Source: Candidatus Poribacteria bacterium
Lineage (GTDB): Bacteria > Poribacteria > WGA-4E > JAJDTR01
DNA: 64,000 nucleotides
Assembly: GCA_965222225.1 (NCBI GenBank)
Contig: CBDCTK010000002.1
Coordinates: 2,080,001-2,144,000, forward strand
Direction of reading: 5' to 3'
Part shown: one piece after another, positions 1 to 64,000 of the stretch
How the letters are laid out: the number at the start of each line of letters is the position of its first letter
Numbering within the stretch: the stretch's first letter is position 1
Notes under the pieces: generated by a model
Database searches by the model: none
What the model was told of the DNA's origin: nothing
What the model saw: only the letters and a program-made list of their open reading frames with translations
Made by a program: the position numbers and the translations under genes

Positions 1-422
1 ACCCCCAAACGCGAGTGGTAGGTGCCGTACATGCCGGATGGCGAGGAAGCGTCAAATTGGCAGCTCGGAATACGGTAGAAATCTTAAAGCAAAAATTCAA
101 CTGCGACCCGGCGGACCTTCTGGTAGGGATTGGCCCCTCCATTGGTCCCTGTCACTACGAAATTGGTCCCGAAGTCATCTCACAAGTTAAGGATACTTTT
201 GGCGGCACAGATGGCTATATCAGCCACGAGTCGTCCGATGGCAAGGGATATTTCAACCTTTGGGAAGCCAACAAGCGGCAAATCATGGAAGCGGGAATCC
301 CGCTACAAAATATCGAGGTTGCCCGGATATGCACCTATTGTGACGCACATCTGTTTTTTTCTGCGCGGCACCAAAAAGGAAGGACGGGCAGATTCGGAGC
401 AGGAATTATGTTGACCGCGTGA
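1..422 (+). CDS. pgeF: Peptidoglycan editing factor PgeF/YfiH (laccase-like domain), 5'-truncated by window edge
   Basis: Motifs VHAGWRG, IGPSIGPCHYE, CTYC..LFFSAR, GRF typical of the YfiH family. Confidence 0.9.
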   Translation, partial: PQTRVVGAVHAGWRGSVKLAARNTVEILKQKFNCDPADLLVGIGPSIGPCHYEIGPEVISQVKDTFGGTDGYISHESSDGKGYFNLWEANKRQIMEAGIPLQNIEVARICTYCDAHLFFSARHQKGRTGRFGAGIMLTA

Positions 423-518
423 ACCAATCAGGAAGGAAAAATTGACCTTTTTCTTGGACAGTGTAATGGTCAGGCAGATGCAAGACACTCATAGCCGTTT
501 CTCGCAGGGAGTGCTATC

Positions 519-612
519 GATCAACTGAACGAACAGTGCGTGATCAAGGGAATGGATAATGACCGTGATAGAGTTCCCATAGAGATCTTGAGAGCGAATG
601 CGATAGAGAACC
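519..612 (+). repeat. Nested cluster of GA-hairpin modules (one full core 548-564, partial cores, three tails)
   Basis: GATCAA-GGGAATGGATAATGACC-GTGATAGAGTTCCC plus extra GATCAA head and ATAGAG tails. Confidence 0.8.
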
Positions 613-701
613 ATAAAAAATCCTCCTCCCGACTCAGTCGCTTGATCGGCTTGGATTGCCAAATCCACTGCACAATGTAACCCAAGTTGCTGCCCATTCC
701 T

Positions 702-800
702 GTAGGTCGGGCTTCTAGCCCGCCCCGCCAGCGGGATAATGAGCAAGAATGCCTTACAACACCCGATAAAAAACGCAAAACCCACAATTTCCAATAGGTT
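702..800 (+). repeat. GTAG-type REP hairpin with ~75-bp conserved tail, copy 1
   Basis: GTAGGTCGGGCTTCTAGCCCG...GCGGGATAAT...CCCACAA, matching 35581-35680. Confidence 0.8.
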
Positions 801-3800
801 GTAACTTTCGTTAAATTATAATTTACTAAGCTGCGTAACTCTAGTATAATCAAAACGCAATCTAAAATTTCTACCTCTGGGTAAGGAGATCACACAAAAC
901 TTGCAGACACCCCTACAAAAACTACAAAAACTCCTCCAACAACTCTTCCGTGCAGATGACGCAGACCTTGACTTCGGCATCTATCGCATTCTTAACTATC
1001 GACGCGACCAAATCCAGAAATTCATTGACGTGGAACTTCCTTCGATCATCGACGATGCCCTCGACGAAAACACCGAGATCGAATCCGCACTTGAAGAGCT
1101 TAAGGAATTGGAGAAGCGAGTCAAAGAGGCCTTTGGTGATGACGTATTAGATGCAGATGGCAAACTCATTGACGTAACTATAAAAACACGTCCTTTAGTT
1201 AACCAATATCTTGAAGCACAAGAGCGGTATGGTTCCCCACAATCGCGAGACCAGCGCGAAGATACTGTCTATAACCACCTTTACACGTTCTTCTCCCGTT
1301 ACTACGACAATGGTGACTTCATTCCGCGTCGACGCTACTCCCAAACCGAACGGTACGCCATTCCATACAATACAATGGCGAAGAGGTCCACCTCCACTGG
1401 GCAAATCGAGACCAGTATTATGTCAAGAGTGGCGAGCATTTTTCCATTCATAAGTTCAAATCCCAAGGCATCACCGTCACCTTCAAGCTCCGCAGCATAG
1501 ATATTGAGACAGACAACATCCAAGGCGCGAAACGCTTTTTCATTCCCTTATCTGCCGAGACAAGATATTCACCAGAAACCGATGAAATTTGTATCCCCTT
1601 TGAATACCGCCCCTTCACCGCAGAAGAGCAGTTGCTCTACGGTAACCGAGACCAACAAAATACAATTATTGATGCATCCGAACGAGAGATCATGGCGTGC
1701 TTAACCAACCACTATAATGCTCTGTCCGCGTTAGATCGCCAAGCAGAAGGCGTAACCACCCTTAAGAAACATCTCCGTACCTACACACGGCGCAACACCG
1801 CAGACTTCTTCATCCACAAAAACCTCAAGCCGTTCCTCAACCGCGAACTTGATGTCTATATCAAAAACGAAGTTATCCCGTTATCTATCTTCATTTTTAC
1901 AAATGTGGGAGACGAGAATTTAACCAATAGTAATAATTGGCTTGAAACGGCGAAACTCGTTCACCGTATCGCCACCCAAATCATTGACTTTCTCTCCCAA
2001 ATCGAAGAATCTCAGAAACGCGTTTGGCTCAAAAAGAAATTCGTCCTTTCGACTGACTACTGTCTCACCCTTGACCGGGTCCCAAAAAAACTCTACCCCG
2101 CTATCGCACAGAACACTGCCCAGCGTGAGGAGTGGAAACATCTTTTTGCTATCCACGAAATAGATGGCGATCTCGTGGACTCCGCCTATGGTGAACCGCT
2201 CTCCGTTGACTTCCTCAAAGAGAATCCAAATCTCGTTCTTGATACTCGTCACTTTGATACGGCTTTCAAAGATTGTCTTTTGGCACATTTTGACAATCTG
2301 GATAACGAGACAGACGGTTTGTTAATTCACGGAGAGAACTTCCAATCGTTAAATCTACTTGCAGAAAGATACTGGGAATCGATAGAATGTATTCACATCG
2401 ATCCTCCTTACAATACTGATACAAGTGGTTTCCTTTACAAGAACACCTATCGGTCTTCTAGTTGGTTAACGATGATGGCAGATCGATTGCTCCTCGCCGA
2501 TCAGTTAATGGCGCCGAATAGTTGTATTCTTTCCCGTATTGATGAAAACGAGTATGAGAATCTGTTTCAGATCTTTAACACCCTACCGCTGGAAAATCAA
2601 GGGACCATTGTCTGGGACAAAAGGAATCCTGTTTTTGGAACAAATACAATAGCCACTCAACACGAATATATTGTCTGCCACTCCAAGGGCAACATTAAAC
2701 TTAAAGCTCGTTCAATTAACCGCAAATCAATTCTCAGGCAGGCTGCATCCCTGATAAAAAAGCACGACGGTGTCACATCAGAATGCCGCAAAGAATTTAG
2801 TGCATGGATGAAATACAAGCCTGAACTCAGTGGAGGGGAGCGAGCTTATGCAAAACTTGACGAGGAGGGACAGGTTTTTTCAGAAGTAAGCCTAGAAGCC
2901 CCGGCCCTACTTACCGATCCTAAATTCCACGAACCGTTAATCCATCCTGATACCTGCAAACCATGTCCTGTTCCACAAAATGGATGGAGTAGAACTCCGG
3001 AAAATATGCAGAAATTTTTGGAGGAAGGCCGTATAATTTTCGGCCCTAATGAGATCAAACAACCTCGACTCAAGATTCATTTGAAAAACTATCTCGTTGG
3101 AGAATTGTCGTCTGTGATTGCTTCAGGCTCGAGGGGTAAAACGCAAATGGATGCACTAGGATTAAATTTTCCTTACTGTCATCCTGTTGGGTTGTATGAG
3201 GAACTTGTGTGGTCCCTTACGCCGGAACGCAAGGGAATTACTCTCGACTTCTTTGCAGGCAGTGGCACTAATGCCCATGCCGTTATAAACCTTAATCGCA
3301 AAGATAACGGTAACCGCAAATACATCCTCATTGAGATGGCAGACTATTTCGACACCGTCCTCAAACCGCGCCTCATGAAAGCCGTCTACGCGGAAAAATG
3401 GAGAGATGCCAAGCCCGTCTCTCGTGAGAGTCGCCTCTCTCACATAATCAAATACCAGCGTATTGAATCCTATGAAGATGCACTCAACAACATTGAATTT
3501 ACTGAACGTGAAAATTTGCTCTTTGAGGAAAATCTGCTTAGCTACCTTTTGGGAGGCGAAACCCGCGAAAGTCCAACGTTCTTGAACGTTGCTGAACTCC
3601 AAAATCCGTTCAGCTATCAACTCAAAATCGTTCACGGACTCCAAACTCAAACACAGACCGTAGATCTACCCGAAACCTTCAACTACCTCCTCGGGGTCTC
3701 AGTCCAAACTCGCCAATGTTTCTATGATGACGATAGACGCTACCTCGTCTACCACGGCGCCATCGGACAAAAACACGTCGTCATTATCTGGCGCGAGACC

Positions 3801-3888
3801 AAGGGCTGGGACGAACAAGATTGGGAACGAGATTACCGCTTCATTGAGAAAAACAATCTAACCGAAGGTGCATCCGAAGTCTATGTTA

Positions 3889-5048
3889 TACTTCACGCTG
3901 CCGGAAGTTGCGTTTTTTGAACAGTCTGGAAACGTAGCGTAAGTAATGTTGCCAATTCCGATTTGTAGGTGGTGTGAGTCTGATTGAGGCAATCGGTAAT
4001 CGCACGCTTGAAATCGGAAAATTCGGCATAATACTTTGAGTAAAGGCATTTTTTCTTGACGAATTTCCAGAGCCGTTCAATCAGATTTAAGTTGGGAGAA
4101 TATGGTGGAAGATAAAGGAACTCAATAGTGAGTTTCTCAGCTAACTCCCGGACGATTGGGCACTTTTGATATCTGGCATTATCTAAAACCAATGTAATCG
4201 GCATCTCACCTGCCGACTTTGCAATACGCACTAACAAATCACAGACGGTTTGCGCATTGATGTAAGTATCGTTTTGTACCGCTATCAGTTCGTGTGTCAC
4301 GGCATTCAAGGCACCCAAAACGTTAAATCGCTTTCTGCCGGCGGGGGCTTTGATGAACACACGAGTGAACGGCCAGAGAAATCCTAAAAAGGGAGCTAAG
4401 ACAAAATGGGCGGCATCAACGAAAAAGACGGTTCTCAGACCAGCAGCAGCTTGGTCCAGACGCGGTTGCAACTCTTTTTTTAAAGTCCTCCTGTGCCTCG
4501 ACATCGGCTTCGGCTGGTATATGCCCCACTTTCCGGTACTCAATGCCTATGTTTTTGAAAAACGCACGCACACGACTTTCACTGCGTTGAATACCGGTGA
4601 GTTCGTAGATTTTTGCCGCTGCTTCTTTAATTGTAGCTGCTGGATTTGTCCGAAAATAGTCTTCAATTGTGGTTTGATGTGCCAACAGTTCACTTTCCTG
4701 TGGGCAGTAATTGAGCTGTTTGAGTGCGTCAATGCCGCCAGTTTGGTAGTGGCACAGGTAAGCCCGCAACGTGTTAGGCGAAATACCGGCTAGACGAGTG
4801 ATTTGACTATGTGGCAAGCCTTGGTGTTTGAGCCAAAGCGCCTCCATCTTTCGCTGCACCCTCGGATGAGGATGGTGATAACGTTCATAATCGAGCGCTT
4901 CAATGTCTTCTTCAGTAAAGTCAATAGCAATCATAGGATTTGCTCGTCAAAAACTAAGAAGGCTATGTTAAATCCACAAACACAATTTATTCACATTATA
5001 AGCGATTGTTGCCCAGAAGACAAGCGTAATATTAACCGATGCGGGGTA
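3889..5048 (-). mobile_element. IS630-family insertion sequence with TA target duplication
   Basis: TA at 3887-3888 and 5049-5050; ends TACTTC.../...GGGGTA; removing it restores the mod reading frame. Confidence 0.92.
3893..4934 (-). CDS. IS630 transposase (HTH ORF 4416-4934 and DDE ORF 3893-4543, joined by a probable programmed -1 frameshift)
   Basis: FFVDAAHF, LVLDNARYQ, LPPYSPNLNLIERLW motifs; slippery TTTAAAAAAAG on the minus strand at ~4474-4484. Confidence 0.9.
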
Positions 5049-8000
5049 TAACACGGATAGCATTGTCTCAGAGGCAAAACCTTTAGATCCACTCTTCAAA
5101 CGATTGATGTTCATGCAATAAAATCTGCAGCAACTGTGCAATTCGTCTAATCCGCGATCTATCTATAGAGTAAGTCAATCTTGTCAAAGGACAAGGCCTA
5201 TGCCCAACAATTCACAACGCCAACTTGATAACCATCTCACGCTCCACGCATGGCTTAACAGCCACTTTGGATATAAAACCACGCGCGACCTCCTTAACGA
5301 CGCGGATACAGTGGGTGAGGGATTCAACCCAGACGGCCACTCCCCAATCTGCGAATTTCTCATATCCTGTTCAGAGCCAAGCTCTGCGATTGAAGCAGCA
5401 CTCCCAACTTACGATACAAATATCAAACGACACCTAGCCGCTATAAACAACAAACGTACGCAGCCGATTGTCCTCCGCTATTTCCAATACCTCGCTCTGC
5501 TTTACGCGGAGATTTTCTTGGATTGGAAATTCAACAGGCCGGGAGAATTCCTGCGTCAACTCAATGATTTCGTCCAACGCCGAAACGATGCGAGAGCCCC
5601 GGGCGATGCCACGGATTCTCTCTTTGAAGCCCAGGATCTCGAAAAACTTGCCTTCTGGATGGCAACCGGCGCAGGCAAAACGCTAATCATGCACATCAAC
5701 TATCACCAATACCTTCACTACTGCAAAGAGGCGTTAGACCATATTGTTCTGATTACACCCAACGAGGGCTTGAGTGAACAACACCTTCACGAACTTGCAA
5801 ACTCCGACATTTGGTGTGAACGCTTCAATATTGAAGGCAATCGCCCCACACGTGCCCACAACGCAATGCAGGTAATCGAAATTACAAAGTTAGTGGAAGT
5901 AAAGACAAGTGGAGGTGTGAGCGTTCCAGTTGAAGCATTCGGAGGAAACAACCTGATTTTTGTCGACGAAGGACACAAAGGCAGTGGTGGTAAAGCTTGG
6001 CGCGAGTATCGCGAGAAAATCGCCGAAACCGGATTCACCTTTGAATATAGCGCGACTTTTGGGCAAGCACTCGCTGCCGCCAACAATGCAGACCTCGTTG
6101 AGGAATACGGAAAAGCCATCGCTTTTGACTACTCCTACCGATACTTCTACGGCGATGGATACGGTAAGAACTTCCGAATCCTTAACGTCCGCGACGACGA
6201 AGAAACTCAAGTTGAGACACTCCTCATGGGTAATCTCCTTAGCTTCTATCAACAGCGACGCTATTTTACCCAAAACAGTGATGCGGTGCGTGTCTACGGC
6301 TTGGACCCACCACTATGGGCATTCGTTGGCAGTAAAGTCAACGCTGTGTATACTGAAAATCACCGCAATCGCTCCGACGTGCTTAACGTCATCCGCTTTC
6401 TACACAGGTTTCTAAAAAATGAAGGCAGTTCGGCAGTTCATACTATTGAGCGAATTCTCAACGGTGAATCTGGTTTGTCTGATGAAAGTGGCAGGGATGT
6501 CTTCTATAGCCGGCTCAACTATCTGAAAGAGTTTAACGAAACGCCCGTCCAAATGTACACGAACATCCTCAACGAGGTATTTCACACCAATACAAGCGCT
6601 GCACTGCATCTATGCGATGTCCGCAACGCGCAAGGTGAAATCGGGTTGAAAACTACCAGTGGTAGTGATTACTTTGGGGTTATCTACATCGGCGACACTC
6701 CTGCCTTCAAAAAACTGGTTGAAAGCGACGATGCGGGCACCCTCATCGAACCCGACGATGTCGTCACCGAAAGCTTGTTCAACGACATCAACAGCCCTGC
6801 CAGTCCCATCAATATCCTCATCGGTGCGAAAAAGTTCATTGAGGGGTGGGATAGTTGGCGTGTCACCGCCATGGGACTGCTCAACATCGGCAGACAGGAG
6901 GGTTCCCAGATTATTCAATTGTTCGGTAGAGGTGTCCGCCTACGGGGCAAAGACATGAGCCTTAAACGTAGTGCAGCCCTTGACGGTGAGCATCCGCGCA
7001 ATCTTCCCCTATTGGAAACGCTCAACATTTTTGCTGTCCGCGCCAACTTCATGGAAAGATTCCGAGACTACCTCACGCGCGAAGGTGTTCCAACCGATGA
7101 ACCTGTCCAATTGACATTGCGAATCAGACCCAACGCAGAGCACCTTGCGAACCGTCTCTATGTTCCATCAGTCGCCCCCTATCACCGAGCAGCCAAAGGA
7201 CAATGTGTATCCCTTACGTGATGCCAGACGCGGTTGTCACTCATACCGCCCAAAGGGTTGACATTATCGGGAGCAGTTCACAGAGAGGTGTTCAAAGTGA
7301 ACATGCGGAAGCTACACACCAAATGCAGATTCCAGAGTCAAGCTTGGAGTTGATAGACTGGGAAAAAATCTATCTTCAACTTCTTGAGTACAAACAAGAA
7401 AAACGATTTCACAATCTCATTTTTGATACCCAGGTTCTCAAACGGATCCTCAGTCCAAACGAGGAATTGTATAAACTCTCTGTCATGAAGGAATCTGAGG
7501 TCGTTCCAACATCACTAGCGGAACTTAACCGCCTAGAGGAGTTAGTGTTAATACTCCTCTGTAAATATATCGCTAAGTTCTACAGCAACATTCAGAAACG
7601 GTGGACCAAAGAAAGAGTGCGGCTAAAACAGTTACATGAAGAAGATTCTAACTTTACAAATTGGAGCGTTTACATTCCACGAACCGAAGCGGAGGAATTT
7701 GAACCACGTGTTAGGCATCTCATGGAGAGCGGCAAAATATATGAATCCGGGTTAACTTCCCTGTCCGAAGATTATGACATCGGTACTGTTTATAATGACC
7801 GACATCTCTATCAACCGCTTTTCACCATAGACACGGTGGACACAGCGTGGCGCACGACACCACCTGCCTTACAAGGAAGCGAGAAGCACTTCGTTGAGGA
7901 CCTGCGTAGTTACATTTGCCAACAGAATTCCACGTCTCTCACATCAAAGACAATATTCTTCTTGCGCAATCAGAATCGCGGTAGAGGAATCGGCTTCTAT

Positions 8001-8202
8001 CAAAACGAAGGCTTCTATCCCGACTTCATCCTCTGGATTATCGGAGACGCGAAACAGCGTATCGTTTTCATTGAACCCCACGGCATGGTGCATGAAGCTA
8101 TCAATAACTACAACGACAAAATCTCTCTCTACGAAATGCTCTACGAACTCTCTGAGAAACAACGCGTTCAAGACAGAAGTGTGCACATGGATTCCTATAT
8201 AA

Positions 8203-9246
8203 TAGGAGTTACGCAGTTGAGTGAAAATAGGTTATAATTTGAGTATGAATCCCCCTAAATATACTGACACTGACTATATTGATTTCTTGGTAGCCGCTCA
8301 GAAAAGTTACAGTTGTCTTGAATCGGAAAAAGTTCAACCCCAAGCTGATAATCCTCCGGCTCACGATTCGATAACACGGCTCTTGCATCGAGAGGAACCC
8401 GATACTGGCAAACTGTGGCAAGAATCGAGAAATCAGGTGAAATTAGAATCCGGAATTTTAGTTATAGATGACTCGACTCTGGATAAACCTTATTCACAAA
8501 AGATTGAACTCGTGACAAAACACTGGTCAGGGAAACACCACCGAGTTGTGAATGGGATTAACTTGGTCACTTTGCTCTGGACGGATGGCGATAGACATAT
8601 TCCGTGTGATTATCGAATCTATGATAAAGCCAAAGACGGCTTGACGAAGAATGAGCATTTCCGCGCCATGCTTGAAGAAGCGAAAACACGCGGTTTTGCT
8701 CCTGAATGTGTGTGTTTTGATAGTTGGTATGCCAGTCTAAAGAATCTAAAAGCGGTGCGAGGTCATGGTTGGAAGTGGCTTACTCGTCTAGCTGCCAACC
8801 GACTTGTCAGTAAAGATTATTCCGGTAACCGTCCGGTGAGTACGCTTCCGAGTGAATCAACAGGTACAATTGTCCATCTCAAAGGCTATGGATTGATTCG
8901 AGTATTTAAGGTTGACACTCCAGAAGGTGACATTGAATATTGGGCAACGAATGATTTACAGATGGACGAATTGACGCGTCTCAAATATGCCGAATGGTCT
9001 TGGACAATAGAAGAATATCATCGCGGGATTAAGCAATTTGTTGGCATTGAACGCGCACAAGTGCGCTCTGCTCGCACTCAAAGAAATCATATCGGTTTAG
9101 CGCTGAGAGCCTTTCTGAGAATTGAGCACTATTGCTATCATACCGGTATCAGTTGGTTTGATGCAAAACTCTCTATTGTCAGAGATGCGGTACGGGCTTA
9201 TTTGGCACAACCTCTTTATACGCTTCAGCCAACTGCGTAACTCCTA
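8203..9246 (+). mobile_element. IS701-family insertion sequence
   Basis: Terminal inverted repeats TAGGAGTTACGCAGTTG / CAACTGCGTAACTCCTA; direct repeat TATAA at 8198-8202 and 9247-9251 (3-5 bp depending on end assignment). Confidence 0.92.
8245..9240 (+). CDS. IS701-family DDE transposase
   Basis: LVIDDSTLDKPY, FDSWYAS, WTIEEYHRGIKQ motifs; ORF fills the element. Confidence 0.92.
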   Translation: MNPPKYTDTDYIDFLVAAQKSYSCLESEKVQPQADNPPAHDSITRLLHREEPDTGKLWQESRNQVKLESGILVIDDSTLDKPYSQKIELVTKHWSGKHHRVVNGINLVTLLWTDGDRHIPCDYRIYDKAKDGLTKNEHFRAMLEEAKTRGFAPECVCFDSWYASLKNLKAVRGHGWKWLTRLAANRLVSKDYSGNRPVSTLPSESTGTIVHLKGYGLIRVFKVDTPEGDIEYWATNDLQMDELTRLKYAEWSWTIEEYHRGIKQFVGIERAQVRSARTQRNHIGLALRAFLRIEHYCYHTGISWFDAKLSIVRDAVRAYLAQPLYTLQPTA

Positions 9247-9797
9247 TATAATCTCGACAACTGATTTCGCGACACTTCGACAAAAGCATCGTGATAAGAA
9301 TAAACAGGATTTTGAAGCCCTGCACATCCTCTTTCGTAATCCTACCGACCCCAGCTACCTCTTCCCAATATTCCAAGGGACTCCCTGAGAAAACGAATAG
9401 GTGGCATTCCTGTTGGCAAGATTGCATGAACTTGAATGAATAGTTGATAATTTCGGATTGAACAACGGCCAAGTTCTTACGCGTTCCACTGCTTTCACCG
9501 TCCATTTGTTCCTTATGGATTTTTCCCTTTTCGCGTCTTACCCATCCTTCCGCCCTTCCCGTCTTCCATTCTTCCTCCCTTCCCCTCACCACTTCACCGC
9601 CTCTCTAGCACCACCGGTTACTCTATTCCGGCATTTTCCACTTGACACTAATCCCCTTTTCGATTTAGGATGGATCGGCTCTCCACACGAAGTCCGTTGT
9701 TGGTATACAGACTGTTTATAACGCTATATTCACTACGGCAGATCCACCCTCGCTAATCTTGACGCGGTCCAAACGGTTCCCCGGAGGTAAGTGCACA

Positions 9798-10367
9798 ATG
9801 GCAGACAAGAAAGAATACAAGGTTATTGGCACCCGTCCTATCCGACATGACGGTGTTGACAAAGTAACCGGTCGCGCCCTCTACGGGGCGGATTTTCAGG
9901 CGGTTGGACTGTTGCACGGCAGAGTGTTGCGAAGCCCGCACGCCCATGCGCGGATTAAATCAATTGAAACCAGTCGAGCGGAAGCCTATCCCTGCGTGAA
10001 GGCGGTGGTGACGGCGAAGGATTTCCCGAAGTGGGGGACACGATAGCCAATCTTGGAGTGGGCGCCGTTCACCTGCAAGATCTCCTAGATAACGTGCTGG
10101 CAGGGGTGAAAGCGCTATACAAGGGACACCAGGTCGCCGCGGTTACGGCGATCAACCCGCATGTTGCCGATGATCGACGCGGTAATCGTTGAAGTGCCGA
10201 ATCCCGGTCATCCCTACGGCGTGAGGGGTGTTGGCGAAACGCCGATTGTTGCCCCGCCTGCCGCCATTGCAAACGCCATCTACCGAGCCATCGGGGTTCG
10301 GATGAAAGAATTGCCAATGTCCCCGGTCGTATCCTCAAGGCATTGGGGAAAATATAAAGCCGTTTGA
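9798..10367 (+). pseudogene. Xanthine dehydrogenase-family molybdopterin-binding subunit with most of the interior deleted
   Basis: N-terminal DGVDKVTGRALY...LRSPHAHARI joined directly to C-terminal PYGVRGVGETPIVAPPAAIANAI; frameshifts. Confidence 0.85.
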
Positions 10368-10437
10368 ATCTTGCAAATAGGGTTGCAACAACCAACCTCA
10401 TCGCAATACCTCTTAACCAAACCAAGGGATTAAAACC

Positions 10438-11646
10438 ATGACTCAAGCTGGCGTACTTGGCAACGAACAAATATCCGACTATCGTGATAATGGGTTTCTT
10501 ATTGTTCGAGATGTCTTGCCCCCAAGCGAAACAAATACACTGCGCAGAATTGTCGATAATCAGGCAGAATGCAACGCCCACGCGCCGTCACTCGAATATC
10601 CGGCGCCCGGCAAGTACACCGTCAGCGGCAACGCGATGAGCGCTCATCCCGGATTGGCGCCGATTGCCGAACACCCCACAATTGTTAACTGTATTGAAAG
10701 CTTATTAGGCGATCAGGCCCACCTTGCCGCCTTCGTCGCCTACGTGCGCACGCCCGGAGACAAGGGATCCAATCCGCATAACGACTACAAACGTTGGCGG
10801 CCGGTTGGCTCATCAATGAATTGGCTGTTTGCGATTGTTCCTCTGACCGATTTCGACGCCGAACACGGGCCGCTCTTGGTTTCTCCCAAATCTCATGAGT
10901 TGCATCAGGTTATCGACCCCGATGCCAAAATACTGGATGTGACGCCTCCCGATAAGAGCAAGTTACCGGATTTTGTCGACCCTGAATTGAACGCCGGTGA
11001 TTTGCTGCTCCTGAACATGTATACCTGGCACTGGGCACCGGGCGGCACTGGGGACAAGTTCCGAAGCGGTATTTTCCACAAGTATTGTGCTGTCAATGCC
11101 CCGCCTGCCGCCGGTCATTACCGTTACAATCAGGCGGCGTATCGTTCCCTGAGTGATGCTGGCAAGCGCCTGTTAGCCTTACATTCCGATACGCCCTTGA
11201 CGACAACGCGCCTCCTTGTCGAGCGCGAATCGCCTCAGGAATCGGCTTTCTTTCTCCTCTATGACCACGAAACTCAGGCGTGGCAGTTACCGGGTGGTAA
11301 GAGTGAGGAGGAGGACCACATTGGTTGGGACGTTGGTTCCCGCATCGCGTCCATGCAGACACTCACCCAAGGACAACTCGGTGTTGATGTTCCGTGGATG
11401 TCCTACATCGCGGATCTTGAGGAACGGAACGGTTTATGCCGTGTCTACGGCTATCTGGATGAAAACGAATCCTTTGATGGGTTAACCAAAGGTAATAGTC
11501 GTTGTGGCTGGTTTACGAGTGAGGTCGTGCAAGATATGATCGGCGAGAATGACGATATTGGAAACGTTATTCGCACATGGCAACGCGAAGATGTTGTTCG
11601 AGGCAAAGGGGTAGCGTTCAGTCAAAGAGAACGCCAATTTGTGTGA
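10438..11646 (+). CDS. Phytanoyl-CoA dioxygenase (PhyH) family Fe/2OG enzyme with C-terminal Nudix-like domain
   Basis: YRDNGFLIVRDVL, HND and distal WH ligands; C-terminal WQLPGG motif. Confidence 0.8.
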   Translation: MTQAGVLGNEQISDYRDNGFLIVRDVLPPSETNTLRRIVDNQAECNAHAPSLEYPAPGKYTVSGNAMSAHPGLAPIAEHPTIVNCIESLLGDQAHLAAFVAYVRTPGDKGSNPHNDYKRWRPVGSSMNWLFAIVPLTDFDAEHGPLLVSPKSHELHQVIDPDAKILDVTPPDKSKLPDFVDPELNAGDLLLLNMYTWHWAPGGTGDKFRSGIFHKYCAVNAPPAAGHYRYNQAAYRSLSDAGKRLLALHSDTPLTTTRLLVERESPQESAFFLLYDHETQAWQLPGGKSEEEDHIGWDVGSRIASMQTLTQGQLGVDVPWMSYIADLEERNGLCRVYGYLDENESFDGLTKGNSRCGWFTSEVVQDMIGENDDIGNVIRTWQREDVVRGKGVAFSQRERQFV

Positions 11647-11691
11647 TTGAGGCGAGAACGTCCTGGATGGGGTTTAATGCCATGCAGGTAG

Positions 11692-12495
11692 TCAAAGATA
11701 ACGACGGAGATCCTCATGGCTCGTTGTTCCAATTCCACCTGCGCAATTTCTCCAACCCCCGTCAATGATGTATTCTTCTCCGGTCGTGTAGGTTGCCTCA
11801 GCCGCAATGTATAGTACCAAGTCGGCGATTTCCTCCGGCGTGGCTACGCGCCCCATTGCTTGCCGGGCTTCAAATCCTTTGCGTAACCCGGGCGTGGTTG
11901 CCCGTTCATTTCGCCAAGATTCCGTGTTTACGGTTCCCGGACAAACGCAATTAATCCGAAAACCAAGTTGGACATGATCGTGTGCTAGTGATTTGGTCAA
12001 AGCGATAACTGCACCTTTGGTTACCATATACAGGTATCGATTCGCGGTAGCAAGCACGCTTGATGCTACAGAAGCCGTGTTCACGATACATTTGTCCCCT
12101 TCCGGGTTTTTGGCGTCCATTCTTGGAATGAATGCTTTGCACATATTGTGAACAGACTTTGTGTTGATATTGATTGCCCTGTACCACTGTTCGTCATCAC
12201 ACTCGTGAATAGTCCCCTCGGGAACGTGCCCCACACAATTGAAAAGCACATCAATGGTCTTCTGTTCCTGATCCACACGAGTTGCGAATTCTCGCACAGC
12301 TAATGCATCGGTTACATCAAGGGTAACGGGGATTACTGAATCTCCGATTTCCGCTTTCAGTTGTTTGATTTTGCCTTCTTGTACGTCGCAGGCGTAGACG
12401 GTTGCTCCTTCTTGAGCAAATCGTCTTACGGCCGCGCGGCCAATGCCTTGTGCCGCAGCCGTGGCAATAGCTACTTTGTCTCTCAAACGGCCCAT
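11692..12495 (-). CDS. Short-chain dehydrogenase/reductase (2-keto-3-deoxy-sugar-acid dehydrogenase-like)
   Basis: TAAAQGIG, YMVTK, NCVCPGTV, IDGG. Confidence 0.88.
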   Translation of the reverse strand: MGRLRDKVAIATAAAQGIGRAAVRRFAQEGATVYACDVQEGKIKQLKAEIGDSVIPVTLDVTDALAVREFATRVDQEQKTIDVLFNCVGHVPEGTIHECDDEQWYRAININTKSVHNMCKAFIPRMDAKNPEGDKCIVNTASVASSVLATANRYLYMVTKGAVIALTKSLAHDHVQLGFRINCVCPGTVNTESWRNERATTPGLRKGFEARQAMGRVATPEEIADLVLYIAAEATYTTGEEYIIDGGWRNCAGGIGTTSHEDLRRYL

Positions 12496-12806
12496 ATTAA
12501 ACTCCGCGAATTGAGGGATAGTCTCAAGGTTCTGTGGTTTCCCGCGTCTGCTGAAAGGTCATGACAACATCGAAGCCGTCCAAGCTGCAAAATGGTGCCA
12601 AAAATATCCACCCTTATAACATTCTTGCATTGATTCTAGCGTCTCAAACAGAATATCATAGACCAAAGTGTCAATCAACAACTTTGTAGCACATAACAAA
12701 GCCAATACTGATAAATTAAGCGACGTTCAAGAATGAACTTACATTTCGGTCTAGGTCCAAACCGCTCCTGCTGGATTGACAAATCCAGCAAATCTTTATC
12801 TAACCT

Positions 12807-12950
12807 GTAGGTTAGGTTGAACGATCGACTAAGCCAATAGATCAAGGGAAGTGAATAACGACCGATCAACTGAACGGATAGTGAAGGCGATAGAAAGTCC
12901 TGATAGCCAATCCTGCGATAGATATCCCTAGGCGATAAAGCTCCCATAGA
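12807..12950 (+). repeat. Nested array of GA-hairpin modules following a GTAG
   Basis: Cores at 12846-12863 and 12870-12886, followed by four GATAR..TCC tails. Confidence 0.82.
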
Positions 12951-13069
12951 GAAACAGCAGGGCCGTCAGCCTCCTTCGGAGGAATGACCTATTGAAGCTT
13001 GTTTAGAAGATCGGGCAATGGAGTGAATGCGGTTATAAAGATCTATTTAAATGATTCAGGGAGGAAGCC

Positions 13070-14008
13070 ATGTCCATCGCAATGACTGGACAACAGGAGA
13101 AAGACTTTGAGGAGAAGGGATTTTTCATTCTTGAGAACTTTCTGACCGAGGGTGAATTAGAGAAGTTGCTGTCGGCGGCAGACGACGTAGCTTCAAGGAT
13201 CCAAGAAACAAACGGCTTGAAACCCGATGAGCCATTCGCTGTCCGCAATGCACTTGCCCAGCACACGGCGTTTCTTGACCTGATTGACCATCCGAGAATG
13301 TTGCCGTTAGTTGTTGACGCGATCGGATGGAACATTCAGATACGGACCTCGCATCTGGACTACCGTCCGCCATACCCGCGCGACCTCAAGGCTGGAGAGG
13401 TGGGCAGGGGCAATGGCGAGGACCACCAAAAGGGCTACCGAAACGTTCTCTGGCATCCGGATTTGGCAGGTGACTATTTGTTCGAAGCGCCTTCGCTTGA
13501 TGGACGCCTTCCCTTCATGGAAGTCAAAGTCTTCTACGTGCTTTCGGACCAAAGCGAATCCAATTGCGGTAACCTGTGGCTGCTGCCGGGCAGCTACAAA
13601 CGCCTGCCGCAGGAACTGCGAGACACGGATCGGGAGGTGGATGCCAGCGAGGCGGTTGAACTCAAGCTGCCGCCGGGTGCAGCCGTACTTTGGCGCACTG
13701 CCACATGGCACTGTGTTGGCCCAAACCTGTCGAACAGGATACGCAAGATAATGCACGTTGGCTATCATTACCGGTGGCTCCGTCCCGCTGACTACATTCA
13801 GCAGGCCCCCGATCTAATTGCCAATAGCTCACCGATCCGCCGTCAGTTGCTAGGCGCATTGAACACCGGCAAGCACCCGCTGGGTGACGATCCTGATTTT
13901 CACCCATCGTCTCTATACTGGATCCCCAGAGATTGGGACGACGTGCCGTTGAAGGCGTGGGCAGAAGAACGCAGCGACGGCAAATGTGCGATGAATCCGC
14001 CACTCTGA
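13070..14008 (+). CDS. Phytanoyl-CoA dioxygenase (PhyH) family protein
   Basis: FEEKGFFILENFL, WHPD, LLPGS, WH motifs; GGAGG RBS. Confidence 0.88.
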   Translation: MSIAMTGQQEKDFEEKGFFILENFLTEGELEKLLSAADDVASRIQETNGLKPDEPFAVRNALAQHTAFLDLIDHPRMLPLVVDAIGWNIQIRTSHLDYRPPYPRDLKAGEVGRGNGEDHQKGYRNVLWHPDLAGDYLFEAPSLDGRLPFMEVKVFYVLSDQSESNCGNLWLLPGSYKRLPQELRDTDREVDASEAVELKLPPGAAVLWRTATWHCVGPNLSNRIRKIMHVGYHYRWLRPADYIQQAPDLIANSSPIRRQLLGALNTGKHPLGDDPDFHPSSLYWIPRDWDDVPLKAWAEERSDGKCAMNPPL

Positions 14009-14137
14009 TTGTGGTGAGCTCAAATCGCGCTAATTGGCGCACTCATAAAAAGACGTACGTCCAGCATTGGCGAAAACTTTGACCGAAAATCGGAACAGTC
14101 AATTTCCTCAACATAAAATACGCTAGGGAGGTATCTT

Positions 14138-15211
14138 ATGAGCGACACAATTCGCGTGCTTGTAGTGGGATGTGGGAACATGGGAGCATCGCACGCTCGG
14201 GCATATCATACACTGGATGGGTTTGAGATAGTCGGTGTGGTCAGCCGAGGACCGGAAACGCGCGGTAAGTTGTCCTCCGAGTTAGGGGAACTCGAACAAT
14301 TCGACAACTTCTATACGGCGCTGGATGCCACCAAGCCCGATGCGGTCTCAATCAGCACGCTTCCCGATACTCATGCGGAATTTGCGTTGAAATCATTAGA
14401 ATCGGGAGCGCATGTATTCGTCGAGAAACCTATCGCGCTAACCGTCGAACAAGCCGAATCGGTGAAACAGACGGCTCTGAGGCTAGGCAAAAAAGTGGTA
14501 GTGGGATATATTCTGAGGCAGCATCCCTCGTGGACGCTATTCATAGAGAAGGCACAGACACTAGGAAAACCGCTTGTCATGCGCATGAGCCTCAATCAGC
14601 AAAGTAAAGGGGAAGAGTGGGAGTGGCACAAGCGCTTGATGGACAGTTTCTCGCCTATCGTAGACTGTGGTGTACATTACGTTGATGTTATGTGCCAAAT
14701 GACCGGAGCGCAACCGGCGAAAGTACATGCCATCGGCGCTAGATTGTCGGACGAAGTCAAACCCGATATGTATAACTACGGCCAGCTTCAAGTCATATTC
14801 GACGATGGATCTGTCGGGTGGTACGAGGCGGCGTGGGGTCCCATGATTAGCGAGGAGGCATTTTTTGTCAAGGATGTTTCGGGACCCAAGGGCTGCGTCA
14901 GTATCGTCAAAGCAGCAGATGGGGATGACGCCGATTCGTCTGACATAGATTCACATACAAAAACAAACCGACTTCTCGTGCATCATGCCGCGCTTGATGA
15001 AAGCGGAAATCCACTCAGAGCCGACGAAATCATTGACACGACGGACGAACCCGATCACCAAGGGCTCTGTGATCGTGAGCAGGCTTTCTTCCTAAAGGCA
15101 ATCCGCGAAGACATGGACTTGACGGATCATTTGAGCGATGCCGTCAACAGCCTCCGCATCGTCCTCGCCGCGGACGAATCGGTGCGCACTGGCGAGGTTG
15201 TTGCGCTCTAG
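14138..15211 (+). CDS. Gfo/Idh/MocA family oxidoreductase
   Basis: VVGCGNMG, HVFVEKP, DCGVHYVD. Confidence 0.92.
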   Translation: MSDTIRVLVVGCGNMGASHARAYHTLDGFEIVGVVSRGPETRGKLSSELGELEQFDNFYTALDATKPDAVSISTLPDTHAEFALKSLESGAHVFVEKPIALTVEQAESVKQTALRLGKKVVVGYILRQHPSWTLFIEKAQTLGKPLVMRMSLNQQSKGEEWEWHKRLMDSFSPIVDCGVHYVDVMCQMTGAQPAKVHAIGARLSDEVKPDMYNYGQLQVIFDDGSVGWYEAAWGPMISEEAFFVKDVSGPKGCVSIVKAADGDDADSSDIDSHTKTNRLLVHHAALDESGNPLRADEIIDTTDEPDHQGLCDREQAFFLKAIREDMDLTDHLSDAVNSLRIVLAADESVRTGEVVAL

Positions 15212-15415
15212 GCGACGATTAAACGATTCGCCTCACTGCCCCCCCTGGCTTATCGACGGCATCATGGGACGTAGTGGGACGAGATTCAATCGTGGTCGAT
15301 TGATAGGGACGGTATTTCGCCCCCGCTGTTGTTCCCCTCGTTGACAGTTTTTCTGGCGCATTGCATACTATAAGTTGATTGCGCCATCTTCTTTTCAATA
15401 AGACTGAGAATTAAG

Positions 15416-16240
15416 ATGGAATACATTGACGCACACGTTCACGTATGGACGGACGACTTAGATGCTTACCCGCTCGCCGAGTCCTATACGAAGATCGATA
15501 TGCAGCCCGAGACTTTCTACCCTGAAGACATTCTCAGACATGCTTTGCCATCTGGTGTCAACCGAGTTGTGCTTATCCAAATGAGTTACTATGGCTTTGA
15601 CAATTCGTACATGCTTGATGTGATGGAGAAGCAGCCTGACGTATTTTCGGGGATTGCCATTATTGATTGGAACGGTGCACACCCCGACGAGGACATGCGA
15701 CGGCTCGCGGGCAGGGGAGTTCGCGGATTCCGCGTGTACGTAAAAGACGAACATGCGCTGAATGGAAGAGGCGTCGAACAGATGTTCGCGGCAGGTGCTA
15801 AGTATAACCGCGCCATTTGTCCACTAATCGATCCGGTAGGGCTCCCGTCTCTGGATAGGCGCTGTTCGCAATTCCCCGACACACCTGTCATCATCGATCA
15901 TCTCGGTCGAATCGGCGCGGCACAACCGGTAAAAGACGCTCACATCAACAGCCTGTGCGCTATGGCTAAACATGCCAACGTGATGGTGAAAATTTCAGCC
16001 TTCTATGCGCTCGGTAGAAAGACGCCGCCGTATGTAGATCTCGTGCCCCTCATTCGCCGCGTTTACGACGCTTTTGGTCCCGAACGCTTGATGTGGGCGA
16101 GTGATTGCCCCTTTCAAGTGGTCGATCATACATACGAAGATAGTATCGGTTTAATCCGAGATCGTCTGGATTTTCTCTCCGCCGAGGATAAAGAGCTGAT
16201 TCTTCGGAAAACTGCCGAGGATTTCTTTTTTCTGACTTGA
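15416..16240 (+). CDS. Amidohydrolase_2 family protein (sugar lactonase-like)
   Basis: IDAHVH, IDHLG, FGPERLMWASDCP. Confidence 0.88.
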   Translation: MEYIDAHVHVWTDDLDAYPLAESYTKIDMQPETFYPEDILRHALPSGVNRVVLIQMSYYGFDNSYMLDVMEKQPDVFSGIAIIDWNGAHPDEDMRRLAGRGVRGFRVYVKDEHALNGRGVEQMFAAGAKYNRAICPLIDPVGLPSLDRRCSQFPDTPVIIDHLGRIGAAQPVKDAHINSLCAMAKHANVMVKISAFYALGRKTPPYVDLVPLIRRVYDAFGPERLMWASDCPFQVVDHTYEDSIGLIRDRLDFLSAEDKELILRKTAEDFFFLT

Positions 16241-16374
16241 AACAGTAGGACCCGCGTATTAGCACCTTCAGAACTCAATAAATTGTCGATTCGTGCTTCG
16301 CGAATAGAACGTTCGGTGCGCGACGCATCAGGCAGCCGCTATAGATTCCACCTACCCCTTCCCCGATTTAACAG

Positions 16375-16403
16375 TTGACAGCATGGCTCGTTAAAGCTAT
16401 TAT
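16375..16403 (+). promoter_or_regulatory. Putative sigma70 promoter
   Basis: TTGACA-17nt-TATTAT upstream of 16483. Confidence 0.55.
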
Positions 16404-16482
16404 AACCATACCTTCGACACAACTGTCGGCGTGGTAGCATACCAAGTTATCAAGGTCTTCGGATCGCGAGCGAAAATGGCCT

Positions 16483-17214
16483 ATGAATATCCTTATCACT
16501 GGAGCCGCAAGTGAGTTGGCTCAGGCACTTGCCTCACACCTGAGTGAAAATCATCAAATTCGCTTGACCGACATTGTAGACATCAAGACCGATTTTGAGT
16601 TCGTTAGGAGCGATTTTGGTCACGATGACGCGACCAATGAGTTGGTCAGAGGAATGGATAGCATCATCCATCTCGCAGAACTTCCTCCCGATTATTCGGA
16701 TGATTCGCTGGATTCGGACAATTTGACGATAGACTTCCTTACCAGGTGCACCTATAATCTGTTGTGGGCGGCGGTAGAGGAGAAGGTTAAAAAGGTGGCG
16801 TATGCAAGCACGCTCAAACTGTTCGACAGGTACGATGACGACCTAACCGTCACCGAAGACTGGAGACCGCTCCCATCTACTGACCCGTATGTATTGGGAA
16901 AGCATTTGGGCGAGTTTACGTGCAAAGAATATGCGAGGACAGCACAGATCCAAATTACCTGCTTGAGATTCGGGAACGTTGTCCGAATCAACGACATCAA
17001 AGACAAACCCTACAACCCCGCTTGGATTGAGATTAGAGATCTCGTCCACGCGTTTGAATGTGCTTTGGGTGAAGAACCTCCCGACCTCAAGCGGGACTGG
17101 TCGGTTTTTCACATTGAGGCCGATGCGCCCGACACCGATTTCCCGCCAGCCAGAAAGGCTAGAGGTACGATAGGTTACGCCCCGAAGTACCAGTTTAGGA
17201 AATCACATCCATAA
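16483..17214 (+). CDS. NAD-dependent epimerase/dehydratase (uronate dehydrogenase-like)
   Basis: ILITGAAS, IIHLA, YVLGK (YxxxK), CLRFG. Confidence 0.8.
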   Translation: MNILITGAASELAQALASHLSENHQIRLTDIVDIKTDFEFVRSDFGHDDATNELVRGMDSIIHLAELPPDYSDDSLDSDNLTIDFLTRCTYNLLWAAVEEKVKKVAYASTLKLFDRYDDDLTVTEDWRPLPSTDPYVLGKHLGEFTCKEYARTAQIQITCLRFGNVVRINDIKDKPYNPAWIEIRDLVHAFECALGEEPPDLKRDWSVFHIEADAPDTDFPPARKARGTIGYAPKYQFRKSHP

Positions 17215-17323
17215 TCCAGACGGGTACACCGATTTACAAGAAGCGGTACGAGATATTAGGGTTTCATTTATTAAGTTACAATACTAGGAGATAATCAACC
17301 AACTCGGAAGGAGAGTAGGTTTC

Positions 17324-18403
17324 ATGAAAGGTGCAGTGCTGTACGAAGTCAATACGCCGTTGAAAATCGAGGAATTTGAATTGCCCAAAACCGGTCCCAA
17401 CATGATACGCGTGGGATTGAGAGCGGCAGGTGTCTGCCACTCGGATTTTCATGTCGTTAAAGGTGATTGGCCCCAGCACACGACTCCACTCATCCTTGGA
17501 CATGAAGGCGCAGGAGTCGTCGAAGAGGTTGGATCGCAGGTGAGCGGTATCAATGAAGGCGATCACGTTATTCTTTCGTGGAAGCGCCAATGTGGTCACT
17601 GTGAAATGTGCCAGAAAGGGTTCCCCAACCTGTGTGATCTTCCGTCTTACGAATTCGGATTGCCCCGTACTAAGAGTGGCGAGACAATGAATAAATTTGT
17701 CGGAATGGGCACCTTCAGCACTTCTACGCTAGTTCCTATAGATGTTATCGTTCGAATTGATAAAGACTTTCCATTCGCGCAAGCGGCACTAATTGGTTGC
17801 GGTGTCATGACAGGAGTCGGAGCGGTCATCAATACCGCTAAAGTTGAGCCTGGAAGCAGTGTGGCAATTTTTGGGTGCGGCGGTGTGGGACTGAATTGTA
17901 TTCAAGGCGCTGTCTTGGCAAGCGCGGAGCCGATTATTGCCGTTGATGTCCGTGACAACAAGCTAGAAATGGCACGACAATTTGGCGCGACCCACACGGT
18001 CAATTCTTCACGAGAAGACCCCGTCGAACGTATACAGGAGATTAGTGGTGGACCGGGCGTGCATTACGCATTCGAGGCGATCGGATTAACGGGTGAACCG
18101 TTTCTCCAAAGTATCGAATGCACACGCAAGCGTGGAGTGACAGTTTTCGTCGGGCATGCACCTGAGAACACACCACTCGCAATGGACGCGCGTATGCTGA
18201 TGTACGAGAAGTCAATTATCGGTTGTTACTATGGATCGGCGAGGACTCATGTGGACTTCCATCGGTTGATTGGCTTATACAGGGCTGGAAAACTGAAACT
18301 GGACGAGCTGGTTTCGCGAACCTATCCGCTTGAAGGGGTAAATGACGCTTTTACGGCACTCGCCAAAGGAGAAGTTGCGCGAAGTGTCTTATCTATAGAA
18401 TAA
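17324..18403 (+). CDS. Zn-dependent alcohol dehydrogenase
   Basis: GVCHSD, GHEGAG, CxxCxxC...C structural Zn site, GCGGVG. Confidence 0.93.
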   Translation: MKGAVLYEVNTPLKIEEFELPKTGPNMIRVGLRAAGVCHSDFHVVKGDWPQHTTPLILGHEGAGVVEEVGSQVSGINEGDHVILSWKRQCGHCEMCQKGFPNLCDLPSYEFGLPRTKSGETMNKFVGMGTFSTSTLVPIDVIVRIDKDFPFAQAALIGCGVMTGVGAVINTAKVEPGSSVAIFGCGGVGLNCIQGAVLASAEPIIAVDVRDNKLEMARQFGATHTVNSSREDPVERIQEISGGPGVHYAFEAIGLTGEPFLQSIECTRKRGVTVFVGHAPENTPLAMDARMLMYEKSIIGCYYGSARTHVDFHRLIGLYRAGKLKLDELVSRTYPLEGVNDAFTALAKGEVARSVLSIE

Positions 18404-18541
18404 GAGAGTGAGTCGCTGCAGCTCCACCATTTGACATCGCGGGGCAACCTCATAATATTAGCGGGAAATTTGTCAATTCGGGATTTGTTAAGGCGTTGAT
18501 GTCGTATCCAAATTTCAATTCTTGTCTCTAGTGGAGAGTTC

Positions 18542-19177
18542 ATGACCGATTTTCTTTTTCAATCAGGTGACAAAGTCCTGTTTATCGGTGACAGTATTAC
18601 GGACTGCGGGCGACGCGACGAACACGCACCGCTCGGAAATGGCTATGTGAGCAGAGCGGCTGAGCTTATAACGGCAAAGTACCCTGAACGACGAATCGAA
18701 TATGTCAACAAAGGTATCGGCGGCGATGTGGTTGAAGGGCTAGAGCAGCGCTGGGACACGGACGTGATTGCCGAGAAACCGGATTGGCTTTCCGTAAAGA
18801 TCGGCATCAACAACACAAGCCGACAATTAACTGCCGGGCTGCGGACGGAAGAGTATTTGCCGGAGTGGGAGGCGTGCTACCGGCGCATTCTTTCCCGTGT
18901 GAAGGAGGAGCTTGACGCAGAACTGTTCATGTTTGAAATCTTCTACATCGCAACGGATGTTGCGGAACCTCGGCCAGTGCCTGTGGACGCTTATAACGAA
19001 GTCATCCACCGTCTAGGGGGCGAATTCAACGCACGATTGGTTAGGACAAGTGATGCATTCCATCAGGCTGTGAGAATGCGGCAAAGGGAACTGTGGACTA
19101 CTCAGGATGGCGTACACCCGAATCCGGCAGGCCATACAGTGATGGCATTGGAATTCCTAAAGCAGGCGGGATGGTAA
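18542..19177 (+). CDS. SGNH/GDSL hydrolase
   Basis: FIGDSIT, NKGIGG, IGINN, DGVHP. Confidence 0.92.
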   Translation: MTDFLFQSGDKVLFIGDSITDCGRRDEHAPLGNGYVSRAAELITAKYPERRIEYVNKGIGGDVVEGLEQRWDTDVIAEKPDWLSVKIGINNTSRQLTAGLRTEEYLPEWEACYRRILSRVKEELDAELFMFEIFYIATDVAEPRPVPVDAYNEVIHRLGGEFNARLVRTSDAFHQAVRMRQRELWTTQDGVHPNPAGHTVMALEFLKQAGW

Positions 19178-19244
19178 ACGCGCGTTCTTGTAAGCCCACC
19201 CTTTGTGCTTACCATTTCACCCCAGTTAACGACTGACGTAGTTC

Positions 19245-19520
19245 CTATTTATCGATCAACATTTTCCGTGTAGCGGCGAAATCACCGGCTGTCAACGTAC
19301 AAAAATAGATGCCACTTACCACCGACTCGCCATGTTTGTTGCGTCCATCCCAATACGCGGCACGGCTCCGGCTCTGATATATTCCTGCAGGTTGATGTCC
19401 GAACACCAACTCCCGAACCATCAGCCCATTAGTATCATAGATTTTCATCGTGACCTCTGCTGCCTCCGCCAACTGATACGTCGTTTACGCTTCTAAGCTG
19501 AACCAATTGGAATAACATTA
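19245..19520 (-). pseudogene. Detached, degenerate FlgD-Ig/T9SS-like C-terminal domain
   Basis: YSNWFSLEA*TTYQL (decayed YPNPFNPETWIPYQL) then IYD..G..VREL...YWDGRN..GE.V.SGIYF. Confidence 0.75.
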
Positions 19521-19606
19521 GACAGAACTGTTTCTTGCGAAATGAAAATAAGATGCTCATTTTAACAATGCTTCCAAAAAAACTTATACACAGCCACCGT
19601 AGCAGT

Positions 19607-21592
19607 CTATTCCAGTTTATTTTGCTGAGCATCCCATATTCGAATTGCGTTGGTTCCACCCGGATCGGCCCCGCTCCCACTTATTAGGTTGAGTCCGTCG
19701 GGAGTAAATGCCAGGGCACTGACCGGATTGTCCCATTCATAGTCGAGCAAGAGTCCACCTGTTTCCACATTCCACAACCGAATTGTTTTGTTGGCGTAAA
19801 CGCCGAAACTATAATTGGCATTTGCGCTTCCGGTTGCTAAGGTATGCCCATCAGGGGAAAAAGCGACAGAGTTGACCACAGTCGAATGTTCAAGCGTCTG
19901 CCGATTTTCGCCGCTTCGGACATCCCATAACTTAGCCGTTTTGTCCGCGCTACCGCTCGCCATCGTGAGCCCATCCGCAGCCAACGCAACCGACGTAATA
20001 TCTTCCGCATGTCCTTGCAGGGCGTGGAGACTTTCTCCAGTCAAAGCATTCCACACTCTGACTGTCTTGTCCGAACTACCGCTCGCAAGTATTGACCCGT
20101 CCGGAGCGAACGCTACAGAAGTGACGATGTCTGTATGCCCCTTCAAGGTACGCAGATGGCTGCCTGTGCGTACATCCCACAATCGAACTGTCTTGTCCCC
20201 ACTCGCACTCGCAAGCAGCGGCGCGGCCGAAGAATAGGCAATGGAAGTGACGGCACCTGTATGCCCTGTTAGAGTCCTAAGTAGTTTCCCAGAATCGACG
20301 TCCCACAGTAGAACGGCCTTACCAACTCGCATTACATCATCCATTTCACCAACCAGTAAAGGAATGGTCCCGTCACTCCCCCAAAAGAGTCCGGCGCCGC
20401 TAGCCAATGTAAATCCGTCTGGAGAGAACGCTACGCAGCCGAACGCTCGGGCTTCCGAATTACGGAATCCAAAGGGCATAATAATGCGTCGCCCATTTTC
20501 GGGATTTATCACATCAATTAGGGATCCCATGCTTCCTATAGCAAGTTTCAGACCATCGCGAGAGAGCGCAACCGAAGTGACTGGGCGCCCCCGGGGGAAC
20601 GTCAATCGGGGACGCCTAATGCGCGTGTCCCATAGAAGTATCGTATTGGGCCAACTCCCGCTGGCAATCGTAAGTCCATCGGGAGAGAACGCAATCGAAT
20701 TGACGTCATTCTCATGTCCCTTGAGGGTCTGAAGGTGTCGCAGAGTGTGAGCATCCCACAATCGAACCTCCCACGGATGTCCGCTAGCCAGTGTAGCTCC
20801 ATCGGGGGAGAACGCTAGTGAAGTGACCTTGGGGTGATTCATCTCCGAGTTCCGCAAACTTTTTCCAGAATTAGCGTCCCAGAACCGGATAGTACGGTCG
20901 CCACCCCCACTAACGAGCATCGAGCCATCAGGCGAGAAGGCCAAGCCATAGACCGAATATGTATGCCCTTCAAGCCAATGCAATAGTTCCCCCGTTCGAA
21001 CATCCCACAGCCCTATCTTCATATCTTCGGCCATGCTGCCAGAGGCAAGTATGCTTCCATCAGGGGAAAACGCCACGGTATAGACCCAACTCGTGTGTCC
21101 GTTTAAGGTTTGCTTGTGCGCTCCTGTGTGAGAATCCCACAATCGGATTGTAGTGTCACCACTCCCACTAGCGAGCATCAATCCATCAGGCGAGAAGACA
21201 ACCGACATTACCTCCTCGGTGTGTCCAGAAAGGGTCTGTAGACTCTGTCCGGTGCGGGAGTCCCACAGTCGAACTGTGTTGTCTCCACTTCCACTACCCA
21301 CGGTGAAGCCATCGGGAGAGAATGCCACCGACGTTACATTCTCGGTGTGTCCCGTGAGTAGCGCGACTTCGGCACCGCTCTTTACATCATAAATCCAAAT
21401 GTGGAGTCCCCTAGCCACTGTAAGCTTAGTCCCGTCCGGTGAATAGGCGAGGTCATGCATCAACCCACCGCCAAGTTTGGCTTTCGCACCCTCGGGCACC
21501 TCCGATCGGTGCAAATACTGGGTATAGCTATCGTATGGAAGCAGAGCAGAAAGAAACAAAAAGCCGAAGATGGCAGAATGAATTCTTTTCAT
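19607..21592 (-). CDS. Secreted WD40-repeat protein
   Basis: Signal peptide; ~13 repeats of the GH...V.SVAFSPDG..LASGS.D.T.RLWD type. Confidence 0.93.
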   Translation of the reverse strand: MKRIHSAIFGFLFLSALLPYDSYTQYLHRSEVPEGAKAKLGGGLMHDLAYSPDGTKLTVARGLHIWIYDVKSGAEVALLTGHTENVTSVAFSPDGFTVGSGSGDNTVRLWDSRTGQSLQTLSGHTEEVMSVVFSPDGLMLASGSGDTTIRLWDSHTGAHKQTLNGHTSWVYTVAFSPDGSILASGSMAEDMKIGLWDVRTGELLHWLEGHTYSVYGLAFSPDGSMLVSGGGDRTIRFWDANSGKSLRNSEMNHPKVTSLAFSPDGATLASGHPWEVRLWDAHTLRHLQTLKGHENDVNSIAFSPDGLTIASGSWPNTILLWDTRIRRPRLTFPRGRPVTSVALSRDGLKLAIGSMGSLIDVINPENGRRIIMPFGFRNSEARAFGCVAFSPDGFTLASGAGLFWGSDGTIPLLVGEMDDVMRVGKAVLLWDVDSGKLLRTLTGHTGAVTSIAYSSAAPLLASASGDKTVRLWDVRTGSHLRTLKGHTDIVTSVAFAPDGSILASGSSDKTVRVWNALTGESLHALQGHAEDITSVALAADGLTMASGSADKTAKLWDVRSGENRQTLEHSTVVNSVAFSPDGHTLATGSANANYSFGVYANKTIRLWNVETGGLLLDYEWDNPVSALAFTPDGLNLISGSGADPGGTNAIRIWDAQQNKLE

Positions 21593-21809
21593 TCGTGATT
21601 CTCCTTGACGAGGTTATTCCAGTAAAAATATCCGATTTGCATAGTTGACAATCTACCTTTTAATCAAGGCACATTTCGCACTAGGAACGAGAAATTTTCC
21701 GCGCCATCAATTGTACTTTACTATATTTTTGATGTGCACAGTTGGTTTACACTTGTAGTAGAATTTGTAGTTTTCGGTCCAACAAAATACCTAGATTCCA
21801 TGTGACTAT

Positions 21810-22922
21810 TTAAGTTGTATGGCTAAGGTATGGTATGTTCACAAACTTCAAGCACACAGGGGCTGGTACCTCAGTTATCTGTCCTGTTGGATTAAGATCT
21901 CCCGTCTCTTCGTTGATTCGGAAGCTAACAATTGTGTTGCTAGCCTGATTGGCAGCAAGTAGGTACGTTCCGGATGGGACAATCCCAAAATTCCGAGGCG
22001 TTTCTCCTTGAGTTGGCTCATGGCCTACGGCGCTGAGTTTACCTGTAACCTCGTCAATTTCAAAAATGGCAATGCTGTCGTGGCCTCGGTTGGAACCATA
22101 GAGGAATTTACCAGACGGGTGGACGTGCACATCGGCGGTATAGCTAGTGTCGGAGAAATTTTCGGGAAGGGTCGAAATCGTTTGAATTTCATGCAGCGCA
22201 CCGCTAGCTTCGTCATAAGCGAATCCGGTAATGGTAGAGTCAAGTTCATTGATGACATAGGCATGTCCTCGGTTGGGATGAAAATCGAAGTGGCGTGGTC
22301 CTGCTCCGGCCTTAACCGGGGCACACGGCGGGTCATTGGGAATCAACTTCCCCTCGGTAAGGTCAAGTCGATAACTCATGATTTTATCAAGCCCCAGATC
22401 CGGCGCAAAGGCATAACAATTAGTCGGGTCAGTTATAATCGAATGAGCGTGTGGTGCTTCCTGTCGTTGGGGATTGACACTAGAGCCGTTGTGCTGAACG
22501 AAGTCGGATGCTTCACCGAGCCCTCCATCGTCCTGTATCGGAAGCACGCACACACTGCCGCCCCCATAATTTGCTACGAGTACAAATTTGCCGGTATTGT
22601 CAACTGTGAGATGACACGGACCTGTTCCGACCGAGGACTCTCGATTCAAAAACGTCAATGCGCCGCTTGTTTGGTCAATGGCAAACGAACTTACGCTCCC
22701 GCTCGGTTTACCTCCAAACTCGCTAATCTCGTTGACAGCGTAAAGATATCGCTGTTGAGGATGGATAGCCAAGAAAGAAGGATTTTCCCCTGCTTCCGTG
22801 GTACTAGAAAGTTCCAAAGCGCCAGTGATTGGATTCACGCGATAGACGTAAATGCCTTCACTCTCGCCTGTGGTATAGGTACCGACATAAAGGCAAAGTG
22901 TCTCGCCGTGATTCTCGGACAT
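21810..22922 (-). CDS. pgl: 6-phosphogluconolactonase (lactonase beta-propeller family)
   Basis: YVGTYT, VANYGGG, PHAH, GAGPRH, YGSNRGHDSIA. Confidence 0.88.
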   Translation of the reverse strand: MSENHGETLCLYVGTYTTGESEGIYVYRVNPITGALELSSTTEAGENPSFLAIHPQQRYLYAVNEISEFGGKPSGSVSSFAIDQTSGALTFLNRESSVGTGPCHLTVDNTGKFVLVANYGGGSVCVLPIQDDGGLGEASDFVQHNGSSVNPQRQEAPHAHSIITDPTNCYAFAPDLGLDKIMSYRLDLTEGKLIPNDPPCAPVKAGAGPRHFDFHPNRGHAYVINELDSTITGFAYDEASGALHEIQTISTLPENFSDTSYTADVHVHPSGKFLYGSNRGHDSIAIFEIDEVTGKLSAVGHEPTQGETPRNFGIVPSGTYLLAANQASNTIVSFRINEETGDLNPTGQITEVPAPVCLKFVNIPYLSHTT

Positions 22923-23155
22923 GGTAAGTTGTCCCCTCGCTTTTAGGATGGTGACTCCACGAACAAAGTGGCAAATTTGAAGTCTATCAAAGTGCTAAAC
23001 CTACGTCAATGAAAATGCCAGCCAACAAACGGCGATTGATGAAAAAAACAGGGACTTCACAAAAGATGGGAAGGGATGGGTGTGTAGTGCACAATGGCAA
23101 GAGGTTACCGAACCATGCAAAGGCGGAAAAGAAAGCTAACAGTCATGAATTACCG

Positions 23156-24841
23156 CTACTGCAATATGTGCACGCGGTTCTTTCCACGCACGGTTTCATC
23201 GGGCATGACAATCGGCATTTCTACTACGGCTATAAGCCTTCCGTCAGCACTTATGTCTACCGTATCGTAAGGAAGTTGCCCCTCCGTACGAAAGGTGTAA
23301 AGGTATTTGTCAAGACCGCCACCTTTTTCCTGCAGATTGAAGACAGAGACACCGTGTAACTGCTGAACACTGGTTCGGTTATATTTCGATTGACTGACAA
23401 CAGCATATTTTCCTGCAGCATCAATTTGCAAAGCTTGAGGCATGTTGTCCAATTTCCACTGCCAAATCTTTTCGCCCATCCACGAATAGGCGAATAGTGT
23501 CATACCATTTGGATGCGCGGATGGCGGTTGTTGTGCTCCTTTCTTAAGATGATAAGGAATATAGGTGTCGCCGGTTACAAACAAGGCAAACTCGTTTGTG
23601 GCGCCAATGGTGCCCGTAGTTGCGGTAATGGGGACTTCGCTGACTTGAAGAGGTGTTGTGAGGTTGGCTTTCCAATGGTTGTCGGCATGGGTCGCATTAA
23701 AGATGAAAACTCTTCCATCGTCTGTCGATACATTTATCCACGATCCATCGGGCGAGATACCTACGCTGCGCCAGAACGTCACCGCCCCATAGTAGGGCTT
23801 CAGCGAGTCGAACGTGTAATTCCATCGGTCTGCCCCGGTTTCGCCGTCAATCACGTATAGCGTACCCGATTTGTATCGTGACGACCCTCCGATAACTCCT
23901 CCGTCGCAGACAAGTACAATAGTTCTTCCGTCTTGACTGTAGTCAAACCATTTGATATTCATTGGAATTGCTTGATCGCTAGGCCACTTCCATTTTATTT
24001 TACCGGTTGTGTTGTCGAAACGGTAGAACTGCGCCTTTTTCAAGCTCTTGCCATCCTTCGTCCACGAATGGTTCGCTGCTGCGAGGAGCTCGCCATCGTT
24101 AGTCACAGCCATTCGATAAGGTCCCGGATACTGCACCCACCCGTAAACATCATTCGGGTCGTCGGGATGGGAGGTATCAATGTCGTTCGCTGTCCTGTAG
24201 CTCCATAACAGTGCAGGCTTCTTGTCGGACAGCCTGTAAGCGTATATCAAGCCTTCGGCGGATTGTTCGCCTATGTAAAAGCGAGTGCCGTCAGGACTGA
24301 ATGTCGCGTGTTTCACATAACCTTCCGAAATTCGTGTGGTCCAGATATTTACTCCCGTTAGTGGGTTTACAATTGCCAGATGGCCGGTATCCGTTGCAAT
24401 AGCGAGTTGGCTGCCATCAGGAGAGAAGGCGACAGTGGATGGAACGGCAGGGCGTTTTAGATTTGCTAACAGTGAAAGCATCGAATCCAACTCAATCATA
24501 CGCACCCGATACACGCTTGGCTTGAGCGGTGAAATTTGGCGCCCTTCAAGATTCAAAGAATCAACACGAATTTGATAGGACGTAGCAGGTTGCCATGCAA
24601 ATTGAAGAAAAAGGCGGTCGCCGTCAATCGGTAGTACATTAACCGGGAGCATGCCCGCATCAGATTGGACTTGCGCCCGAATGCGCATCGTCAGATCGTG
24701 CTGGGCCTCAATGACGACCCCTTGTCTAGTGAAAGTAATGTCATCGTGTTGAATCTCCGCGCCGTAAGCAGCGCAGATTGAAACCATAATGCAGAATAAA
24801 TAGGCGAGAGATATCTTCAAACGTAGTTTCCCATTATTCAT
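23156..24841 (-). CDS. Secreted WD40/PQQ-like beta-propeller protein, probable third gene of the B12-regulated cluster
   Basis: Signal peptide; repeated FSPDG/WxW blades; GGAGG RBS before ATG 24841. Confidence 0.75.
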   Translation of the reverse strand: MNNGKLRLKISLAYLFCIMVSICAAYGAEIQHDDITFTRQGVVIEAQHDLTMRIRAQVQSDAGMLPVNVLPIDGDRLFLQFAWQPATSYQIRVDSLNLEGRQISPLKPSVYRVRMIELDSMLSLLANLKRPAVPSTVAFSPDGSQLAIATDTGHLAIVNPLTGVNIWTTRISEGYVKHATFSPDGTRFYIGEQSAEGLIYAYRLSDKKPALLWSYRTANDIDTSHPDDPNDVYGWVQYPGPYRMAVTNDGELLAAANHSWTKDGKSLKKAQFYRFDNTTGKIKWKWPSDQAIPMNIKWFDYSQDGRTIVLVCDGGVIGGSSRYKSGTLYVIDGETGADRWNYTFDSLKPYYGAVTFWRSVGISPDGSWINVSTDDGRVFIFNATHADNHWKANLTTPLQVSEVPITATTGTIGATNEFALFVTGDTYIPYHLKKGAQQPPSAHPNGMTLFAYSWMGEKIWQWKLDNMPQALQIDAAGKYAVVSQSKYNRTSVQQLHGVSVFNLQEKGGGLDKYLYTFRTEGQLPYDTVDISADGRLIAVVEMPIVMPDETVRGKNRVHILQ

Positions 24842-25056
24842 ACAATGCCTCCATAAGCGTAGAAGTGATTTTGCCGGCGTAAGAATTGGGGACTTGATAA
24901 CCACGGCATTTTTAAAAATTCACGGGCAAAATGTGGATTTGACAATCTAATTCAAGCGGAAACAAACAGTGCACGTTATGCTTGGCAACTCAAAAGATTA
25001 GAAATGATTGTGCCGCAAAACATGGATAGACACCCAAATCTATCGCCGTTCACACA

Positions 25057-27048
25057 TCATTCTGACACGCGCCAAAGCCCCCATCCCAAACGCTTTCCCA
25101 AAAGCACGCCGACAAGAGTGTAGATAAACCCGTCGACCAAGCACCGGGAAATAATATACCATTCGGCATAAAAAAGGCGGTACAGTGTCATACTAATCTG
25201 GAAATCGACGTAAACGGCGATGGAGTCACACACGCCAAACACCAACGCAAGCGGTAACAGGTGACGGCCGTTTCGGACAATCTTAAAGCCTATTTCCAAG
25301 AGCAAGACGCTCACGCCCGTATACACCAGCGTTGTTGGATTGAATAATCCCAGTACCACACCGCCCAGCAACAGTCGAACGAGGGATACTAACGTTATAA
25401 CGCCCGGTTTGGGAATGAGCATTAACAACGCTGTCAACAGCGCGTAGTACAGCATTTCGTTGATCAGTCCCGTAACCAGAAATGAGGCGGGACCGAGCAA
25501 CGCGGGGATCAAGTTGGCGAGCAATGTCGACGGAATGCTAACGGCGATAAAGATGGTTGTGCCAAAAAGAGCGACCAAGATGAGTTGCTTCGTGGCGAAG
25601 CGAGAAAAGATAGATTGATGATAGCTGAAAAAAAGAACAAGCCCTATGATTGTGCCGGCGAATGCACATACCGTAACAACAAGGGCTTGCTGATTTGGAG
25701 TCCTGATGTGCAAGGGTCTCGTTGCACGAAGTACCGTTGTGTCGCTCCCCCAAACCTTTACCTCTATCTCCCGTTCATAGCTGCCTCTACCCTTAAATCC
25801 GCGCGATGCATCTTCTCGGGCTATTGATGGATTGAAGAAGATTGGTAAAGGCACATCCGTGGTGTTATGAGGGGCCAAACTTACAAAAGCAAAACTTCGG
25901 TTTGTGCCCGCGTTAAATTCGTCTGGCGGAACGAGGAAAGGAACGGGGCTTCCGTGCTTTGTGTCAAGGTTCACTGCCGAAACAAGTAGATGTACCGTAT
26001 TTTCGCCATTATTTCGAAGACGCACTGATTGGTACGTAATCGGCTGAAAATAGTTCGACTGTTCCGCTTTCACTCCCAACCACTTGCCAAGACGTCCAAA
26101 CGCGGGCTGCGGATAAGAAATTACATCCGGTTGTTGACGCGAATCCAAAATGCCAGCTTCGTCGGTCGGCATAAACACGTCCTCAATCGAGATTAGCGCG
26201 GCAATTTCATCACTCGTCGCTGATCGCAAAGAAACGGAAGTTTGCCGTTCCCAAGATTCTCCGTCGGCGGTTTTGAAGAGCACACTTCCGGAAATTCGTG
26301 ATGAATCGGGAAGCGGCTCCGCCGGGACATGTAACTCTACTTGCCGGTACCAGACCTCCGACTCAACCGTGAATCTCCCCGATGCGGATAATCGCCAATT
26401 CCCGCGTCCGTTACCATTATGTGCCGAATTGGACATCTCGACCACGTGTTTGGAACCGAATCCTTCTGGAACCTTCGCTACCTGAAGCGGATGAGGAATC
26501 TCGACATCTAATTCAAACCCAGCGGGTGCTCTCAAGCCATTTCGCACAAGCAAAGTCATTGTTATGTTGCTATCCTGAAGCACCAATGACTCGTCCGATG
26601 GGGTAACGGTGGAATCTGAATCGCCAAGGCTCTCCGTCGCAACGGTACCGTACGGAACAGCAATCTCAAGTGTGCCTTGTCGGTCTGACTGCGGGGCTCG
26701 CAGCGTCTTGGTTGAGGTTTCTCCCGATTCACCCTGAACCTCGAACCGGTATTCTATACCGTTCTTCCATCGAAAGTAGAGAGGCTCCGTAACGCGAGGG
26801 TAGCTGTCCAAACTGAGTTGAGCAACTACAAATTCATCCATGTCTGCTACGCTCCGGACGCGAATTTGTCGAATTTTTCTTCGATTGGTTGAGTCAAAGT
26901 GAACTTCGGCCCCGAGCGAGACAAATCTGACTTCCCAAGAAAGCGGCGCCTGCCCCCTTCCGCCTGAACAATTGGCGAATACGGTGACAAGAAAAACCAA
27001 CACAAAGGGATGAAACGCCAGTCGTAAATCACGAAGCATGGTGTGCAT
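25057..27048 (-). CDS. Large extracytoplasmic domain fused to a C-terminal ECF-type S-component-like membrane domain
   Basis: Possible lipobox (VFANC); ~430 aa soluble region; C-terminal multi-TM region with F.TKQLILVALF and LIPKPGVITL resembling MptD/EcsC-type S components. Confidence 0.65.
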   Translation of the reverse strand: MHTMLRDLRLAFHPFVLVFLVTVFANCSGGRGQAPLSWEVRFVSLGAEVHFDSTNRRKIRQIRVRSVADMDEFVVAQLSLDSYPRVTEPLYFRWKNGIEYRFEVQGESGETSTKTLRAPQSDRQGTLEIAVPYGTVATESLGDSDSTVTPSDESLVLQDSNITMTLLVRNGLRAPAGFELDVEIPHPLQVAKVPEGFGSKHVVEMSNSAHNGNGRGNWRLSASGRFTVESEVWYRQVELHVPAEPLPDSSRISGSVLFKTADGESWERQTSVSLRSATSDEIAALISIEDVFMPTDEAGILDSRQQPDVISYPQPAFGRLGKWLGVKAEQSNYFQPITYQSVRLRNNGENTVHLLVSAVNLDTKHGSPVPFLVPPDEFNAGTNRSFAFVSLAPHNTTDVPLPIFFNPSIAREDASRGFKGRGSYEREIEVKVWGSDTTVLRATRPLHIRTPNQQALVVTVCAFAGTIIGLVLFFSYHQSIFSRFATKQLILVALFGTTIFIAVSIPSTLLANLIPALLGPASFLVTGLINEMLYYALLTALLMLIPKPGVITLVSLVRLLLGGVVLGLFNPTTLVYTGVSVLLLEIGFKIVRNGRHLLPLALVFGVCDSIAVYVDFQISMTLYRLFYAEWYIISRCLVDGFIYTLVGVLLGKRLGWGLWRVSE

Positions 27049-27107
27049 TGATTTTAGGCTGTTGCCCCTGCGGAAACAGGGATGCGCCGGCGCCGCTTGG
27101 TAGAGGT

Positions 27108-28319
27108 TTAGTTATTGGATTTGAGTTTTCCCCAGCTCGTCGCTAGCTTGCCTTGCGGACTGACCGCTGTCAGGAGTGTCTCAACTTGGGCAAGCGCAAC
27201 TCCCGATGCACCGTGTCCCACGCGATAGGTTTCTAGCAACACCGCATTGGGCGAAACAACATACAACTCATCCATTCCACCGCCAGTCCAATCCGCTTTG
27301 GTGATATAAAGGTTGTCGTCTTGGTCAATCGCGCCGATACTACCCAAATCAGAGAACGGATTCTCCGGGCGATGTAGCCACTGGTTGCCCAGCAAGTCGT
27401 AAACGAGCAGTCCGCCAGAACTTATGAACAAGCGCTTCATACTATCAACTGCAGGGCTTCCGGCACTCTTTTCCAAGTCAATAGTATCTGCGATTTCATC
27501 AGTGACTGCGTCAATAATTACAACTGTCCCAGGTATGCCACCAGGAACAATCCAGTCGCCAACTCCTGCCGAAACCGCAATCACTTTGGATTCTCCGTCA
27601 TTTGTAATGCCAGAGGTATTAATCGGCATGGGAATGGTTTTCAAAACTGTGTCGTTGGCGGTGTCAATCACTGTGACGCTGCTATTGTCATCATAACTGA
27701 CATTCCAAGTGCCTTCTTCCTTCACATATGCGGAGTTCGCCACGTAAGCCTTGCCATTGAGCACTGTAATTCCGTCAGGCGCTTGGCCGGCGGGAATGCG
27801 TTTGATGACTCGATATCGGTTCAAATCCAGAACATCAACTTTGTCGCTATATAGCCCGGTAACATACGCTTTGGAAGACTCTACCAACGCGATTTGTTTC
27901 GGTGTTGTGTCTGAATCAATAGAGATTTTCCCTACGGTAGAGCGGGTCTGTAAGTCAATAACTTCGACATATCCCCCGCGCGGATCAAAAAACGGGTCTC
28001 GTATTTGGTTGACCACATATAACACATTTTCTTGGGCAATCAGATCGCTGGGTACTATGTCACCGAAAGGGATTTCCTCCTTCGCGACAGCTCGGGCCGC
28101 GTCAGGTTCGTCAAGATTGACGATTGACAGTGACGGGGAGATACCGACCTCAGGTTTGCTCAAGCCGTTAACAACGATTGCCAGATTGTTAATCTGATTC
28201 TGTGCGGTAACGGCATTTGGAATCAGGAAGAGTGCTGAAACGAAAACTGCGAATACTTTAACCCAATCAAGATGCCCCCTAGCGGAGCGGCGAAACGCGT
28301 TAAAACAGTGTGATAACAT
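27108..28319 (-). CDS. Secreted YncE-type beta-propeller (BtuG-like candidate cobalamin-binding protein) with C-terminal WGxLK motif
   Basis: KAYV/VTVIDT blades; first gene after the cobalamin riboswitch; ends AVSPQGKLATSWGKLK. Confidence 0.75.
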   Translation of the reverse strand: MLSHCFNAFRRSARGHLDWVKVFAVFVSALFLIPNAVTAQNQINNLAIVVNGLSKPEVGISPSLSIVNLDEPDAARAVAKEEIPFGDIVPSDLIAQENVLYVVNQIRDPFFDPRGGYVEVIDLQTRSTVGKISIDSDTTPKQIALVESSKAYVTGLYSDKVDVLDLNRYRVIKRIPAGQAPDGITVLNGKAYVANSAYVKEEGTWNVSYDDNSSVTVIDTANDTVLKTIPMPINTSGITNDGESKVIAVSAGVGDWIVPGGIPGTVVIIDAVTDEIADTIDLEKSAGSPAVDSMKRLFISSGGLLVYDLLGNQWLHRPENPFSDLGSIGAIDQDDNLYITKADWTGGGMDELYVVSPNAVLLETYRVGHGASGVALAQVETLLTAVSPQGKLATSWGKLKSNN

Positions 28320-28362
28320 CGATGAATCCTTTCGTCCATCTGGGACAATGTGCTATTGCAAC

Positions 28363-28396
28363 AAAAAACCCCAGCCTCCACAAGGGAAACTGGGGT
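28363..28396 (-). terminator. Intrinsic terminator forming the riboswitch expression platform
   Basis: ACCCCAGTTTCC-CTTGT-GGAGGCTGGGGT followed by T-run, between aptamer and start codon. Confidence 0.75.
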
Positions 28397-28519
28397 ACAG
28401 TTCTCTATTCATCCAATGCGCACATTGCGCGGCGTGCGGAGATTTTCTACCGCACTGTCCAGATAAGACGAAACCGATTTCTGTCTCACAGCCTTCCCGC
28501 GAAAGCCGATGCGTGAAAC

Positions 28520-28696
28520 GAATTCAGGAAGGTCTCCTGACTCACGACAACTCGTCGCCTGCCTTCCCATCCAACTGAATCTGGACAGTGGCGCTCTCGG
28601 GACGATATTCCGTCGCTTACAGTGGCGGGGCCATGGCGGATTTTCACCGCGCTTCCCTATTCTCCGACAACGTGGTAGTTGTCGGCCCCTGAATCC
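28520..28696 (-). ncRNA. Cobalamin (AdoCbl) riboswitch
   Basis: Minus strand AATAGGGAA..GGTGAAAATCC..GCCCCGCCACTGTAA..GCCACTG..GGGAAGG..GAGTCAGGAGACC (B12 box). Confidence 0.95.
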
Positions 28697-28718
28697 GAAA
28701 CTATTCAAATGTAGGCGG

Positions 28719-28747
28719 ATTCTAACACATGGATATAGGCATGTCAA
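28719..28747 (-). promoter_or_regulatory. sigma70 promoter of the riboswitch operon
   Basis: TTGACA-17nt-TAGAAT about 20 nt upstream of the aptamer. Confidence 0.75.
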
Positions 28748-29115
28748 CTAAAAATTCGCACGCGCCGCAAGGAAACCGTATCTGATTGTAGGAAATCAAG
28801 CAAGTGGATATTGAGCGACAATCATCAAAACACCAATCTTCAATCTTTTCCTATCTCAAGATTTATAGCAGACTAATGACTTGAATTTCCTAGAGCGCTA
28901 GAAGTGATTGCCTTGCGTGCGCGGCGCTATCGGCGGGATCTCTTATGTGCGCACCCGCCGTTGATTTAAGCTGTCCACCCCGACAAATCTCGCAGTATTA
29001 GGTGGAATTGTTAATGCAAACGTGGTAGAATAATCAATAATTGGATATGCCGAAGTGTAGTCGTAGACAGGCTATTGGCTGGTAGGACAATTGACTTTCT
29101 TCCAGTTTTTCATCA

Positions 29116-29421
29116 GTGAAAGGACAAGACAAAATCGTGTTGACCTACAAAGCAATGTATAAATATCTTGATGAAGGGATTCATGCCGAAGTTTTGGACT
29201 TTCCGGGGGTCATCACCTCGGCAACTAATCTCGAAGAAGCCCGGCGATTGCTGGCAAGTGCATTGACGGACATGGCAGAAACCAATCTACTTCTCGGTGA
29301 ACCCCTTCCACAACCAGACACGACAGTTACCGATTTAGATGCAGATTTGGAAGAGCCAATCTACTTGATACTCAATGCAACTAATCAGGTCCTTCAGATT
29401 CCCCAAGAGAGCAATGCATGA
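29116..29421 (+). CDS. hicB: HicB-family antitoxin
   Basis: LDFPGVITSATNLEEARRLL...LLLGEPLP; overlaps hicA (ATGA). Confidence 0.85.
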   Translation: MKGQDKIVLTYKAMYKYLDEGIHAEVLDFPGVITSATNLEEARRLLASALTDMAETNLLLGEPLPQPDTTVTDLDADLEEPIYLILNATNQVLQIPQESNA

Positions 29422-29606
29422 AGCGGCGCGAACTCTTGAAACATCTACGACAGCATGGTTGCCAACTAGTACGAGAGGGCGCCGCGCATTCGATATGGGA
29501 AAATGCAGCCAAGACCCGACGTTCTGCCATACCCCGCCACCGAGAAATACCTGATTACACTGCTCAGCGTATCTGCAAACAACTTGATATTTCCATCGCA
29601 AGTTAG
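29418..29606 (+). CDS. hicA: HicA-family mRNA interferase toxin
   Basis: MKRRELLKHL...REGAAHSIW...IPRHREI. Confidence 0.9.
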   Translation: MKRRELLKHLRQHGCQLVREGAAHSIWENAAKTRRSAIPRHREIPDYTAQRICKQLDISIAS

Positions 29607-29856
29607 TCTTTGTCTAGAGGTGATGGATGATTCACCAGCGTTAAGAAAACGAGTTTCCTTTGCTACGGAATAGCTCGACTATCTAGTGCAAGAACGATGT
29701 ATCACTTCGCAGAATCCTGTCAGTCATCGCCGGGTTCTAGCGTGTGATGATTTACCGCTTTGATTGTAGTTAAGTGTCTGGCAGCACAAAGTGACGGGAA
29801 TTCACTGAAGCGCTCTATTCACGTTTTCGATTCTTATATCTAAGGAGGACTTACGA

Positions 29857-30615
29857 ATGAGCACACCCGTAAGAGTAGCGATTATAACTGGAGGGGGAAG
29901 CGGAATTGGCAAGCGAACCGCTTTTGCGCTCCTGGCAGAGGGATATTCTGTTGCCATTGCCGGACGCCGCGTAGAACGTTTGCAGGAGACCGTCACGGAA
30001 GCTGGCGATGCTGGCTCGCGCATGTTGGCTGTGCCTACCGATGTAACTGATCCTGCCGCCATCCGAAATCTATTCGCAAAAACAGTCGAGGCATTTGGAC
30101 GATTGGATCTGCTCTTCAATAACGCTGGGGTGGGTGCACCAGGGGTTCCGATGGAAGAACTCACCTTGGAACAGTGGCAAACAGTCGTGGACACGAACCT
30201 GACCGCCTCCTTTCTGTGTACACAGGAAGCGATACAAATCATGAAGAATCAAAATCCGCGGGGTGGACGCATCATCAATAACGGTTCCGTATCAGCCCAT
30301 GTGCCCAGACCAAATTCGGCGCCGTATACCGCTACGAAGCATGCGCTAACGGGGCTTACCCGGTCAACCTCCCTTGATGGACGGAATTGCGATATACTGT
30401 GCGGCCAAATCGACATCGGTAACGCCTCGACCGACATGACGGCGCGATCTGACGGCGGCAGTCTCCAACCTCACGGCGCCTACATGGTCGAACCGAGAAT
30501 GGATGCGGATAACGTTGCTCGCGCTGTAGTGTACATGGCGAATCTCCCGCTAGATACGAATGTCCCTTTCATCACGGTTATGGCGAACGGGATGCCGTAT
30601 ATCGGGCGCGGCTAG
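29857..30615 (+). CDS. Short-chain dehydrogenase/reductase
   Basis: [24 protein letters not shown]. Confidence 0.92.
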
Positions 30616-30711
30616 CAATAGGCGACACATCCCCTGACGTCTGAAGAATGGCGCTTCACCGTCCGAGGTGCGCAAGTACCATAAACACGTACCCCAAAGA
30701 GGTTTTCATCA

Positions 30712-30825
30712 ATGAACGAACAAGTAGATTTCGTAACGATGTCTGACCGTTGGAAATACTTGTACGATTTGCAGGGGTTTCTAGTGGTGAAAGGCTTTCT
30801 CAGCCAAGGGGAGGTTAATGCCTAG
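30712..30825 (+). pseudogene. 5' fragment of a PhyH-family gene
   Basis: MNEQVDFVTMSDRWKYLYDLQGFLVVKGFLSQGEVNA*; GAGG RBS. Confidence 0.65.
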
Positions 30826-30869
30826 GGAGTTAGGAACACTACGGAGCGATGCGGCAGGTGCCCGACAGA

Positions 30870-31400
30870 ACCGTGCCGGGATTCTACGTTCAGGACGCAC
30901 GCGCGGGGTTATCACCTGGGATTCGTCGGACCTTCTGACGGGCACAACGTGGTGCCGGGACAATCGTGCATTTCGGGCGGTTACGCTCCGGCGTCGACGC
31001 GTGGCGCGATATTCGCTGTCCTCAAGGCGCGGCGGACGTATGCGACCAGCGGCACAAAGATTAAACTAAACTTCGCGATTAACGACTTCTTTATGGGGTC
31101 GATAATTACGGTGAATTAGTACACAATCGATGCGCTATTCCCGTTGAAGCTGATGGTAGCCGTGGAAGGAACCGCACCTATTGTGATAGAATCGAGGTGA
31201 CTGGGAACGGCGTCGTCAATCATACCTATGAGCACGCGTACACGGGATCGAAACCGAATCGAGCGGCATTCTACGCCGAGATTGAGAACACTGGCGTGAA
31301 CCAATCACAAACCAGCCGGTATTACTATGTTCGCGCAATTTAAACGGATGAGCACCTGCCGTGGTCAAGTCCCATTTGGATTGATTTCCGGATGAATGAA
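30870..31400 (+). pseudogene. 3' fragment of a DUF3604/PHP-like metallohydrolase gene
   Basis: GYHLGFVGPSDGH, ARRTYATSG, YYYVRAI*TDEHLPWSSPIW, with stops and frameshifts. Confidence 0.7.
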
Positions 31401-31509
31401 CGGCAGGATTTGTGATTACTTTGTTTTCAAATGACTTTCTGCTATCAACTATAATCACTATTCCCCTTTCAAGACACATTAGTTGTCTACCGCAACGTCC
31501 GGCGGCTTG

Positions 31510-32592
31510 TTAACAGTCATATCTCGGATGGGCATACTGGAGCAATGAAGTTTGCCCTTGAATGTGAAGGACTCGAACCTGCATGATTATACCGTTGTTA
31601 TCCTCAAGTTCAAAAGGATCGCCGACTTTAAAAGTGGCAGGTTGGTTCTTGCCGCCGTCAATGGCAATGTTGTCCGCGTAAATATAAGTTCGATTGCTTG
31701 TATCTAGAATAGGGTTTAGCCGCCCCTCCAATCCAGGGATATAGCCTGTCCCCATACAGATTACAGAACCCGTATTTTCACTTGAAGCCAAAGCAATTTT
31801 GATGTCTTCCACAGAGTCCCAAGCATTGATAACTACCCCAGGAAAGTCGGGATGGGCAATCAAGATTTGGTATTGGCGTCTTGTCGCGATGATAAGACGT
31901 GCAACACCTTCCTCATCCGTATTCGCTGACTTCGTTGTAGCATTGTCCGCTATGGCTACCACAGTAGCCTTGGAAATTGGACATTCGTCAGTGGAATAGA
32001 CTGAGATGAGAGACATCTCGGGATCAACACGAGGCATTGTGGTTGTTGAAAAGAGGGACCTTCTAACAAACTCGGGAGAGACCGTACGGTCACTGTGGCT
32101 ACGATTGCCAGCTGTCTGGTTCTGCTCAATAGCATCGGAAATACTCATTTCCTGCTTCGACCTGTTTTGGTCTTGACTCCTGGCTTTTGAGGTAGAGGCT
32201 ACGCCCATTGCACGCAATAGCTTTGAATATCCATCGTCGAAATTCTCTCGCGATGTGAAATCCGCGTAGAATTTATCAGCCAAAGCTTCAGGCAAGTTAC
32301 ATTTATCGACAAGAATAGGTAGTACAGCCACTATTGACCCCGCGATTTCTTTGGACATTGCTAGGCTAATCTCTTTCTGTACCCAGCTAGACTCAATAGA
32401 ATTCTTCGAGATTATTACAGCAACATACTCCATATTCTTTATGCCGCCAGAGATTTCTTCAATCAGCGAGTCCCCGACATTTAACTCATCTTCGTCAAAC
32501 CAGACCAGCACGTCATCTGATGTGAGTCGCGCGGCTAAATCCCGTACAAACGGCTTATCTGTTGAATGGTGGCATAAAAACACAGATGGCAT
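31510..32592 (-). CDS. TIR-domain protein with unrecognised C-terminal domain
   Basis: VFLCHHSTDK, VWFDE, GDSL, SSWVQKEI (catalytic Glu), LPIL, YADF. Confidence 0.88.
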   Translation of the reverse strand: MPSVFLCHHSTDKPFVRDLAARLTSDDVLVWFDEDELNVGDSLIEEISGGIKNMEYVAVIISKNSIESSWVQKEISLAMSKEIAGSIVAVLPILVDKCNLPEALADKFYADFTSRENFDDGYSKLLRAMGVASTSKARSQDQNRSKQEMSISDAIEQNQTAGNRSHSDRTVSPEFVRRSLFSTTTMPRVDPEMSLISVYSTDECPISKATVVAIADNATTKSANTDEEGVARLIIATRRQYQILIAHPDFPGVVINAWDSVEDIKIALASSENTGSVICMGTGYIPGLEGRLNPILDTSNRTYIYADNIAIDGGKNQPATFKVGDPFELEDNNGIIMQVRVLHIQGQTSLLQYAHPRYDC

Positions 32593-32877
32593 CTCATCCT
32601 CCATTTCTCTCTACAACAAAGCATCAAACGCCTGCAATTGAGTAGAGCTAGATTTCCGCGTTCCCAGCAGTGTTTTGGTCATCTTTTCAACGCGCATAGA
32701 CAACCTTCTCATCAAGAACCGTCAACGCTTCCTGCTCCAACTCATAGGCTTCGGTCTTTTTTTGATTGGCCTCTAGAACTTTGCTGTTTATCACCCGCTA
32801 GGTATTTTCATCTCGCAATAAAGGCACTGCAACTTCCGAAATCGGTTGAAATAAATCTGGACGCTCGTGAACTGAAC

Positions 32878-33819
32878 CTAACCACGCCGCAAGATTGTCC
32901 CCTTCGCACCGACTACCCAACTCCGATTCTTGTGAAAATGGATGTCGAGCAGATTTAGAGTCGTAGATGTCGGTTGCGTTGTCCACGTCTTTCCACCGTC
33001 GGCGGTGTGTAGAATCAACCCCTCCTCGCCAATCGCCCACCCTTGTTGAGGGCTAATGAATTCCACACCACGTAATGTCTTTTTCACCGGCGGCGTTTGA
33101 CGCTCCCACGTGTTACCACCATTCGCAGTGTGCAAAATCAATCCGTTCGCGCCAACAATCCAACCGGTGTCGGCATCTGCGAAATGAACGCCCAGAAGTG
33201 ACTGCTCGGTATTGCTCTGCTGTGCCAACCAGTTTTTGCCGCCGTTCCGCGTGTAGACGATGGCTCCCTTTTCTCCAACAGCCCATCCGTTTTTACTATT
33301 TGGGAAATGCACTGCCCAAAGATGTGAATTCGAAGCTGTTCGTTGTTTCTCCCAACCTCCTCCGCCATCAACCGTGTGGAGAATTGTGCCATACCCGCCG
33401 ATTGCCCACCCCTCGGTGGCACTGACGAAATAGATGTCGAGTAACCCTTTGTCAACTGGAGTCGCCTGATGCGACCAAGATTTTCCGCCGCTCCCCGTAT
33501 AATGTACCTCCCCCATCCGGCTTACCGCCCAACCGTTGGTAGCCGTGGAAAAGTGGACTTTATTGAGAGCGATTCTAGAGATAGCTTTCCGCGGTGACTG
33601 CTCGTTCCACGTCAACCCGCCATCGGCGGTTGACAGAACCAGCCCCTCCGTGCCAACCGCCCATCCGCGCTTGCCATCAACAAAGTGCACCCCGTGCAGG
33701 TGCGCCCTCGTTCCCGATTCGATGAGTCGCCACTTATCGCCATCCTCGTCTTGGCTGCACCCAAGATTATTGACAATGCAGATGAGAACAATTAAAGCCA
33801 GGCAAATTCGTATTATCAA
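32878..33819 (-). CDS. YCF48-related BNR-repeat beta-propeller lipoprotein
   Basis: Repeated GWAVG..G.ILHT.DGG..W; LGC lipobox; GGGAG RBS before TTG 33819. Confidence 0.85.
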   Translation of the reverse strand: MIIRICLALIVLICIVNNLGCSQDEDGDKWRLIESGTRAHLHGVHFVDGKRGWAVGTEGLVLSTADGGLTWNEQSPRKAISRIALNKVHFSTATNGWAVSRMGEVHYTGSGGKSWSHQATPVDKGLLDIYFVSATEGWAIGGYGTILHTVDGGGGWEKQRTASNSHLWAVHFPNSKNGWAVGEKGAIVYTRNGGKNWLAQQSNTEQSLLGVHFADADTGWIVGANGLILHTANGGNTWERQTPPVKKTLRGVEFISPQQGWAIGEEGLILHTADGGKTWTTQPTSTTLNLLDIHFHKNRSWVVGAKGTILRRG

Positions 33820-34117
33820 AGTTGTACTCCCTTCGCATATAAGGTCAGAGATTAGGTTTCCATGACTAGTGTATTCCGTTGAATTCATGCAAGTAGAAAT
33901 TAATCGCAACGCAGGAATCTTGTGCAATTTTCATGACCATTCAACAGAACGTCAAAAATTACCGATATTGTCAGTACGAAGGGAGTCTAACTACACCTGG
34001 GCAAATGCCAATTCGTTCATAATCTGCACATACTGTCCGAATTCTAGGCAATTGAACGTGACGAGAAGGTCGATCGACACGCACAACGAAGTCTACTTTG
34101 ATTCGAATTTCGCCCAA

Positions 34118-35533
34118 CTAGCTCAGATGGAAGACTGCCATCTTGGTTTCGGTCATCTCTTGCACGGCATACTTGGGACCCTCTTTGCCCATACCGCTCT
34201 CTTTAAGACCGCCGTAAGGCATCAAGTCCGCCCGCCACTGTGTCCCCCAATTCACCATCAAGTTGCCTGAATCCACTTCGCGTACAAACCGCATCGCCCA
34301 ATTGATGTTCTCGGTGAAGATTGCGGCGCTCAAGCCGTAGACCGTGTCGTTCGCGAGCGCGATTGCTTCGTCAATGTCGCTCACGCGCGTCACGCCAACC
34401 GCGGGTCCAAACACCTCATCGCGGGAGATTTGCATGTCCGGTTTGACATCCGACAAGATTGCGGGGGTCACGAACTGGTCGTGTTTTTCACCGCCGGTCA
34501 ACAGCTTCGCCCCGCCGTTCACGGCGTCCTGAATCCATTCACTAACGCGAGCGGCATCCGATTCGCGAATCATCGGTCCCATCTTCGTCGGTTCATCAAG
34601 CGGGTCGCCGATGCTAATCTGCTCAACTTCGGATTTGAAGGCGTCGAGAAAATCGCCGTAAATCTTGTCGTGAGCGATTACCCGTTGCGTAGAAATACAG
34701 ACCTGTCCGGCATTTGAGTAACCAGACATGGCAGCCGCTTTCGCCACCTTTTCCGGATCGGCGTCGGGCATGACAATCAGAGGCGAGTTTGAACCGAGTT
34801 CCATTGTTACTCGTTTTAAGCCTGCCACATGGCAGATGTGTTCGCCGATGTCGCGACTGCCCGTGAAGGTAATCTTCCGCACGCGGCTGTCTGAACAGAG
34901 CGCATCGCCAATCTCACTGCCGGCGCCCGTCACGCACTGGATGGCTTCCGGAGGAGTGCCGGCTTCCACAAAGAGTTCGACTAGTTTTAGCGCGGATAGC
35001 GGTGTATCTGTGGCAGGTTTGAGGATAATCGCATTGCCGGCGGCGATGGCAGGTCCCGCTTTGTGGCAAACCAGATGCAACGGAAAATTGAATGGACTAA
35101 TCCCGGCAATTATGCCGCACGGCACACGCACCGTAAAGCCAAACTTCCCTTGAACGCCTGGGGCGCCTTCGAGGGGAATCACTTCGCCGTAAAGCCTCTT
35201 CGCTTCCTCTGCCGAGAGGGCGATAATCTCGGCAGCGCGCGTTGCCTCAATCCGCCCTTCGGCAAGAATCTTCCCCTCCTCCATCGTAATAATTCGGGCA
35301 AGTTCCTCCGACCGCTCGATCATCAATTCCGAGACTTTGTGCAGAATTTCGTACCGCTCAAATCCTGTCATCTGCGCCATGATTTTTGCGCCGCGTTCCG
35401 CTGTTTGCAACGCTTTCTCTATATCAGCGGCATCACCTTTGGGAACAGTATCAACGACTGAACCATCGTATGGACTCAGGACCTCAATTTTCTGGGATTT
35501 ATCAACCCACTCGCCACCAAGGTGCATTTTCAT
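34118..35533 (-). CDS. Aldehyde dehydrogenase
   Basis: PFNFP, FTGS, MELG, GQVCIS, EVFGP. Confidence 0.95.
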   Translation of the reverse strand: MKMHLGGEWVDKSQKIEVLSPYDGSVVDTVPKGDAADIEKALQTAERGAKIMAQMTGFERYEILHKVSELMIERSEELARIITMEEGKILAEGRIEATRAAEIIALSAEEAKRLYGEVIPLEGAPGVQGKFGFTVRVPCGIIAGISPFNFPLHLVCHKAGPAIAAGNAIILKPATDTPLSALKLVELFVEAGTPPEAIQCVTGAGSEIGDALCSDSRVRKITFTGSRDIGEHICHVAGLKRVTMELGSNSPLIVMPDADPEKVAKAAAMSGYSNAGQVCISTQRVIAHDKIYGDFLDAFKSEVEQISIGDPLDEPTKMGPMIRESDAARVSEWIQDAVNGGAKLLTGGEKHDQFVTPAILSDVKPDMQISRDEVFGPAVGVTRVSDIDEAIALANDTVYGLSAAIFTENINWAMRFVREVDSGNLMVNWGTQWRADLMPYGGLKESGMGKEGPKYAVQEMTETKMAVFHLS

Positions 35534-35580
35534 CGGTATTTCCTCCGTTTTTGTTGTTAAGCCAAGTTCAACCCATTCCG

Positions 35581-35680
35581 GTAGGTCGGGCTTCTAGCCC
35601 GACCCGCTAGCGGGATAATATACAAAGACGCAATACAACTTCCGAAAAAAGCGAAAATCCCACAACGTTCGATAGGCAGC
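35581..35680 (+). repeat. GTAG-type REP hairpin with conserved tail, copy 2
   Basis: GTAG-GTCGGGC-TTCTA-GCCCGAC perfect hairpin; tail similar to 725-800. Confidence 0.8.
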
Positions 35681-36039
35681 AACTTGGGTCACTGTACTGT
35701 ATTGACAGTCGAAATGAAATGTCCGACCACAGTTTGAATAAGTGCGGGAATTCTATTGTCACTTGATTACTCGACATCTGAGCGTATTTCCGTTGCACAG
35801 TTAGAGATATTCCTCCAAATTACCATCTCTGTCCCCTGCTGTCAATCTGAAATTCGAGGCTTTACCGGAGTAATTATCAATGAAGAAATCACTCGTGATA
35901 AGGAGCAACACCGTGATTCAGCACACGGATTTTCAATGGCATTGCAACGGCTTTTTCCTTGACCAACGTTGATTCATAGGATACAGTATTGCCAAAATTC
36001 CACGAGGTATGATTTGCACAAGCAGAACATGGCATTTCT

Positions 36040-36519
36040 ATGATTCCTAGCTACGAATTCCTACCGGTCTTGATGCAATGGCTGCATGTTGGCTCCGTCG
36101 TGTTAATGATTGGCGGTTTTTTCTTTCTGCGTGTCGTTCTGCTGCCTACCGCCAAAGTTCTCCCCGACCCGCAGAAAACCCATATAATTGAAGCTGCATT
36201 TCGGCGATTCCGTGTAATTGTTTGGATTGCCCTCCTCACAATCCTTGTGAGCGGTATCTACAATTTTATAGTCTTCATTAGATCGACTGGCAATCAACCA
36301 GCGACTAATCCGAATCAGGTGGACTACTCCATATATATCGTGGTGCTTGGGGTCAAATTCCTCATTGTAACTCTTATCTTCATACTTGGGATTGCCCTGA
36401 CCTTCCCGTACCCCGTGTGGGCGCCCATTCAGAAACATCCTATCCCTTGGTTAAACGTGACCTTAGTTCTAGGACTTATTGTTATATTCCTCTCCACCTT
36501 CTTGCGCCGAATGTATTGA
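36040..36519 (+). CDS. CopD-like four-TM membrane protein
   Basis: WLHVGSVVLMIGG.FF, LVSGIYN, LGVKF pattern. Confidence 0.65.
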   Translation: MIPSYEFLPVLMQWLHVGSVVLMIGGFFFLRVVLLPTAKVLPDPQKTHIIEAAFRRFRVIVWIALLTILVSGIYNFIVFIRSTGNQPATNPNQVDYSIYIVVLGVKFLIVTLIFILGIALTFPYPVWAPIQKHPIPWLNVTLVLGLIVIFLSTFLRRMY

Positions 36520-36594
36520 GATCGGTACCGCCGACTTTGGCGCAGTGCTGGGATTGCGTCCCCTACATCGCTACATCGGTACCATGAATCAATA

Positions 36595-38865
36595 TTACTC
36601 AACCTCAAGGGCACTCTGTCCTAACACTTGCGCCAAGCCCTGACCAGTGGCCTTTAATCCCCGACGAACCTCGGCATCGGTCGGAGAAAGATTCATCGCT
36701 GCCCAATATTTTGCCATCGCGTTATCATACTCGCCCTGATTCAAGTAGCACATGGCAAGTTGGTTTTGGGCGCGTGCGAGAAGGTTCTCAATTTCACCCT
36801 GAATTAGTCTGTGTGGAGGCTGACGAATTAGCTGAGATTCAGTCGCCAACAGGTTTTGATACGCGATTGGATTGATTGGAGCGATAGCCAGTGCAGACTC
36901 AAACGCACTTATCGCTTCTGCAAAGTTGCGCCTTATTAAATAGAGGTAACCGATGGAGTTGTGAATATCGACGCTTCTCTCGTCCCGCGGAATGGCCTCA
37001 AACTCGGTCAAGGCGGCGCTATACCTTCGCGTATTCAAGAGTTTGTTTGCACGAATTGTCCTAAGATAAACCGACTCACGCCTTACCGCGTCGTTATTTG
37101 GATGGATTCGCAATGCACTCGTGAATGCCGCTTGTGCCCGATCGAGATTCCCGGCGCGTTGATAAACACGGGCAAGACTCACGTGGAGATTAACCTGCGT
37201 CGGCGTAACGGCAAGCGCTTGTTGCAGTTGATTGATAGCCTCGTCGTGCCGGTTTTGCATATCAAGGTATTTGGCATAAGTGGAATAGGCGACAACAAGA
37301 TTATGTCGGGTTTGGGATACGTTCGGTTTCAACTCGTAGGCAGATTGAAATGACTCAATCGCTTGTGTATATGCGTTCTGTTCGAGGTACAGTTCACCCA
37401 GTCGACTGTACGCATCACTGTTGCCGCTTTCTAATGCCGCGAGTTCGCGGTAGCTGGCAATCGCCTCATCAATGTTTCCCAGTTCGCGATGATGTTTGGC
37501 GCGTTGCAAGAGCGCGTCAATCATATTAGAGCGCACAATTGTAAGTGTTGGCGCCAAGGCTAATGCGCGGTTATAGGCGTTTATGGCGTCGTCCCATCGC
37601 TTCGCATTTCTCAACTCGACGCCGTGATTATTGTGACACTGTGCAAGCACATCTTGGATTTTCCGATCAACAGGGTTGGCCTCAAGCGCCTTTTGGTATT
37701 GCAGAATAGCTGTGGCAAAATGGCCGCGCTTCTCGTAACTGTCACCCATCAAACGGTAAACTGCGCTCGCGTCGCGAGCGGCATACCGGAGTGCCTTCTC
37801 GAAATAGACGTTGGCTTGAGCATAATTCTCGGTTTGAAGCGCCGAAATCCCTTTTTCCCTAAAGATTTGATGAAGATTATGTTGCGCGGCAAGGTCGTGC
37901 GAATTCTGATTGATTGAGTCTTGAAAAGCCGCGATTGACTCGTCAATTTTCCCGTTTCGGTAGTACATCACGCCAAGGGTGTTGTAGGCATCGTGCGACG
38001 GCGCCTCTGCCAGCACGTCGTTGAGCAACTTGATGGCTTGCTCATAATGGCCAAAATCCTGATAGACTTGGATTAACTTTTGGCGTGCGGGTTCGGAGGT
38101 TGGATCAAGCGCGAGGGCGGTCTTAAAGTGTCCGATTGCTTCCCTGATATTTTCTTTGTCAACCGTTATAGTGCCTAAGAGGTAGTGTCGGCGGGCATCG
38201 GCGGCAGATCCATCAAGGCTCTCCTTGATTGTCTTAATCGCAATCTCATGTTGCGGCGTGCTCTGGGGTGTGGCGTAAACACGCAGGAGTGTATTAATGT
38301 CGTATGGGGACGGCTGCACCTTGGTGGAGGTGTGAAATTCAGCATCGCGCGAGTCCGGGCTATGCCCCCACAATCCGACCGCGTGCCCAAATTCGTGGAG
38401 GCAAATTGCGCGCAAACGCGCCGGATCGCTAACCACGCCGAGTTCAGGCTCGTGCGGAACGAGGATGATCTCAACCCTAATGCCATCTCCATCAAGACGT
38501 GTTAGCTCGGCTTTGGCTCCTGTTACCTCGGCGATTGGCCAAAGTCCGGCTCTTCCCCAACTCACTCGAATGTCGGCGTCACCATTGGCTTGCGTCTCCT
38601 CAAATTGGATACTCCCTCCCGACGCCGATTCCCATTGGCGCATGCCGTAACGTATCGCGTTCAGATAGGCATCCGTCCTTAGCATCGAGGATACGTAGAC
38701 ACGAATCGGCATCTCGGTGAAACGCGCGATTCGACCACTGGAGAAAATGGTAATATAATCAAAGTAATCCTCTTCAGAGACGGAGGCCTTCGGTAATCCG
38801 AAAATTGCCGACCAGAGACAGATGAAAAACGCTATCCTTATACGCTCTCGATTCGTTTCTCCCAT
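36595..38865 (-). CDS. Secreted matrixin-like (M10) zinc protease with long TPR array
   Basis: HEFGHAVGLWGH; ADIRVSW; >10 TPR-like repeats; signal peptide. Confidence 0.85.
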   Translation of the reverse strand: MGETNRERIRIAFFICLWSAIFGLPKASVSEEDYFDYITIFSSGRIARFTEMPIRVYVSSMLRTDAYLNAIRYGMRQWESASGGSIQFEETQANGDADIRVSWGRAGLWPIAEVTGAKAELTRLDGDGIRVEIILVPHEPELGVVSDPARLRAICLHEFGHAVGLWGHSPDSRDAEFHTSTKVQPSPYDINTLLRVYATPQSTPQHEIAIKTIKESLDGSAADARRHYLLGTITVDKENIREAIGHFKTALALDPTSEPARQKLIQVYQDFGHYEQAIKLLNDVLAEAPSHDAYNTLGVMYYRNGKIDESIAAFQDSINQNSHDLAAQHNLHQIFREKGISALQTENYAQANVYFEKALRYAARDASAVYRLMGDSYEKRGHFATAILQYQKALEANPVDRKIQDVLAQCHNNHGVELRNAKRWDDAINAYNRALALAPTLTIVRSNMIDALLQRAKHHRELGNIDEAIASYRELAALESGNSDAYSRLGELYLEQNAYTQAIESFQSAYELKPNVSQTRHNLVVAYSTYAKYLDMQNRHDEAINQLQQALAVTPTQVNLHVSLARVYQRAGNLDRAQAAFTSALRIHPNNDAVRRESVYLRTIRANKLLNTRRYSAALTEFEAIPRDERSVDIHNSIGYLYLIRRNFAEAISAFESALAIAPINPIAYQNLLATESQLIRQPPHRLIQGEIENLLARAQNQLAMCYLNQGEYDNAMAKYWAAMNLSPTDAEVRRGLKATGQGLAQVLGQSALEVE

Positions 38866-38901
38866 CGGTAATCTCCATTGAATATGGGGCTCGCGAATGA
38901 A

Positions 38902-39246
38902 TCACTCGCTTTGAGATGCGGGGCGATGGAACTGCAAAAATTCAACAGGGGCGCCATCATGAACGATATAGGCAACCGTGACGCCTTCGATCGGTGTGGT
39001 AGGTTCAACGATAACCTCCGCCCCCGCTACAGCAGCTTCAATGTCATCTACAACATAGGCGACATGCGGAAGCGTCTTCAGTATTTCCGGCAGTGGACTA
39101 TCAGGTTCAAACCGCAACCAATCCACGCGATACGGATTGCCCTCCAACCCTGATATGTGTACCTTGAACGCTTCCACATAGGTTTCGTTCTCACGTGGGA
39201 CGTCGGTCGGAATGCTCATGTGGTGGAACTTCAATTCCTGTTTCAT
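38902..39246 (-). CDS. VOC/glyoxalase superfamily protein
   Basis: FHHMSIP, PHVAYVVDDI, GAPVEFL. Confidence 0.8.
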   Translation of the reverse strand: MKQELKFHHMSIPTDVPRENETYVEAFKVHISGLEGNPYRVDWLRFEPDSPLPEILKTLPHVAYVVDDIEAAVAGAEVIVEPTTPIEGVTVAYIVHDGAPVEFLQFHRPASQSE

Positions 39247-39343
39247 ATTCTTGGGAATGTCTAATTTAACGAGATTTTAGGCAGGGATGCCTTTGCTATA
39301 GACAAGCATTGTTGGGAATACGATGTCTCAAGCGCGAAACAAT

Positions 39344-39808
39344 CTAAAGGTCAGGCCCATAAATGATGGCTTCATCAATCCGTCGATATTCGAGAATGTC
39401 ACCTTCGTCAAACAGGATGCGCAGTTCGCGTTCGGCGTTCTCAGGTTTGTCTGAAGCGTGAACAACATTGTGGGTAATATCAATCGAGAAATCACCGCGA
39501 ATGCTGCCCGGCGCAGATTCCATCGGCTTGGTCGCACCGTTAATCAGGCGGACAAGTTCAATTGCGTTGTTGCCCTCAACCGCAAGCGCTACAATCGGAT
39601 TTGATGTCATAAAGTGGACCAGATAGTCATAAAAGAACTTGCCGAGGTGAGGGGAATAAAGTTCCTCTGCTTTGCCTTTGGGAAGGGTGAGAAGTTTGAG
39701 CCCAACCAGTTTGAGGCCCTTACGTTCAAATCTAGTGATTATTTCACCAATCAAACCGCGCTGAACTCCATCGGGTTTAATCAGTACAAGCGTTCTCTCC
39801 TGTTCCAT
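39344..39808 (-). CDS. ndk: Nucleoside-diphosphate kinase
   Basis: IKPDGVQRGLIGEII, PGSIRGDF, NVVHASD. Confidence 0.97.
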   Translation of the reverse strand: MEQERTLVLIKPDGVQRGLIGEIITRFERKGLKLVGLKLLTLPKGKAEELYSPHLGKFFYDYLVHFMTSNPIVALAVEGNNAIELVRLINGATKPMESAPGSIRGDFSIDITHNVVHASDKPENAERELRILFDEGDILEYRRIDEAIIYGPDL

Positions 39809-39930
39809 CTATTCTCCTGCCAAGTAAATTGTTGATTTTTTCAAAACAACTTAACGCGCCCTTATCAGCATGTGGAAAAGAGCGACGCTTGAACGACATG
39901 ACGCATTGCCAATCGCTTACGTCCGCGCTC

Positions 39931-40497
39931 CTATGAAACCCGCCTGATACAGAATTTCTCGAACCGGATCCAATGTTCCCCATCCGGCGGTCCGTTGTAA
40001 CACTGGATACTCACCTGATCGTCGCCCGGCGCAGGAAGTTCTCCGGTCGCCGCCGTTTGGAAATCCGCATCTCCATCGGCACGATACTGGGCCTCCCATG
40101 AATTAGCCGTGACTAAGAGACGTAATCGAACGCTCGCCGCCGGCATTGGCGCCCTCCCGGGGATGATGAATAGCTCGCCATCAACCAACTCCTTCACCTC
40201 TTTGAACACCGGCTTACCATCATTGTACCACGTGATTCCCGCCTGCTCGAACTGCTCCGTAGGACTGGTGTGATTAGTCACGGTCACCTCAATGGCAAAT
40301 GCGCCCTCATTGCGGTCTGGCGCAGGTCTGACTAACGCATTTCTGACCGTATCCGCCTTGCCCGGCTCCACGCAAATTTCCAGACCGCCATCTTTGATCC
40401 GCCAGAAGTCCGAATGCTCTCGTATCCAGGACCATCCGGAACTCAGCGCGCCATCGAATTTGTCCTCAAAGATAACTTGTTCATCAGTTGAGTTCAT
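39931..40497 (-). CDS. Concanavalin A-like (DUF1349/beta-xylosidase C-terminal-like) protein
   Basis: D.FDG.L...WSWIRE, FEQAG pattern. Confidence 0.6.
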   Translation of the reverse strand: MNSTDEQVIFEDKFDGALSSGWSWIREHSDFWRIKDGGLEICVEPGKADTVRNALVRPAPDRNEGAFAIEVTVTNHTSPTEQFEQAGITWYNDGKPVFKEVKELVDGELFIIPGRAPMPAASVRLRLLVTANSWEAQYRADGDADFQTAATGELPAPGDDQVSIQCYNGPPDGEHWIRFEKFCIRRVS

Positions 40498-40796
40498 GCA
40501 ATCCTCGATTCTTGATTATAGGTTTAGTATCAAAATTTGGATATGTGTTCATTTGGGAGGTTGTGTTTTTGACCATGAGACAGATTAAACACTTTCCTGC
40601 TCCCGCAGTGTAATCATCCAGCCGTCAAAGTTTGGAGTTCCCAATCTATCAAAGATTATATCATGTATACGAAAAGAGTAAAACAAAAAATAGCTACAAT
40701 CACTGCCTCGCGAAACGGCATCATGCGCGGCGTTCACCCCGCATGGACGCTTCTGAACATGAGGCGCAATTCGCCTGCGGCCACCCCGTTTGATAT

Positions 40797-40825
40797 TTGA
40801 CAAATTTTTGCCACCTAACTAGAAT
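40797..40825 (+). promoter_or_regulatory. Consensus sigma70 promoter with no clear downstream gene
   Basis: TTGACA-17nt-TAGAAT. Confidence 0.5.
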
Positions 40826-40942
40826 ATCATTCAAATAGGAAAAATGGTTGCCATTTCACGTGAATAACAGTGCATACGGTGTTTTTCAATTATACTATTA
40901 TGGCACGACCCATACCAACTGTTGCCCTTCACACCAAACCCT

Positions 40943-40999
40943 GTAGGCGGGGATCAAGTTACCGAACAGGGAACGCGATAGAGATCCTTCTGCCCCGCC
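40943..40999 (+). repeat. GTAG REP hairpin carrying a GA-hairpin module
   Basis: GTAGGCGGGG-ATCAA-GTTACCGAACAGGGAAC-GCGATAGAGATCC-TTCTGCCCCGCC. Confidence 0.85.
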
Positions 41000-41314
41000 T
41001 TGGAAGGCTTAATTGACGCTATTAATGCACTGCGAATATAGAGAAATGGTATTACATCTTGGCCAGCAGCATTGTACCCGTAAGAGCTGCTGTCAAATCG
41101 GCACAGAATGCTTTTTTGGCATATTGTTGCACCAACCCTGCCGAGAAAACCTTGATGTGATTGCGTACTGCGGGGCACTAGGTATCGAAGTCATTATCAA
41201 AGATAGGGTATTACCGAATTAGTAAGCAGCCTGAAACTCAGATGGAATACCTGGCGTCCGGCAGACATCAGCACTTCAAGATGCTAGTGGTTCGGGAATT
41301 AACCTCAAGTGATT

Positions 41315-41330
41315 TTGGCATACGATTTGC
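41315..41330 (+). promoter_or_regulatory. Putative sigma54 (-24/-12) promoter for hsp20-lon
   Basis: TTGGCATACGATTTGC with exact GG-N10-GC spacing. Confidence 0.55.
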
Positions 41331-41359
41331 TCAACGTCTAGCCCTGAACCATAAGACTA

Positions 41360-41598
41360 CTAGGTTCTGTTGACATTTATGTTGGGCGGGCGCGTAAATC
41401 GAGGGAGGCACCCAACGGGTGGGAGACCCAACCCCTACGGCTGCCGGCGTATGCCGCGTTTCATTGAGCGCAGACTCTGCCTCAATCGTAGGGGATCAAA
41501 TGAGCGAATGGCGAATGCGATAGTAATCTTCTTGCCTCGCCCTCATTTTTATGCCTCCCTCAATAATCTGGTGACGATGAAATGTCAACAGAACCTAG
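41360..41598. mobile_element. MITE with perfect 19-bp terminal inverted repeats, containing REPs and a GA module (41494-41530)
   Basis: CTAGGTTCTGTTGACATTT ... AAATGTCAACAGAACCTAG; no transposase. Confidence 0.8.
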
Positions 41599-41726
41599 TA
41601 GATGTGATACACGCTAATCAAAAAGTGGACGTATTCGATTCCCCGGCGGCGTCAACCTCTAAAGCAGAGCAGACGTCTTAAGAATTGAAAACATTCACTT
41701 CTCACATGCGGCAAGGAGGTAATGCG

Positions 41727-42212
41727 TTGAAATCGAAACCACGGCGATTGGTTGAAGAATTCTATGAAATCAATAAGGAGTTCGATCGCGCCTTTGAATC
41801 TTTCGGTATTCCTCGTCGGAGTGTAAAGGGTGAAAACACGAACTGGCGTCCACCGATGGATATTTACGAAACGGCTGAACACTTCATCGTAAAGATTGAG
41901 CTTGCAGGCATTCAGCCGGACGAGGATGTAAGACTTCGATTGGATAATAACGTTCTCAAGATAACAGGACACCGAAGAGATCGAACGCAACTCAAAAAAC
42001 AACACTACCATCAAGCCGAGTTAAGCTATGGTCCATTTGAACGTTCGGTAGTTCTTCCAAATGTGTTGGACGAAGATTGCGAAGCGATTGCCAGCTATGA
42101 AAACGGTTTTATCGAAATTAAAACCCCGAAAATAAAACAAGATTCATCCAAAGAAATCTCTGTGCAAGTAAAAGATGAAGCCAAAACCATTAAACCTGTC
42201 AACGAAGAATAA
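41727..42212 (+). CDS. Hsp20/alpha-crystallin small heat-shock protein
   Basis: WRPPMDIYET, YGPFERS..LP, ASYENG; AGGAGG RBS before TTG. Confidence 0.92.
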   Translation: MKSKPRRLVEEFYEINKEFDRAFESFGIPRRSVKGENTNWRPPMDIYETAEHFIVKIELAGIQPDEDVRLRLDNNVLKITGHRRDRTQLKKQHYHQAELSYGPFERSVVLPNVLDEDCEAIASYENGFIEIKTPKIKQDSSKEISVQVKDEAKTIKPVNEE

Positions 42213-42224
42213 AGGAGTTAGATT

Positions 42225-44699
42225 ATGTCGAAGAAAAATGAGACTGAGAATGAAGACGTACTAGATCCGGAAGTCACCGCCGAGATTCCTATTCTTCCTG
42301 TTGACGATTTGGTTGTGTTTCCCTACATGCCGCCGGTGCCGCCGTTCGCGCCGCATCACATCGCGCTTTCCGGCGATTGGGTAACCAAGGCTGTCGATGA
42401 TGCCATGGTGAACGGGGAACGTGCACTGTGTGTTTTTCGACAGGTCGGAAACCGGGAATCGAATTCAAGAACCGCCGAAGACCTCGCTCCCGTGGGCACG
42501 TTGATTCGAATCTTGAGATATAAAAAGGACGATGAAAGCGTGCTGTTTTTGGCTCGCGGTCGGGCACGGGTAAGAATTGAGGAAATCCTTGAAACCAAAC
42601 CTTTCCTCAAAGCACGTGTGCAGGTCATAGAGGAAGAAGCGGAACAAGATCTTGAAGATGACAACGTTGAGATTGAAGCCCTCGTCCGTAGCACACTTGA
42701 TATTGTCCAAAAGATAGTGAAGCTGTCATCTCGGTATCAGGAGGAACTGGCAATTGTTGCGGAAAATATTGAGGAGCCCGGCCGACTTGCGGATTATATT
42801 GCGGCGATACTTGACTTTCGTTCTGATGACAAACAGCACATTCTTGAGTCAATTTCGGTTAAAGATCGACTGAACCATCTGATCGTAATCTTGACGAAGG
42901 AACACGACCTGCTTGAGTTGGAAACCAAGATTCAATCCGATGCGCAAGCGGTAATCAATAAAGGACAGCGTGAATATTTTCTGCGCGAGCAATTGAAAGC
43001 CATCCAAAAAGAACTGGGCGAATCGGACGATCTTCTGCTGGAAGTGGATGAGATGCGCGCACAGCTTGAAAACGCTGCTATGCCCGATAAAGCCCGCGAA
43101 GCGGCTGAAAAGGAGCTCAACCGTCTCTCGAAAATGCACTCCTCGTCCCCGGAATCCACAGTCTCTCGAAATTATTTGGATTGGCTTTTAAACCTTCCGT
43201 GGAACACTAGCACCGCAGACAATCTTGACATTCCCCACGCGAAAGAGATACTTGATGAAGACCACTACAATCTCACGAAGATTAAGGACCGTATCTTGGA
43301 GTATCTCGCCGTTCGGATGCTCAAACAGGATATGAAAGGGCCAATCCTCTGTTTCGTCGGTCCGCCGGGAGTGGGCAAAACGTCACTGGGCAAATCCGTT
43401 GCACGGGCGATGGAACGGAATTTTGTGCGGATTTCACTGGGCGGGACACACGATGAAGCAGAAATCCGTGGACATCGAAGAACGTATATTGGATCGATGC
43501 CGGGACGCATTATCAAAGGCATCCGTCAAGCGGAATCCAATAATCCGGTTTTTATGTTGGACGAAATAGACAAACTCGGGTCGGATTTCCGTGGAGATCC
43601 GGCGGCGGCAATGCTTGAGGTACTCGACCCGGAGCAGAATGACACTTTTACGGACAATTATCTTGACGTACCGTTCGATCTTTCCAAGATAATGTTCATT
43701 ACAACGGCAAATCAGCTCCACACCATTCCACCCCCGTTGCGTGATCGCATGGAAACCTTGGAGTTGCCCGGCTACACGGCAATCGAGAAATCAATGATTG
43801 CCAAACAGTATTTAATCTCCCGCCAAATTGAGGCACACGGCATTACCGCAGACCAGTTTGCCATTGGAGACGAGGCAATCGATCGCGTCATTGATGAGTA
43901 CACGCGTGAGGCGGGTGTGCGTAACCTTGAGCGAGAACTGGGGACACTCTGCCGTAAGTCTGCTCGTAGCATAGCCGAGGGAGAAAAAGATCCGATAGAC
44001 CTGACCGCCGACAATCTTCCCACTTACTTGGGACCTCCGAAATTCTATTCCGAAGTGGCGGATCGAAAGGAGGAGGTCGGCACTGCGACAGGACTCTCGG
44101 TAACCCCCGCAGGCGGAGAGATTCTGTTCATCGAAACCACGCGTATGGTTGGTAAGGGAAAGCTGACCTTGACCGGGCAAATTGGCGATGTAATGCAGGA
44201 GTCGGCAAAAGCCGCGCTGAGTTACATCAAATCGCAGAGCGAGGAGCTACACTTTGACCCCGACTTTTGGAATAGTGACATCCACATCCATGTGCCGGCC
44301 GGAGCAATTCCGAAAGATGGGCCATCTGCCGGGGTTGCCATTGCGACCGCTTTGGCATCGTTAGCCACTGGACGCCCGGTCTCGCCCGAGGTTGCCATGA
44401 CCGGAGAAATCACGCTGCGTGGACGGGTGCTCCCCATCGGCGGGTTGAAAGCAAAGGTGCTGGCGGCGAAGCAGGCGGGCATTAAAACTGTTATCGCTCC
44501 AAGTCGAAACGAAAAGGATTTGGTAGAAATACCTGATGACGCAACGGAAGGACTTGAACTCGTGTTCTCGGATCACATTGACCAAGTGCTGAACCGTGCA
44601 CTAAAACACAAGGAGCACACGGTAGATTCCAAACCGACTGACCACCCCGATCCTTCAATCCAAGCTGACTCGGCGCCTCCCCCTCCTTCGGTTGGGTAA
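42225..44699 (+). CDS. lon: ATP-dependent Lon protease
   Basis: GPPGVGKTS, LDEIDK, PKDGPSAG, LPIGGLKAK. Confidence 0.97.
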   Translation: MSKKNETENEDVLDPEVTAEIPILPVDDLVVFPYMPPVPPFAPHHIALSGDWVTKAVDDAMVNGERALCVFRQVGNRESNSRTAEDLAPVGTLIRILRYKKDDESVLFLARGRARVRIEEILETKPFLKARVQVIEEEAEQDLEDDNVEIEALVRSTLDIVQKIVKLSSRYQEELAIVAENIEEPGRLADYIAAILDFRSDDKQHILESISVKDRLNHLIVILTKEHDLLELETKIQSDAQAVINKGQREYFLREQLKAIQKELGESDDLLLEVDEMRAQLENAAMPDKAREAAEKELNRLSKMHSSSPESTVSRNYLDWLLNLPWNTSTADNLDIPHAKEILDEDHYNLTKIKDRILEYLAVRMLKQDMKGPILCFVGPPGVGKTSLGKSVARAMERNFVRISLGGTHDEAEIRGHRRTYIGSMPGRIIKGIRQAESNNPVFMLDEIDKLGSDFRGDPAAAMLEVLDPEQNDTFTDNYLDVPFDLSKIMFITTANQLHTIPPPLRDRMETLELPGYTAIEKSMIAKQYLISRQIEAHGITADQFAIGDEAIDRVIDEYTREAGVRNLERELGTLCRKSARSIAEGEKDPIDLTADNLPTYLGPPKFYSEVADRKEEVGTATGLSVTPAGGEILFIETTRMVGKGKLTLTGQIGDVMQESAKAALSYIKSQSEELHFDPDFWNSDIHIHVPAGAIPKDGPSAGVAIATALASLATGRPVSPEVAMTGEITLRGRVLPIGGLKAKVLAAKQAGIKTVIAPSRNEKDLVEIPDDATEGLELVFSDHIDQVLNRALKHKEHTVDSKPTDHPDPSIQADSAPPPPSVG

Positions 44700-44875
44700 A
44701 TTGGCACAGTAGGTGAATCCATCCCCTGTGAGAGATTTACTTTTGGGATTCACCGCATCCTTGTAAATTGTAGCGCAACGAAACCGAGTTTTTCCCGAAG
44801 AACCTCGGTTTCTTCCCTATGTCCAAGATGACGGATGCACCAGGACAAGCTCCCTGCACGCCTCCCAAATATCAA

Positions 44876-45060
44876 CCCTTTCGGTGCCCTACAGGGCGAC
44901 GGATTGCTCCGAGTGCACTTGGGGATTCCCATAGTTCCGTCACGAAAACATCTGCCCGATCCCCGTAGTCCGCCAAGATTTCCACTTCAAGACAGTCCGG
45001 GCAACTCCCCACTCCTTTTCCAAAAACTTTATCTAATCTTTCTTCTTCGCATTAGCGCGT
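44876..45060 (-). pseudogene. Possible decayed antibiotic-biosynthesis monooxygenase (ABM)-like gene
   Basis: Frame reads VGSCPDCLEVEILADYGDRADVFVTELWESPSAL, resembling the ABM fold; no clean start. Confidence 0.35.
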
Positions 45061-45145
45061 AACGTCATCGCATAAGACGACCTGCTTCTCAGAGTTCAAT
45101 GCTATGGCTGGTGTTTAGGTGTCGGCGCCGAGTTGATTGACATCA

Positions 45146-46125
45146 TCACGGGTTACCGGTCCGTTTGAGAACTCCCCAAGATATCGGCAACTTTCCGTTT
45201 GGGTTGACTATAAATGCACCAAGCGGCAGCCAGGAAGGAAATATGTTATCAACACCGGGAGGAGTTCTCGTGAGTTTGACCGCGTTCCTCCCGTTGGTGT
45301 CCATCAAGTAAATATTAAAATCTCCACCACGCGTTGACACAAAGGCGATTTTTCTCCCATCCGGCGAATAGGCCGGCATCCTGTTGTTACCCTCTTCCGT
45401 AAGCTGCTCTAAATTTTTCCCTTCAGCGGTTATCACGTAAATGTCATAACCCTCGAAGACGCGCTGTGACTGGAACGCAATCTTGCGTCCGTCTGGCGAC
45501 CAATTAGGATTCCAATTGTACTTTAGGTTGGTGTCGCCAGTGAGATTGCGCCTTCCCTTGCCATCTGCATTCATCACGAAAATATGACGAGCATCCAACG
45601 CGCCGAAATTGGGGCGGAGACAAACGCAATCTTGCTTCCATCTGGCGAGCAAATCGGTAAAACATCCTGCATCTCGTGTTCTGCCAACCTTGTCCGATTA
45701 CCTCCATCGGCTTCCACAGTGAAGATGTCGCAGTTGATTTCACAGAATGATGTAAAGGCAATCTTCGTGCCATCCGGTGACCAACTAGGGGGGCCTTCAC
45801 GAAAATTGTCATGGGTGAGTCTAATCACGTTGTTGCCATCGCTGTCCATCACATACAGGTCATGTGTAACACCACGCCCTGATGCGAACGCAATTCTTCT
45901 CCCATCTGGCGAGCCAGCGGGGTGCAAGTCAGATGCCGGGTGGTCGGTGAGTTGGACAAGATTGTTTCCGTTTACGTCCATGGAGTAGATGTCCCAGTTG
46001 CCATCGTGGTTTGATATAAAGACGATTTTCGGTTTGGACCTCTGCGCTGTGGTGTCCGACGTAACCATAAACGCCAATAGCAGTAGAAACAGGCATCTTC
46101 TCAAAAATGGGCTGATTTTATTCAC
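45146..46125 (-). pseudogene. TolB-like (PD40) beta-propeller, frameshifted near 45625
   Basis: P.WSPDG.KIAF repeats split over two frames; ends IVNPNGKLPISWGVLK. Confidence 0.82.
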
Positions 46126-46200
46126 CGGTCATATTCTCCTTTTTCGGGTTCTTCACTTCTAGAGAATTCTCTAACCTGAGTTGCCACCTTTGAAGCACGA

Positions 46201-46290
46201 GGGATCTCTATCAGGATCTACTATCGCACAAGGATCTCTATCGCGACCTCCTGTCGCGCGCAAAGTTCGCTCCGATAGAGGTCGCGTTAT
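46201..46290 (-). repeat. Three tandem module tails (GATAGAGATCC-like) on the minus strand beside a hairpin
   Basis: Plus strand GGATCTCTATC / GGATCTACTATCGC / GGATCTCTATCGC, then CGCGACCTC...GAGGTCGCG. Confidence 0.7.
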
Positions 46291-46400
46291 AAATTGTGCT
46301 ACTACGATCCGAACCAAGTAAATCCTACATGTGCAATTCGTATTGCAATGACAATAGCCCGCATCATCAAGATTCGTAGTTCAAAAGGCAATCTCGCAAG

Positions 46401-47363
46401 CTATCGGCGGTTCGACGCACGTTTCTTCAACCTACCCCAAATTGTGGCTGTCTTGGAAGTGGGGGACACAGCTAGGCCTCCCGGGCCAAAATCGGGCTGG
46501 TAATCGATCCCAACTCGATCTTTGCTGAGTGGCTTAATGTATTTTCCGTCCGCGGTCATCAAGTGAATCCCTGCGCCGAAGCGAATACCATCATGAGGGA
46601 CCACATATGCAATTGCCCCTCCATCGGGAGACCACGTCGGGTCCGTATGATGTTCTTGATTGCGCGTAAGCCTTTTGGGATTTTTACCATCCTCCCCCAC
46701 TACATAGATGAGATGGAATCCTTCTTGCCAGACGTTGTATACAATCCGTCGTCCGTCGGGAGAAAACGACGGGCTGCCTCCACGCAAACCGTGCTTCACC
46801 TTTTCAAGCCCCTGTCCGTCAGCGCCTATCACCGAAATTTCACTTTCCCAGTTTATCGCAGATACGAACATAATCTGTTGTCCATCCGGCGACCATGATG
46901 GCGCACTCGCCTGGCCTACCAGCGTCGCTCGATTTTTTCCATCAGCATCCATCACGTCGATATGAGGTATCCCATCGTGGACGGTGAACGCAATCTTTTG
47001 ACCATCGGGAGACCAGTCTGGATTCAGCTTCCTCCGCGGTCCATCTGTGAGTCTAGTTTGGTTCTTACCATCGGAATCCATGACGTAGATCTGATCTGCG
47101 TCGTCGTTTCTGTCGGAAACGAATGCAATCTTCGTCCCGTCAGGCGACCAATCCGGATCCATGTCGTGTACCGGATGGTTTGACAAGTTTTCCCGGTTTC
47201 CTCCATCGGCGTCCATTACATAGATTTCAAAGTTGTCAAATGCCAGGTTTGAAAAAACAATCCGTGACCCTTGTGCGGCGAGTCCTCCTATTAACCACAG
47301 TACCGCACTTAACAGCATCACGGGTAACCCGATAAACGACACAAGTGTACGTCCGAATCGCAT
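46401..47363 (-). CDS. TolB-like (PD40) secreted beta-propeller
   Basis: PDWSPDG repeats; signal peptide; ends AVSPTSKTATIWGRLK. Confidence 0.9.
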   Translation of the reverse strand: MRFGRTLVSFIGLPVMLLSAVLWLIGGLAAQGSRIVFSNLAFDNFEIYVMDADGGNRENLSNHPVHDMDPDWSPDGTKIAFVSDRNDDADQIYVMDSDGKNQTRLTDGPRRKLNPDWSPDGQKIAFTVHDGIPHIDVMDADGKNRATLVGQASAPSWSPDGQQIMFVSAINWESEISVIGADGQGLEKVKHGLRGGSPSFSPDGRRIVYNVWQEGFHLIYVVGEDGKNPKRLTRNQEHHTDPTWSPDGGAIAYVVPHDGIRFGAGIHLMTADGKYIKPLSKDRVGIDYQPDFGPGGLAVSPTSKTATIWGRLKKRASNRR

Positions 47364-47451
47364 TTTTCCCTCCTTAGTTGTGGGTAAAGTAATACCATTT
47401 CGCTTGAATAATAGTGCATATGATGTCTGAGCTATTTCGTCCACTTTCTCC

Positions 47452-47507
47452 GTAGGCGGGAATCAAATGAGCGAATAGCGAATGCGATAGAGATCCCCTT
47501 GCCCCGC
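47452..47507 (+). repeat. GTAG REP hairpin carrying a GA-hairpin module
   Basis: GTAGGCGGGA-ATCAA-ATGAGCGAATAGCGAAT-GCGATAGAGATCCCC-TTGCCCCGC. Confidence 0.85.
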
Positions 47508-47808
47508 GGACTTTGCGCGGAGACAAAGCTTATTATTCCGCTCCAAGCAAGTTTCTTTACTTAATCCACGTAGTCAATGCACTTCCATTTTATAAAAATG
47601 GTATAAGCAGTAAAAGTAACTTGTGCACATTGGTGAAATAGTGAAGCAAATTCAATGATTTGGAGTGCCCTTCGTATGTCCACTCAAGTGCTTTTTTGAA
47701 AAGCTGACGACAAAGCCATCGTTGGAGAAAGAAGGAGGAGGTTTTAACCATCTGGTCTTTTTGGGTGACCATTGAAAAGGCCTCCAGCGGTTCCTGATAC
47801 TTTATGTA

Positions 47809-47880
47809 ACCTGTCGCCCCTCTGGGGCTTTGGTGTGAAGTGCCTTAATGTTACTATACACCTTTCGCGCCGCTGGCGTT
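47809..47880 (-). repeat. Doublet of AGCCCCAGAGGGGCGACAGG-type hairpin repeats (empty allele)
   Basis: Minus strand ..CCAGCGGCGCGAAAGGTGTATAG...AAGCCCCAGAGGGGCGACAGGT; single copy also at 53763-53782. Confidence 0.7.
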
Positions 47881-48105
47881 TACAAAGGCTGGTGGCATCT
47901 CCATCGCGTTCCTTGTTTGGTCACGTGGTCGCAGGGCGACTCGATCGTCCTCTTTATTCACTCGGTTGATTGCACTCTAAAAGATGACAATTCATAATTG
48001 TACTTTTGTACAAAGTCGAGCTTATGACTTCCATCCTCAATCTTAGACGCTCGGAAGATAGGGACAATGCCGCGACCATTTCAATACCAATCCAAGCCGC
48101 CACCT

Positions 48106-48561
48106 TTACCCGATGTGCCCCGCATGAAACACCCACTGCGGATTCAATGAATTCTTGAGGCGAAGAACATACAGTTCCTCTTGAGTTGGGAAAAACGTAT
48201 AATCTTTGAAAACCGCACTTTTGCCCGAGATTGTATCAAGCGGAAGATTCCAAAGAAGCTTTGGGACTGAAGGATTCACTATATTCAAGAAATGCACTCC
48301 ATAAGCCGTGGTTACCAACGCAAACTGACTCCAAACCGTTATACTACATGTAATATTCCGGTTTTGAAGGTAGAGAAATCGATGAAACATTGACGCGCTT
48401 TGCCGGGTTCGAGACATCGACAATCTCCAATACGGTGAAAAATCAGCAACATCTAGACTTGCTCCGATTTCGGAAATGGGAGCCTGTAGATTTGGTCCGC
48501 GGCCGATTGTCAATAGGGATAACACAGGAACACCAAAGAGTGAGATAACGTGATAAGACAA
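48106..48561 (-). pseudogene. Probable decayed LVIVD-repeat protein fragment
   Basis: GVHFLNIVNPSVP and LYVLRLKNSLNP resemble LVIVD blades; no convincing start. Confidence 0.35.
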
Positions 48562-48628
48562 ATGGATTGAAACAGTCCTTGGCTTCCCATCGTTTCACCA
48601 GCGCCCGAATCGAGCGATGTCCGTCTGC

Positions 48629-51600
48629 TCAATCTGCAAACAGATTCTGAATCTGATCTTCAAGATTCCCAGGATACACGGAACCCGTAATCTCTCCCGC
48701 CGCGTTAATCAGCACAATCGAACCTCTCCCTTCAATAGCGTAGCGATTAAAGGTTTCGCCTTTCGCACCAAGCACATCCGTTGGGCTGTCCAGACCGATT
48801 GAGTAGATTAGTGTGTGTTCCGCTATCTGTTGTTTGATCGTGTCGACATCCGCTTTAGCCGGACAGATAGTGACGCAGACGAGTCCCTTTTCCCCATAAA
48901 TCTCCTGCAATATATTCAACAAGCGTACTGATTGAACATTATCGAAGTCGTCGCGCGCCCAGAAATCGAGAGCGACTGTTTTTCCTTTTAGATGTCCAAT
49001 GGAGGCGGAGGAGCCGGACAACCACTTTTCAACCGCCAACTCCGGTGCGGGCTTCCCCGCCAGGGCATCGAGACGTCTTTTGGCTTCCTCCGCATCCGCC
49101 CATTGCGCACCCCATTCTGGGGGCGGGGCGGACCTCGCGTCAATCGGCTCGAAAGTAAAGACCAAATCTCGCTGATTTACTTTGATACCTTCAAAGACTT
49201 GAGACTGACGATTGGTGCCGACGTAGATTGATGCCTCCGGGCCCTTGATGTATTTCAGTTCAAACTCACCCTCTCTATTGGTGTAATCGGGGCGGTGAAC
49301 GACACCGGATGCAGGGTCTTTGCGTGGTTCAATCATCACTGTCGCATGGTAAACTGCCTCGCCGTCGGCGGCAACGACTTTCCCGGCAAGGTATCCGTCC
49401 GCATTGACTAATACAAGGTCGTGACGCTGATTGGTTTTCAAAATCTCAAACGTATGGCGTGCGTAGTCCGGATGGATAATGTCCAGTTGGTAGAGAACTA
49501 CCATGGGAAGATTCTTAAGCCGATAATCGCCATTTGCATCGGTAAATGTTTCCCAGCGTTGCCACTGCTGCCTCGATTCTAACCGAGCTCCGTTAACCGG
49601 CTCACCAGATGTATCAATGATGCGTCCCTCAATGAAAAACTGACCGATGGCTGGGCGTAGCACGAAGTCATCAATTTGGCTCACCCCCTCCGTCGCAGTG
49701 AACTCCTCTGTTACCTCCCTCCAATATCCTTTCGCCTTCGCAGTAATTACGTATTGAACACCGACAATAAGCCCAACTTCAGGGAACCGTCCGTCGCCGT
49801 TCGTCACGCCTACGCCTGAAATGATTACTGTATGTCGCAAAGGGTCCAGTCGGTGTCGATGGATTCTTGCAGATGGAATCGGTTCTCCATTGGGGTTGAC
49901 CACTCGCCCGGAAACTTTGACTAACTTGAAGGGTTTCATCCGGATCTCAATCGATGCGCCTGGCTGGAATTCGACCCGTGCGGAACCGCGCAATTTCAGT
50001 TCGCTCTGCTCGGCGGAAAGAGCGAGTCTCTGTCCGAGACGCAGCCCGTGAATGGTAAGTTCACCATGCTCGTTCGATATGCCGTAATCCCTACGCCATC
50101 CGAACGAATCGGTGATTCTCGCGCCGGTGACAGGGTCTCCAGTCTCCGTTAATGTCCGGAAAATTGATGGTGTTCCCTTTGAAAACTGAAAATCAACAAC
50201 CACGGTTTCCCCCTCAACGACATTGACGCGTTTATTAGCGTGTTCTACATCTTGATATCCCTGTGGTGAGGAAAAAAAGACGAGCCCGGGACCCGGTGCA
50301 GCACTAAAGCGGTAAGTTCCGGATTCGTCCGTTTGCACACTATGGCTTCTGTTTTGAGGCGCCGGACGAGCTGCGTCGTACATACTGATATTATAATTGG
50401 CAATCGGTTCGTTCGTGTCCCCGTCAGTCACTCGCCCTGTAACATAGCCGACCCGAACCAAAGTCATGTCTACCTTAGAGGCTGTCTGTCCCTCGCCAAC
50501 CTTGACGACTGCGTTGGCGGCAGCCGTCCACCCTGCCGGTCCCTCTTGAAGATGGACGTTGTAAGTACCAGGGGGAAGATTTCTCACGACGTAATGCCCA
50601 TTCACATCAACGCTTGCCCGTCCTCCCCCCCCAGTTGGATGGATGCTCTCAACCGAGATTGTCGCGCTTTCGACCGGCGCACTGGACTCTACATAGCTTA
50701 GGTGCCCCTCAATCTGTGCCTCACGATCCAGCTTGAACTCCAGTCCCTTTGTACCCGTTAGCACGGCGGTTTGCCTTTCTCTTGCGTATCCTTGCCTTTG
50801 AACAGAAAGAGCCGCCATTCTACCTTGCGGCAGTCTCCGGAAAATGAAAATTCCATTCACATCACTCTTGACGGGGGGAATGGGAATAAGATTCAGAATT
50901 GAATGATTCTCTAACCCGAGAATTATTAGGCTATCCCTCAAAAATCCCTTGAGTTGTACTTCCGCATTTTGAATCGGTTCGCCTGCTGTGTTCATTATCC
51001 TACCGGATATGACTGTCGGCTTTTCAAGTTGAATCTCAACATTCGCTGTACTCTGTGTCCGAAGGTTCTGCCAGCCGCTGGCGTGTTGGGGGTGCACCGC
51101 AACGATGTCTACTCGATTCCGCTCGTCGGGTTCGGGACGAGGGAACTCAAAATTAAACATCCCATCTTCTGCTGTGCGAGCGACGTACTTGGGTTGATTG
51201 GATTGTAAAGAATACAGAACTTCAGCGTCAGCTACCGGTTCACCGCCGCTGTCAACAACTCGACCGGAAAAGGTTATCCTCTCGGTGGCCTCCTCCGTCA
51301 TGACGGCCGAGAATCGTGGATTTTGGGGCTCTCCGCCATTTGCGGCAGATGTCCCCTTTCGGCCTATTGACCGATTGCTCGGCTCTATTGAAACGCGGTT
51401 GGAGGCAGCCAACGGACGCTTTCCTGTCGCCACCGGAATGCCCGAAACTGACGAGTGCGTTGAATAAGGAACAGACTCAAGAAGCGCGACCTCAATTGGC
51501 AATCGGTTCATGACCGATGGCGACAACCCAATCTGGTTTGCTGAGGACGATGTCGGCAAATCGTTCCGCACTCTAGCAAGCCCAAACAAGATGCACAATG

Positions 51601-52296
51601 CCGTAATCAGCGCAAATAAAGATTTACCAACGGTAGCGCTACTCCACGCGAAACCTATCGCTGGCGCCGGTACGTATCGAATCTTCTCCATTATCTGCAT
51701 GAGAAAACCGGCTCTTAGTTTGTGGCTTTTCAACAGTCTGCCGTAGTGCTGAGACATGACACCCCCAAGTTGCTGACGTGCCCGATGCAATTTGCCTTTG
51801 ACCGTGTTCACGGACACGCCGAGGAATTCTGAAATCTCCTTCAGCGAACAGTCCCCCATGTAGAACATCGACACGGCGACCCGATTTTCATCGGGCAGCG
51901 CGGACATTGCCTGTTCAAGATCCACCTGCCAGCCTTCTACGGGCGCGGTGTGAGCAGGTTCAATTTTTAGCGCGTCCTCTGCGGTCTCCTCTAGGATAAT
52001 ATCGCGCTTGCGCTTTTTAATGACGCGCTCCATCCAACGTTTGCACTCGTTGGACATGATGGTATACAGCCAGGTTCGGAAGAGAGATGCGGGTGCGGGA
52101 GCTTAAAAAGACGACGGTATGCCCGTATGAAGACCTCCTGCGTGATATCCTGTGCATCAGCCTAATTCCTCACCTTTTGAAAGGCGTAGGTGTAGACCAT
52201 ATCCTGATATTTGTGCACGAGCACACCAAAGGCGTCGCGATCACCTGCGAGTGTTTGGGACACTATCTTTTCGTCGGCTGAATACATAGCACTCAT
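48629..52296 (-). pseudogene. ECF sigma factor fused via a TM helix to carboxypeptidase-regulatory-like repeats and a C-terminal TlpA/AhpC-like domain; sigma2 region broken
   Basis: GDRDAFGVLVHKYQ..., TAG at 52162-52164, 2-bp CT slip at ~52081-52087 before FRTWLY; sigma4 SLKEISEFLGVSVNTVKGKLHRAR; repeated GRVVD..GEP...A.V; GKPAPEL...LDFW. Confidence 0.85.
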
Positions 52297-52478
52297 TAAA
52301 TCCAAAAATGAAAGCAAGGGTACATCTATTAAATAGACCCCACCATGTGGATTGGAGGTTATGTCCGAATGAAAAAATCTGGGGAAAATGCGAAATAGCC
52401 AACTCGGAGGCAGGAATTTTGACTAGGTTCGTTGGGAAGGTAGTTTGATGAGCGCCGCGGCGGATTGGATAGAACCAT

Positions 52479-52729
52479 GGGATCAAGTGACCGGGTAGGG
52501 AACGCGATAGAAATCCCATAGAGTTCTTGAAGGTGTATAGAAACACCAGAACCTCGTGCACCTAAGCCCCAGCGGGCATCAAGCGACTGGATAAGGAGCG
52601 CGATAGCAAATCCCGTGCGATAGAAATCCCACAGGTAAGTAGCAACCAACAGTGAAAACATGGAAATACTTCCTACAAATGACCAAAAGTGGCTTGTCAC
52701 CGATTACCGATTAATCAAACAGACTCTTA
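52479..52729 (+). repeat. Composite repeat/MITE remnant with two GA-hairpin modules; right end matches the 58495-58691 MITE
   Basis: Cores 52487-52503 and 52583-52599; shared block AGCA.CCAACA.TGAAAACATG...CTTCCTACAAATGACCAAAA; end TCAAACAGACTCT. Confidence 0.8.
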
Positions 52730-53700
52730 ATTTTTCCCCAGACCGTAATTCTGTTGGAAGTGGGGGACACAGCTAGTCCTACCGGGCTAATGTCGGGCTG
52801 ATAATCGCGCGCATCATGGACATCGCTAAGTTGCTTAAGATATTTTCCATCGGCGGTCATCAAGTGTATCGTGCTGAGAAGATTACCGTTCAAGATACCG
52901 TCCCAGATCCCATATGCGATCGTCTGTCCATCCGTAGACCATGCGGGGTGCCAATGATGCTCTTGATTGTGCGTAGGCCTCTTGCGATTTCTACCATCCG
53001 CCCCCACCACATAGATGTGATTGAATCCTTCGTGCTCGGACATGTATGCAATCCGTTGTCCGTCGGGAGAAAACGCTGGTCTGGATTTATATGCTAAATC
53101 GTGCGTCACCCTTTTAAGCCCCTGTCCGTCTGCGCCTATCACGTAAATATCCCAGTTCCAATCATCTCTCCAGGATGTGAATGCAATCTCACCCCCATCG
53201 GGAGACCATGATGGCTCCCGCCCGTGGTCTTCATGCATCACACGATTATTTCCATCAGCATCCATCACGGCGATATGATCTAACAACTCTTCTTTTTTCC
53301 AATCTGGGTTGACGGTGAATGCAATCTTTTGCCCGTCGGGAGACCAGTCTGGATCCTCCTTCCGCCGCGGTCCATCTGTCAGTCTAATCGGGTTCTTTCC
53401 ATCGGCGTCCATTACGTAGATTTGATAGACGTCGCCGTTTCGTCTGGAAGCGAATGCAATCTTCGTCCCGTCAGGAGACCAATCCGGATCGAAGTCATTC
53501 GCTGGATTGTCTGTCAGTCTTTCTCGGTTTCCTCCATCGGCATCCATTACATAGATTTCATTGTTGCCATCTCTCCTAGATGTAAAAACAATCCGTGACT
53601 TCTGCGCGGCGAGTCCTTGTCTCAACCACAACTCCCCGCTCGTCAGACAGACGCACAGCCCCGCAAACAGCAGAAATCTAGGTATCAGCTTGAATCGCAT
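52711..53700 (-). CDS. TolB-like (PD40) secreted beta-propeller
   Basis: PDWSPDG repeats; signal peptide; ends AVSPTSNRITVWGKIK. Confidence 0.9.
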   Translation of the reverse strand: MRFKLIPRFLLFAGLCVCLTSGELWLRQGLAAQKSRIVFTSRRDGNNEIYVMDADGGNRERLTDNPANDFDPDWSPDGTKIAFASRRNGDVYQIYVMDADGKNPIRLTDGPRRKEDPDWSPDGQKIAFTVNPDWKKEELLDHIAVMDADGNNRVMHEDHGREPSWSPDGGEIAFTSWRDDWNWDIYVIGADGQGLKRVTHDLAYKSRPAFSPDGQRIAYMSEHEGFNHIYVVGADGRNRKRPTHNQEHHWHPAWSTDGQTIAYGIWDGILNGNLLSTIHLMTADGKYLKQLSDVHDARDYQPDISPVGLAVSPTSNRITVWGKIKSLFD

Positions 53701-53920
53701 TTCTCTCCCTCTTAGATTCTGTTTGACAATCCATTTGTCGCAGCCTTGTTTCCCTTAATGTTAGCCCCAGAGGGGCGAAAGGCTTATATCAGGTTTTATG
53801 TTGGTTACGTCGCAATATTGCCAAAGAGCACCAGGGGAAACGCATCTATATGTTGGACTTGACGTGAGCTCGACTTTGTACAACGATGGGATCGAACGGA
53901 TAGCCATGCAACACCAACCT

Positions 53921-54042
53921 GTAGGCGGGGATCAAGGGAGTGAATAACGACCGCGATAGAAATCCCTTCAAGCGAGCGATCAACTGCGTGGATAGCGAAG
54001 GTGATAGAGTTCCCATAGCAAATTCTGTGCAATAGAGCCCCC
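53921..54042 (+). repeat. GTAG REP with two GA-hairpin modules and extra tails
   Basis: Cores GGGAGTGAATAACGACC (53936-53952) and CTGCGTGGATAGCGAAG (53984-54000). Confidence 0.85.
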
Positions 54043-54402
54043 TGAGAACTTCGTCAATCTCAACTCAGTCGTCATAGTCACCGACGAGCGAGAAGTCAAC
54101 CAACAGGTGACCACGGAGTCACGCTACTAAATCTCTTCGCTTCATTGGGTATTAGATGTTGCTTTCCGTGAGGATGCGTTTCGAATTCGTAAAGATAACA
54201 GCAGTGAAAAATTCGCCCTGCCCGACGTATTGCTCTCAATCTACTTAAGGCTGAAACGTCAAACAAACCTGGTGTTGCCAACAAGCGAATCAAAGCCGCA
54301 TGGGACAACATTCACTTTACTACTATTCTTGCAACTCTATTCTGAAAAATCAGATGCGATTCCCCGGGCGGAAGCGTCCTCCGCGTTAAGACTCTAGAAC
54401 TT

Positions 54403-55377
54403 CTATTTTCCCGGATATGACCTATTCTCTAGCTCTGCAATGAACTTCTCCGCCGAAATCGCCGCAGCGGCTCCGGCGCCGCCCGCTGTAATCGCTTGAC
54501 GAAAGATATGGTCATGAACATCTCCAGCGGCGAAGACACCCGGAATATTCGTGCTTTGGAGCTTGTCTACGACGATGTAATCTTGGTCATCAAATTCGAT
54601 AGTTCCTTTGTACAATTCTGTGTTCGGAATATGCCCGACGAAGATAAACACCCCATCAATCGGGAACACCTGTTTCTCATCGGTTTCAACGTTTCTGAGC
54701 AACGCACCATTGACCTTTTCACCATCACCTTGAATCTCTTCGACTACCGTGTTCCAGATAAACTTAATTTTGTCGTTTTTGAAGGCACGCTCCTGCATAA
54801 TTTGGCTTGCCCGAAGTTGGTCACGGCGATGAACAATGTAGACCTCAGAAGCGTACTTTGTTAAAAATATGCCCTCCTCAATAGCGGCATCGCCCCCACC
54901 CACGACAATGAGTCGCTGATTCTGGAAAAAGAAACCGTCACACGTCGCACAATACGACACACCTCGTCCACCGAACTCCTCTTCACCCGGAATCTCAAGC
55001 TTGCTCGGGGAAGCGCCTGTGCAGATAATCACTGACTTGGCAAGATATTCTTTATCATAGGTTTTCACGTAGAATGGGTGCCGATTGAAGTCAACCTCTG
55101 AGACCATGTCGAACCGCACCTCTGTGCCGAAACGCTCGGCTTGCTGTTGTAACCCCTGAATGAAATCTGCGGCTTCGGTTCCGAAGAAACCGGGGTAGTT
55201 TTCAAGATCAAGTGTCAACGAGAGTTGTCCCCCGAGCGCATCTCCGGTTATCAGCAGCGGTTCAAGCATCGCGCGAGACGTGTAAACCCCCGCGGCGAAA
55301 CCCGCTGTCCCTCCACCGATGATGATAACATTCCGTTCCTCGATAGCATTCTTGTCGTTTCTTTCTGTTGTTGTCAA
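54403..55377 (-). CDS. trxB: Thioredoxin reductase
   Basis: IIGGG.AG, GVSYCATCDG, GGGDAA.EE, VFAAGD. Confidence 0.96.
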   Translation of the reverse strand: MTTTERNDKNAIEERNVIIIGGGTAGFAAGVYTSRAMLEPLLITGDALGGQLSLTLDLENYPGFFGTEAADFIQGLQQQAERFGTEVRFDMVSEVDFNRHPFYVKTYDKEYLAKSVIICTGASPSKLEIPGEEEFGGRGVSYCATCDGFFFQNQRLIVVGGGDAAIEEGIFLTKYASEVYIVHRRDQLRASQIMQERAFKNDKIKFIWNTVVEEIQGDGEKVNGALLRNVETDEKQVFPIDGVFIFVGHIPNTELYKGTIEFDDQDYIVVDKLQSTNIPGVFAAGDVHDHIFRQAITAGGAGAAAAISAEKFIAELENRSYPGK

Positions 55378-55643
55378 TTTTGTTCCCCTTCAAGTTGTAG
55401 CATTTTCTCCAATTGACCTGTTTGGGCGAGTTCCGCCAAATCGTCATCATCTCCAATATGTTGGTCGTTAATGAAGATTTGTGGCACATCGCGGCGTCCT
55501 GTCAAGGCTTCGATTTTATCCCGCATCGTAGGGTTACCGTGTATGTTGATTTCCTCATATTCGATGCCTCGATTTTCAAGAATCCGTTTTGCGCGGTTGC
55601 ACCAAGAACAAAAATCTGTCGTATAAATTTTGAGTTGTGGCAT
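55374..55643 (-). CDS. grxC: Glutaredoxin 3
   Basis: CSWC, VPQIFI..QHIG. Confidence 0.9.
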   Translation of the reverse strand: MPQLKIYTTDFCSWCNRAKRILENRGIEYEEINIHGNPTMRDKIEALTGRRDVPQIFINDQHIGDDDDLAELAQTGQLEKMLQLEGEQN

Positions 55644-55745
55644 AGTGTTCGCTATGAAGTTCCATCACTGAGTTTGCTTATACCTTCAGTGATTAATGGA
55701 TTGTGATGAGATATGTGGGACACGGCATCCAATCTAAATGCCCGC

Positions 55746-56621
55746 CTATTTTGCGCTACAGTGAGTATTCTGTGCGTTATGACCATAATTCATCCTTGAC
55801 TCGGGAGGCACCATTCGAGGGATGCCGTGGATAATCGGATAATCTAACTTACAAGCGCTACACCAAACACGATCTGCTTCCCAGCCGATTTCGCCTTTAC
55901 AAAGCGGACACACTAGAATATCCTTTAGTGTCTTTGTCGAATTCCGACGCCGATTCACGAAAACAGATTTCGCCTTGAGGATTAGGTTCCTGGGCACACG
56001 GTTCTTCACGATTGGTGCCCACTTCTTCCAAAATGAGGTGTGATTAACCTCGTCGAGCATACCGGAAATCGTTTTTCGAGACTCCAAATCGAGCGTGGGG
56101 GTTTCGGGCGGGAGGATTTCGTAGTCAACTTTGCCTGTCCACTCATACTGCACAAGGAAGAGCTTATGATGGGTAACGTGAAAGCGCGCAAAATTCTTGT
56201 CATGCGCTGCCAGGGCGTGAAAAAGCTGACCAAATTGGCTTTTGACCGCTTTCTTCTGAATAACCAATCGGTTATTGACAAGATTGACCATCCAGTTGTG
56301 ATAAGGCCACCCGTAAAGTCTTTCGGCAATCTCGGAAGGTGTTTCGATATAGCCCGCAGAAGCAACGCGCGTTAACTCGCGAATCAGTAATACCGGGTCT
56401 TCGACATGCTCCAAAATATGAGAGCAGATTATGTAACTAAATGACGCATCCGCAAATGGTAGATATTGACCGTCTGCCTCAACAAATGGACGATCGGCGA
56501 CAATGCTTCCACCTCGTTGTAGGTCATCATTGATAAACTTGTCGCATAGGATGTCGGATCGGGTCTTCGGATTGTGTCCGCTCCCTATTTCGAGAACGAA
56601 ATCGTCGGGACGAATATTCAT
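55746..56621 (-). CDS. Class I SAM methyltransferase with C-terminal Trm112/YcaR-like Zn ribbon
   Basis: VLEIGSG, LPFAD.SF, CSHILEH; LVCPLCKG...CSAC...YPIIHGIP. Confidence 0.82.
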   Translation of the reverse strand: MNIRPDDFVLEIGSGHNPKTRSDILCDKFINDDLQRGGSIVADRPFVEADGQYLPFADASFSYIICSHILEHVEDPVLLIRELTRVASAGYIETPSEIAERLYGWPYHNWMVNLVNNRLVIQKKAVKSQFGQLFHALAAHDKNFARFHVTHHKLFLVQYEWTGKVDYEILPPETPTLDLESRKTISGMLDEVNHTSFWKKWAPIVKNRVPRNLILKAKSVFVNRRRNSTKTLKDILVCPLCKGEIGWEADRVWCSACKLDYPIIHGIPRMVPPESRMNYGHNAQNTHCSAK

Positions 56622-57481
56622 CGCTGCACAACCATGCTAATGTAAAGGCTGATGCGCGGGAAACAGGTTGCCATAATCCTGCCTTTGGCGCTAACGCCGA
56701 CGCATCGTTTCACGATTCGGAGACCGTGACGTCGGAAATATTTCTCAAGATCAATTGGATTTGCGTAGTAAGCACTGTCGCCATCCCCGCCGTAAACCTG
56801 TTCTTCAAGGTCTGGTTCTCGGTATAGAAATTGTGGTGCAGACGACAATCGCTTCTTCAAATACAGGAAGAAATTCCTCCAGCTGTTGGTTAACGCTTGG
56901 CGCTTTGTTTCACCCCAAAACGGTCTGCCAGGTTTCCCTCGAATCAGCTGCATTAGGTCGAGGAGTGGCATAAGTGGAGAGCACAAATTCGGCCCGCAAA
57001 TGATGATTTTCCCCCCTTTTCGGGTCACGCGAATCATCTCCGAGAGTGCCGTTTCAACATCCGGCAAGTGTTCAATCAGTTCATTTGAACAGACGACATC
57101 AAACGTCTCGTCCGGAAACGGAAGTTCAAGGACATCGCAGACTCGGTATTCTAGGTTGTGGTCGCCATCACGAGTCACTGTCTTTTGCCATTGGACTGCC
57201 TCTTCAAGGAAGAGCGCGGAGATATCTGTCCCGATTACATCGTGCCCTGACCGATTGAGTAACATTGCCGCGATGCCGTTGCCACAGCCGAGTTCCAAAA
57301 TCTGGGAGTTTGGCGGCGTATAGCGATTCACCAGTTCCACAAACGGTTGATGATAGGCTTCGTCATGCTCGGCGAGGAGCCCTTTGTATGTCTCCGATGT
57401 CTCATAGAACTGTCGCATGCGTTGCCGGAGGGGTTCTTCCGACGCATGCGTTGAAGTCTCTGGTTGACAGACAGTGTTCAT
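56618..57481 (-). CDS. Class I SAM-dependent methyltransferase
   Basis: ILELGCGNG, LPFPDETFDVV, IEHLPD. Confidence 0.88.
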   Translation of the reverse strand: MNTVCQPETSTHASEEPLRQRMRQFYETSETYKGLLAEHDEAYHQPFVELVNRYTPPNSQILELGCGNGIAAMLLNRSGHDVIGTDISALFLEEAVQWQKTVTRDGDHNLEYRVCDVLELPFPDETFDVVCSNELIEHLPDVETALSEMIRVTRKGGKIIICGPNLCSPLMPLLDLMQLIRGKPGRPFWGETKRQALTNSWRNFFLYLKKRLSSAPQFLYREPDLEEQVYGGDGDSAYYANPIDLEKYFRRHGLRIVKRCVGVSAKGRIMATCFPRISLYISMVVQR

Positions 57482-57682
57482 CGTTCAGATTGATAAGGCG
57501 GTCTTGAATCCCCATGTTTGGGTAGAATAATTTTGTACCTTATTCCATTATACAATCGCGTCTGAGCAGAGGTCAACTGAAATCAGGAGACGACAGGATC
57601 TCATAGTTACGCGTGACATGGCAAGAGTTTTCTGAGAACGTTTTGTAGGTCTCGGTGTGGAAAGGTGTCGGAGGTTGGAGAG

Positions 57683-58267
57683 ATGACCAAAATTGTGCTG
57701 TCTTCCCTTGTCGGACTGATCTTTCTAGTTGGATTGTTCGGGTGTAGAGATAACGATGAAGCTCAAACCGTTGTAGACTCATCCGACATTTCCGACAATC
57801 TTCCCCCGGTTGCACCGCCCGATTTTGGGGGTGCAAGGTTATTTCAACTTGAGGATTTGAACGGACGACTTGTGTCCCTAAACGACTTCCGTGACCAAGT
57901 GGTTGCTATCAATTTTTGGGCAACGTGGTGTAATCCGTGCCGGGAGGAAATCCCGGACTTGGTGAAGATCCAAGACAGGTTTCGGAACAGAGGTTTCATT
58001 GTACTCGGACTCTCTAGAGATTTGCTTAATCAAAACGGTCAATTGGCGAAAAATGAGGAAGCGGTTGAATCCTTAGTTGAAGAATTCAACATCAATTATC
58101 CGGTCCTTTGGGACACTGAAAATATCTATAGCAGACATTACGACGGGATTGGAATGCCTACTACCATCATCTTGGACCGCCACCATCGCATCCGGTTCAG
58201 GCACACGGGCATCATTGATTCCGTCACGCTGGATGCAGAGATAATCATGCTCCTAAACGAGGCGTAG
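57683..58267 (+). CDS. TlpA/ResA-family disulfide reductase lipoprotein
   Basis: LFGC lipobox; NFWATWCNPCREEIP; GMPTT. Confidence 0.92.
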   Translation: MTKIVLSSLVGLIFLVGLFGCRDNDEAQTVVDSSDISDNLPPVAPPDFGGARLFQLEDLNGRLVSLNDFRDQVVAINFWATWCNPCREEIPDLVKIQDRFRNRGFIVLGLSRDLLNQNGQLAKNEEAVESLVEEFNINYPVLWDTENIYSRHYDGIGMPTTIILDRHHRIRFRHTGIIDSVTLDAEIIMLLNEA

Positions 58268-58494
58268 GAAAGCCTTGAGAAGTTAACACGACGTGCCGCT
58301 ATTTCATTTTTATCCGAGATTGATCGTACCGTAACCTCCGTTTCCATGTGGATTATCGGCAAATATTGTATTGCCGTTGAATTTGATTTGTGATAAAATC
58401 GCTTGTGTTCCATTAACGCTTTCTTCCACCATTGAGGTGATGTGGTAAGGCAAGATTGCAGATTTAAGAATCATAAATCATTCCCTCGTCATTG

Positions 58495-58691
58495 AGAACC
58501 TGTTTGAAAGGTACAGTTTGTAGGGTGCGCACTGCGCACCAGCCTCTAAAAGCCCCAGAGTGGGATCAAGGAAGCGAATAGCGACTGCGATAGAGATCCT
58601 ACAGGTATGTAGCAGCCAACAATGAAAACATGAAAAAACTTCCTACAAATGACCAAAAATGGCTTTGCCACCGATTATTCAAACAGGCTCT
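58495..58691. mobile_element. MITE with IS5-like terminal inverted repeats, containing a GTAG REP and a GA module (58565-58600)
   Basis: AGAACCTGTTTGAA ... TTCAAACAGGCTCT (13/14 match); internal GTAG-GGTGCGCA-C-TGCGCACC. Confidence 0.72.
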
Positions 58692-58757
58692 TAGTGAAGT
58701 ATCGTTTCAAATTACTTACAAAACCTGAATGCAACAGAAACAGAAGGAGACTATATC

Positions 58758-59786
58758 ATGAACCGTTTAACCATTCTTATCCTCACAATGTTCCTCGGAT
58801 TGACACTTCTTGGTACAGTGTCACTGGCTGACCACCATGAGAATCCCTGCAATCCGTGCGCGAGCGAGGAAACCGCAAACCCTTGTAATCCATGTAACCC
58901 GTGCGCGGCTAACCCGTGCAACCCGTGTGCAGCTAACCCGTGCAATCCGTGTGCGGCTAATCCGTGCAATCCATGTGCGGCGAAGATGCACTTTACCATC
59001 GGCGACGATCGAAACGTATTTTCCTTCGAGTCGAAAGCACCGTTGGAGACCATTATTGGGCGAACGAACAAAGTTACCGGAAAAATCTCCGTTAATCCAA
59101 TGGACATTTCTAGCGGTGCCATGGCAAAGTTTGTAGTCGACCTCGGCAGTATAACAACGGGAATCGGTCTCAGAGATCAGCACATGCGGGAGGGATACCT
59201 GGAAACAGACACGTATCCGACCGCGACTCTCACCCTAGATGGACTGACCAAAGTTTCCAAGGGTAAACTTGAGGACATGCAGACGGTCAGAGCAGACGCA
59301 GACGCGACGCTGGAGCTGCACGGTGTCAAGCGTAGAGTTGTTTTGAAAGGTGTCAAGGTGACCTTCTTGAAGGAAAACGAAGACACCCAAGCGCTCCTAC
59401 CGGGCAGTCTTCTTCGGATTGAAGGCAGCTTTACTGTGAAGCTCGGCGATTACAATCTCAAGAGACCGCAAGTTGCTTTTCTCAAAGTGAGCGAGGATAT
59501 AGAGATTAACGTAAGTCTATTCGGTTCATCGGGTGCCGGGGCGAACAATCCGTGCAATCCATGCAATCCGTGCGCGACGAACCCTTGTAATCCATGTAAT
59601 CCATGTAATCCATGTGCGGCAAATCCTTGCAACCCTTGTGCAGGTAATCCGTGCAATCCGTGCGCGGCAAATCCTTGCAATCCCTGTGCAGGCAATCCAT
59701 GTAACCCTTGTGCCGCGAACCCCTGCAATCCGTGCGCGGCAAATCCTTGCAACCCGTGTAATCCTTGTAACCCCTGCGGGTTGTAG
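58758..59786 (+). CDS. Secreted YceI-family protein flanked by Cys-rich (Asn-Pro-Cys)n arms
   Basis: Signal peptide; YceI core ([33 protein letters not shown]); 11 N-terminal and 21 C-terminal NPC units; AAGGAG RBS. Confidence 0.9.
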
Positions 59787-59951
59787 CCTCTTGACACATG
59801 GAAGGATAGGACTTGCGCAGCGTAGGAGTTCATTGCCTTGCATTCCCACGAATCCAAGTTGCGTAAGTCCTTTTCCAACCACGATCACGAAGTGTTTCAT
59901 AAGAATCTCTCGAACAGCTGAAGTCCGAGTGGTGGCAATGAGAAAGAGAAC

Positions 59952-60743
59952 ATGGAAACACAGATTTGGTATTTGAAAAATATCAAGTTCTTTCGCAATT
60001 TGACTGATGCAGACTACTATGCGCTGGATCGAAGTGCAAATTTGAAGCAGTACAGCCGACGCGAGCAGGTCAACGGAAAGACGGATTTCGGAAACACTGT
60101 TTATCTCCTAAGGAACGGAAGAGTTAAAATCTACAAACTCTTGCCCAACGGTGAAGGACTTACGCTTGAGGTGGTAGAATCAGGCGAAATCTTCGGCGAA
60201 ACTGAAAACGTTGATGACGAGCCTCGTGACACGGTAGCCGAAACTCTGAACGATTCGCTTCTGTATGTCATGCGTCGGCGAGATTTTGAGCTGTTTCTCA
60301 AGAAGAAACCCGACCTGACAATGCGTCTGACGAAGTTTGCCCGTACACGTAGACAGCACCTCCAAAACCATATCGGAAACCTGGTTTTCCGAACAGCTTC
60401 TTCCCGGCTTGCATGCCTGCTGCTTTCTTTAGCCGATGGGGGTGGGGTCCACAATAGTAACGGCATGGAGCTGCGAGTAAAGTTATCTCAGGCCGATTTA
60501 GCCAAGCTTACTGGGACAGTTCGCGAAACGATTGGCGACCTTCTCAATGAACTGGAACGGCTGAGCATCATTGAGGTCCAAGGCCGACGAATCAGACTCC
60601 TGAATCAATGGAAACTAAAGAAGATTTCTGACGCCAAGATGGAGGAGCTAGAGATACCACCCGACGAGGAAGAAGAACCGAATCTCTTTGAGGCTCCCGG
60701 CAACAGCTTAACGCCTCCTACCGAACAGAAAACAGCAAAGTAG
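59952..60743 (+). CDS. Crp/Fnr family transcriptional regulator
   Basis: GRVKI, GEIFGE, PR; HTH LSQADLAKLTGTVRETI. Confidence 0.92.
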   Translation: METQIWYLKNIKFFRNLTDADYYALDRSANLKQYSRREQVNGKTDFGNTVYLLRNGRVKIYKLLPNGEGLTLEVVESGEIFGETENVDDEPRDTVAETLNDSLLYVMRRRDFELFLKKKPDLTMRLTKFARTRRQHLQNHIGNLVFRTASSRLACLLLSLADGGGVHNSNGMELRVKLSQADLAKLTGTVRETIGDLLNELERLSIIEVQGRRIRLLNQWKLKKISDAKMEELEIPPDEEEEPNLFEAPGNSLTPPTEQKTAK

Positions 60744-60862
60744 GCGCTACCCACCTTGGATGGTAATAGCACAATCCACTTGGGGGAGATCATTCCCATA
60801 CAACAGTTGCCTAAACCATCTGAGTGTTACGAATAACAATCCCTGACTTGAGGACAATAAAA

Positions 60863-62257
60863 TTGAGCCACGAGTACCAATATCTTCAGCTTGACCGCCA
60901 AATGGTTGGCGACATCTATACATCGCGCGAAGCGATGGACAATCTGACCATCTTATGTGATGATTTCGGGTCGCGGTTCGCGGGTACACCGGAAGAGAGG
61001 AAAGCCGCGGAATTCATCCAAGAGACTTTCGTGCGATACGGTCTCAAAAATGTGCGCTTGGAGGCATACCCCTACGCGGGGTGGTCTCGTGGGAAAGCAA
61101 CATTGGAAATTGTAGAACCCGTTCAGAAGTCTATCCCATGCATTTCGCTGCCGTACTGTCCTGCAGATGAAATCGCCGCGGAACTTATCTCCGCCGGTTA
61201 CGGCAGTCCGACAGAGTACGAGGGCATTGGCGACCAGATAGCTGGAAAGATAGTCATGGCTTTAAGCGCTTCGCCACCCGACTTGGGACGGTGGGTGCAT
61301 CGGAAAGAGAAGTACGATCGAGCGGTGCTTGGCGGCGCTAAGGTTTTCATCTTTGTTAGCGAACATCCCGGCGTCGGTCCGGAAACAGGCAGCCTTCAGA
61401 ATGATAGCATTGCGCCGATTCCCGGCATCTCTATTTGTAAAGAGGATGGGGCATTCTTGCTTCGATTGGCGGAGAGATATGGAAACGTGCGATTGCATGT
61501 GCGTACGACTGACATCAACGAAGCGCGAACATCGTGGAATGTCATCGGCGACCTACCGGGGAATGAAAGTCCGGACGAAATGGTAATTGTTGGGTGCCAC
61601 TACGACGGACACGACATATCTCAAGGAGCGCACGATCCCGCTTCCGGTATGGTTTCAGTCATTGAGGCGTCACGGGTGTTATCGCGGTATGCCGCAAATA
61701 TCCTTAAACGTACTGTGCGATTCATTGCATTCGGCACGGAAGAGATTGGGTTAACCGGTGCATTTCATTATGTGGCAGCCCATAACGACGAACTAGACAA
61801 GATACGGTTCATGTTTAATATGGATGCCTCGGGCGGAGCGGGTCGCAAGGGAATCGGACTGCATCAGTGGGAAGAACTGGAATCTTTTTTCAAGGAGGCC
61901 GCGAAAGATATGGCCGCGGAGATTCCGATTGGACAAAAACTGAATTCCTACTCGGATCATTTCCCGTTTGTTTTGAAAGGAGTTCCGTCAGGTGATATGA
62001 GCGACCCCGAAGCACCGCCCCACGGACGAGGTTTCGGGCATACGGCGTATGACACCTTGGAGAAAGTAGAGCTAGAAAATCTTAGGACGGCCAGTGCGGT
62101 CGGTACACGGCTCGCACTTCGTATTGCCAACGCCGACGAATTTCCTGCTAACCGACGCACCAATACAGCAATTCAAGAGGTTATCGACACCGACCCTGGT
62201 TTGGAGGGATACAGGGTATCGCTTGAATTAGCGAGGCTACGGCAAGAAGCAAGTTGA
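60863..62257 (+). CDS. M28-family peptidase with PA domain
   Basis: GCHYDGH, GAHDPASG, FGTEEIG, NMD, SDHFPF, HT.YDT. Confidence 0.9.
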   Translation: MSHEYQYLQLDRQMVGDIYTSREAMDNLTILCDDFGSRFAGTPEERKAAEFIQETFVRYGLKNVRLEAYPYAGWSRGKATLEIVEPVQKSIPCISLPYCPADEIAAELISAGYGSPTEYEGIGDQIAGKIVMALSASPPDLGRWVHRKEKYDRAVLGGAKVFIFVSEHPGVGPETGSLQNDSIAPIPGISICKEDGAFLLRLAERYGNVRLHVRTTDINEARTSWNVIGDLPGNESPDEMVIVGCHYDGHDISQGAHDPASGMVSVIEASRVLSRYAANILKRTVRFIAFGTEEIGLTGAFHYVAAHNDELDKIRFMFNMDASGGAGRKGIGLHQWEELESFFKEAAKDMAAEIPIGQKLNSYSDHFPFVLKGVPSGDMSDPEAPPHGRGFGHTAYDTLEKVELENLRTASAVGTRLALRIANADEFPANRRTNTAIQEVIDTDPGLEGYRVSLELARLRQEAS

Positions 62258-62314
62258 TTTTCAACTGGTAGTTCGAAATTTGTCCGAAAAAGTTTCAAGG
62301 AAAACAACCATCAA

Positions 62315-63166
62315 ATGCGTGTGTACGCTCTGTCGGATCTCCATGTCGATTACAAATGTAACATGTCCCTCCTTCAAAAAATGTCCGACATTGAGTATGT
62401 AGACGATGCACTCTTACTGGCTGGCGATATTAGCGATGATTTGGACCAACTGAAGACCTGCCTTGCCGGATTACGCGCGAAGTTCCGGTGCGTATTTTTC
62501 GTGCCCGGCAATCATGACCTGTGGCTACGGCGGAAGGAATATGTTGACTCGATAGCGAAGTTCTGGAGTATTTTGCACCTCTGCCAATCGTTAAATGTGG
62601 AAATATGCCCTGCCAAGATTGGGTATTCGAAAGATACTACCGGTGTCTGGATTGTGCCGCTTTATTCATGGTACGTGAAGCCTGAGGAGGGAGATTGCAG
62701 CCTATACGCTCCCAAGGCGGGCGATGACCCGACGCTGTCGATGTGGAGCGACAATCGCTTCACCCGGTGGCCAACCACCAAGAACGGCGCACCGACAGCA
62801 GACTATTTCCTGCGCTTAAACGAGAAAAACATCCGCCGAACCTATGATGCACCGGTCATCTCCTTTAGCCATTTTCTGCCTCGGACGGATCTTATGTTCA
62901 GCGCAGAGCGCGAGAAAAATGCCGCTGGAACACGACGCAAAGATCGGCATCCGAGGTTCAATTTCAGCCGTGTCGCCGGATGCACCTGCCTCGAAAAGCA
63001 AATTCGACAACTCAACTCCACGGTCCATGTGTACGGACATCAACACCGCGATCGATTTCGACGAGTCAATGACATACTCTACGTCTCACACTGCCTCGGT
63101 TATCCCCACGATCGAACCCCTGAACCGAATGGCGAAATCAACGTGGTGCCTAAATTGATTTGGTAG
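62315..63166 (+). CDS. Calcineurin-like metallophosphoesterase
   Basis: SDLH, AGD, PGNHD, SH, GHQH. Confidence 0.9.
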   Translation: MRVYALSDLHVDYKCNMSLLQKMSDIEYVDDALLLAGDISDDLDQLKTCLAGLRAKFRCVFFVPGNHDLWLRRKEYVDSIAKFWSILHLCQSLNVEICPAKIGYSKDTTGVWIVPLYSWYVKPEEGDCSLYAPKAGDDPTLSMWSDNRFTRWPTTKNGAPTADYFLRLNEKNIRRTYDAPVISFSHFLPRTDLMFSAEREKNAAGTRRKDRHPRFNFSRVAGCTCLEKQIRQLNSTVHVYGHQHRDRFRRVNDILYVSHCLGYPHDRTPEPNGEINVVPKLIW

Positions 63167-63282
63167 GCCTAAAAGTTGTAGCCATACTCCGTATGCCGTA
63201 ACCGTGGAACATACATACTATTGTTGCATTAGGCCGTTGTTTATTCAGCCACCAGTTTTATCAGAATAGAAAGAAAGCCATT

Positions 63283-64000
63283 TTGATAAAGCCCCAGCAT
63301 ATCTGTTGCTTCCTAACTAAAATCCTGGTTGTCCTGCTTTCATTGTCGCAACTAGAACAAACGGCAGTGAGCCAATCAAAATCAGAACTGCAAACGGATC
63401 TTGCAGTTTCTCGGAGGAATGCGCTTGTCCGTGCGGTGGAGAAAGCCAGTCCCGCGGTTGTCAATATTAGCACGATTACAACACGGCAAGTCAGAACGCC
63501 TTCATTCTTTGATGACCCTTGGGCGCCTTTTTTCGATTTTCCTTTCGAGATCCCACGACAGCGACAGCTTAATGGACTCGGCTCGGGAGTAATCATTGAC
63601 AAGAATGGCTATGTGCTAACAAATCAACATGTGATTGCGGGAGCAGATGAAACACGTGTAATTCTCTCAGACGGACGAGAGTTCGAGGCAACGGTTGTTG
63701 GGGAGGATTATCTCTCGGATCTTGCATTGTTGGAAATTGAGGCGCCGAATCTTACGCAGATTGAGTTTGGTGATTCAGACAACCTACTTGTAGGAGAATG
63801 GGCTATTGCAATCGGTCACCCGTTTGCAGTAACAGGCGGCGACCCGCAACCGACTGTCACTATCGGAGTGGTTAGTGCCACTAACCGTGCCATCAAGATT
63901 GACGACAGACTGTATCAGCGGCTCATTCAGACAGACGCTTCAATTAACCCGGGCAACAGCGGAGGAGCGCTTGTGGACATGTACGGAAAACTCATCGGAA
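63283..64000 (+). CDS. HtrA/DegP-like trypsin serine protease, 3'-truncated by window edge
   Basis: ASPAVVNI, GLGSGVII...LTNQHV, DLALL, IQTDASINPGNSGGAL. Confidence 0.93.
   Translation, partial: MIKPQHICCFLTKILVVLLSLSQLEQTAVSQSKSELQTDLAVSRRNALVRAVEKASPAVVNISTITTRQVRTPSFFDDPWAPFFDFPFEIPRQRQLNGLGSGVIIDKNGYVLTNQHVIAGADETRVILSDGREFEATVVGEDYLSDLALLEIEAPNLTQIEFGDSDNLLVGEWAIAIGHPFAVTGGDPQPTVTIGVVSATNRAIKIDDRLYQRLIQTDASINPGNSGGALVDMYGKLIG

Follow-up and report, generated by a model that had tools for sequence, protein, structure and literature searches.

The 64-kb window analysed here (C2:2080001-2144000, on contig CBDCTK010000002.1) comes from a sponge-symbiont Poribacteria bacterium with a genome size of 5.7 Mb and a completeness of 94.87%. 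Within it, a cobalamin riboswitch precedes genes for two β-propellers and a membrane protein, which raises the question of what these three proteins do with vitamin B12 or its relatives. The first-pass annotation proposed a new corrinoid uptake module combining propeller binders with an ECF S-component. Riboswitch control, the S-component fold, the BtuG-like character of gene 1 and links to corrinoid genes all speak for uptake, but the module is not free-standing, as its motor is encoded elsewhere. No published description of such a propeller and S-component module was found in literature searches, which covered listings and a few passages.

None of CobS, CobN, BtuR/CobA and CbiB was found in this genome, which encodes a PduO-type adenosyltransferase and four B12-binding proteins, namely three radical-SAM enzymes and one corrinoid protein adjoining RACo. 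The host is thus probably a cobamide auxotroph with B12-dependent enzymes, and the missing genes may sit in the ~5% of the genome that the assembly lacks. As the host has B12-dependent enzymes but apparently not these genes, the likeliest reading is that the operon encodes, under repression by B12, the capture half of a split cobamide importer of the ECF type, periplasmic helpers included, and this reading is probably correct.

Leader and operon layout

A promoter, a B12 riboswitch, an attenuator hairpin and three co-oriented genes had been annotated, and all are present where they were placed, on the minus strand (positions in the window):

28719..28747, minus strand: sigma-70-type promoter, TTGACA-17 nt-TAGAAT with a TG extension, 11/12 matches
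28510..28707, minus strand: cobalamin riboswitch aptamer, Rfam RF00174 (110.5 bits, E 8.2e-27)
28358..28396, minus strand: intrinsic terminator (expression platform), a 12-bp stem at 28396..28368 followed by TTTTTTGTTGC
27108..28319, minus strand: gene 1, secreted YVTN/YncE-type β-propeller, BtuG-like, 403 aa (profile and repeat matches)
25057..27048, minus strand: gene 2, 663-aa membrane protein (AF2 model, fold matches, synteny, co-occurrence)
23156..24841, minus strand: gene 3, secreted PQQ_2/BamB/WD40-like β-propeller, 561 aa (profile matches)

The promoter is the best of nine promoter-like sites in 21500-29900; shuffled sequences contain 10.1 on average, so the promoter scan by itself is not significant. 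The riboswitch call is borne out by an Rfam scan, in which the aptamer covers positions 1-189 of the 189 in the RF00174 model and far exceeds the gathering score of 31.5. It is the only match over that score in the window and the sole match in the 5.7-Mb genome among the 150 of 256 first-look candidates that were scored. The terminator lies 114 nt past the aptamer and 49 nt ahead of the gene-1 start, and its hairpin is part of the minimum-energy fold of the leader (leader z -5.44). Of 28 Poribacteria loci, 25 have a homologous leader ahead of their gene-1 homologue, and 23 of 24 related leaders have a hairpin of -10 kcal/mol or lower directly before a T-run, with compensatory changes in the stem.

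Control of the operon by B12 is thus supported, the parts being observed and the switching expected from how RF00174 riboswitches are known to work. Ample cobamide would occupy the riboswitch, the conserved terminator would form and transcription would end in the leader, while scarcity would allow read-through and production of three exported proteins.

The three open reading frames span 28319..27108 (403 aa), 27048..25057 (663 aa) and 24904..23156, and of 28 loci from Poribacteria genomes, 26 keep the order gene 1-gene 2-gene 3. Four metatranscriptome runs, drawn from two studies, yield contigs over most of the operon, a type of data that cannot prove a single transcript. In all four runs the contig depth is zero at 28676-28892, a stretch that takes in the DNA immediately ahead of the promoter, with RNA present downstream. 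One contig (27556-28627) begins in the aptamer, continues past the terminator and ends in gene 1, and the gene 1/gene 2 junction is bridged by contigs 26721-27441 and 25017-27137. The 215-nt spacer between gene 2 and gene 3 is bridged by none of the contigs listed from these runs.

The two propellers

Gene 1 was annotated as a YncE-type propeller, in agreement with its TIGR02276 repeat and YVTN/BtuG profile matches. Its signal peptide lacks a lipobox cysteine, and DUF5074 matches it with 22.5 bits, under the cut-off of 27.2. In the PDB, the gene-1 profile matches an archaeal S-layer YVTN protein most strongly, through similarity at the level of repeats. The next six matches, and 13 of the 18 listed at E ≤0.1, are BtuG-type and extend over a single stretch of ~190-235 residues. 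These BtuG-family chains are matched at E 1.7e-12 to 7.6e-8: 8ptf and 8ptd at 1.7e-12, 8blw_B at 8.7e-12, 8p97_B and 8okv_B at ~5e-9, and 3dsm and 8bmx at ~6e-8. Chains of BtuG1, BtuG2 and BtuG3 are among them (E 8.7e-12 to 7.6e-8), and passages of one paper tie the matched PDB codes to Bacteroides BtuG (PMC10404256). With the single gene-1 sequence in place of the profile, BtuG chains are reached at E 3e-4 to 0.1. On profile evidence, the closest solved single-stretch relatives of gene 1 are the Bacteroides BtuG proteins.

For synteny, 39 Poribacteria-type loci of the gene-2 family were compared with 69 non-Poribacteria-type loci, of which 39 have at least 3.5 kb of sequence downstream. Gene 1 is confined to the Poribacteria-type loci, where it occupies the spot at which other phyla have a TonB-dependent receptor; no such receptor is present in any of the 39, and the operon itself is without an outer-membrane receptor gene. 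In four sister loci the gene-1 homologue bears a dockerin, and the next gene encodes a protein with a cohesin and a T9SS tail, which suggests surface display in these lineages. Gene 1 would most likely capture cobamide, either outside the cell or in the periplasm.

The reading frame of gene 3 extends to 24904, and its likely start is the ATG at 24841, which has a GGAGG ribosome-binding site. The annotated second propeller is recovered by PQQ_2/WD40-like profile matches, and the protein has a small N-terminal β domain besides. Its homologues share an operon with gene-2 homologues in 38 of the 69 non-Poribacteria-type loci, and of the 39 with 3.5 kb or more of downstream sequence, 31 contain a propeller of this type. 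Together with the periplasmic arm of gene 2, gene 3 would most likely receive the corrinoid and hand it over, a job analogous to that of BtuF for BtuCD.

It is also conceivable, if rather unlikely, that the propellers are not corrinoid binders, that gene 3, gene 1 or both are scaffolds between envelope layers or substrate-remodelling enzymes, and that the Ig-like arm or the S-domain alone binds the ligand. The profile matches of gene 3 are to generic WD40/PQQ/BamB propellers only, which are typically scaffolds, and the sub-threshold DUF5074 score and the repeat-level S-layer match of gene 1 are in line with such a role. The retention of gene-3 homologues in the operon across phyla argues, however, for a role specific to the transporter, and the run of single-stretch BtuG-type matches argues for gene 1 as a binder.

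The membrane protein and its motor

Gene 2 begins with a lipobox-like signal (FANC) and contains one extra transmembrane helix, three β-sandwich domains (residues 38-130, 154-277 and 286-449) and a C-terminal six-helix ECF S-component domain (residues about 483-663; window 25057-25600). The annotated S-like fusion is confirmed at the level of the predicted fold. The full-length AF2 model has pLDDT 88.7 and pTM 0.80, and a model of the transmembrane domain by itself has pLDDT 87.6. In a VIA comparison with 48,161 chains, the best 15 matches of the transmembrane domain are all ECF S-components, at Z 15.1-8.7 with the next row at 6.9, a scale on which helical bundles can reach ~14 from fold alone. 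They include RibU, FolT, HmpT, NikM/CbiM, ThiT, BioY, PanT and BtuM and span residues 43-223 of the transmembrane-domain model. The best is 5edl (Z 15.1, rmsd 2.6, 170 aligned), which is also the sole near-significant Foldseek match (E 2.1e-3, TM 0.60/0.67). The known B12 S-components are, as judged from the model, not the nearest structures, BtuM scoring Z 8.7 and CbrT Z 6.4 (rank 19). At the sequence level, no match of the gene-2 family profiles to any solved S-component was found, and the CbrT chain of 6FNP is absent at E ≤10.

The family of gene 2 is large, and gene 2 itself has no Pfam match above threshold. The sole Pfam family that touches its transmembrane domain is PF09819, annotated as "ABC-type cobalt transport system", with 17.6 bits and E 0.0045 against a cut-off of 25.2; among 39 gene-2 family members it matches eight at E ≤10 (best E 3e-4). 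Atlas gives the same lead, with a score of 0.84. In the 39 non-Poribacteria-type loci with sufficient downstream sequence, a fused double ABC ATPase starts at most 400 nt past the stop of the gene-2 homologue in 32, CbiQ/EcfT is present in 35, a TonB-dependent receptor in 24 and CobN in 16. Over all 69 loci, CobN occurs in 20, ChlI/D in 13, a BtuF-like gene in five, CbiZ in three, BtuR in two and CbiK in one. Five of the 35 distant loci that were scanned (L063, L067, L080, L087 and L108) have an RF00174 riboswitch upstream in the same orientation, and none was present in the fetched stretch of the other 30. A link of the gene-2 family to corrinoid genes across phyla is thus supported. In a subgroup formed by L038 and L045, the gene adjoins that for a Thiamine_BP protein (PF01910), so the family may not carry one substrate only.

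These data also bear on the improbable case that the substrate is cobalt, a different metal or a tetrapyrrole that is incomplete or free of metal, with the riboswitch tuning supply for corrin synthesis as for CbiMNQO. Such a substrate would fit the PF09819 and Atlas leads, and the genes for CobN, the ChlI/ChlD chelatase, CbiK and CbiZ near the family in other phyla would fit import of a precursor with later metalation or remodelling. The PF09819 match is, however, under the family cut-off, and gene 1 is similar to BtuG, which binds cobamides. Moreover, with CobN, CbiB, CobS and BtuR not found in the 94.87% complete genome, cobalt or an incomplete corrinoid could not become a cofactor in this host.

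The annotation had noted that no btuB/btuFCD or ECF T/A genes lie near the operon. This is correct for the whole window: the matches in the genome to Peripla_BP_2 (C2:2712439), CbiQ (C2:4185589), FecCD (two weak ones, at C2:5213038 and C2:5214630) and Plug (13 of 13) are all outside C2:2080001-2144000. The BtuF-like binding protein is an orphan, with no FecCD gene adjoining. The genome encodes one motor, a fused EcfAA' with an EcfT that is the only CbiQ match, at ~2 Mb from the operon. The motor genes sit behind two B12-binding radical-SAM genes, an order kept in seven of eight other Poribacteria genomes, and have no RF00174 riboswitch ahead of them in the genome scan (150 of 256 first-look candidates scored). 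Over their full length they are 30-43% identical to the motors adjoining gene-2 homologues elsewhere.

The distribution of gene 2 follows that of the motor. Among 61 phylum genomes searched, the profile of the gene-2 transmembrane domain finds a single copy in every one of the 55 that belong to the same order and none in the remainder; CbiQ is present in all 55, as a single match in 54 and as two in one. Both are absent in three same-class genomes outside the order. Other S-component families that might use the motor were not found, with PF12822, PF02632 and PF01891 in none of 31 order genomes and PF07155 in none of 16. The lone distant motor, its identity to motors elsewhere and this co-occurrence indicate that a split ECF transporter is the best interpretation of the system. 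Gene 2 would be its substrate-carrying S-component, with the six-helix domain in the inner membrane docking on the only EcfAA'-EcfT motor in the genome, as we infer from the fold, the synteny in other phyla and the one-to-one co-occurrence. The arm, probably lipid-anchored, would project its three Ig-like domains into the periplasm.

In S-components, according to parts of PMC11109136, an AxxxA motif in helix 1 docks on EcfT, and the same source describes the S-component fold in non-transport proteins as well. Helix 1 of gene 2 reads A493-L-F-G-T497, that is AxxxT, and across 39 family sequences the motif is [A 29/S 10]-L-F-[G/A]-[A 20/T 17/S 2], in which AxxxA is not strictly kept. This motif, the fold's occurrence beyond transport and the lack of an A or T gene in the 39 Poribacteria-type loci would suit a gene 2 that works without a motor in Poribacteria, whether by itself, the mode proposed for BtuM and other solitary S-components, or by serving the propellers as a sensor or membrane anchor, yet this is very improbable given the strict co-occurrence with EcfT, the shared absence in the three nearest outgroup genomes, the homology of the host motor to those in operons with the family elsewhere, the lack of another S-component family found to use it and the absence of a cytoplasmic signalling domain in the AF2 model.

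Relation to known transporters

Among known systems, ECF-CbrT of Lactobacillus delbrueckii (PDB 6FNP), which transports cobalamin and cobinamide, is one of the closest to the putative split importer. According to parts of PMC5997447, ECF-CbrT likewise consists of an S-component with EcfA, A' and T, its S-component is encoded away from the motor, and it is linked genomically to B12-dependent enzymes in a B12-auxotrophic host. Unlike CbrT, to which it has no sequence match, gene 2 has a periplasmic arm of about 420-440 residues and the extra transmembrane helix. The motor ATPases of its family are fused, a dedicated propeller is present, and the hosts are diderm, with an operon that often contains a TonB-dependent receptor.

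The best structural match, 5EDL, is that of what we take to be Bacillus subtilis YkoE, the Group-I ECF S-component of the thiamine-precursor transporter YkoEDC. PF09819 matches B. subtilis in a control search and, weakly, the gene-2 family, and the Thiamine_BP neighbour of L038 and L045 is a further point in common. The identity of gene 2 to 5EDL is 15-20%, however, with the Pfam score and PDB sequence searches below threshold. Gene 2 differs by its periplasmic arm and by a genomic context that is related to B12 and not to thiamine.

BtuM is a solitary S-component-like B12 binder (PMC6072759). It is a small protein of one domain and works without an ECF module. It shares with gene 2 the fold (8ovv) and the presumed B12 substrate, but gene 2 occurs together with a cognate motor. 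BtuCD-BtuF is comparable in its presumed task, bringing B12 across the inner membrane of diderm cells with the help of a partner that hands it over in the periplasm; as a type II ABC importer, it has a fold unrelated to that of the gene-2 system.

On the capture side, a close counterpart is BtuB-BtuG of Bacteroides (PMC10404256), which shares with the operon the gene-1 profile match, regulation by a B12 riboswitch and the capture of scarce cobamide, a role presumed for gene 1. It differs in that gene 1 has no lipobox cysteine and that no BtuB-type receptor adjoins it in the 39 Poribacteria-type loci. Compared with the lipid anchor of BtuG, some sister copies of gene 1 carry the dockerin.

A riboswitch-led operon and its transcription

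The window (contig CBDCTK010000002.1, 2080001-2144000) comes from a 5.7-Mb Candidatus Poribacteria genome with a completeness of 94.87% and a contamination of 1.04%. The first-pass annotation had described a consensus promoter, a B12 riboswitch and an attenuator hairpin ahead of three co-oriented genes, with no transport partners nearby. Every item is borne out, since all of the listed elements are found on the minus strand and the Peripla_BP_2, FecCD, CbiQ and TonB-plug families have zero matches inside the 64-kb window.

Features of the operon
28747..28719, minus: promoter TTGACA-17-TAGAAT with a TG extension
28707..28510, minus: full-length cobalamin riboswitch aptamer (RF00174, 110.5 bits, E 8.2e-27)
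28396..28358, minus: terminator, a 12-bp GC-rich hairpin followed by a T-run
28319..27108, minus: gene 1, 403 aa, with an N-terminal signal sequence
27048..25057, minus: gene 2, 663 aa, with an N-terminal signal sequence
24841..23156, minus: gene 3, 561 aa, with an N-terminal signal sequence

The ORF lister placed the start of gene 3 at GTG 24904; ATG 24841 was adopted instead because it has a GGAGG ribosome-binding site and the signal peptide begins there. The riboswitch is the only RF00174 match reported in the genome, where 150 of 256 first-look candidates were scored.

Relatives of gene 2 are encoded at 28 loci of Poribacteria MAGs with 41–86% identity, and the order gene 1–gene 2–gene 3 is kept at 26 of them; within the stretches fetched, gene 3 is missing from L008 and gene 1 from L026. 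A leader homologous to that of the window lies directly 5' of gene 1 at 25 of the 28 loci. The terminator hairpin precedes the T-run in 23 of 24 leaders, its stems varying by compensatory changes, and the single leader without it contains N letters. The operon of sister genomes has also received insertions: an IS4/5 DDE transposase gene (L025:4657-5370), an IS605 OrfB/TnpB-like gene with a Cas12f-like TNB domain (L016:10216-11379), and unrelated metabolic genes between the operon genes in L007 and L024.

Parts of the stretch are present in 12 RNA runs, and contig layout was followed in four metatranscriptome runs from two studies, whose contigs span most of 22600-28675. In all four runs the depth falls to zero at 28676-28892, just 5' of the promoter, and resumes beyond; this gap with cover on either side argues against DNA carry-over and is what a start of transcription close to the predicted promoter would give. 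A single contig (27556-28627) extends from the aptamer across the terminator and on into gene 1, and two (26721-27441 and 25017-27137) bridge the junction of genes 1 and 2, a layout that by its nature cannot prove a single transcript. Among the contigs listed, none bridges the spacer between genes 2 and 3; operon segments that lack RNA cover, among them 24908-24970 in this spacer, weigh neither way. Summed contig depth over the leader (28459-28675) is 124–199 in the four runs versus ~0–60 in bins of the three genes, a measure that cannot rank genes. Premature termination at the attenuator would fit the high leader depth; this reading was set aside and the depth left unused as evidence because it is counted per contig and the conserved aptamer collects contigs from related strains, with loose contig ends at 28617 and 28670.

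Gene 2 and the ECF motor of the genome

Gene 2 has no family match in Pfam or NCBIfam, and single-sequence and profile searches of PDB sequences gave nothing meaningful. An AlphaFold2 model built with 62 family members as input is confident (pLDDT 88.7, pTM 0.80). It has a hydrophobic N-terminal helix with a lipobox-like FANC at its end, then three domains of the beta-sandwich type (residues 38–130, 154–277 and 286–449) and seven membrane helices (residues 453–662). Lipobox-like N-termini are found in 23 of the 62 members, and many others start with a hydrophobic stretch that, from its sequence, could be a signal or an anchor; the three-domain arm should therefore be extracytoplasmic.

Because Foldseek with the full-length model returned only generic Ig-like or MG-domain arrays (TM ≤0.16), the membrane part was folded alone (pLDDT 87.6) and aligned structurally with 48,161 representative chains. 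ECF S-components take all of the first 15 places: 5edl (Z 15.1), TmRibU (12.9), FolT (12.2), RibU (11.7), HmpT (11.6) and NikM (10.6), together with ThiT, BioY, PanT, CbiM and BtuM (8.7) among others, after which the list falls to Z 6.9, with CbrT at rank 19 (Z 6.4). As helical bundles can reach a Z of ~14 by fold alone, what counts for assigning gene 2 as an S-component is that the head of the list holds no other kind of protein and that these matches span model residues 43–223. Foldseek of the membrane model also selects 5edl (E 2.1e-3, TM 0.60/0.67).

At the sequence level, the only echo of a named family is PF09819 (ABC_cobalt), matched below the cut-off by 8 of 39 members. The docking motif of S-component helix 1 is given as AxxxA in passages of PMC11109136. 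Helix 1 of gene 2 carries a small-xxx-small motif at the expected place, AxxxT in the window; among 39 family sequences the first position is A in 29 and S in 10, and the second A in 20, T in 17 and S in 2. An exhaustive HMMER search yields 412 representative clusters (50% identity) at E ≤1e-3, of which 123 reach E ≤1e-30, with a conserved core at about residues 220–663. Among the taxa named are Poribacteria, Planctomycetota, Nitrospirota, Candidatus Oleimmundimicrobium and the Negativicutes genera Selenobaculum and Anaerosinus, and every source name encountered is "hypothetical protein". A Pfam scan of 15 distant members gave no match, and an Atlas look-up of gene 2 returned unnamed clusters and PF09819 with leads scoring below 0.9.

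The genome contains exactly one CbiQ/EcfT match, which overlaps the end of a 562-aa fused double ATPase.

Motor locus (contig CBDCTK010000002.1)
about 4185394-4192067 (L031:7395-14068), minus: ECF motor behind radical-SAM genes, ~2.04 Mb from the window

Immediately upstream of the motor are two paralogous radical-SAM genes, whose 660-aa products carry B12-binding and DUF4070 domains, and this order of radical-SAM, EcfAA' and EcfT genes is kept in seven of eight other Poribacteria genomes from several families; in the remaining one, L119, only EcfT was found. A gene for an ECF-type sigma factor is located upstream at the same locus.

The gene-2 membrane-domain profile matches 55 of 61 genomes sampled from the phylum, and these are exactly the 55 of the window's order, with one copy each. 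CbiQ is present in all 55, as one match in 54 and two in one. Three genomes of the same class outside the order have neither gene, and three more distant ones are without gene 2, with CbiQ matching two or three times. Since related genomes are non-independent samples, this co-occurrence is given as a pattern with no statistic. Other S-component families have no match in the order (PF12822, PF02632 and PF01891 in 31 genomes, PF07155 in 16), and the weak PF09819 matches there are gene 2 only. A screen of the window's genome for small polytopic membrane ORFs left 63 candidates. The simplest reading of these sequence patterns is that gene 2 is the partner of the single EcfAA'T motor.

Neighbours of gene 2 in other lineages

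A metagenome scan for gene-2 homologues gave 80 loci, and 69 of these fall outside the Poribacteria type. Neighbours were labelled by a Pfam scan of 96 proteins from 19 distant loci, extended by phmmer. A recurrent operon contains genes for a TonB-dependent receptor, for the gene-2 homologue, for a fused double ABC ATPase (~560 aa), for CbiQ/EcfT (~295 aa) and for a propeller of the PQQ_2 type, a homologue of gene 3. The ATPase and T proteins of the Poribacteria motor are ~30–43% identical over their full length to those encoded after the gene-2 homologues at these loci.

Neighbours of gene-2 homologues at non-Poribacteria-type loci (n/39, loci with at least 3.5 kb downstream; n/69, all such loci)
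Fused ATPase starting ≤400 nt after the stop of the gene-2 homologue: 32/39
EcfT: 35/39
Gene-3 homologue: 31/39
TonB-dependent receptor: 24/39
CobN: 16/39; 20/69
ChlI/ChlD: 13/69
BtuF-like binding protein: 5/69
CbiZ: 3/69
BtuR/CobO: 2/69
CbiK: 1/69

RF00174 lies upstream on the same strand in five of 35 distant loci scanned with Rfam (L063, L067, L080, L087 and L108) and was absent from the stretch fetched for the other 30. L066, L077 and L078 had been picked out by our regular expressions for the B12 box; the Rfam scan covered L066 and L078 and confirmed neither, and both were dropped as false positives.

A subgroup (L038:3536-7116 and L045:6011-9659) has nearly full-length gene-2 homologues of 31–36% identity. 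The three genes before them encode a Thiamine_BP (PF01910) protein, a single ABC ATPase and a 234–235-aa protein with no clear Pfam match, of which the L038 copy shows a cytochrome c3 match under the cut-off. The fused ATPase/EcfT pair was not found at these two loci, and some members of the gene-2 family may have a different substrate or a different type of motor.

Propellers, substrate and the proposed route

A profile of gene 1 made from 18 homologues was searched against solved chains. The top match, an archaeal YVTN S-layer protein (E 5.4e-18), aligns in four stretches and reflects similarity at the level of repeats. Matches 2–7, and 13 of the 18 listed at E ≤0.1, are BtuG-type chains aligned over a single stretch of ~190–235 residues: 8ptf and 8ptd (E 1.7e-12), 8blw_B (8.7e-12), 8puj, 8p97_B and 8okv_B (~5e-9), and 8bai, 8baz, 3dsm, 8bmy, 8bmx and 8bn0 (5e-8 to 8e-8). 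Among them, 8ptf, 8ptd, 8puj, 8bai, 8baz and 8bn0 are chains that we take to be of the BtuG type. Passages of PMC10404256 present 8BLW, 8BMX, 8BMY, 8OKV, 8P97 and 8P98 as BtuG-containing structures and 3DSM as apo-BtuG2. E. coli YncE is reached at E 0.048 only, and an Atlas look-up gave YncE/DUF5074/lactonase clusters with leads scoring below 0.9. Gene 1 is related to BtuG but lacks a lipobox cysteine for a lipid anchor; its DUF5074 score is under the cut-off and, unlike BtuG with its receptor partner, it has no neighbouring receptor gene.

Homologues of gene 1 are confined to Poribacteria-type loci (33 of 39), where they hold the first operon position, taken elsewhere by the TonB-dependent receptor. 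The sister-locus homologues of L021, L024, L025 and L029 (425–432 aa) end in dockerin-like repeats, which the window's gene 1 lacks, and are followed by a protein of ~505–599 aa with a cohesin domain, an FlgD-Ig domain and a T9SS C-terminal sorting tail (L021:5689-7488, L024:1139-2650, L025:2848-4377 and L029:6343-7860). This domain content suggests that the propeller may be tethered to the surface by a cohesin-dockerin pair in these lineages. Searches with gene 3 found generic WD40/PQQ/BamB propellers only. It is a conserved companion of the gene-2 family, and a weak similarity links its small N-terminal domain to domain 1 of gene 2 (gene-2 profile versus gene-3 homologues, E ~1e-6).

CobS, CobN, CobA/BtuR and CbiB have no match in the 94.87% complete genome, which encodes a PduO-type corrinoid adenosyltransferase and four proteins with B12-binding domains, namely three radical-SAM enzymes and one corrinoid protein. 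The latter (B12-binding and B12-binding_2) is encoded beside a RACo-type reductive activator and an MTHFR-like gene (contig positions 383536-387838; L032:5536-9838), which looks like a corrinoid-dependent methyl-transfer system of a sponge symbiont. The canonical B12 importer seems incomplete: a single BtuF-like binding protein is present as an orphan, and the two FecCD matches, both weak, lie elsewhere in the genome. The apparent auxotrophy, the need for complete cobamides and the sole detected riboswitch in front of the three genes point to cobamide uptake and speak against cobalt or a precursor as the substrate in the window's lineage.

The operon had been interpreted at first pass as an undescribed uptake module of propellers and an S-like protein. 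The uptake part of this proposal gains support, and the motor-less module is amended, given the EcfAA'T of the genome, to a split ECF cobamide importer with periplasmic helpers, which we regard as the probable mechanism. A broader proposal, for which we see about even prospects, is that several diderm phyla possess an undescribed two-membrane corrinoid route, in which an ECF transporter has its own periplasmic capture apparatus, split in Poribacteria. The lineages seen are Poribacteria, Nitrospirota, Planctomycetota and Negativicutes, with abundant human-gut lineages. The capture apparatus would have two parts, a lipid-anchored arm of Ig domains borne by the S-component and a propeller dedicated to the system, which together would stand in for BtuF-BtuCD. 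In the split version of Poribacteria, the riboswitch would govern the capture parts only, and the BtuG-like propeller, dockerin-cohesin-tethered in some lineages, would work without an operon-encoded BtuB.

ECF transporters are usually described as needing no extracytoplasmic binding protein, and the best-studied ones are Gram-positive. Known inner-membrane routes for B12 are BtuCD-F, ECF-CbrT, BtuM and the BacA-type exporter-fold proteins. BtuCD-F and ECF-CbrT are treated as such in passages of PMC5997447. The system of the window resembles ECF-CbrT as an ECF vitamin importer and in its proposed substrate, without sequence-level membership of the CbrT family. A literature search, mainly of titles and abstract openings, found no report combining a large periplasmic arm on an S-component, a propeller kept in the operon across phyla and a diderm ECF motor behind TonB-dependent receptors. 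New from the window are the split Poribacteria form with its riboswitch over the capture parts only, the motor behind B12-dependent radical-SAM genes, the BtuG-like first gene and the one-to-one phyletic pattern. If the proposal is true, the gene-2 family, with its 412 clusters and no Pfam match, would add a B12 route with built-in periplasmic capture and would explain how sponge symbionts auxotrophic for B12, as well as bacteria of the human gut community, compete for cobamides. The three proteins and the two-gene motor form a directly testable set of parts.

Two further propeller genes directly adjoin gene 3 downstream (window 19607-22922, minus). The first encodes a 370-aa seven-bladed lactonase-family protein (PF10282, E 7e-126) with its own promoter-like site at 23009..22981; the product of the second, 661 aa long, contains many WD40 repeats. 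Seven of the eight closest relatives (L002-L007 and L009) have the lactonase gene after gene 3, and in L008 it was not found. On the other side of the operon, at 31510-32604 (minus), lies a gene that may be defence-related; its 364-aa product has a TIR domain at the N-terminus (TIR_2, E 7.5e-27) and a weak ThsB_TIR match.

Follow-up and report, generated by a model that had tools for sequence, protein, structure and literature searches.

An apparently exported YceI protein with two cysteine-rich arms

The locus studied here raises the question of why a protein built on a lipid-binding barrel should carry 32 cysteines, all of them outside the barrel. The window, i.e., the whole stretch of 64,000 nucleotides that was analyzed, holds a yceI gene (58758..59786, + strand) of 342 amino acids plus stop, identified from the list of open reading frames, its sequence, and the Pfam YceI family. 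The gene starts with ATG, and an AGGAG motif lies about 8 nt upstream. Four parts follow each other on the same strand. A putative Sec signal peptide, recognized by inspection, spans residues 1 to 24 (58758..58829) and consists of MNR, a hydrophobic core, and VSLA; the structural model places a helix of low pLDDT at residues 5 to 14, and homologs show the same layout. The N-terminal arm of 51 residues (residues 25 to 75; 58830..58982) is composed of DHHE and then 11 Asn-Pro-Cys (NPC) units with 11 cysteines. The barrel core (residues 76 to 258; 58983..59531) has no cysteine at all, and the C-terminal arm of 84 residues (residues 259 to 342; 59532..59783) has 21 NPC units with 21 cysteines. All 32 cysteines are thus within NPC tripeptides, 11 at residues 29 to 73 and 21 at residues 264 to 340, exactly as the earlier note had read them, with AA, AG, and AT among the spacers; the others are ASEETA and GL. 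The units form 19 overlapping C-x-P-C pairs. Cysteine makes up 22% of the N-terminal arm and 25% of the C-terminal arm, and both are free of F, W, and Y. A six-frame scan of the 5.7-Mb genome found no other stop-to-stop frame with at least three NPC or C.PC units, and the array is far beyond chance expectation.

The repeat is variable at the DNA level. Asparagine is encoded by AAT in 21 units and AAC in 11, proline by CCG (13), CCT (8), CCA (7), or CCC (4), and cysteine by TGC (17) or TGT (15). Since third codon positions vary while first and second positions are constant, and since the DNA arrays are imperfect (72% match for the C-terminal 24-bp array, 90% for the N-terminal one), the repeat is maintained at the protein level, which agrees with the earlier reading of the synonymous changes. 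The length of the arms differs freely among strains: contigs from three RNA runs revealed a 48-nt in-frame length variant in the N-terminal arm (58898 to 58947), and an 18-nt in-frame deletion in the C-terminal arm (at 59583/59586) was found in RNA-run contigs.

Cleavage after VSLA, as predicted from the n, h, and c regions, would expose D-H-H, proposed in the earlier note to be an ATCUN-type Cu/Ni site. An X-H-H start is present in the closest relatives only (L002 to L004, P0001, P0003, P0036, and P0046) and is missing from most armed homologs, the majority of which start with A-E-N-P-C or similar. The site would be a lineage detail at most, and it depends on the predicted cleavage position.

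The barrel belongs to the YceI family

Residues 95 to 254 matched Pfam PF04264 (YceI; E = 2.4e-20; 73.9 bits against a cutoff of 23.7), and this is the sole PF04264 gene of the genome. The AlphaFold2 model showed an eight-stranded lipocalin-like barrel with pLDDT values of 87 to 98 over residues 75 to 260, while the arms were predicted to be disordered (pLDDT of <50 over residues 18 to 73 and from residue 263). Foldseek matched the model to 1wub, 1y0g, 5ixh, and 7bwl (E values of 3e-12 to 1e-11; target TM scores of 0.76 to 0.85), which are TT1927b, Escherichia coli YceI, BcnA, and PA0423, respectively. Among the matches listed, 21 had an E value of ≤0.001, and all 21 were YceI-family proteins; the next ones had E values of at least 7e-3 and TM scores of <0.2. 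A search of PDB sequences with the family profile recovered 1y0g at 3e-13. The barrel of solved relatives presumably holds an isoprenoid or lipophilic ligand, as the entry titles of 1wub and 2x32 state. The open reading frame, the Pfam assignment, and the arm layout all confirm the YceI protein with two cysteine arms described in the earlier note, and the signal peptide, judged by inspection, points to export.

The NPC arm is widespread among exported proteins

Among 1,471 YceI homologs (E ≤ 1e-3), arms were present in 115 of the best 120, and more than 1,000 sequence clusters of YceI proteins bear one. Arms have been repeatedly gained or lost inside one YceI subfamily. In many YceI homologs the spacers are rich in lysine (GGKA, AAK), and a lysine beside a cysteine is typical of metallothioneins and oxazolins. 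When the arm alone was used as a query, 1,017 longer proteins were retrieved (E ≤ 1e-3). Besides YceI, about 1,000 exported proteins bear the arm, and most of these are P460 and SoxA/TsdA-type cytochromes. A Pfam tally of the best 120 arm-bearing proteins gave 47 fusions to P460 and 32 to SoxA/TsdA-type cytochrome c domains, and CxxCH was found in 107 of the 112 non-YceI carriers examined. LysM domains also occur among the fusion partners. Pfam matches of arm-bearing proteins to Cornifin and Amelogenin were rejected as low-complexity artifacts. The module can be described as tandem [ND]PC units with C-x-P-C pairs, disordered, and placed directly behind the signal peptide, at the C terminus, or both; the protein of the window shows all these traits. 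Neither Pfam nor NCBIfam has a model for the arm, and we found no description of it in the searchable literature. The NPC arm thus appears as a very common but undescribed feature of exported proteins.

The surroundings of the gene in the window

Directly upstream of yceI is a gene for a TlpA/ResA-like thiol:disulfide oxidoreductase lipoprotein (57665..58267, + strand) with a W-C-N-P-C active site and the lipobox LFGC; its matches to Pfam AhpC-TSA/Redoxin and NCBIfam ResA/TlpA are all under their equivalog cutoffs. This lipoprotein is the likely keeper of reduced arm thiols. Downstream is a Crp/Fnr-family regulator (59952..60743, + strand; cNMP-binding plus HTH_Crp_2 domains in Pfam), which is not of the FNR type, because it has only one cysteine, and which likely controls the armed yceI locus. 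The neighborhood also includes two methyltransferases, a TrxR-like gene, and an M28 peptidase. We found no metal gene in this neighborhood, no gene for a formylglycine-generating enzyme (FGE) next to yceI, no mer genes in the window, and no MerA above the cutoff in the genome.

Between the tlpA-like gene and yceI is a copy of an interspersed repeat of about 200 bp (58490..58697, no strand assigned), leaving some 60 nt up to the start of yceI. It has 456 matching pieces in the genome by blastn, with up to about 298 over positions 58560 to 58600. The high depth of the RNA runs at 58456 to 58776 could have indicated a small RNA; Rfam and ARAGORN gave no match, and the signal corresponds to this multicopy repeat. 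Metatranscriptome contigs span the armed yceI gene. Word depth was higher over yceI contigs than over the two neighbors in all four RNA runs, a hint at most, since contigs cannot rank expression. A search for FNR (TTGAT-N4-ATCAA) or CRP (TGTGA-N6-TCACA) boxes within 350 nt upstream, allowing up to two mismatches, gave scattered unrelated positions across the 16 loci of the Poribacteria clade and none in the window. The promoter and terminator scan of positions 57500 to 60100 yielded a weak promoter-like site (58371 to 58399) and a weak hairpin (58357 to 58376), with counts near those expected from shuffled sequence.

Conserved neighbors of armed yceI genes

We compared the genes within 6 kb of 37 armed loci with those of 35 other loci; loci from related genomes are not independent, so these counts overstate the support. 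A Crp-family cluster was found at 24 of the 37 armed loci and at 1 of the 35 others, and in the Poribacteria clade the regulator was at position +1 or +2 on the same strand in 16 of 16 entries. Genes related to thiol redox or peroxide were the commonest neighbors overall. TlpA-like orthologs lay directly upstream in 6 of the 37 armed loci and in none of the others, AhpD/CMD-like genes were found at 13 armed versus 2 other loci, Thioredoxin_3 at 9 versus 1, and exported AhpC/TSA-fold proteins with a WCPYC site at 7 versus 2 (13 armed loci for AhpC/TlpA-type neighbors combined). OsmC, DUF3179, and a Grx-TrxR-type reductase were also present at armed loci; DUF3179 is listed among selenoprotein families. 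Three neighboring AhpD-like genes have a redox-active selenocysteine site, C-H-Y-U, marked by a TGA codon in frame.

Other neighbors are restricted to fewer lineages. MerR, MerTP, and MerA genes adjoin the armed gene in four Ignavibacteriota loci (L025, L034, L035, and L042; MerTP NF033556, 247 bits against a cutoff of 180; MerA TIGR02053, 549 bits against a cutoff of 454), and an arsenite methyltransferase gene is at +1 in L031 and L035 (552 bits against a cutoff of 400). Altogether, mer and arsM neighbors concern 4 to 6 of the 37 armed loci, all Ignavibacteriota. A DUF6969 Tat-signal protein with a histidine cluster was found at 11 armed versus 3 other loci, and a further set of armed loci has an ECF sigma/anti-sigma pair upstream. 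Exported FGEs were neighbors at 7 of the 37 armed loci and at none of the 35 others. In six Ignavibacteriota-type loci (L024, L026, L032, L037, L051, and L064) the FGE gene is at +1 of the armed gene, and in the planctomycete locus L020 an FGE fused to DUF3179 is encoded two genes upstream; the FGE (7 loci) and DUF3179 (6 loci) counts were kept apart, this one fusion protein joining both in the BLAST cluster. The FGE of L051 aligned to human FGE with an E value of 1.4e-67, including both catalytic cysteines (GGSWFCSPNYC). This motif is conserved in all seven FGE neighbors, the N termini of which resemble export signals. In the Poribacteria clade, 14 of the 16 entries have no adjacent FGE, and the other two carry DUF3179 instead. 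No sox, dsr, sqr, or sulfur transport genes were seen among the conserved neighbors of the 37 armed loci.

The genome encodes a DsbD_TM protein, and searches for DsbA (DSBA), DsbB, VKOR, and Thioredoxin_4 in it were negative. In a sample of 151 genomes of the phylum, DsbB was found in none and VKOR in 6. It is plausible that the arm thiols are kept reduced, because no DsbA, DsbB, or VKOR gene was found in the genome, because DsbD_TM is present, and because TlpA-like lipoproteins adjoin the armed gene in six loci. We also considered an "alternative DsbB," in which a barrel-bound quinone would oxidize the arms and thereby make disulfides for the cell. This was rejected, since the distributions are not complementary: one family (f3) has neither DsbB, VKOR, nor armed YceI.

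Armless orthologs are encoded in operons of the bufferin/oxazolin type

The armed Poribacteria clade, with both arms in 16 of 16 entries, groups in the tree with a Melainabacteria-type clade, itself supported by an SH-aLRT value of 99, whose 18 entries are all armless. In Melainabacteria the armless ortholog is the fourth gene of operons encoding a secreted Cys-repeat peptide, an MNIO, and a DUF2063 protein. An MNIO and/or DUF2063/HvfC gene is directly upstream in 16 of the 18 Melainabacteria-type loci, and in 11 of these 16 it is preceded by a gene for a signal-peptide protein with KEGSCK-type Cys repeats. According to PMC12452194, copper-chelating bufferins and oxazolins are encoded in operons of this peptide-MNIO-DUF2063 type, with DoxX usually in the place of YceI; some bufferin clusters also have an ECF sigma/anti-sigma pair, and the oxazolin repeat EGKCG has a lysine beside the cysteine. 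Literature searches of article text found no link of YceI to MNIO, bufferins, or oxazolins; the supplementary cluster-gene tables of PMC12452194 may mention YceI. This operon context links the YceI subfamily with Cys-repeat peptides, and it is not proof that NPC arms and peptide repeats share one function.

Searches did not find this machinery in the armed systems. No MNIO (PF05114) was found in the genome of the window, which is 94.87% complete, or within 6 kb of the 37 armed loci (0 matches), and the genome and the armed loci likewise gave no DUF2063 gene. Pfam and NCBIfam gave YceI or nothing for the armed YceI protein of the window, with no DUF2282, Buf_6/12Cys, or EGKCG signature. MNIO-dependent modification of the arms was rejected as unlikely for this protein, since no PF05114 gene was found in the genome or close to the armed loci, and the arms would therefore work unmodified by this route. 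The idea of a substrate for Cys-modifying enzymes encoded elsewhere, put forward in the earlier note, thus becomes unlikely for MNIO/DUF692 enzymes and survives in another form, since exported FGEs adjoin the armed gene in seven loci, all from other phyla, whereas the window has no such neighbor.

Possible functions of the arms

The arms most likely act as a sponge of thiols that takes up copper, mercury, or oxidants on the outer side of the cell membrane. Within this frame, the reading that we favor, tentatively and on the basis of genomic context, is that unmodified, reduced polythiol arms buffer thiophilic metals. The armed gene would give rise to a periplasmic, Sec-exported barrel with a disordered arm of C-x-P-C pairs on each side and 32 thiols in all, used as made, without MNIO-type modification. 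Their reduction could be ensured by the adjacent TlpA-like lipoprotein reductase, with electrons supplied by a DsbD-type importer encoded elsewhere in the genome. Such arms would be a high-capacity thiolate buffer, first of all for Cu(I), and for Hg(II) in relatives, and would do the same job as the separate MNIO-modified Cys-repeat peptides (bufferins, oxazolins) encoded beside armless orthologs. The barrel probably holds an isoprenoid or a quinone, which may retain the protein on the membrane surface or connect it with the quinone pool, and the Crp-family regulator just downstream probably controls the gene. In MerP and HMA domains, Hg(II) and Cu(I) are classically bound by the two thiolates of a CxxC motif. 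Also in favor of metal buffering are the peptide-MNIO-DUF2063 operons of the armless orthologs, the mer and arsM loci, the DUF6969 and ECF sigma/anti-sigma neighbors, the plausibly reduced state of the thiols, the negative MNIO searches, and the lysine-rich spacers. Against metal buffering, a metal-specific signature is absent, the gene's own neighborhood holds no metal gene and its genome no MerA above the cutoff, and the mer and arsM neighbors in Ignavibacteriota may be mobile resistance genes that inserted there by chance. Moreover, metal sequestration alone does not account for the fusions of the arm to CxxCH-bearing heme proteins.

The commonest neighbors, those of thiol redox and peroxide metabolism, fit a redox buffer equally well. 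A periplasmic thiol/disulfide buffer or relay is possible, if doubtful: the arms would cycle between dithiol and disulfide, absorbing peroxides, HOCl, quinones, or copper-driven oxidation, and would be rereduced by TlpA-like or CPYC-type oxidoreductases, while the barrel may present a quinone or a lipid hydroperoxide. The C-x-P-C pattern is that of thioredoxin-family active sites, including the C-N-P-C of the TlpA-like neighbor, the arm is fused to redox heme domains on other proteins, and the AhpD-like neighbors with a C-H-Y-U selenocysteine site and the DUF3179 neighbors are in line with this chemistry. Yet a stoichiometric protein with 32 thiols would have little capacity as a sink without fast recycling, no peroxidase-type catalytic domain is fused to the arms, and the links to mer, arsM, and MNIO operons would be left unexplained. 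A replacement of DsbB by the protein found no support in a complementary distribution, family f3 having neither. It is quite unlikely that the arms are instead a substrate scaffold for a Cys-modifying enzyme, the candidate being the exported FGE, which would turn C-x-P cysteines into formylglycine or a related product. The FGE motif of sulfatases is C-x-P-x-R, and every NPC-NPC junction provides C-N-P, its first three positions; the association at 7 armed loci versus none of the others, the strong match to human FGE, and the catalytic cysteines kept in all seven also argue for it. The Arg of the motif is nevertheless missing, position +4 being N, A, or G and never R; adjacency is limited to a few related lineages, which leave out the window and most of the Poribacteria clade; and genomes rich in sulfatases should have FGE genes in any case (tblastn against the window's own genome gave 8 to 13 matches per FGE query).

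Two further roles seem less compatible with the context. By analogy with the swinging Cys arm of SoxY, the arms could carry reactive sulfur (persulfide, polysulfide, or thiosulfate adducts) or selenium, and the SoxA/TsdA-type and P460 fusions, together with the selenoprotein-type neighbors, are consistent with this. We consider it very unlikely, given the lack of sulfur oxidation or transport genes among the conserved neighbors and the fact that YceI has no known sulfur chemistry. A structural role, in which disulfides between molecules would tether or polymerize the protein within the envelope, on the model of cysteine-rich spore coat or envelope proteins, is highly improbable: the genome and almost all genomes of the phylum sample gave no match to disulfide-forming machinery, the enzyme next door is a reductase and not an oxidase, and arm length varies freely between strains. 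In its favor are the LysM domains among the fusion partners of the arm and the precedent of CdeC, a cysteine-rich exosporium protein of Clostridioides difficile that has six NPC repeats close to an HHH motif and self-assembles (PMC7677010).

The survey of fused domains and neighbors is therefore in line with the "metal-sequestering or redox scaffold" of the earlier note (mer, TlpA-like, and AhpD/OsmC neighbors; armless orthologs in MNIO operons). A broader scheme, which we regard as unlikely, would make the YceI subfamily and a secreted poly-Cys chain an ancient two-part periplasmic device, the chain being an MNIO-modified peptide in Melainabacteria and fused NPC arms in Poribacteria, Ignavibacteriota, Planctomycetota, and others. 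A quinone in the barrel would couple the quinone pool to thiol or metal chemistry, for example, by reducing and trapping Cu or Hg or by regenerating thiols, and in some lineages an exported copper-dependent FGE would act on the C-x-P cysteines. If true, such action on the arms would give the first nonsulfatase FGE substrate. If metal buffering by the arms is correct, enzyme-free thiolate buffers would join metallochaperones and MNIO-made bufferins as a third, simpler answer to copper and mercury stress in the periplasm, and they would be easy to test and usable for metal capture. The armless orthologs in oxazolin-type operons offer a concrete, testable partner for YceI, a family of long-uncertain function, and experiments are within reach in carriers that have been cultured, such as Rosettibacter primus (locus L025).

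Comparison with known systems

Armed YceI shares the barrel with solved YceI proteins, by sequence and by predicted fold, and is seemingly exported likewise. The solved chains that it matched are 161 to 191 residues long, i.e., barrel sized, and judged by this length have no such arms. Armed YceI belongs to a distinct subfamily relative to these members, with the pattern TGIx[LK]R[DN][EQ]H[ML], derived in the present analysis, and its own gene neighborhoods. The NPC-arm cytochromes of the P460 and SoxA/TsdA types have this arm module as well, likewise behind the signal peptide, at the C terminus, or both, whereas the carrier here is a heme-free lipid-binding barrel.

Among cysteine-rich systems, bufferins and Buf_EGKCG/oxazolins are MNIO-modified periplasmic copper-binding RiPPs (PMC12452194, PMC11626156). 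Like them, armed YceI is a Cys-repeat polypeptide, with a putative Sec signal recognized by inspection, often rich in lysine and with ECF sigma/anti-sigma genes at some loci; in contrast, its repeat is NPC and not EGKCG, it is fused to a folded domain, and thiooxazole chemistry is not expected. The resemblance to CdeC (PMC7677010) is a short Asn-Pro-Cys run beside a His run in a cysteine-rich protein. CdeC has six units in a Gram-positive spore surface assembly protein, to which the YceI domain and the signal peptide context do not apply; the likeness is one of motif. The term "metallothionein-like," used in the earlier note, holds as an analogy only: armed YceI shares with metallothioneins and Csp a very high Cys content, arms without aromatic residues, and a high potential metal capacity, but Pfam and NCBIfam gave no metallothionein family match at an E value of ≤0.01, and armed YceI differs from these proteins in its xPC triplet grammar, in being apparently exported and not cytoplasmic, and in having its arms appended to a barrel. 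With MerP/HMA domains and MerT it has in common CxxC dithiol pairs, presumably also periplasmic, and, in four loci, a place beside MerR-MerTP-MerA; unlike them, it has no ferredoxin-like HMA fold, and carries many tandem pairs in a disordered chain; the window and its genome have no mer genes. Finally, the C-x-P-C motif is shared with TlpA, ResA, and CcmG, and C-N-P-C is the active site of the neighboring lipoprotein itself. The arms carry this motif without a thioredoxin fold and are therefore more likely to be clients or buffers than enzymes.

The armed YceI protein and its repeat

The armed yceI gene (58758-59786, + strand) starts with an ATG preceded by AGGAG and encodes 342 residues. Its 32 cysteines are all found within Asn-Pro-Cys (NPC) units, 11 at residues 29-73 and 21 at residues 264-340, which form 19 overlapping C-x-P-C pairs around a Cys-free core of 183 residues. 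In all 96 codons of these units the first two bases were constant and only the third varied (Asn, 21 AAT and 11 AAC; Pro, 13 CCG, 8 CCT, 7 CCA, and 4 CCC; Cys, 17 TGC and 15 TGT), and the C-terminal array, viewed as DNA with a period of 24 bp, was matched at only 72%. These results bear out the proposal of the earlier note that the repeat is held at the protein level. When all 5.7 Mb of the genome were scanned in six frames, a single frame, that of the armed YceI, carried at least three NPC/C-x-P-C-type units.

Residues 1-24 read by eye as a Sec-like signal (MNR, hydrophobic core, VSLA), and residues 95-254 matched the Pfam YceI model (73.9 bits; cut-off, 23.7), placing the barrel, as judged by sequence, in the YceI family. 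The AlphaFold2 model, based on 104 aligned homologues, had a pLDDT of 87-98 at residues 75-260 and below 50 in both arms. Its top Foldseek matches were the solved YceI proteins 1wub, 1y0g, 5ixh, and 7bwl (E about 1e-11 to 1e-12), and 1y0g was matched by the YceI family profile at 3e-13. The domain match, model, and fold matches thus identify an ordinary YceI barrel with two poly-thiol arms predicted to be disordered.

Genomic context in the window

The genome (94.87% complete) has a single YceI gene and one DsbD-type electron importer; no genes for MNIO (DUF692), DsbB, VKOR, DSBA, or Thioredoxin_4, and no MerA above the cut-off, were found in it. Of the 151 genomes sampled from the phylum, none yielded DsbB and 6 yielded VKOR. 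This near absence of DsbB/VKOR-type genes makes it plausible that exported thiols stay reduced in these bacteria. The window protein is a predicted exported barrel whose two poly-thiol arms would be capable of a reduced state.

Six runs on record as RNA contain part of the 3.2-kb stretch of this locus. The contigs of the four runs examined (three studies) span yceI almost end to end (e.g., a 951-nt contig covering 58664-59680), which attests presence and is not proof of expression, since DNA is possible in the libraries and transcript ends and levels are not shown. Three RNA runs carry a variant without 48 nt, equal to two NPCNPCAA units (58898 to 58947), and two carry one that lacks the 18 nt of a single NPCNPC near 59583-59586. 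Neither change disturbs the reading frame, indicating that arm length differs among strains while the frame remains intact.

A copy of an interspersed repeat of roughly 200 bp (58490-58697), with no Rfam or tRNA match, separates the tlpA-like gene from yceI. A blastn search of 58400-58760 against its own genome gave 456 matching pieces, many at 89-96% identity and as many as about 298 of them over 58560-58600. Metatranscriptome contigs pile up at the repeat with many different flanks. A repeat family so abundant in a 5.7-Mb bacterial genome merits separate attention.

Further upstream lie a thioredoxin-reductase-like ORF (54403-55377, - strand, 324 aa), whose orthologues in the three nearest homologous loci (L002-L004) have 413 aa and an N-terminal glutaredoxin domain, and two adjacent SAM-methyltransferase genes (55746-57481, - strand), one with a Trm112-like zinc-ribbon tail. 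This pair (clusters 37 and 38) is retained next to the locus in L002-L004 as in the window, and scored weakly against arsenite-methyltransferase models, far under the cut-offs.

Distribution, gain, and loss of the arms

A search of 5.8 billion proteins returned 1471 homologues at E <= 1e-3. Among the best 120, 115 carried at least three NPC units, 4 had at most one cysteine, and 1 had DPC-type units instead. Scanning one genome per species identified 80 YceI loci, of which those nearest to the window's YceI are labelled Candidatus Poribacteria; the others belong to Ignavibacteriota, Melainabacteria, Planctomycetota, Gemmatimonadota, Latescibacterota, and Zixibacteria. The gene was retrieved by an ORF and motif filter in 71 of the 80 (not recovered, and left out, in L016, L036, L043, L047, L060, L062, L069, L071, and L079), giving, with the window, 72 loci: 37 with at least three NPC units (armed) and 35 with fewer.

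When the barrel cores, with arms excised, were placed in a quick maximum-likelihood tree, the Poribacteria clade (16 rows; SH-aLRT, 95) had both arms in every row, the Melainabacteria-type clade (18 rows; SH-aLRT, 99) was armless throughout, and Ignavibacteriota clades had either both arms or C-terminal arms only. At least eight changes of arm state are required on this tree, so the arms are an optional add-on that was repeatedly gained or lost. Within the phylum sample, strong orthologues were found in 8/9 genomes of family f1, 26/26 of f2, 5/5 of f5, and 1/4 of f4; the largest family, f3, gave only weak matches, in 11/100 genomes, to armless YceI proteins of roughly 210 residues. Two Latescibacterota homologues (L040:7962-8657 and L019:9890-10630) carry other Cys tails (GGGGGCDGGGGGCDGGCGGG; DPCAPC/DPCDPC units), suggesting that the tail position tolerates different Cys-repeat grammars.

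The arm is also a module of other proteins. The C-terminal arm alone matched 1017 proteins at E <= 1e-3 in a search among longer proteins. In precomputed Pfam assignments for the best 120 of these, cytochrome P460 was found in 47, a SoxA/TsdA-type cytochrome c domain in 32, YceI in 8, and LysM (6) or CCP_MauG (1) as the sole domain; the remainder had no named domain. "Cornifin" matches on such proteins were rejected as low-complexity artefacts. A CxxCH haem motif was present in 107 of the 112 proteins of this best 120 that were new in the arm search.

Neighborhoods of armed and armless genes

All ORFs up to 6 kb away from the gene, pooled over the 72 loci, were sorted into clusters by BLASTP and annotated using Pfam and NCBIfam; the resulting counts are descriptive, since related genomes are not independent. 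A Crp-family regulator was found in 24/37 armed loci versus 1/35 others. Each of the 16 rows of the Poribacteria clade has it at +1 or +2, co-directional with the gene, whereas in nine Ignavibacteriota loci it is part of an opposite-strand CMD-thioredoxin-Crp block. A search of the 350 nt upstream of the gene in the 16 Poribacteria-clade loci revealed no conserved FNR or CRP box. We can only infer the roles of the YceI barrel and the Crp-like regulator. A TlpA-like lipoprotein gene lies immediately upstream in six armed loci, including the window (57665-58267, + strand), where the active site is WCNPC (WCKPC, WCAPC, or WCGPC in relatives).

Other neighbors seen more often at armed than at other loci were AhpD/CMD-like genes (13 versus 2), small thioredoxin-like genes (9 versus 1), exported AhpC/TSA-fold proteins with a WCPYC site (7 versus 2), and DUF6969 (11 versus 3). 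The twin-arginine signal (RRxFIK) and conserved His cluster (FFHIHR..EYGHFHTF) of DUF6969 suggest a predicted exported metalloprotein; its genes lie at +1 or +2 of YceI in L022, L025, L027, L028, L030, L031, and others. MerR, MerTP, and MerA adjoin the armed gene in four Ignavibacteriota loci (L025, L034, L035, and L042; divergent in L025 and L034), with 247 bits for MerTP (cut-off, 180) and 549 for MerA of L025 (cut-off, 454). An arsenite methyltransferase (552 bits; cut-off, 400) is at +1 in L031 and L035.

A true formylglycine-generating enzyme (FGE) gene is at +1 in six armed loci, and in the Planctomycete L020 an FGE fused to DUF3179 lies near the gene, giving 7/37 armed loci versus 0/35 others. 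The L051 enzyme aligned with human FGE at E 1.4e-67, including both catalytic cysteines; all seven proteins keep the GGS..C motif and export-like N-termini. Four of the seven loci also encode an ECF sigma factor and a zinc-finger anti-sigma factor ahead of the gene. The L020 fusion (4164-6113; complete FGE domain) adjoins the armed YceI and a small two-helix membrane protein (cluster 10). DUF3179, presumably listed among selenoprotein families, adjoins the gene without the fusion in L009, L015, L026, L031, and L040. Upstream of armed YceI in Ignavibacteriota, the AhpD/CMD-like genes L051:8269-8805, L064:8065-8637, and L032:8067-8645 each contain one in-frame TGA (C-H-Y-TGA-I), at the second-Cys position of CxxC in Cys-type homologues, and therefore probably encode selenocysteine (CxxU) proteins. 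L037 is a fourth locus with split AhpD/CMD-like ORFs, but over the stretch examined there it yielded no frame that could be read through.

In 16/18 Melainabacteria-type loci an MNIO and/or DUF2063/HvfC gene precedes the armless YceI. The MNIO genes are of HvfB/BufB type (310 and 303 bits, just below the cut-offs of 360 and 310), and in 11 of the 16 the first gene encodes a signal-peptide protein of KEGSCK- or GEKSCK-type repeats. This YceI subfamily shows a tight evolutionary link to secreted Cys-repeat chains, which in some lineages are encoded apart and MNIO-modified and in others are fused to the barrel without such modification.

Possible functions of the arms

The neighborhoods of armed YceI mix thiophilic-metal and thiol-redox genes. 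Judging from this context, thiophilic-metal buffering is the likeliest function, and we favor it tentatively because other readings do not easily account for three observations: the subfamily stands in a split/fused relation to operons for copper-binding RiPPs, mer and arsM genes occur as neighbors, and so does the gene of a Tat-exported His-cluster protein. A close second, at a somewhat lower probability, is that the arms serve as a redox buffer or relay based on thiol/disulfide exchange, which would better explain the AhpD, OsmC, and thioredoxin neighbors and the haem-domain fusions of the arm.

Modification of the arms by the neighboring FGE would fit the C-N-P present at every NPC junction, but the arms lack the arginine that belongs to the FGE motif and no FGE gene is adjacent in the window; we consider this reading improbable. 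A sulfur-carrier role, supported only indirectly, seems a shade less probable still. Disulfide cross-linking, likewise supported only indirectly, is the least credible reading; C. difficile CdeC also has a 6-fold NPC repeat (PMC7677010). Metal buffering remains our preferred reading.

Comparison with known systems

The arms matched no family in Pfam or NCBIfam, no description of NPC arms was found in the literature searched, and they fall in no described family. They differ from bufferins and oxazolins in having neither MNIO nor EGKCG, from metallothioneins in lacking any family match, and from FGE substrates in lacking Arg. At most, the armed YceI may work like one of these systems, by analogy and not as a member. 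The Melainabacteria-type operons resemble in layout those known for copper-chelating bufferins and Buf_EGKCG/oxazolins, with the armless YceI in place of the fourth gene, which is usually DoxX (PMC12452194); no mention of YceI was found in the MNIO literature searched. What is new here is a YceI protein carrying an undescribed, widespread cysteine-repeat module.
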